From Hypanus sabinus (lineage: Eukaryota): a DNA stretch of 33,345 bases. Position numbers and translations under genes: made by a program. The notes under the pieces are model-generated. The model did not search any database, was not told where the DNA came from, and saw nothing but the letters and a program-made list of their open reading frames with translations. This document shows, in pieces, positions 1 to 33,345 of this stretch. How positions within the stretch are numbered: position 1 is the first letter of the stretch; every line of letters begins with the position of its first letter. Where the stretch lies: the NCBI RefSeq assembly GCF_030144855.1, contig NC_082734.1:7130001-7163345 (forward strand), in the 5' to 3' direction.

Positions 1-322
1 TAAATTAGGGGCACGACAGCTTCAGATAATCAGCTTTTCAGTTTCTCTCTCCACAGATGCTGCTTGACTTGCTGGGTATACCCAACATTCTCTTTATTTG
101 AGTTTACAGCAGTTGCTGTGTTCTACAGCTCAAAGATCCTTTTTCTCATTTCCATTATTTTACATGATTTATGTGCTTCCAAACAACTAAACTGAAGACT
201 CTCAGCATGACTAATTCCAAGGTCAATCAACTTATATTTGGTCTCAGCTCAATAACCAACAGTCCCTCTGCTCTCTGCCCTACCTATTTCTCCAATTTAA
301 AACTTCCCTTGATTTCCAGCTA

Positions 323-1323
323 CGGTGGATTCCAGCTAATTGCGCCATCAGTTAATCAGGACAGCCACTTATTTGGGACAACTCTTAAAGAACAAAAACT
401 AATCAAGAAAATAGCCAGGATTCCCTTCATTTATTTGGGACACTATGCTGTTTAATTGGGGCTGGAGACTTGCTTAACAGTTCCTAACTAGCATCAGTCA
501 AGTGCACTTGTGTAGCTGTTAGATGCTACATCTTGCTTAGAATTTTTAAATACTAGTGCACACAAAATGCTGGAGGAACTCAGCAGGGCAGGCAGAATCT
601 ATACAGGACAGATGAAGGGTCTCAGCCCAAAACATCAACTATACTCTTTTCCCTAGATGCTGCCTGGCCGGCATTTTTTGTGTGTTGCTTGGATTTACAG
701 CATCTGCAAATTTTCTCTTTTTAGTTTTTAAATAGCATCAGTTATGTGAGCTTGTGTTCAAAAAGCAGTCATTTTTTTCACTGATAGTTGGCAAGAAATA
801 GGAAGCAAGGCAATTTAGAACGCTTGTTTACTATGATTTCACAGCATTCTGGATTGAAGATGCCAGAAACAAGCCAGAAGTGAAAATGAACTGATTTCAC
901 CACTTCAACAAGTTAGAAACTACAAAGAATATGAAGTTATTAACAATCATCTCGAATGTTACATTGAAAATGAAGATTTGGAGGATGCAGTCATCAATAG
1001 TTTTGCATAAAGGCAGTCAGTTATCTACACTAGGTGTCTGCACTGGTTTTGTTCATTTGCAGTCAATTAGAAGAACATGCCAGTACACCTTGAATACCTC
1101 TGTCATACCTATCAGGAACTAATACACGGTTTTATAGTACTATCATAGTATTGATAGTGTTCTGTATTTCGTTTAAATACAGAATTTGTTACTCAGTTTA
1201 CAACAGTTTGTCTTTTTGATATCTTTTTAACTATTTCCATGAAATTTAGGCTAATTAGGACAGCTGCTGTATTGGGCCAAAATGTATTGGTCCTGATGTG
1301 TCCCAATTAACCAGAATCCACTG
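323..1323. mobile_element. Non-autonomous Tc1/mariner-superfamily (pogo/Tigger-like) DNA transposon
   Basis: TA|cggtggattccagctaattgcgcca ... tgtcccaattaaccagaatccactg|TA: imperfect 25-bp TIRs (19/25) flanked by TA. Confidence 0.7.
553..724. mobile_element. Penelope-derived fold-back cassette with decayed hammerhead core, nested in the DNA transposon
   Basis: 10-bp TSD TTTTTAAATA (543-552 / 725-734); inverted arms around caGATGAagggtctcagcccAAAAcatc. Confidence 0.7.
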
Positions 1324-1574
1324 TATTATGATAAGTCAATGATTTGAAATGTTAACTATATTTCTCTCTTCCTGGATGCTGGCCTTTTCTCTTTTTATTT
1401 CACCTTAATGCCTTTTACAGTATTGGTATTTATTTGGCTTTTTGATTATAGTGGGTATGTTTTTTATTATTGGAGGTATTATGTGTATGTTTAAAGCTGC
1501 TTTACTTTTTAAAAATCAATTTTAAATTATGACTTTTAATGTGGGTTTGACTGTGATTTACATTGTTTTGATGG

Positions 1575-2260
1575 TGTTGAGGAGGCATTCAGGAGTCAGA
1601 GAGATCAGCCGAATGAGTGGTGTTGCACTCTTGCACTAAACATCCATAAGACCTAGGAACTGACTGTGGACTTCAGAAAGGAGAAGGCGAAGGAACATGC
1701 ACGAGTCCTCATCAAGGGATCAGCAGTGAAAAGGGTAAGCAGTTTCAAGTTCCTGGGTGTCAACATCGCTGAAGTTCTAACCAGGACCCAACATACTAAC
1801 GAAGGCACGGCAGTGTCTGTATTTCATTAGGAGTTTGAGGAGAGTTGGTATGTCACCAAGAACTCTTGCAAATTTCTACAGATGTACCGTGGAGAGCGTA
1901 CTAACTGGTAGCATCGCCGTCTGGTATGGAAGGGTCACTGTACAGGATTGGAAAAAGTTGCAATGTCAGCCAGCTCCGTGATGGCACCAAGGATATCCTT
2001 AAAAAGTAATGTCTCAAAAAGGCTGCATCCATCATTGAGAACTTGCCCCCCCCCCACACACCCCTCTTCTCTTTGCCATTGGAGGAATTACAGGAGTCTG
2101 AAGCCACACACTCAATATTTTTGGAACAGGTTCTTTTTGCATTACCTATTATATATATATAAAAATGTACTTTCTGTAATTTATAATTTTTTGTAAGGTA
2201 CTGCACTGTAGTGCTACAGATTTCACAATGTATGCCAGTGATATTAAACCTGATTCCAAT
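1575..2260 (+). mobile_element. Rex1/Babar-type LINE 3' fragment (decayed RT C-terminus and tail)
   Basis: Broken translation ELTVDFRK...VSSFKFLGVNI...LYFIRSLRRVGMSPRTLANFYRCTVES; tail aaacctgattcc. Confidence 0.7.
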
Positions 2261-2569
2261 TCTAATATATAATAAATCAATTTATATACATTGTAAGTAC
2301 ATTTGTACATATATAATTATTTGTAATATATAAATTACGCGTCATAATTTATAAATTATGTATAATACTGAGGGATAATTTGGACCTTTGTGGATTCATT
2401 TTGGTTGAAGGATCAACATTAAACAAGAAACAGAGGTGAACCTCAGAGTTCAGTGCAATATTGTCATTGGAGCTTTTTCCAATTGGAAGGTATCAAACAT
2501 CGGAAAAATAAAAGTAGAATTGTGGTAAAGATTATTTTTTTCTAAAATTCTTCTCAGCTCTATTGAGGA

Positions 2570-2890
2570 CTTCGGTTGCCCTTTTTAGCGGCGGAACTGT
2601 TGTTGGTGTCGGAGTGCCGTGGGGGGACGTAGTTCGCGAAGCACCAACTTGCCGGTTATTCATCGTGTGTTTCTGCTGAAAATTTAGCTGTAAAGAAATA
2701 GCGGAGGAAACCTACAAGCGCCAAGATGTCGGGGTTTGTGGATGAGTACACGACAGATGTGAGTATGTAGCGAATGCCTGTTTGTTTCTGAAGGTCTGGT
2801 TCAGGTTCAGTGTTTCCCCACAGAGAGCACGAGGTCTGCGGCCTAAGAGGCGAGCGATCCGGTTGATCTACAAAACTAAATTCTTCGCAT
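2570..2890 (+). promoter_or_regulatory. EIF3L CpG-rich promoter and 5'UTR with TCT/5'TOP-like initiator (cc|CTTTTT, C at 2581)
   Basis: Local CpG enrichment in CpG-depleted DNA; match to YC(+1)TYTYY; no ATG between 2581 and the start codon. Confidence 0.65.
2726..2758 (+). CDS. EIF3L: EIF3L coding exon 1 ([11 protein letters not shown])
   Basis: ccaagATGt start context; donor GAT|gtgagt; phase 0 joins exon 2. Confidence 0.88.
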
Positions 2891-5800
2891 TAATGTTTGA
2901 AACGTTCCTTTACTTATATCCTTCCTTGGAAGAAGATATATAGAAAAACCCTGAGACGTGTAGGTTCTTCAACAGGTGAAGCTGAAATGATGAAAGGTAC
3001 AATATTAAAACCTTCAACTAAATATTTTAAATACAGTAGTACCAATCCTTTACCATTGGGATAATGACATCCACTGTGCAGCTTCTTTCCTCACCCAGTT
3101 TATAGTCCAGCTCAGCTATTGTTCGCTCTTCTGTCTTCTGAGACAATGAGCATAATGTCCTTGATAAATGTTGCATTGCAATTCATAATAGCGAGTTCTA
3201 GATAACACTGGACAACATTTTTTTCGAAAGTTTGGCTTCCTCAGAATTTTTTTTGTTTATGATAGACTTCTTGTATCTGAACACAAATATAATTCTTGTA
3301 TCATGTAGGAATTTGGAGAAACAAGAAGTTAACTTTTATTGAATATAAATAACTTTGCAATAACTCAACCAAGCCAAAAATGTCTTGTAGATAATTTTGT
3401 TTGTACTCAGTATCTGAGGCTTCTTGCTTAAGTGTCTAACAATAATCAGCTAGCATTGATGGATTCCAGTTGCCCTGATACAGTTTCTCCATGACCAGAA
3501 AGTCCTGGTGAAACTTTTCACCGTGCTCGTCGCTGACAGCGCCAAGATTTGCAGGGAAGAAGTCTAAATGGGAATGCAGAAAATGAATCTTTAGTGACAT
3601 GTTGCACTTCATGGTTTTGTATGCTTGAAGCACCTTGTCAACCAGCTGCACATAGTTTGGTGCTCTGTAGTTGCCAAGAATATTTTCAACAACATCCTTG
3701 AATGCCTTCTTTGCGATTTTCTCCAGATCCACTAGAAGTTCTTCCAATTGCCTGTCATTGATGACCTATTTGATTTGTGGCCTTCCTTAATCTTGGCATT
3801 CTGACTTGAATTATGAATTAAAATAACAAATATAGGCAATTTCAAATACAATGGTGTGTGGAAGGGAAATTTCAGGATAATTTTCATGATCAGGGGCCCA
3901 AAGTCCATGAGGTACACCCAGAGGTATTCAGGAAACAAAATCTTAGTTGTCCTGCATAATTAAGACTCATTAGGACCAGTACATTTTAGTCCAATTAAAC
4001 AGCAATCGCCTATTTTGCCAGACAACACAATAGCAACCAACAATTTACAAGGCATTAGTGTAAATGGCCATGAACAATCAGAATCAGGTTTAATATCACT
4101 GGCATATGTCATGAAATTTGTTGATCAACAATTAGCAGAATGGTCACCTGCAAATGTCAACAATCAAACTTAAATGTGAACATTTGAACAGACTCAATAA
4201 TCCACAGAACAAGGAGATCAGGAAAGACCATTTAACGGATGTTGTGCAGGGACAGGGTATTACATCTGAGTGAGTTTTGTTGAGAAGCTGGATAGCGACA
4301 GGAAAGAAGCTTCAAAGATGACGTGTAATGCTGGTGATGATAGACTTGCAGCGTATCCCTGATGGCAGTTTGGTGAATCGGTGACCTCTAGGGTGGGTGG
4401 AGTCAGCAGAAATTTTTCCGGCTCTTTTCTTCGCTGTGACTATGAACAGGTCTTTTACTGTCGGTCGCTGACAGCCAATGATCTTCTCTGTTGAGTGGGC
4501 TGCTCACTGCAACCTGGACTAGGAGAGGGAAGAGTTGGCGGGAAACCAAACAGTGATAGAGGTGGTCACAACACTCATCAGGCAAGATTAAATTAATCAG
4601 GATATGTCCTGAACTGGCATAGGAAGAACAGCCTCAACTGGGATTTCATTGTACTGTTTTGGTAATGATAGTCCCCAAGAATTTGAATAGCTCAGCCACA
4701 TACACAGCCTGATCCTTAATTTCCAGGGGTGGTGCTGGTAGGGGGTTGTCAGTGGAAGTCAATCCGTATTTCCACTCTCTTGATAACATTAAGCTCCAAT
4801 ATGATATGAGCACACCATGTTGCAAGATGCATCTTTTGATGTATATCATATTGGTCTTGAGACCAATACAGTCATGTCAACTGCAGACTTTAGGATATAA
4901 ATGGATTTGTCTGGAAGTACAGTCATTTGTATAAAGTATGAACAGGAGGGGTGAAAGAACACATCCTTGGGGAAAGCCTTTGCTTATAGAAATTGGATCA
5001 GACAAGCAGGAGCCCAGCCTTACATACGCCTTCCTTTCTTTTGGCCCTTCGAGCCGTGAAACCCAGCAACCACCCAATCTGACGAAGGGTCTCGGCCGGA
5101 AACGTCGACAGTGCTTCTCCTTATAGATGCTGCCTGGCCTGCTGTGTTCCACCAGCATTATGTGTGTGTTGTTTGAACCACCCAACAAGCCCAATTTAAC
5201 CTTAACCCAATCGTGGGACAATTTACAAAGACCAGTTAACCTACCAGGTACATCTTTGGGCTGTGGGAGGAAACTGGAACACCTGGGGAAAACCCACGCA
5301 TTCCACAGGGAGGATGTACAGAGACTGCTTACAGAGGGCACTGGGACTGAACTCCAAGCTCCGATTCCCTGAACTGTTAGAGGATATTTCTACTGTGCTG
5401 CCCCAGAAATTTTTGGCAAGTCTAGCAATTGTTGCCCATTTCCAGACTCGATGGGCCAAACGGCCTAATTCTGCTCCTCTGTCTATGGTTTTGTGTCATT
5501 TGAAGGGTAATTTGTTGGACTGTATCATCATTGAATGTCACATTACTATGTCTGGAGTCTTATACAGACCAAAGAAGGTGGCAAATTTATTCCTCTTTTA
5601 AACAAAGCTAGTTCTGTGCTCTTTAACCACAAGTCTGGGTTTGCTTTATTAACCATGCTTATATTTGCTAGTAGGCATTGTGGAACTGGAATTATGTTAC
5701 CAGATAATAGTTTAAACTAGATTAGTACTCCACTAAACCATGATCTGTACTCCGTGTGCATGCTCAGTAGAGCACTGAACTTTGAATTCTGAAACAAACT

Positions 5801-8800
5801 TTACACAGCTACAAAGTATGTCACCATATACAAAACTGAGATTAGTTTTCTTGTGGCCATTCACAGTAAATCCAAGAAACACAGTAGAATCAATAAATGA
5901 CAGCACCCTACAGAATGAACAATGTGCAAAAGACAACAAAGTATGCAAATAAAAATAAGCAATAATTATTGAGAACATGAGATAAAGAGCCCTTGAAAGT
6001 GAGTCCATGGGTTGTGGGAACAGTGGGAGGAGTGAAGTTACCCCTCTGGTGCAAGAGCCTGATGGTTGAGGGGTAATAACTGTCCCTAACCCTGGTGGTG
6101 TGGGACCTGAGGCTTCTTTCTGATGGCAACAGCAAGAAGAGTGCTAATCGGGAGACCACTTTAAATAAACACGGTACACAGAAAACCATCCCAGTCAAAG
6201 TATACTTAACAAGATTAAAACACAAGGGCTTAAACAATAGATAAGAAAACAATTAACATACAGGTGCACAGGCCTGCATGAATCATCACCATCATTTCTG
6301 ACTCTGAATTTACATCCTATTAGTAAACAGTGTTTGTCGCACATATGTACTGCTGCAGCCGTTCAGCATGTTAAATTTACATCAGCAATGATCTCAGCAA
6401 GCTCATCTATGTATTTATCTGCTGCTTCGTGCTGCAGACGCTTTATCACCACAAATCCTTCAAAATTTAATGCAGTCTTTTAAAATTTCTGAAACTAGCC
6501 TGCTGAATTTTCATAATTACCTTCAATTTTCAGTTTGTTATAATATATATCTTGTTTCATGATCAGCTTATACTATTAAGTAGCATAGGTTCACTCTAAC
6601 ACTGACGAATTCAATACCCAATCAAGATCTACAGTTATTACTTTATGCAGTGTTTTTCTATTTATCATTCACTCCCGTTCATTACATATGTGAGGTTATT
6701 TCTCAGACCTGTCTGTCATGTACTGAGACCTGCGCAACGCCCTGGGAACCTTCCCAACAACTTGTGGAATTTTCCATTTGTGATTCATGTCAGCGCTCAA
6801 AAAATTTCATATTTTAGATGAGTGGTAGTGGTTATTCAGTGACAGTGATATCATTGAACGTCATGAAGCATCAGTGATAAATATCTATGTAACACAAATA
6901 TTACTTATAATCCAAAGCCTGACAATTGTTCAGAATAATGAATGTTAAGCAACATTAGCCAAACTAGCCTGTTACCACCGGTCACTGCGTAATGATATTT
7001 ATTCCTAAGAATGCTTCTCTGCACAATTCTGTCTAGCCATATTTTGGTGCTGAGCATACTGTAATTTGTCACTTAATATTTTGTAGGTATAGAATTGTTT
7101 GTAGGATGAGTTGTTTGTACAATTTTTTTTGTTGTGTGAATGACTGAAATCTGAATGCTTCATGGACGAGTTTGTATTGTACCCTGCAATCTCAATGTGT
7201 TTTTGAGTTCACAGCACTTATATTGTTTTCACTTTTGTTCGCAGTACGATCCGTATGCCTACAATGTGGACTACGACCTTCATACTGGTAAATCCTTATT
7301 GAATTTTTTTTTACTGTTAAGTGCCGTCAAGCTGCTTTGAGCTGAGGAAAAGAGTTGAGCAGAACTGAGCCCTTTGTGAGGTGGCTGAGTTTGACCATGA
7401 GTGCAGCAGTTTGTTCTACAAAGAGTGTGGCTACGACAGCTTGCCCGTCTGAGGAGTGTTTGGGGAAGCCTGCCTGAGCCTGATCAATAAGGCCATAAGA
7501 TAAAGGAGCAATATTAGGCCAGTCAGCCCACTGAGTTTCTCACCCATTCCATCTCATTCTCCTGCCTTCTTTTCACAACCTTTGATACCCTTGCTAATCA
7601 AGAACCTATTAACCTCCACTTTAAATATACCCGATGACCGACTCCAAAGCCGTCTGTGGCAGTGAATCTGACAGATTCATTCACCTCCTTCTGGCTAAAG
7701 AAATTCCTTCTCATCTCTGTTCTAAAGGGGCATGCTTCAATTCTGAGGCTATGCCCTCTGGTCCTCTCTTGGAAACATTCTCACTGTGTCTGTTCTGTCT
7801 TGGCCTATTCATGAAACCACTGGACCGACTGCTCGCACTAAGTAGTCTGTGTAGTTCCCCAGGCAGAGCCATTCACTGGGGAATGGAGCAGAGAGCCCAG
7901 TACAAGAACTACTTGTGGCCTTGGATAGCTCTTTAAAAAAATCTGTGTCTTCATTGGGTCTCTCTACTCCTCTTTCTCAGGATCAGCATAAACTGCTGTC
8001 CCTGTGTTTTTTTAAAGTGGTAAATCTGTCATGCGCTGCTGATTAATCACCCTACCATGGAATTTAAAGTAGATTGTAGGCATTTTTGAGCATTTCATTG
8101 TGGTGAGCGAAGAGAACACTAACCATATGAATAACAGTGCATGCATTCTGATTGAAAGAAAAGCTGTTGCTCATCCTGGCTGCCCTAGAATATTATTTTG
8201 GGTCCTTTATCCATAGAAAGGATGTGCTGGTGTTGGACAGGGTCCAGAGGAGGTTCATGAGAATGATCCTGCAAACGAAAGGGTTAATAATGAGCGTTTG
8301 ATGGCTGTGGGCCTGTGCTTGCTGGAGCTCAGAACAGTGGGGGGAGGGGTGGGTCTCATTAAAACCTATCAAATATTGAAAGGCCTATATAAAGCGGATG
8401 TGGGGAGGATGCTTTCAATGGTAGGGGCATCTAGGATTAGAGGGTACGGCCTCAGAATAGAAAGATGCCGCTTTAGAGAGATATGAGGAGGAACTATTTT
8501 ACCCAGAGGAAGGTGAATCTGTGGAGGCCAGTATTTAAGTCAGAAATTGATATATTCTTAATTAGTGAGGGTGTCAAATGTTTCAGGGAGTGGGTAGAAG
8601 AATGGGAGTGAGAGGGATAATAAATCAGCCATGATGGAATGGTAGATCAGACTCAAAGGACCAAATGGCCTAATTCTGCTCCTATATCTTACGGTCTTAT
8701 GCTCTTATTACCAAAATGACAATGAAGTTGGTTAGTAGAGCTTTTAATCTTGATATGCTCGCCTGTGAGAATTTTTTTTAAATCCTAGATTATATAAAAG

Positions 8801-11800
8801 CTCAGAGCTCAGTTTGAGGAAAATAAACTTATTGTGATTTAAGAACTGGAAAACGCTTGAAATGAGATCTTTGTTGAGTAGGTTGTAACTTGTGTGTCCA
8901 TTTGGAGGTTACCTCTGGCTCAGTACTGAACCGTATCATCCAGTGTGAATTTCCAAAGTTTAGTGTAACGCTCAGCTATATCGGTTTGTACGTATCTAGG
9001 GGAGACCCTGTACCCCGCCCAACCTTGTCTCACAGTTGCGTCGGTTGCTGTGCAATGCCAACTGATCAGCCAGCACACAATGTACATTTTACAAATTATA
9101 CTTCATAAATCTACTTGGACCATGACATTAATAAAGATACAATACAAAAAGGAATGAATGGAGACAAAAAAAAAGGTGCCAGACTTATCAAAGTTCAGTT
9201 TCTTTGTGCACATACAGTTGGAGCTCAGGACCACCTGAAGTGATCGACCAGAGCACTCCCAGCACGTCTGTCTTCCTCTCATCTCCCCACCAACTCCCCA
9301 AAAGCCCACGAAACACTAGCTTACAGACCCACTTGGTCTGTAATATCTATCCCAATTGGTTAACAAATGAATACAATTCTCGTTATCAGTAATTATAACC
9401 CAAACAAGCTGCGAGGGAACGCACTCTCTCACCAGTTAACGTAACAAAGAAGCCATTTTGATTAACGTATACAGTAGCATAAAGAAGAAACCCCTTACAT
9501 TAGTATTTAGTATTTTACATTAACTAGTTAGTTTTAGCACTGGAGAGGTTGGAAGAAAGAGATTTCAGTTACACTGTTTACTGCAACTATGGATAACAAA
9601 TGTAGTTGACCTAGTGCGAGATGAGGAACTGCTGTATGCTTCTTCTTCCAGAAACATGGCTCCAGGCTAACTGCCCATGCACCATCAATCTTCAGGCCTT
9701 GTTACTCAGGGATTTGTGCTAATATTATTTTGTGACTGTATTGTGCTGCTGTGTGTGGGGGTCAGGCAGCATTTGAGCGTCAGCATTTTGGATTGAGCCC
9801 TTTCATCTGGACTGAACAAGTAGAGGGTTGTTGAAGAGGGGTAGGACAACACACGGTCATATTGCTGCTGTTTCACATTTTACTCAACTGCCAGTTTTAT
9901 TATAATAATGCCAGTAACATTATACTGCCCTACATGCACCCTACACTTTATAGCAAACTGTTAATCTTCAGGCAGTGCCACTCAGGGACTAGTCTTAATA
10001 TTATTTTGTGACTGTGTATAGTGGATATCTGCTGTGTGTGACTATATGCACTGTGTTTTGCAAATTGGTCCTAAAGGAACAATGTTTCATTTAGCTGTAT
10101 ACATGTGCAAGGTTGAATCACAGTTGAATTTGAACAATCTTCAACTAGCCAGAGAGTGGTGAATCTGTGGAATTCATTGCCACAGGCAGCTGTGCAGGTC
10201 AAGTCTTTCTGTACGTTTAAGGCAGAAGTTAGTAGATTTGTGATTGGTCAGGACATGAAGGGATACAGGAAGATGGCAGGAGATAGGGACTAAGGGAAAA
10301 TGGATCAGCTGTGATGAAATAGGAGAGCAGACACAATGGGCCAAATGGCCTGATTCTGCTCCTATATTTATGGTCTTGTAGTTCATTTTCAAGTATTTTA
10401 AAAGTATTCTACATGTGTTCTCAGGAGATCCCAAGCAGGACCTTGCTTACGAGCGACAGTATGAACAGCAAACATACCACGTGATCCCTGAAGTAATTAA
10501 AAATTTTATCCAATATTTCCACAAAACTGTCACGGACCTGATTGATCAGAAGGTCTACGAACTACAGTCCAACCGCGTGTCCAGTGACATGATTGAACAG
10601 AAGCTTTATGAGATTCAGGATATCTATGAAAACAGGTACAAATATTAAAAAGCACACATTTATATGCTTGTATGTCAGTAATGTAGAAGAAGCAGTTAAT
10701 GTTTTAGATTAATTTATTTTAAAGAAGAATAATTCTATATGTTTATTAATTCCCCTATTACGCTTCCTCAGCTGGAATAAACTGACTGAGAGATTCTTCA
10801 AAAACTCTCCCTGGCCAGAAGCAGAAGCTATTGCCTCCATATGTCGAAATGGTAGGATTTCAGTTTTCAAATTAGTATTACTTGATAAAATACTCCTGTA
10901 AAATGTAGTCTAACCTTGCATAATGTGTCCTAGCTGATACTGTTAAAATCTACTTGGTATGCATATTTTCTGTTTTAATCTGTTGAATGTTTGCCATTGT
11001 GTGGATGTCTTCAGGGAATCTCAGAAATTTTTCCCCAAATTAAACCAGATTCTTTCCTTAGTTTGATCTAATTTGTGCTTTTGAACTGTGCAGCCAGTCA
11101 GAGTGCTCTCCCAAGGTACATCTGTAGAAGTAGGAGGTAACTAGACCTGCCATTCTTGGGAATACATTGAGCTTTTTAATTTAATAATATTGTGGTAGCT
11201 CATTTCTGTGTATGGGGTGTTCATAAGTCAAGCATTTGTAACCCATGAATTGCCTGTAACTTTATTCACATGCTTTATTCTCTGTTCCAGATGCCGTCTT
11301 TCTTATTCTGTACAAGGAGCTCTACTACAGGCATATTTATGCTAAAGTTAGCGTAAGTTGATACTTCAGTTACTTAAACATACAAAATCGCAAGCAGCTT
11401 TTAATTACTCATGTAAATACACAGATTTTCTTTATATTTTTATTTGTGCTCAATAAAACAGCACGGACTTTCGTTCCTGTAAGTTATGACAAACAAAGAC
11501 ACATTTTACTTTAGAGACATGAAACTGCTGTGTGTGACTATAAGTGATTTTTTCTTAATTGAAGTACATATGTCACCATTTACAAACCTGAGACTCATTA
11601 ACCAGAAGACGTACTGAATAAATTTATCGATTAATAACCATAACAGAGTCAATGAAAAACTGTACCAACTTGGGCATTCAACCAGTGTGCAAAGGACAAC
11701 AAATTGTGCAAAGGTAAAAAGAAAGAAATAATAAATAAATAAGCAGTGAATATTAAGAACATGAGATGAAGAGTTCTTGAAAGTAAATCCATAGGTTGTG

Positions 11801-14800
11801 ATGGGGCAAGTGAAGTTGAGTTATTCTCTTTAGTTCAAGTGCCTGATGGTTGACGGTTAGTAACTATTCCTGAACATGGTGGTGTGAATCCTGAGGCTCC
11901 TATACCTTCTTCTCGATGGCAGCAGCAAGAAAAGAGCATGGCCTGGATGGTGGGGATCCTTGATGTTGGTTTGCTGCGACAGCATTCCTTGTAGATATGC
12001 TCAATGGTGGGGAAGGCTTTTACTGTGATGGACTGTGGATACAGCTAATTTATAGGCTTTTCCATTTAAGGGCATTGATGTTTCCATACCAGGCCATGAT
12101 TTAGTATTAGATTGTGGAAGTTTTGACATTCTTAGTTACATATTGATAGATTTTAAGTTTCTGACAATGTTAATTCTGTTTGTACTGAGGGAGACTATTA
12201 ATGAATCTGGCTCATGGGAGCAATCCTATTGATCCTATAAACACAAGAAAGTCTGCAGGTGCTGAAAATCCAAACCATAACGAACAAAATGCTGCAGGAG
12301 CTTAGCAGGTCAGGCAGCACCTGCGGAAATGAATATACAATTAACGTTTGCTTCAGGACTGAGAAGGAAGGGGGAAGAGGTGGGGGGAGTGGAAGGTGAT
12401 AGGTGAAGCCAGGTAGTTGGGAAACGTTGAGGACTAGCGAGGAATGAATCTGATAGGAGAGGAGAGTGGACCTTAGGAGAAAGGGAATGAGGAGGGACTC
12501 AGCGGTTAATACGCAGGTGAGAAGCAGGAATAGGTCAGAATGGGGAATAGAGGAAGGGGGTAGGGGGGTAGGATTTGTTTACTGGAAGGAGAGATCAAAA
12601 TTCATGCCATTTGGTTGAAGGGACAAAATATAAGGTGTTGCTCCTCCACCCTGAGAGTGGCCTCCTCTTGGCACCATCTTGTTTTCTCTATTCCATCTCT
12701 TCTTGTTTCTCTAATCCTCCATGTACTGCATGTCCTTCAACACCCCTTGGAGCCTTTTTGCCATTAAATTTAAGCTGAAGGGATAATTTATGGTAGCGAG
12801 TTAACCTACTAACATATTTTTGGGATGTGCAAGGAAACTGCAGCACCCGTGAGTAGCTGATGGGGGCCACAGGGAAAGTTCAAACTGCACAGATGGCATC
12901 TGAGATCAGATGAACATGGGTCCCTGGGGCTGTGAAAGAGATACAATAACAGTTCTGCGTTAAATTATATTTTTAATGCATAACTTAGTGCATCTGTGAT
13001 GTTCCTTTATCATTAAATATTTCTTGTACTCCCTAGGGTGGACCTACATTGGAACAGAGGTTTGAATCTTACTACAATTACTGCAATCTGTTCAACTACA
13101 TTCTCAGTAAGTATTTTAGTGAAATAGCTATTCAGTTTCTCTTCATTCTAAAGGTTCCATATCTGACCCCTTTCTCTCATTTTTTTTTCCTCCTACTCCC
13201 ACATTTTTTGTTATTCCTCTCTGCTCCTTGTGGCACATTGAGTGGGAACTTTGCCGTTTCTTTAGCATTTTGTCTTTTTTATGAGACCGAGTTTCTAGCT
13301 CGACGCTCAACCCAGCACGGATGGAAAACGTGCAAGGACCTAGCCGGATTCGAACCCGGGACCACTTGTCTCTAAGTCTGGTGCTGATGCCACTACACCA
13401 CTGGCTGGCCATCCCACTCCCTGAGATGGGGAGAAATTTGGCAAAGATTTAATAATTACATTGTCATATCTAGATGTGTTACAGTAGAAGGGATTGCCAG
13501 TCTGGACAATGTGGCAGAGTAGCTGTCCGGCATGTTGGATGCAGGGTTGATTAACAAGAGATCTGTCTTAAATTCTAAGAGTATATCTTGCAGTTGTGGC
13601 ACAAAGGGATTCCCTAAAGGTTAACTTGCAGATTTAATCTGTGGTAAGGAAGACAAATACAATGTTAATAAGATTTCATTGAGGTCACCCCTCATTCTTC
13701 TGAATTCTAGTGAGAAGAGGCCCAGAGCCAACGAACACTCCTCATATGACAAGCCTTTCAATCCCGGAATCATTTTCACGGACTTCCTTTGAACGTGCTC
13801 CAATGTCAGCACATCTTTTCTTAGATAAAGGGACCCAAAACTGCTCACAGCATTTTGTGTGTGTGTTGCTATCAAAAAGTATTTGGAGTCAATAATTCCT
13901 TCATGCACAGTCTCCTCATTCGAGGCTGCTACTTCGTATAATAACATAAACAGATCTACATTTGTTTAACTCGTTTCTAAATTTTAAAATATTTTTGTCA
14001 TCCTCTTTAGATGCCGATGGTCCTGTTCCCCTAGAACTCCCCAATCAGTGGCTATGGGACATCATTGATGAGTTCATTTACCAGGTGACTTTCCACCTTT
14101 TTCTTCATGTCAACTTGCCTGGATGTCAACCATAAGCAGCATCTCCTTTCCATTTCAGTAGGACTTGCGTGTTTGCAGAGCAGGCAGGGTGTTAATTTAC
14201 TTTTGGCTGCTCCTGTATGTGTGGCTCTGCAGTGTTTACTGTCCGTACTTGTCCTCTTGTTTTGGCTGTCACAGCTGGCTGTGAACACAAGGCTTATTTT
14301 TTGTAAAGTGTGATCTGAGTCCTGTGCCTCTAGAACCACAATTTGACTGCTGATTTAAAAAAAGTCTTAAAATCTAGAATAGTTCTGGCTTTAAACCAAG
14401 GTATATCTTGTGGATTTTCCTTCTTTGAGGAAAAAAAGAATTCTTATGAAACACTGCATTATAAAGCGGGGGGCATAATGACAGCTAGTTAAGCCTTTCA
14501 TTTAGAATATAGAACTTTACAGCACAGTACAGACCTCCGGCCCAAAATGTTGTGCCATTCTTGTAACCTACTCTAAGATTAATCTAACCCTTTCCTTCTA
14601 TGTAGCCCTCTATTTTTCTACTACCACCCCTAGCAGGGCGTTCCACGGACCAACCAATCTGTTCGTTTAAAAGGAAAACTTAATCCGATATTTCCCCCCT
14701 ACACTTTCCTTTAATTACCTTAAAATTATGGCCCCTTGGATTAGCCATTTCCATATTGTTTCTATCTATTTCATCTGGGTCTCTTGTCATCTAGTACACC

Positions 14801-17800
14801 TCTAACAAATCATCTCTCATCCTCCCTCACTCCAAAGAGAAAAGCCATAGCTCATTCAATGTATCCTCATAAGATATGCTCTCTAATCCAGGCAGCATCC
14901 TGGTAAATCTCTCCAAAGCTTCCACATCCTTCCTCAAATGGTGCGACCAGAACCGAACACAATATTTCAAGTACTCCAATATGTTTCTCTTAGTGTTTAC
15001 ATTAATGAACAGTGTTAGCTTCTAACCTCTGCGACACTGATCTGGGCTGACTGCTGACTCAAGGGTCTAAATCTGCCTTTGAACAGAGCCAAGTGGAGGT
15101 TTGTTTGCAGAGCAAACTAAATCATTTGGTTGAATGTCTAACTTTTGATGCTTCCCTCCTGCCATTTCCTGTGGAAATTTATTGCTCTGTCTATTTGATC
15201 AAGGTTGGAATGCTTCCATTTCCAACTTCTTATCTGATTCTCTGCACAGTTCCAATCTTTCAGTCAGTACCGCTGTAAAACAGCCAAGAAGTCAGACGAG
15301 GAGATTGAATTCCTGCGGTCAAATCCGAAGATCTGGAACGTTCACAGTGTCCTCAACGTCTTGCATTCCCTAGTGGATAAATCTAACATTAACCGTCAGC
15401 TAGAAGTCTACACCAGTGGAGGCAAGTATTGATGGTTCTTCGTTCTGTGAAGATGGTGCTTGTCTTCCCTTTAGTTCATTCGTTTTTTATTCATTTAGAG
15501 ATGCAGTGCGGAATAGGCCCTTCTGGCCCTTTGAGCCGAGCCATTCAGTGACCCCTGATTTAACCCTAACCTAGTCACAGGACAATTTACAATGACCATT
15601 TAACCTACTAATTGACATGAGTTTGGACTGTGGGAGGAAACCGGAGCATCTGAGGGACGCCCGTGCAAACTCTGAACAGAGTACGCCGGGATTGAACTCT
15701 GAACTCTGACACCCCAAGCGGCAATGGTGTTGCAGTAACCGCTATCCTCTATTGCTGCTTGGTCTATATATACTTTGGAAATATTTAAAATATCTTTGTT
15801 TTCTGCACAGAAACATTTATCCATAATAGTGTTTTGATGTATATATAACAAATTATAAACCTACATGTCCAACTCAAAGTTATTGTATGCACAGGTGCAA
15901 TGAAAATCTTACTTGCAACAGCATCGCAACGTAGCATCATATAGGCAGCGATCACCTAAATTAAGCATACTTGCCTTCATTGGTGAGGTTGTTGAGGTAA
16001 AGATTGTGAGGTCACATTGTGGCTGCATGATATTTAGGTTAGGCTACATTTGAAGTTTTGTCTGCAATTCTGGTTCCTGCATTTCAGGAAGGATGTGGAG
16101 GTCATGGAGACACTGCAGAAGTAGTTGTTCAGCAGCATATTGTCTAGATTAGAGACCATAAGAGATTGGAGCAGAATTAGGCCATTCAGCCCATCAAGTC
16201 TGCTCCACTATTCATAGCAGATTGATTATCCCTCAACTCCGTTCACTTGCCTTGTCCCGGTAACATTTAATGCTCTGACTAATCAAGAGCCTATCGACCT
16301 CAGCTTTAAATATATTTAAATATTAGGTAGGAAAAGATGTTGGAAACACTTGTAGTGTTTTCTCTGGATCCTTGAAGGGTAAAGAGTAACTTAACAGAAG
16401 TATATGAGATCATAAAAAAGCATAGATAAGGTAGACGCTAAGAAACTTCATCCTTCTCCCTGCAGGAGTATAGTAGCACAGCAGTTAGCCCCACACTTTA
16501 CACCACCAGCGATAGGGTTCAGTTACTACCACTGCATGTCAGGCGTTTGTACATTCACCTCGTGACCGTGTGGACTTTCTCCTAGTGTTCTGGTTTCCTC
16601 CCACAGGCTAAAGATGTGCAGGTTAAGATTATTAAGTTGTGGGCACTGGAAACGTGGCAACACCTGTGGGCTGCCGCAGCACGTCCTCAAGCTGTGTTGG
16701 TCATTGATGCGAACAACGCATTTCACTCTGTTTCGATGTACATATCACAAACAAAGTGAATCTTTATACATTTCAAGTACTAGAGGGCATTGCTTTATGG
16801 TAAGGGGGAAAGTTCAATGGAATCAGGTTTAATGTCTTTGACATACTATGTTGTGAAGCTCGTTGCTTTGCAGCAGCATTACAGTGCAAGAGATGTGTTT
16901 CTCTCTGGGCAGTAAACCAACCTTTTGTTAACATGCAAAATGCTGGATTCTCCATTCTAAGTTTTATGTTGTATTTTTCAAACTTGTGGTTAACTTTGTG
17001 CGTCTACCTAATGCATAGTACAAACAATTTCTTGTATTCATCCACTAATTATATCTGTCACACTTCAAATTCAGTGCCATCCCAGACCTTGATTTTCACT
17101 TTCCTGCAGTGTCTTTCATGATACTAGGCACATTAGAAAGCTTAGCTAATAACACTGGACAACAAACAATTTTGCTTCCCGAATACCTTCAATGTATCTT
17201 ATGAATTTTGAGCTACTGATGATGAAAATCACCATAAAATTTCCCTATCACGCACCATTTTTAAAAAATAAACCTGTTTATTATTTCAATTCATAATTCA
17301 AGTCAATTAAAATGTTGCCTACAATGTAAGCTGGTAAGTTTCCTATCTTGTCCAGGCATGCTTGGGCATGCTTAGGCAGCGCAGCTGCTGCATAGCAGGA
17401 CAGGTTTTAGTAATTACTGGGTTCAGGACTGTAAGAATACTCCTAACCTACAGGTTTTAGTTTTTACCTCTCTTAGCAAGAAGAGCAATCTTGCTTAAAT
17501 GGAAGGAGTCTACCCCTGCTACACATCTTCAATGGCTATGTGATATTATATCTTACTTAAATTTAGAAAAGATCCGCTGCTCAGTCTTAAATTCGAAACA
17601 ATCTTTTTATGATATCTGGGGAACTTTCCTAAATTACTTTTCCAGTTTATGAAGTTTAACAGTGCAATGTATATTTTTATCTTCTCTTCTTAAGCGAATG
17701 TTTTTCTTTCTAATTATCCATTATCATCCATCAGCTTTTTTCTTTGGTAGTTGGTAGGGGGTTGACTTTTTTATATAAAAAAAAATTCTTATGATGTATG

Positions 17801-20800
17801 ACTTATCTTTAAATTTTTGATTACAGAGTGGTATACCTTTATGTGTTATGCTATAACATTTTGATCAATTTTATTACAATATATGTACACAAGTTATGTT
17901 GAGATGTATCTATGTGTTGCACTCTGTAAATCTTGTTTTTTTTTTCTTCTGAATAAAAATATTGTAAAAAGAAAAGAAAGGACTGTAAGGATGGAATTGC
18001 TATTACCAGGCACAAAAATTTCTATGAAGGATTTTGATATTTGAGACAGATGCTTCCCAGAATAACTGATGCCAAGATTAAGAAAAGCATTTTTGTTGCT
18101 CCACAAATCAAACAGGTCATCTACAGAGCACCATACTACATGCAGTTGGTTGAAAGCATGCTTCAAGCATATAAAACCATGAAATGCAACATGTCGCTAA
18201 AGATTCATTTTCTGCATTCCCATTTAGACTTCTTCCCTGCAAATCCTGGTGCTGTCAGTGACGAGCACGGTGAAAGGTTTCACCAGGACATTGCAGTCAT
18301 GGAGAAACGGTATCAGGGCAACTGGAATCCATCAATGCTGGCTGATTATTGTTGGACATTTAAGCGAGAAGCCTCAGACACTGAGTACAAATGAAAATCA
18401 TCAACAAAATATTTTAACTTAGTTGAACTATTTCAAAGCATCAGCACTATTATGCAATTAAACTCATTATATCCAATAAAAGTTAATTTGTTGTTTCTCC
18501 AAATTCCTACGTGATATAACTAGTCTGAAATTGTAAGGCAACACGAGTGAATCTGCAGATGCTGGAAATAAATAAAAACACAAAATGCTGGCAGAACTCA
18601 GCAGGCCAGGCGGCATCTATGGGAGGAGGTAGTGACGACGGGGGTAAGGTTGGAATTAGAGCAAGGGGTGGTGAAGGGGTCTGAAATTATATTTCATCTT
18701 ACATCTTCAAGCAGTCTATCATAAAAAAAAAATTATGAGGAAGCAACACTTCTGAAAAAATTTGTTGTCCAGTGTTAACTAGTTGATGTTTGCTGTTGTT
18801 CCTTTGCGCACTTTATGGTGCATCGGGCGGCGACCTTGCCATTTCTTTAGCACTTTTGACTTTATTTTTAAACGAGGCCGAGTTGCTAGCTTGATGCTCA
18901 ACCCAGCACAGATGGAAAGAGTGTAAGGAGCTGGCCGGATTCAAACCCAGGACCACTCGCCTTGAAGTCTAATGCCGATGTCACTACACCACCGGCCAGC
19001 AAATTAGCTAATTAGCTCATCAAAATCCTCACGAAGGGTCTCAGCCCAAAACATTGATAGTTTATTCCTTTCCATAGATGCTGCCTGATCAGCTTCTCCA
19101 GCGTGTGTGTTGCTCTGGATTTCCAGCATTCTCAGAATCTGTTTTGATTAGCTAATAATCAGCTGCTTTTGAAATCTTTACAAACAACATTCTCCCACAA
19201 AGTAATTATAACAAGGTTGTGCTAGTTAAGACTAAATGGTATTTGCACTTACTCTGTAGTTAACATCTCCCATTGTTTGTTTACAGGAGACCCTGAGAGT
19301 GTTGCTGGGGAGTATGGTCGTCACTCCCTGTATAAGATGCTGGGTTATTTCAGCTTGGTGGGCCTCCTGCGTCTCCATTCACTGCTTGGGGATTACTATC
19401 AGGCCATTAAAGTGCTTGAGAACATTGAACTCAATAAAAAGGTATGTTTCATTTTATTGATATTGGATATTCTACTGATTGAAATAACACTTGTAAATGT
19501 CAGAATCAGGTTTAATATCACTGACATTTGTCATTAAATTTGTTTTGCAGCAGCAGTATGGTGTAATACATAAAATCTATACATTACTATATATAGTAAT
19601 AAGAAATATAAGTGCAAAGGGAAAAAAGTTGAAGTAGGATACATGGGTTTATTGTCCATTCAGAAATCCGATGGCAGAGGGAAAGAAACTATTTCCGAAA
19701 CGTTGAGTGTGTGCCTTCAGGCTCCTGTACCTGCTCCCTGATGGTAACAATAAGAAGAGCGCATATCCTGGGTGACGAGGGGGCAATCACAGTAAATACA
19801 AGAAACACAATAGAATCAATGAGGGATCACACCCAACAGGATGGACAACAACCAATGTGCAAAAGGAAAATAATAATAAATAAGTAATAAATATCAAGAA
19901 CATGAGATGAAGAGTCCTTGAAAGTGAGTCCAGACAAGTGGGAACAGTTCAGTGATGGGGCGAGTGAAGCTATCCTCTCTGGTTCAAGAGCCTGATGGTT
20001 GATGGGTAATAACTACTCCTGCCACATATGCTTGTAGTGATCACAGCAGATAAGAAGTAGAACAATCATTAATCAGTTGTCCTCGCAGCGCCCTGATCAA
20101 GGGACAATGTCACAAATCGGTAATTCACAATGTCTTGCAGATTAGTAGGGAACTAGATTGCTCAAAGCTGTTAAATGGATTCTTGCAAACAAATACGTGG
20201 TTTAGAAAATAGTGAAAGCATTGTTATAAAGATATTTGAAGTCTGGTGTTTGGTTCCATTACAGAGTATGTACTCACGAGTACCAGAATGTCAAGTCACG
20301 ACCTATTACTACGTGGGCTTTGCCTATTTGATGATGCGCCGTTACCAGGATTCGATCCGCGTGTTTGCCAATATCTTGTTGTACATCCAGAGAACCAAGA
20401 ACATGTTTCAGCGCTCAACCTACAAATACGAAATGGTAAATCATTGAAATGCTTGTGATAAAATTAGAAATATTCAACAGTTCGGACAACATCATACCTG
20501 AATCTATGACTCTACATCTCAATGTACATCAGCATCTGCAGAGTGTAATACTGTGTCATTATGATATCAATATGAAGATCATAAAGATGTTTAATCCAAA
20601 TGTTTGAAATTTTTTTTAAAAACTTAGAAATAATTGCTTCCAGATTTAGCACCTAGAACATTACAGCTCAGTACAGATCCTTCAGCCCACAATAATGTGC
20701 CAAACTTATTAACTACTTTAAGATCAATTTAACCCTTCCCTCCTATATAACCTTCCATTTTTCTATCGTCCGTTTGCCTAAGAGTTTCTTAAAAGCCACT

Positions 20801-23800
20801 AATGTATCTGCCTCTATCACCACCCCGGAAGAGTGTTCCATGCACTCACCACTCTTGGGGGAAAAAATTCTCTGGCTATCTGCTCTATCTATGCCCCATC
20901 ATCTGTACTCCTCTATCAAGGCACCCCTCATCCCCCTTTGTTCCAAAGAGAAAAGCACTGATATGGTAGCAGCCAACCAGAAAAGGCTCCTTTTATTCCC
21001 ACTCTTTGCCTCCTGTCAATCAGCCAATGCTCTATCCATGCTAGTATCTTTCGTAATACCATGGGCTCTTAACTTGTTGAGCAGCCTCATGTGTGACACC
21101 TTGTCAAAGGCCTTTTAAAAATTTAAATACACAATATTCACCAATTCTCCTTTGTCTAGCCTGCTTGTTAAACAGATTTCAGGCAAGATTTTCTCTTAGG
21201 GAAACCATGCTGACTTCAGCCTATTTTATGTGCCTCCAAGTACCCGGAAACTATGTCCTTAACAATCGACTCCCAACATCTTCCCAACCTTTTGAGGTCA
21301 GACTAACTGGCCTATAATTTCCTGTCTTTTGCCTCCCTCCCTTCTTGAAGAGTGCCAGCTGTAAGATCAGTGCTGTCTGTAAGGAGTTTGTACGTTCTCC
21401 CTGTGGGTTTCCTCTGGGTGCTCCAGTTTCCTCCCACATTCCAAAGATGGACGGTTAGAGTTAGTAAGTTATGGGCAGGCTATGTTGGCGCTGAAAACGT
21501 GGCGATGCTTGTGGGCTGCCCAGCATAATCCTCGCTGATTTGATGCAAACAATGTATTTCTCTTTATGCTTCTACGTACAGAAGATAAGTCTAATCTTTA
21601 AAATTAAAAACTCAAGTTCATTGTCATAGGTACACTGTATCTACCCAAATTACAAAATGCTGTGAAGATTAGCTTGTTTGCAGTAGCAACACGGTACATC
21701 ACACATAATGCAAACATATTCTATTATTAACTGTAGTTGTTCTCTTTTGCCATGTCTTCACATCTAATTGCAGATAAACAAGCAGAATGAACAGATGCAC
21801 AGTCTGTTGGCAATCGCTTTGACCCTATACCCAATGAGAATCGACGAGAGCATCCACACCCAGCTGCGAGAGAAGTATGGGGACAAGATGCTGCGTATGC
21901 AGAAAGGGTGGGTCTTTGTTTTTTTTCTTGTGTTGCAATAGCTAACTATACATATGTGCTTAAGACTTTTGCACAATACTATAGTGATTTTATGTATTGC
22001 ACTGTACTGCTGTCACAAAAATACAAATTTCATGACGTGAGTATTGATAACCCTGATTCTGATATGGGTCTCTGGTATGGACAAAGTGGGAAGGGGCATG
22101 GTTGGGAAAGGGGGAAAGGAGCGGGGAGGGAGCAGAAAGCACCAGAGAGACATTCTATAATCAATAAATCAATTGTTTGGAATCAAATGACTTTGCCTGG
22201 TGTCTCAGGGCTGGGTGTGTCTGCTTCACCACCACCTGTCCCACACCCCTCCTTCACCATTTCCAACATCCTTTGCTCCTGCCAGATTTACAAACTTGGT
22301 CTCCAATTCATGGCAGATACAGAACTGTGCAGAAGTCTCAGGCACCCTAGCTATATATACGCTATGTGCCTAAGACTTCTGCACAGTACTGTACATGAGT
22401 CTCAATTTGGCACCTGTAAATACAGTAGAATGTTCAGTGTTTCATAACTTAATAACAAACCATGTAAGGGGATTCTGAGCCAGTAAATAGATAGTTTTTA
22501 AGGAACAGCTTACAGAGCAGTGGGAAGTAAACCCTTGGGCATTCTCTACCCTGAAGGGTTTGGAAGGATTGTTGCCTCTCAATAGTCAGGTCAATAGGTT
22601 ACTAAAGGTATTTGAGGATTATGTGGATGAAGAATTAGTTCAAGATCTTGTTAAGTGGCGTAGCAAGCCAAAGGGGTCAAATTGTGTCCTGCTTCTTACA
22701 AATACTTTATTTTTCTATATGCTTTCCAAAACAACCCTGTGTAAATAATACATCTCTTCCCTCTATTGCAGATGATCTGAAGTTGCCATTTTTCCCCTCA
22801 GCTCTGACTGAACTGCTCTGCTTTTCGAAAGCTTTGTTTTAATATTAATCTTCCAATTTCTTCCCAAGTTCAAGTGTAATTATCATTCAGCTGTATACAA
22901 GAGTAGCCAACTGAAACAGTGTTCCTCTGAGGCCAAGATACAAAGCAATTACCAACAGCACACTGCACAGATAACACATATGGTTAAGATAATAGAAAAA
23001 GATAAAGCCACACAAAGAGGAATAAAATAATATAGGCCTTGTCCCTGAGTGGCATGACTGTAGATTGATGGGAAGTTATTCTTCCACTGAGCAAACACTG
23101 GAGGGCAGCACCAACAGGTAATGAAATCTAATATCATCTTCTTACAGAGAGATGCAGATATTTGAGGAGCTATTCAGTTTTGCCTGTCCCAAGTTCTTGT
23201 CTCCAGTGGTACCAAATTATGAGTCACTCCATGCCAACTATCACAAGGAGCCGTTCCTGCAGCAACTGAAAGTGTTTATGGACGAGGTACAGCAGCAGGC
23301 GGTACTTTCCACCATCCGGAGGTACGTGAACACAACATGCAGAAATTACCATGAATGATCCCTTTCATGTATTAACGTATTGCTGTCTTATCTCTAAGTC
23401 AAGTTTATTGTCATATGTGCAAGTAATGTGTACACAGGTACAATGAAAAGATTACAGCAGCAGCATCATAGGCACATAGCATCACATAAGCGGTATTCGC
23501 AGGAAAAACAAAACAGACGTTTATTTTATTTAGAGATGCAACATAGAATAGGCCTTTCCAGTACTTCGAGCTGTGCCACCCCAACAACACCAGCTTGACC
23601 CCAGCCTAATCACGGGGCAATTTGCAATGACCAGATAACCGAAACAAAAAGTGTTTGGATTGTGGGAGGAAACCAGAGTGAACCCAAGCATTCCACTGGG
23701 AGGACGTACAGAGTCCTTACAGTGGGATTGAACTCCAATTCCACGCCCCAAGATATAATAGCGCTATGTTATCATGGCACACTAATTAGACTATTTTTAT

Positions 23801-26466
23801 AAGAAAGAACACAATAAGAGTCAAAAAAATCCCTTTTAATACAAAGTGATCAAAGTGGTAACGATGGTGCTAAACTGCAGTGATTAGGGTTGAGTTGGTT
23901 CTGCCATCAGATTTCTGAACGGATATGAACATCTCACTATTCCTGTTTTCTCTATTTATATATTTTTGTAGCTTACGTTTACTCTGTCTGTGCCATAAAA
24001 TAACAAACGTCACGAAATAGACAAGATTCTGCAGATGCTGGAAATGCAGGCTGCACACACGCGTCAGGCAGCATATGTGGAAGGGAATGAATGTTTTTTT
24101 GGGCTGAGACCCTTAATCAGGACTGGAAAGTAAACTGCAGAAGACAGAAATTTCACAACATGTGTCAGTGATAATAAACCTGATCCTGGGTTCCAGTTGA
24201 TTGAAGGGAAGTTACTGTTCTTGAACTTGGTGTGCGGACTTCATTCTTCCCCTCCATTATCACTGCGTCCCACCAACTCTTCAACTGTACTCTCCCAGAC
24301 TCACTACCACAGCCACGTAACCCTCATGGGAACTTGTCTTCGCCGATGTCTTGTTCCACATGGCTTCCAGCTCCATTTTCAGGTCTCTCGGTTTAGGCAC
24401 CTTGTATTTCATCTGAGTAACCTTGTATTTCAACCTGAATAAGATATCGACTTCTCCTACCAGTTTTAAAAAAGGGGGGGGAATCCTTTCCCTCCCCTCT
24501 TCTATTCCCCCACACTGGCCTTTTACCACTTCTCACCTTTCAATCACCTCCACCTGGTTCCATCCCCCTTTCCTTTCTCTCCAGCTCTTTACTTTTCCCA
24601 CACACCAGACTTCACCTATCACCAAGCTATACCTGCTTCCCCTCCTCCCACCTTTTTTTAATTCTGGCATCTTCCCCTTCCTTTCCAGTCCTAAAGAAGA
24701 GTCTCAGCTTGAAATGTTGACTGTTCATTTCCATGGATGTTGCCTGACCTGCTGAATTCCTCCAGCATTTTGTATATGGGGTCTGTCTTTGATTCTATTG
24801 TGTTTCTTGTATTTACTGTGACTGCCTGCAAGAATGTGAATCTCAGGGTTGAATATGGTGATATATATGTACTTTGATAATAAATTTACTTTGCACTTTG
24901 AGATTCCTGGGCTGAGCCGGAAACCCTCCTCAGGGCAATTCAGAGAGACTTATTGAGCACTGCATGGGATATGTTTGCAAATCAGTTTAACTGAAGAGCC
25001 AGTGGATGGTGTTTACCTGAAAACCACCTGGAATTGTGCTCCATTTAATGTCATCGTTTGAGCACCTCTGTTTGGTTGAAACGTTGCTCTCTCTTCCCCC
25101 TACAGTTTCCTGAAGTTGTACACCACAATGCCTGTCATCAAGCTAGCTGGATTCCTAGACATGACGGAGCAGGAATTTCGCATCAACCTCCTGGTCTTCA
25201 AGCACAAGATGAAGAACCTGGTATGGACAAGTGGGATTTCGGCCCTCGATGGTGAATTTCAGTCTGCTTCTGAGGTGGACTTCTATATTGACAAGGTGTG
25301 TTTTACCTGTGAGGACTCCCTATTATTCCAGTAGATCTGAAATCCCTAGAATCTCAGCAATCTGGAAGGTACCATATCCACTTGTTGCTGACTGATTTAA
25401 CATTAAAGATTCTGGCAAAGTAAGGGATTTTGGTGGAGGACTGGGCTGCTCCTTGGTCACGAATGGATTTGCATTTCTGTTTAACCTTTGCCTTTCCCCA
25501 TTCTTTCAGGACATGATCCACATTGCAGATACCAAAGTGGCTAGGCGATACGGAGACTTCTTCATCAGGCAGATTCACAAGTTTGAGGAGGTGAGCCGAA
25601 CATTTTGACTTCTTGCCTTACTGTTGTCCATCAGGGATGCAACCTGGATCGTCCTCAGTGCTCCTGAAATCTTCCAGCCTTTCTTTTGCCTCAGTAAAGC
25701 AGTCAGCATAATCAAAGACACCACCTATTCCAGACATTCTCTCTTCTCCCCCCTCCCATTGGGATGAAGATGCAAAAGCCTGGAAGCATGTTCTACCAGG
25801 CTCAAGGACAGCTGCCACATTGCTGTTATCAGACTCTTGAATGGATCTCATGTATAAGATGGAATCTTGACCTCACAATCTACCTCCTTGAGATCTTGAA
25901 CCTTATCGTTTATCCACGCTGCACTTCCTCTGTATTCATTTCACTTTATTCTGCATTGTTGTTTTACCTTGTTCTACCTCAAAGCACGATATAATGATCT
26001 GATGTGTACGAACAAGCTTTTTAGTGTATCTTGGTGCATATGCCTCCAAGAGGACAACAGACTTGTCGTGGTTTGGAGGCTTGTGTACCTCAGTGACCCA
26101 GAGAGTGATGTTGGCTGGAGTCAAGGCATTGTGTTTTGGCTCTTAGTAGGGTCAAACAGGTCAAAGGGTGGAGGACAGACTAAGGGTGAAACACTGGTCC
26201 TCTAGGTTCAGGGATTCATCTTGGTGCTAGTAACCCTGACTGATCAAAAAAAGATTGTTAAGGAAATAGCAATGAAGAATATTTGATATAGACAGAAGGA
26301 GATGGAGGATCTTCCCTGCTGCCCTAAACAACAGTGGTGTAACAGGCAATGGAGCTTGGTACATGTGACAATAATAAAGCAATACCAATAACGAGCCCAG
26401 ATATTCACGTGTTTGTTTTTTATATTCTAGCTCAACCGAAGCCTGAAGAAAATCAACCCACGATAA
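2726..26466 (+). CDS. EIF3L: Eukaryotic translation initiation factor 3 subunit L, spliced CDS join(2726..2758,7245..7287,10425..10635,10772..10851,11291..11352,13037..13106,14011..14084,15250..15421,19287..19441,20265..20435,21774..21907,23148..23321,25106..25295,25510..25590,26431..26466), 561 aa
   Basis: The joined exons read in one frame from [43 protein letters not shown] to [38 protein letters not shown]. This closely matches vertebrate eIF3L as I recall it. There are 13 GT-AG introns and 1 GC-AG intron with consistent phases; total 1686 nt. Confidence 0.97.
3206..3956 (-). mobile_element. Chapaev3-like (CMC) DNA transposon, internal-deletion derivative, copy 1
   Basis: Terminus CACTGGACAACA at 3206 and degenerate other end gttgtcctgca; TAA on both sides; ORF 3436..3747 [37 protein letters not shown]...[11 protein letters not shown]. 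Confidence 0.75.
4210..5025 (-). mobile_element. Rex1/Babar-type LINE reverse transcriptase fragment
   Basis: [36 protein letters not shown] (RT PQG motif) in ORF 4877..5341. Confidence 0.8.
5040..5370 (-). mobile_element. V-SINE/HE1-like SINE interrupted by a hammerhead cassette
   Basis: tgtgggaggaaactggaacacctggggaaaacccacgc is the reverse of the V-SINE core; related copies at 15490, 23525, 28630. Confidence 0.65.
5078..5175 (+). mobile_element. 98-bp Penelope-derived cassette starting at a hammerhead core (CTGACGA-AGGG-TCTCGG-CCG-GAAACGTC)
   Basis: 10-bp TSD AACCACCCAA (5068-5077 / 5176-5185); intact CUGANGA, GAAA and GUC. Confidence 0.75.
5780..6140 (-). mobile_element. Rex1/Babar-type LINE 3' end
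   Basis: [27 protein letters not shown]; tail shared with copies at 11570-12100, 19800-20020 and 31560-31950. Confidence 0.65.
6330..6820 (-). mobile_element. Tigger4/Jerky-like (pogo) transposase fossil, CENP-B HTH region, plus MER46-like end
   Basis: Minus-strand broken translation [27 protein letters not shown]...[28 protein letters not shown]; end motif tgtggaattttccatttgtgattcatgtcagcgctcaaaaa. Confidence 0.65.
7245..7287 (+). CDS. EIF3L: EIF3L exon 2 ([15 protein letters not shown])
   Basis: Acceptor ttttgttcgcag|, donor G|gtaaat; YDPYAY motif. Confidence 0.93.
7494..7810 (-). mobile_element. CR1-type LINE 3' end
   Basis: cataagataaaggagcaatattaggcc is the reverse of the CR1/HE1 tail; reverse of the VNLW-region coding sequence. 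Confidence 0.65.
7981..8019 (+). other. Candidate 39-nt poison (PTC) cassette exon in EIF3L intron 2
   Basis: Strong acceptor gtctctctactcctctttctcag|, donor GTG|gtaaat; in-frame G/GA TCA GCA TAA. Confidence 0.4.
8195..8702 (+). mobile_element. CR1-type LINE 3' fragment
   Basis: [18 protein letters not shown]...[11 protein letters not shown]...FTQRKVNLW; tail aatggcctaattctgctcctatatcttacggtcttatg. Confidence 0.8.
8964..9499. mobile_element. Solo LTR (536 bp)
   Basis: TGTAA...TTACA inverted termini and 4-bp TSD TTAG (8960-8963 / 9500-9503); relatively CpG-rich. Confidence 0.65.
10148..10378 (+). mobile_element. CR1-type LINE 3' end
   Basis: cagagagtggtgaatctgtggaattcattgcc ([11 protein letters not shown]) plus tail. 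Confidence 0.75.
10425..10635 (+). CDS. EIF3L: EIF3L exon 3 ([15 protein letters not shown]...QDIYEN)
   Basis: ORF 10415..10648; acceptor ttctcag|, donor AG|gtacaa. Confidence 0.97.
10772..10851 (+). CDS. EIF3L: EIF3L exon 4 ([26 protein letters not shown])
   Basis: Acceptor cttcctcag|, donor G|gtagga; translated by hand. Confidence 0.96.
11291..11352 (+). CDS. EIF3L: EIF3L exon 5 ([21 protein letters not shown])
   Basis: Acceptor tctgttccag|, donor |gtaagt. Confidence 0.96.
11560..12105 (-). mobile_element. Rex1/Babar-type LINE 3' fragment
   Basis: Same family as 5780-6140. Confidence 0.6.
12240..12675 (-). mobile_element. Penelope-like element 3' part (GIY-YIG C-terminus, pyrimidine-rich UTR, pLTR)
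   Basis: Minus-strand [16 protein letters not shown]...[11 protein letters not shown], then a C/T-rich tract and the cassette tail. Confidence 0.7.
13037..13106 (+). CDS. EIF3L: EIF3L exon 6 ([23 protein letters not shown])
   Basis: Acceptor ctccctag|, donor A|gtaagt. Confidence 0.96.
13210..13410 (-). mobile_element. tRNA-derived SINE with intact Pol III boxes, copy 1
   Basis: A box TGGTGTAGTGG (13390-13400), B box GGTTCGAATCC (13346-13356); homologous to 18795-18997. Confidence 0.75.
13670..13850 (-). mobile_element. CR1-type LINE fragment
   Basis: [50 protein letters not shown] in ORF 13621..13947. Confidence 0.8.
14011..14084 (+). CDS. EIF3L: EIF3L exon 7 ([25 protein letters not shown])
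   Basis: Acceptor tcctctttag|, donor CAG|gtgact. Confidence 0.96.
14502..14972 (-). mobile_element. CR1-type LINE 3' fragment
   Basis: Reverse of [20 protein letters not shown]; tagaatatagaac tail. Confidence 0.65.
15250..15421 (+). CDS. EIF3L: EIF3L exon 8 ([14 protein letters not shown]...QLEVYTSG), followed by a GC donor
   Basis: Acceptor tctgcacag|, donor GAG|gcaagt; only the GC donor keeps YTSGGDPES in frame. Confidence 0.95.
15488..15750 (-). mobile_element. V-SINE/HE1-like SINE
   Basis: tgtgggaggaaaccggagca core; shared with 5040, 23525, 28630. Confidence 0.65.
15965..16435. mobile_element. CR1 fragments (+ strand body with an inserted minus-strand tail at ~16155-16315)
   Basis: ttcaggaaggatgtggag (FRKDVE); ccataagagattggagcagaattaggccattcagccc. 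Confidence 0.55.
16465..16765 (+). mobile_element. V-SINE-like SINE (second copy at 21370-21600)
   Basis: gtttgtacattcacctcgtgaccgtgtggactttctcctagtgttctggtttcctcccac V-domain. Confidence 0.65.
17436..17978 (+). mobile_element. 5'-truncated L1-clade LINE inserted in Chapaev copy 2
   Basis: 11-bp TSD AGGACTGTAAG (17425-17435 / 17979-17989); ORF2 end [35 protein letters not shown]...[11 protein letters not shown]; AATAAA at 17952 and A-rich tail. Confidence 0.8.
18533..18678 (-). mobile_element. Penelope-derived cassette inserted in Chapaev copy 2
   Basis: 10-bp TSD GTCTGAAATT (18523-18532 / 18679-18688); tctgcagatgctggaaat...aaaatgctggcagaactcagcagg. Confidence 0.7.
18795..18997 (-). mobile_element. 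tRNA-derived SINE, copy 2
   Basis: A box at 18981-18991, B box GGTTTGAATCC at 18937-18947; homologous to 13210-13410. Confidence 0.7.
19020..19146 (+). mobile_element. Penelope-derived cassette with decayed hammerhead
   Basis: ctcacgaagggtctcagcccaaaacattg; flanked by ATTAGCTAAT repeats (19003 / 19147). Confidence 0.6.
19287..19441 (+). CDS. EIF3L: EIF3L exon 9 ([22 protein letters not shown]...IELNKK)
   Basis: ORF 19277..19537; acceptor tttacag|, donor AAG|gtatgt. Confidence 0.97.
19500..20020 (-). mobile_element. Rex1/Babar-type LINE tails
   Basis: cagaatcaggtttaatatcactgac tail and gttcaagagcctgatggttga body. Confidence 0.55.
20265..20435 (+). CDS. EIF3L: EIF3L exon 10 ([19 protein letters not shown]...YKYEM)
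   Basis: ORF 20175..20447; acceptor ttacag|, donor ATG|gtaaat. Confidence 0.97.
20655..21350 (-). mobile_element. CR1-type LINE fragments
   Basis: Reverse of [20 protein letters not shown] and [10 protein letters not shown] (RT). Confidence 0.7.
21774..21907 (+). CDS. EIF3L: EIF3L exon 11 ([26 protein letters not shown]...MLRMQKG)
   Basis: Acceptor ttgcag|, donor GG|gtgggt; translated by hand. Confidence 0.96.
22320..22391. mobile_element. 72-bp Tc1-type MITE (hairpin)
   Basis: TA|CAGAACTGTGCAGAAGTCTCAGGCAC..20 nt..GTGCCTAAGACTTCTGCACAGTACTG|TA; 24/26 TIR match. Confidence 0.8.
23148..23321 (+). CDS. EIF3L: EIF3L exon 12 ([19 protein letters not shown]...LSTIR)
   Basis: ORF 23152..23358; acceptor cttcttacag|, donor AG|gtacgt. 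Confidence 0.96.
23522..23780 (-). mobile_element. V-SINE/HE1-like SINE
   Basis: Homologous to 15488-15750. Confidence 0.65.
24020..24132 (-). mobile_element. Penelope-derived cassette with decayed hammerhead
   Basis: Minus strand cagtc-ctgatta-agggtctcagccc-aaaa. Confidence 0.6.
24245..24775 (+). mobile_element. Internally deleted Penelope-like element (ORF N-terminus fused to GIY-YIG C-terminus, C/T-rich UTR, hammerhead pLTR)
   Basis: [28 protein letters not shown] joined to [11 protein letters not shown]; then CAGTC-ctaaaga-agagtctcagctt-GAAAtgtt-GACTG. Confidence 0.65.
25106..25295 (+). CDS. EIF3L: EIF3L exon 13 ([18 protein letters not shown]...DFYIDK)
   Basis: ORF 25116..25334; acceptor ccctacag|, donor AAG|gtgtgt. 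Confidence 0.97.
25510..25590 (+). CDS. EIF3L: EIF3L exon 14 ([27 protein letters not shown])
   Basis: Acceptor ttctttcag|, donor GAG|gtgagc. Confidence 0.97.
25695..26390 (+). mobile_element. Rex1/Babar-type LINE 3' end hosting an RTE-derived insert
   Basis: gcataatcaaagacacc...ctcttctcccccctcccattggga...; tail acaataataaagcaataccaata. Confidence 0.55.
26043..26354 (+). mobile_element. Short non-autonomous RTE-derived element
   Basis: cttgtcgtggtttggaggcttgtg resembles BovB/Rex3 5' ends; gccctaaac...gtaacaggcaat 3' end; 13-bp near-TSD cttggtRcatRtg (26030 / 26355). Confidence 0.55.
26431..26466 (+). CDS. EIF3L: EIF3L last coding exon 15 ([11 protein letters not shown])
   Basis: Acceptor tatattctag|; stop TAA; resembles the eIF3L C-terminus LNRTLKK. 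Confidence 0.93.
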   Translation, partial: LNRSLKKINPR

Positions 26467-26768
26467 TATCTGTGAAGACGTGGAGTGCTGCTTCCCGGCA
26501 ACTGATGGTTGCTGAGTGAGTCTCTGTAATTGTTGCTCCTGTATATCTGAAGACCTGGATGTGTCACTTAGATATACTTAGCCAGAGATAAATTAACTCC
26601 TGGTTACAATGAAGCCTTCTGATATGTTTGTATACAGATCATTAGTACTTTGCATTGTTCTCAACAAGATCCAAGGCCAACTCAATAGGCATAAGATTGC
26701 TCTATTGAGTTAACATAAATCAAATTCAACTATCTTATTTCTAATGACCAACTGTCACTGTAGATCTA

Positions 26769-26774
26769 ATTAAA
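26769..26774 (+). terminator. Proximal poly(A) signal variant ATTAAA
   Basis: ATTAAA ~300 nt after the stop codon, with a GT/T-rich tract at ~26810-26825. Confidence 0.4.
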
Positions 26775-26864
26775 ACAATACGTCATAATACTTCTGTACT
26801 GCCATGCCTTGGTGGTTTTTTTTTTGCAAAAGCAGATGATGTATAAACAAATACTGAAGATCTC

Positions 26865-27070
26865 TTCAGCAACACACACAACATTGGAGGAACTTAGAAG
26901 GCCAGGCAGCATCCATGGGAAAGAGTACAGTTGACATTTTGGGCTGAAACCCTTCATCAGAACTCTTGATTACTCTTCCATAGATGCAGCCTGGCCTGCG
27001 GAGTTTGTCCAGCATTTTGTATGTAGGTTTTACTTTGGATTTCCTGCATCTGCAGATTTTCTCGTGTTTG
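26865..27070. mobile_element. Penelope-derived fold-back cassette in the EIF3L 3'UTR region
   Basis: Inverted arms 26872-26927 / 26971-27024 around the minus-strand core gtt-CTGATGA-agggtttcagccc-aaaa-tgtc-aac. Confidence 0.7.
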
Positions 27071-27265
27071 AGATCAATTTCTTTACTAATTTTCAGCAGG
27101 TGTTTTGGAAAACTCCACAGAAATATAACTCTGAAGTTAATTAGGATAACAAACCTGTGCATGGCTCCATCTAACCGTCTATAAAACATCTGCCACGGAG
27201 ACCTATCTGTAATTGTTTTTTTTACATTGACAGTCTGGATTTATTTAGCTGTCAATCCATCATTC

Positions 27266-27271
27266 AATAAA
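27266..27271 (+). terminator. Distal canonical poly(A) signal AATAAA of EIF3L
   Basis: First AATAAA after the stop codon, followed by T/GT-rich sequence. Confidence 0.65.
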
Positions 27272-27321
27272 CTAACTTTTATTGTTTAAGTCAACTTGTG
27301 TCAGTCAAAAAATTCTTTATG

Positions 27322-27909
27322 ATGATTATGATGGCATCCGTCTGTCTTGAAAGGCCTGGGCAGACGGTATGGAGATCCTGGGGCACCCAGTCGTCCCTCG
27401 GCCTCACCAGTGTAGTCCAATGGAAAATAAGGCAATACGTTTGACACCGGCCTAGCTGCAGGAGCTGCCAGAAGGATGTTCAATGATGTCCAGGCGCCTG
27501 AGGGGCTCCACTCCAGATTTTCTGTCTGGGTTTACTCCCATAGCCTTCGTCTCTCCCAAGGCCACCCACAAGGCAGTGGGGCTATCTACCCATAGCTGGG
27601 GATTTGGTTCACGAGCATCAGGCATGTCCACATGCCGGTGGGCCCCCATGCTACATGTGAAGGGGCCAGACCTATGCTCTGTCCTCTGTGGTTCAGCCCA
27701 AGTCCGAAATGAGTTCAGTTTCTGTGTGCCACCAGCGAGGAGGCACGATATTAGGCTTCCTGTTGCAGAGGCTACATACTGACAGGGAGAAACTCTCACA
27801 TTCAGCTCTCCTTTTCGCAAGACTGCTAGCCAGCGGGTGGAAGCGAGAAACGAGAGCAACAACCACTACCCAACCACACTTGAAGCGTCACAACCAGCGT
27901 TTGACACAC
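27322..27909 (-). mobile_element. Non-autonomous bipartite RTE-derived element (5'UTR plus 3' end)
   Basis: TSD aaaaat(t)ctttatg (27308-27321 / 27910-27922); RTE-type 3' end tcaagacagacggatgcc followed by an (atc)n tail. Confidence 0.7.
27683..27909 (-). ncRNA. Decayed HDV-like (nested double-pseudoknot) self-cleaving ribozyme
   Basis: P1 GTGTGTC/GGCACAC, P3 GCC/GGT, L3 TCCTCGCT, J4/2 CTGA; P1.1 GG reads AG and P2 is only partly paired. Confidence 0.5.
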
Positions 27910-28629
27910 AAAAATCTTTATGTACCTCTGCTATAGGCCCTCACAGTTTTGTACACCTCTATCAGGTACACTCCCAAGGAATTGGGTGGCATGGTAGCAT
28001 AGTGGTTAGCACAATGCTATTGCGCCCGTGACCCAGGTTGATTTTAAAAGCACATTTATTATCAAAGTGTGTATACATTATACAATCTTGAGATTCGTCT
28101 CCTTAAAGAAGTCCAAAAGTATGTAAAATACCCAATGCAAAGGGGGGGTACAAATTGCACTAACAATAAAAGTAAGCAAATGTCATTTAGAATGAAAGTG
28201 GGTCCTCGGACATGAAGCCCAGAACAGGCCACAGCCTCGGCCTCAGTTCAGTACACAGCAGAGTGAACATCACAGAGCCAGAGCGGGCCTCTGCTTCAGT
28301 GCAGCAAAGAGCAGAGTGTTTGTCGTGGATCAGTGGGCAGAACTGGCCCAACCCTCGCCTCTGGTCCCAACACGCTGCCTTTTCAATCCACCTGTCCCAG
28401 CATTTAAATTGTCCAAACATTGGGTCGTCCCTCTCTCTAAGACCCGGACACATCGATTCGCTCTGGTTCTGGACCCCGCCGCCACGTTTGCATTGTCTGT
28501 AAACAGTTCTATGTTCTCCTCACGACCACGTGGGTTTCCCCTCTTGTACTGCAGTTTAATCGGTCCCGTGAGTGTAATTGGGCCAAAGGGGCCTGTTACC
28601 GTGTTGTATCTCCGAATAAAAAGTAAACT

Positions 28630-28910
28630 GTTATATTTATTTAGTGATACAGCGAGAAACTGGCCCTTCCAGCCCACCAGGCTGTGTCATCCAGCAATCC
28701 ACCTATTTAACCCTTGCCTAATCACAGGACAATTGACAGTGACCAATTAACCTGCCAACCAGTACAACTTTGGAAAGTGGGAGGAAACCAGAGCACCAGG
28801 AGGAAACACACAGTCACGGAGAGGACGTGCAATCTCATAACAGATGGCGATTAAACGCTGAACTCTGATGCACCGAGCTGTATTATCATCATGCTAACTG
28901 CGACACTACC
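28630..28910 (-). mobile_element. V-SINE/HE1-like SINE
   Basis: Homologous to the 15488 and 23522 copies. Confidence 0.65.
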
Positions 28911-29249
28911 ACTGTGCATGGAAGAGGACTACGTTTAATTTTGTTCACTCTTTCTTTCAGGGATCCAGATTTGCCCTAGATAGTCTCTCCCTCTTTACAT
29001 ACCTAAAGAAGCTCTTAGAGTCGATATCTAGTTTGCTCACTAGTTTCATATTCTATTTTCCAGTTTCTTCAGCCTTTGTTGAATTCTAAAGCACTTAAGT
29101 CCTTTGGTAACTTTGCAAGTCTCTTCCTTAGACCATTGCTAATGTAGCCCCTAATCCATGGTTGGAGCATTTTTCCTGTCATTTCTTTATACACATGACA
29201 TCTGTATGCCAGGTTCCAGATTCCGAGTTCTGTCACGAAAGGGATTATC

Positions 29250-29920
29250 AAATCAGAATCAGGTTTAATACCACTGGCATGCATCGTGAAATTTGTTGTT
29301 TCGTGGCAGCAGTACAATACAACACATAATAAAAGCTATAAATAAACTAAAACTGTAAATAGTATAAAACAATAAACTTAGTAAGTATATATATATAGAA
29401 AAAGTAATGAAGCAATGTTCTTGGGTTCAATGTCCATTTAGATATCTCACCCCCCCCTCCCCCCTCCCTCCACTTCTCACAGTCTATCCCAGGCCCAACA
29501 TATTGATGCAGGTCCAATACCATAAGAAGGCCTGACAGATGCTATATTTCATTAGGAGTTTGAGGTGAATTGGTATGTCATCAAAGACATAACCAATTTT
29601 TACATGAATTTTTACAGATGTACATTGCTGTGGAGGGGTCGCTGCACAGGATCAGAAAAATCTGCAGAAAGTTATAAACTCAGCCAACTCCATCATGGGC
29701 ACTAGCCTCCCCAGCATTGAGGGACAAGTATAAAAGGTGGCATCCATCAGTAAGGACCCCTATCACCCAGGATGAGTCCTCTTTTCATTGCTACCATCAG
29801 GAAGGAGGTACAGAAGCCTGAAGGCACACACTCTTGATTCAGGAACAGCTGCTTCCCCTCTGCCATCCAATTTCTAAATGGACATCAAACCCATGAACGC
29901 TAACTCACTGCTTTTTCTTT
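29250..29920. mobile_element. Rex1/Babar-type LINE fragments
   Basis: aatcagaatcaggtttaata tail (-); [24 protein letters not shown] (+). Confidence 0.6.
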
Positions 29921-30019
29921 TGCTGTAATTAACCCCTTCTGGTTTCAAAGCCAGCTCTAAAATAGTCTGCTGCCTGCAGGGACAATAATCTTACCTAGAA
30001 AACCATTTCTTATCTATTG

Positions 30020-30090
30020 CCAAGTCAGGCAGCATCCGTTCAGGGGAATAAACAGTCAATGTTTCAGCCCAAAACCCTTCTTCAGGACAG
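30020..30090 (-). mobile_element. Penelope-derived hammerhead cassette fragment
   Basis: Minus strand GTC-CTGAAGA-aggg-ttttgg-gct-GAAA-catt-GAC. Confidence 0.6.
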
Positions 30091-30613
30091 ATCATTGGGA
30101 CCAAGTCTCTTGTGCTCTTTTCCATTGCTTCTGTACTGTCAGTAATAAATTGGTTTGCCTGGATTGTATTTAGATTATTGCCCCTTGTTATCAGATTTCT
30201 GAATGGACAATTAACCCGTAAACACTACCTTGTTTTCTTTCTCTTCTTGTACTACTCATTTAATTTGTTTGCTTTTTATATATACTTTTGTAAATTATAG
30301 TTTTCGTTATTATGTAGTATATGGGGCTGAGAGGTAAATGGATCAGCCATGATGAAATGGCAGAACACTCAATGGGCCAAATGGCCTAATTCTGCACCTC
30401 TATGGTTATGGTCTTATGGTGGTGTAATTTTCTGCTGGCACAAAAAAACAAATTTCACAACATATTCCAGTGAGATTAATTCTGATTCTGATTAGAAAAG
30501 GTAGTCGAAATGTAATCCTACAGAAAATAGTGGATATGGCCCAGTCCATCGTGGGTGAAGCCATCCCCACCACTGTACACATCTATGCAGAGCGCTGTCG
30601 CAGGAAAGCATCA

Positions 30614-31518
30614 AGTCAAATCACATTTTATTGTCATTTCGACCATAAACTGCTGGTACAGTACATAGTAAAAACGAGACAACGTTTTTCAGGATCATGG
30701 TGCTACATGAAACAATACAAAAACTACACTAGACTACAGACCTACCCAGGACTACATAAAGTGCACAAAACAGTACAGTCATTACAATAAATAATAAACA
30801 AGACAATAAACACAGTAGAGAGCAGCAGGTTGGTGTCAGTCCAGGCTCTGAGTATTGAGGAGTCTGATGGCTTGAGGGGAAAAAAAGCTGTTACATAGTC
30901 TGGTTGTAAGAGCCCGAATGCTCCGGTGCCTTTTTCCCAGATGGCAGGAGGGAGAAGAGTTTGTATGAGGGGTGCATGGGGTCCTTCATAATGCTGTCCG
31001 CTTTGCGGATGCAGCGTGTGGTGTAAATGTCTGTAATGGCGGGAAGAGAGACCCCGATGATCTTCTCAACTGACTTCACTATCCGCTGCAGGTTCTTGCA
31101 ATTTGAGATTGTGCAGTTTCTGAATCAGGCAGTGATGCAGCTGCTCAGGATGCTCTCAATAAAACCCCTGTAGAATGTGGTGAGGATGGGGGAGGGGGGA
31201 AGGAGATGAACTTTTCTCAGCCTTTGTTGAAAGTAGAGATGCTGCTGGGGTTTCTTTGCTATGGAGCTGGTGTTGAGGGACCAGGTGAGATTCTCCGCCA
31301 GGTAAACACCAAGAAATTTGGTGCTCTTAATGATCTCTACTGAGGAGCCTTTGATGTTCAGCGGAGAGTGGTCTGCTGAAGTCAACAACCATCTCTTTTG
31401 TTCACATTCAGAGACAGGTTATTGGCTCTGCACCAGTCCGTTAGCCGCTGCACCTCCTCTCTGTATGCTGACTCATCGTTCTTGCTGATGAAACCCACTA
31501 CGCTCCTGTCATCACATT
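30614..31518 (-). mobile_element. Rex1/Babar LINE 3' part nested in an older + strand Rex/Babar copy (30515-31950)
   Basis: ORFs 31125..31388 (STKFLGVYLAENLTWSLNT...FYRGFIESILSSCITA) and 30891..31079; 7-bp TSD AGCATCA (30607 / 31519). Confidence 0.75.
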
Positions 31519-31974
31519 AGCATCATCCATCATCAGGGACCCCTGCACCAAAGTCATGCTCTCTCTTGCTGCTGCCATCAGGAAGAAGGTATGGGAACCT
31601 CAAGACTCACATCACCAGGTCCAGGAAGTTATTACTGTACCCCATAACCATTAGGCCCTTGAACCAGAGAGGATAACCACTCAACTTCACTCACCCCCAT
31701 CACTGAACTATACCCATAAACTATGGACTCACTTTCAAGGACTCCTCATCTCAATTTCTCGATATTCTTTGCTTATTTATTTATTGTTATTATTTCTCGT
31801 TTATTGTGTTTGCACAGTTGTCTTTTTGAACTCTGGTTGTTTGCCCAGTCTTTCAATGATTCCATTAGTTATTGGATCTACTGGGTATTCCCGCAAGAAA
31901 ACGAATCTTACGGTTGTGTACGATTATCACTTAATAAGTTTACTTCGAACTTTGAGCTCGTACAGGAGGAGAAC

Positions 31975-32445
31975 CAGAGGCGAGCCATGTGACGTCATGT
32001 ATCCTTTGGTGTATGACGTAGAATGTGACCCGGATTCAATTGCGTGCGTCTCTTGGGCGCCATGTTCTTCGTCCTCTTGTCGAGCGGGTAGTGGATCCGT
32101 CGCTGAGCTCGGACAGAAGGGCAAGGTAAATAATATTAATTTAGCGGCTTTATACTTGACGTGGAGGATTCAGAGGTAGTCATTTAATAGTGTTCTTCCG
32201 GTTCCTTAGCATTAAGTCAGCTGCCATTATCATTTTATTTCAATCGAGTGGCTTCAGCCCCGGTTAGGAAAGATTGACAAGGCGCCCGACCAATAAGGGA
32301 ACAGAACTGGGAAGAGTGGTCCAATGGAGAGATGCGGGCGGGGCCGTCGATGCTGGGCTGCCGAACTTTGGGGAGGCTGTGGAACCTGTTAAACCAAAAA
32401 CCAGCGTTGTGGCAAGGAAATGGTTAACGGCCCGCGTTCACTCAG
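31975..32445 (+). promoter_or_regulatory. CpG-rich promoter of an unidentified downstream gene with a probable non-coding first exon ending at 32125
   Basis: CRE TGACGTCA 31990-31997, half CRE at 32014, YY1-like CGCCATGTT 32058-32066, donor AAG|gtaaat at 32126, CCAAT at 32290 and 32321, GC box GGGCGGGG 32336-32343. Confidence 0.65.
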
Positions 32446-32641
32446 TCAAAGGAAAGGAAATCGCTTCTCTTCACATTCTGATTATGGGCCAGTCGGGTTT
32501 GGGATGTGACAGTGGAAAAAGAGAGGAAGGCCCTACATATAAACTGTCTTTCATTTGCTTTCTCCCGTGTGTACCTATCCAGGCCTCACTTCAGTGAACC
32601 GCTTGTTACATGTAATGGTGCAGTCCTGTCATTTCTTAAAT

Positions 32642-32945
32642 CATGAGAGTAGAATCAGTCCATTCTGCCCCTTTCGATCATACCTGGTATATTTTCTTGC
32701 TCAATTTCATTCTCTTGTCTTCTCCCCGTAACATAAAGAGCCTAGCAACTTCCGCTCTAAATATACCCTCCACAGCCATCTGTGGCAATGAATTCCACAT
32801 AATCACCAACCTGTGTTCACCAGGGACGTCCTTCTATACTGACTGCGCCATCGATACTGGACTCTTCCAGCATCTGAAGATTCCTCTCCATGTTCACTTC
32901 GTCTGGGCCTTTAAATATTTGGTAGACTTCTCTGAGTTCTCGTTT
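32642..32945 (-). mobile_element. CR1-type LINE 3' fragment
   Basis: ELREVYQIFKGPDEVNMER; reverse of LVIMWNSLPQ. Confidence 0.65.
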
Positions 32946-33345
32946 TCTCTCTCTCCCTCCCTCCTCCCACTCTTTCTCTCCCTCCCTCCTCCCACTCTTT
33001 CTCTCCCTCCCTCCTCCCACACTTTCTCTCCCTCCCTCCTCCCACTCTTTCTCTCCCTCCCTCCTCCCACTCTTCTCTCCTCCCACTCTCTCACCCTCCC
33101 TCCTCCCACTCTCACTCCCTCCCTCCTCCCACACTCTCTCTCTCCCTCCTCCCACTCTCTCTCTCCCTCCCTCCTCCCACTCTCTCTCCCTCCCACCTCC
33201 CACTCTCTCTCCTCCCTCCTCCCCCACACTCTCACCCTCCCTCCTCCCACTCACTCTCCCTCCCTCCTCCCACTCTCTCTCCTCCCTCCTCCCACTCACA
33301 CTCTCCCTCCCTCCTCCCACACTCTCTCTCCCTCCCTCCTCCCAC
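32946..33345. repeat. Polypyrimidine minisatellite, ~19-25 bp unit (CTCTCTCCCTCCCTCCTCCCA), truncated by the window end
   Basis: Tandem copies directly visible. Confidence 0.95.

Follow-up and report, generated by a model that had tools for sequence, protein, structure and literature searches.

A probable HDV-like ribozyme head in a short non-coding retroelement family of Hypanus sabinus, seen through one decayed copy and its family consensus

Whether a short, non-coding retroelement of a cartilaginous fish begins with a self-cleaving RNA of the HDV type, and whether the copy at hand could still cleave, are the questions raised by a locus on the minus strand of Hypanus sabinus NC_082734.1. 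HDV-like ribozymes are known to process the 5' ends of R2, R4, L1Tc and RTE elements (PMC3774820, PMC6765202), with 5'-junction cleavage reported for the RTE, R4 and L1 clades (PMC3774820). The stretch of DNA analysed here (the window) is 33,345 nt long, and a first-pass annotation of it had proposed an ORF-less element of about 590 bp, bounded by a TSD of 13-14 bp and headed by an HDV-like ribozyme whose cleavage site coincides with the element's first nucleotide. The element and its borders are as follows:

27910 to 27922, minus strand: 5' copy of the TSD, CATAAAGATTTTT, with G27909 possibly part of the TSD
27322 to 27909, minus strand: whole retroelement copy, 588 bp, non-coding
27306 to 27321, minus strand: 3' copy of the TSD, CATAAAGAATTTTTTG

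The TSD was seen at the proposed place with a length of 13-16 nt (CATAAAGATTTTT(G) at 27922-27910 and CATAAAGAATTTTTTG at 27321-27306); of random pairs of pieces taken from the same repeat-rich window, 1.1% attain its local alignment score of 12. Because G27909 may be a letter of the TSD, the 5' end of the element is known to +/-1 nt. Three parts could be distinguished between these borders: the ribozyme head (27909-27683), a shared and very abundant module (about 27634-27403), and a tail that ends in ...CCATCATAATCAT. The longest minus-strand ORF in the element region has 136 aa and no Pfam match, no RTE coding remnant was found inside the element, and ARAGORN detected no tRNA-like head anywhere in the window; the picture of a TSD-flanked element of 588 bp that lacks a recognizable ORF was upheld. 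Orthologous contigs share the 5' junction in two related organisms (A and G) and the 3' flank in three (A, B and C), with about 96-97% identity at either side, which shows the insertion to be old and present across species. What the locus preserves is most likely the head, now decayed, of a single old copy of a short non-LTR retroelement that has no ORF. The orthologous contigs of B and C carry 26 extra nt at 27351 (GAACAATGGAGTTATGTGACCTTTCC, plus strand), in the element's 3' part; this is a between-species indel inside the fossil copy.

All parts of an HDV-like fold are present on the minus strand of the head, in the order P1 - J1/2 - P2 - P3 - L3 - P3' - P1' - P1.1 - P4 - J4/2 - P2', which makes a nested double pseudoknot:

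27903 to 27909, minus strand: 5' strand of P1, GUGUGUC; cleavage predicted immediately 5' of ribozyme nt 1 (G27909)
27756 to 27902, minus strand: J1/2 insert, 147 nt
27745 to 27755, minus strand: 5' strand of P2, CCUAAUAUCGU in the window and CCUCAUGUAGU in the family consensus
27731 to 27744, minus strand: P3, L3 and P3', GCC / UCCUCGCU / GGU, with GGC in 38-59% of family depth
27724 to 27730, minus strand: P1' strand, GGCACAC in the window and GACACAC in the family consensus
27722 to 27723, minus strand: 3' strand of P1.1, AG, with GG in 19-33% of family depth
27697 to 27718, minus strand: P4 hairpin, weak, UUUC loop on a stem of 9 positions of which 2 are mismatched
27693 to 27696, minus strand: J4/2, CUGA, with C27696 the putative catalytic cytosine
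27683 to 27692, minus strand: 3' strand of P2, ACCACAGAGG in the window and ACUACAGAGG in the family consensus

Every sequence feature on which the annotation had relied was recovered in place. The first seven nucleotides of the element, GTGTGTC (27909-27903), pair with GGCACAC (27730-27724) at 7/7 positions, one of them G-U, exactly as claimed, and they are the sole 7/7 complement of P1' within 245 nt upstream of P2. The first pair of P1 is G-C; HDV and CPEB3 have a G.U wobble there. The claimed succession of P3, L3, P3' and P1', and with it the claimed match to the HDV genomic core, was likewise confirmed, as GCC-TCCTCGCT-GGT lies at 27744-27731 and GCCTCCTCGCTGG agrees at all 13 nt with the HDV genomic ribozyme printed in bioRxiv 10.1101/025023; for the stretch GCCUCCUCGCUGG the identity with that ribozyme spans 13 nt, or 14 nt where the family has C at 27731 (38-59% of depth). 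A 3-bp P3 closing an L3 with the conserved U...G and the P1.1 cytosines is present and identical to HDV genomic. Within P1.1, G27722 pairs with C27740 of L3, and C27739 stands opposite A27723. The weak P4 (-2.4 to -3.3 kcal/mol), the putative catalytic C at 27696 and the only partly paired P2 described in the annotation were all seen: C27696 comes directly after G27697 of P4 and is followed by UGA, so that J4/2 fits C-N-R-A, and P2 of the window copy makes 7/10 pairs (-1.9 kcal/mol). With three P2 pairs lost, the window copy is most likely an inactive fossil by the modelled pairing, and the annotation had likewise judged this copy to be probably inactive.

Taken by itself, the generic HDV fold of this single copy is not significant and not convincingly beyond chance. 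Rfam returned no HDV-type match for the whole window at gathering thresholds or for 851-nt and 101-nt core stretches at E<=10, where the output was noise only (e.g., PVT1_3, uup, HOTAIRM1_3). The 147-nt J1/2 together with unmodelled pseudoknots could account for this silence, but by the measure of the curated models the locus still failed. Minimum free energies were unremarkable against shuffles (z -0.84 for the whole fold, and z -0.3 and -0.9 in further whole-fold and 3'-core comparisons). A home-made HDV descriptor was used that demands a 3-bp P3, an L3 reading U[CU]CNNG, one or more P1.1 pairs, P4, CNRA and P2, as well as a 7-bp P1 within 250 nt. In 10 Mb of dinucleotide-shuffled sequence, this descriptor matched 54 loci when loosened to the present copy, or about 0.36 per window, and 6 loci at consensus grade.

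These matches to shuffles, the silence of Rfam and the unexceptional fold energies all favor a reading in which an ordinary non-autonomous retroelement carries an HDV-like string and some complementary segments and was never a ribozyme. The low complexity of the GT/AC-rich 7-mers points the same way, as does the finding of the exact pattern GCCTCCTCGCTGGYGRCACAC (the 21-nt core plus P1') in two JGI metagenome contigs. Both of these contigs are GC-rich and apparently bacterial, and their candidacy as copies of the family was rejected, the matches being judged chance; viral contigs contained no instance of GCCTCCTCGCTGGYGRCACAC. Such a reading is nevertheless unlikely in our estimation, as it needs several independent coincidences, including an identity of 13-14 nt with the HDV core and a P1' that, placed right after this core, matches exactly the first 7 nt defined by the TSD; a 10-bp P2 and better P4 and P1 helices, moreover, emerge only when the family consensus is considered. 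Since the generic fold hits shuffles often, the weight of the argument rests on the 13-nt HDV identity, on P1 at the TSD junction and on the consensus repairs.

The family was followed in Logan contigs of five related organisms (A, B, C, D and G) at 80% likeness to the stretch. The region 27683-27867 belongs to a highly repeated family common to the five, and a 260-nt stretch of the head was matched by 540-745 contigs per run in four runs. RNA runs were searched as well, and none contained the head. Contig depth reaches very high values over 27403-27634, remains high over 27693-27837 and drops to single-copy level outside 27316-27873; within the window itself, no second copy was found by blastn (word size 7) or by repeat search. 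This depth and the TSD mark the element as a member of a dispersed, repeated, non-coding and TSD-flanked family. Several paralogous contigs have 27622 joined to 27767 or 27797, or 27513-27556 joined to 27753-27799; these contigs are internal-deletion variants without the 3' half of the ribozyme. A protein search with the 136-aa ORF gave one 96-aa product, on an ENA metagenome contig of 536 nt (L001), of which positions 95-330 share about 236 nt with the module 27403-27634 around CCACTGCCTTGTGGGT...GGGAGTAAACCCAGACAGAAAATC. The 5' side of L001 is unrelated (a different head) and its 3' continuation is different as well, which suggests that 27403-27634 is a module of several repeat families. A 63-aa peptide of the antisense frame of the consensus had no match among predicted proteins, and a literature text search for the module's conserved strings gave no match.

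Comparison of the window copy with the majority states of this family provided the principal evidence on the fold. The differences are given as minus-strand changes relative to the window copy, with their share of family depth, and the last two are minority states:

27729, minus strand: G>A in about 97% of depth; P1' becomes GACACAC, perfectly Watson-Crick with GUGUGUC
27747 and 27690, minus strand: C>A in 63-82% and C>U in 62-88% of depth; a P2 C.C mismatch becomes A-U
27749, minus strand: A>G in about 90% of depth; P2 A.C becomes G-C
27752, minus strand: A>C in about 95% of depth; a new C-G pair in P2
27710, minus strand: A>C in about 95% of depth; P4 A.G becomes a C-G pair closing the loop
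27731, minus strand: U>C in 38-59% of depth (minority); P3 G.U becomes G-C and the HDV identity extends to 14 nt
27723, minus strand: A>G in 19-33% of depth (minority); GG at P1.1

All six majority differences within 27683-27755 lie in predicted helices. They raise the number of standard pairs from 24/31 in the window copy to 28/31 in the consensus, and that of Watson-Crick pairs from 21 to 26, in what is a comparison of copy with consensus and not true covariation. Registers slid by 1-3 nt gave 9-14/31 pairs and gained nothing from the consensus. With random bases at the same six sites, 2% of trials equalled the observed gain in standard pairs and 0.3% equalled that in Watson-Crick pairs, and six random sites reached it in <0.01% of trials. 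The annotation had made the restoration of a paired P2 by the consensus a check of its proposal, and this is what was found: P2 has 10 pairs in place of 7 (6 bp, an A bulge and 4 bp), its energy falling from -1.9 to -11.4 kcal/mol, and P1 and P4 are improved as well. C27696, P3 and P4 (bar the majority change at 27710) show no family variant of 15% or more, and L3 has one variant, G27736>A, in 8-35% of depth. From this modelling it is probable that an HDV-like ribozyme headed the source element of the family, its J1/2 long and its P2 extended, the window copy being an inactive fossil of that element. The interpretation put forward in the first-pass annotation was thus supported in part.

The part of that interpretation that fared less well concerns P1.1. 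A consensus GG had been looked for there, and GG does occur in 19-33% of family depth, but the majority (67-81%) has AG. The annotation had explained AG by CpG decay (CGG>CAG); no TG product of 15% or more is seen at 27724, and the CA/CG split therefore looks like subfamily variation and not plain CpG decay. Sense-strand variants of the G>A type occur at 27723, 27730 and 27736 (19-33%, 5-25% and 8-35%), with no neighbouring C>T of 15% or more. These G/A variants in the core could reflect subfamily structure, or possibly strand-biased deamination of cDNA.

In having G1-C37 and AG at P1.1, most copies depart from the HDV canon. The P4 helix has little stability, and P1 (-8.5 to -9.1 kcal/mol) has to compete with a 5' hairpin of about equal strength formed by nt 3-25 (-8.8 kcal/mol). 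In L1Tc, the same 77 nt serve as promoter and ribozyme (PMC3383444). From these observations one could argue for a conserved but non-catalytic structured 5' element, HDV-like by descent or mimicry, with a role in stability, protein recognition or promoter activity. The parts that are kept in at least 85% of depth, G27736>A (8-35%) aside, are the catalytic ones, namely L3, the geometry of P3 and the cytosine of J4/2, and the 5' end of the element at ribozyme nt 1 is as cleavage predicts; a purely non-catalytic role is for these reasons highly improbable.

The outermost 5' end of the head raised a separate question. Paralogue alignments end by 27873, and at 80% likeness none of them covers 27874-27909, so that a real HDV-like core might have had its cleavage site and P1 elsewhere, for example at GUGUGGU (27879-27873) or in copy-variable sequence, the match at 27909 being accidental or a copy-specific extension. 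GTGTGGT at 27879 pairs 6/7 with the consensus P1'. Beyond 27836, however, about 160 contigs per run share one continuation, AGTGCTTGTCGCTCTCACTTTCAGCTTCCA (minus strand), which is identical to the window at 23/30 positions (about 77% over 27867-27838); the family accordingly runs at least to the equivalent of 27867, with a window copy too diverged to align, and with this level of identity the 80% cut-off alone can explain the absent alignments. A P1 placed elsewhere is very unlikely, since no 7-mer other than 27909-27903 pairs 7/7 (with Watson-Crick pairs throughout when set against the consensus P1'), since this 7-mer lies directly at the TSD, and since the first 30 nt show no sign of a tandem duplication. 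The proposal that the first 30 nt duplicate the next 30 in tandem, which would set the family start at 27879, was rejected, with an alignment P=0.23 against shuffles and nothing found by TRF.

A possible rod within J1/2, pairing 27898-27869 with 27787-27759, would join P1 and P2 by linkers of 3-4 nt (AAAC and AAG), as in large HDV-like ribozymes, and is improved by three consensus changes. It was rejected as not significant (P=0.07-0.39; duplex z -0.19 in the window and -1.57 in the consensus; MFE-gain P=0.13).

The preferred reading, a ribozyme-headed source element, can be set out as a series of predicted steps. The first approximately 227 nt of the source would adopt the fold of a large HDV-like self-cleaving ribozyme, with P1 formed by nt 1-7, a 147-nt J1/2, a 10-bp P2, a P3/L3 identical to that of HDV, P1' following P3', one or two pairs in P1.1, a weak P4, and a CUGA J4/2 that contains the catalytic C. 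The element would be transcribed within a longer transcript, which the ribozyme is predicted to cut 5' of G1, and RNA starting at G1 would then be copied into new sites by the reverse transcriptase of a presumed partner LINE. The outcome would be TSD-flanked copies that begin at ribozyme nt 1.

The large drz-Agam-2 ribozymes are assigned to RTE elements. In Agam-2 ribozymes, J1/2 forms a large domain and P2 is lengthened to about 10-12 bp (PMC4908430), and this large RTE-type architecture is shared by the fold predicted here (PMC4908430). The spacing of P1 and P1' in R2 ribozymes ranges from 23 to >700 nt, with a highly variable P4 (PMC3774820), and fast natural ribozymes tolerate a non-Watson-Crick second pair in P1.1 (PMC13635239). 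Judged by these analogies, the oddities of the present fold (long J1/2, extended P2, AG at P1.1, weak P4) fall inside the known range. RTE-clade 5' HDV-like ribozymes were described by Ruminski et al. (2011, J Biol Chem 286:41286), as relayed in PMC3774820 and PMC6765202; as in those RTE ribozymes, the putative ribozyme here comes first in the element and its predicted cleavage is at the 5' junction of the element. RTE elements are promoter-less and are processed from co-transcripts (PMC6765202, PMC3774820). Unlike RTE systems, the element described here has no ORF, a cartilaginous fish host, a 147-nt J1/2 of statistically unsupported structure and a G-C first pair in P1.

Non-autonomous elements are also described as using HDV-like ribozymes (PMC6765202, PMC3774820, PMC3414825 and PMC3383444). 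Closest in form are the R2 SIDEs (PMC3414825) and NARTc of Trypanosoma cruzi (PMC3383444, PMC3185411), which are short, non-coding and ribozyme-headed, as predicted for the present element. Both are described as keeping the 5' HDV-like ribozyme of the parent LINE and depending on the parent's proteins, and they differ from the present case in belonging to the R2 and L1Tc/ingi clades of insects and trypanosomes. R2 and the SIDEs are site-specific in rDNA; the element here has an ordinary TSD and intron-like surroundings rich in repeats.

The HDV genomic ribozyme itself resembles the present head in its P3-L3-P3' (13 identical nt, or 14 in about half of family depth), in the order of its helices and in J4/2, and differs in having a J1/2 of 4-5 nt, a G.U first pair, GG at P1.1, a strong P4 and a viral setting with no retroelement context. 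Where R2 active sites are nearly identical to that of HDV, the likeness has been ascribed to convergence (PMC3774820), and the exact HDV-type core found here provides a further data point on whether deltavirus and retrotransposon ribozymes reflect common ancestry or convergence (PMC3774820). That this core, in a family common to several elasmobranch species, stems from shared descent or transfer between vertebrate retroelement and deltavirus ribozymes and not from convergence, with the AG and GG forms of P1.1 marking subfamilies tuned to different cleavage rates, is a speculation to which we would give little credence.

Among vertebrates, the reviews mention an HDV-like ribozyme of lamprey, from structure-based searches, and the R2 ribozymes of zebra finch, and few other vertebrate examples beyond CPEB3 were found in the literature searched; no publication linking HDV-like ribozymes with cartilaginous fishes was found there. 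The trick itself, of elements cutting themselves from longer transcripts, is known, and by analogy with it the present family would be a new example and not a new mechanism. If the family ribozyme was active, ribozyme-headed retroelements would reach the cartilaginous fishes, in a high-copy non-coding element, and the defined 5' end of a promoter-less short element derived from host transcripts would be explained. Young, sense-oriented intronic copies would then be potential self-cleaving sites in pre-mRNA. The locus itself, as an old, broken fossil common to related species, is of little import.

Several other features of the window were observed in passing. Just upstream of the element lies a fragment of an extremely abundant SINE (27983-28040, with summed contig depth up to about 1.5e5); the boundary of this SINE family is sharp at 27983-27985, and a tRNA-like continuation (...CCAGCGACCCGGGTTCAATTCC) is present in the loose ends behind 28018. 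An ORF of 154 aa at 4880-5341 on the minus strand gave a weak RVT_1 match (E=5e-4, below the Pfam cut-off) and is probably a LINE remnant unrelated to the ribozyme element. An inverted repeat of 279 nt, 90% complementary and with arms 14.4 kb apart (3395-3673 and 18118-18396), is probably one repeat present twice, the copies facing opposite ways. Tandemly repeated units of about 25 nt fill 32897-33339, at the right end of the window.
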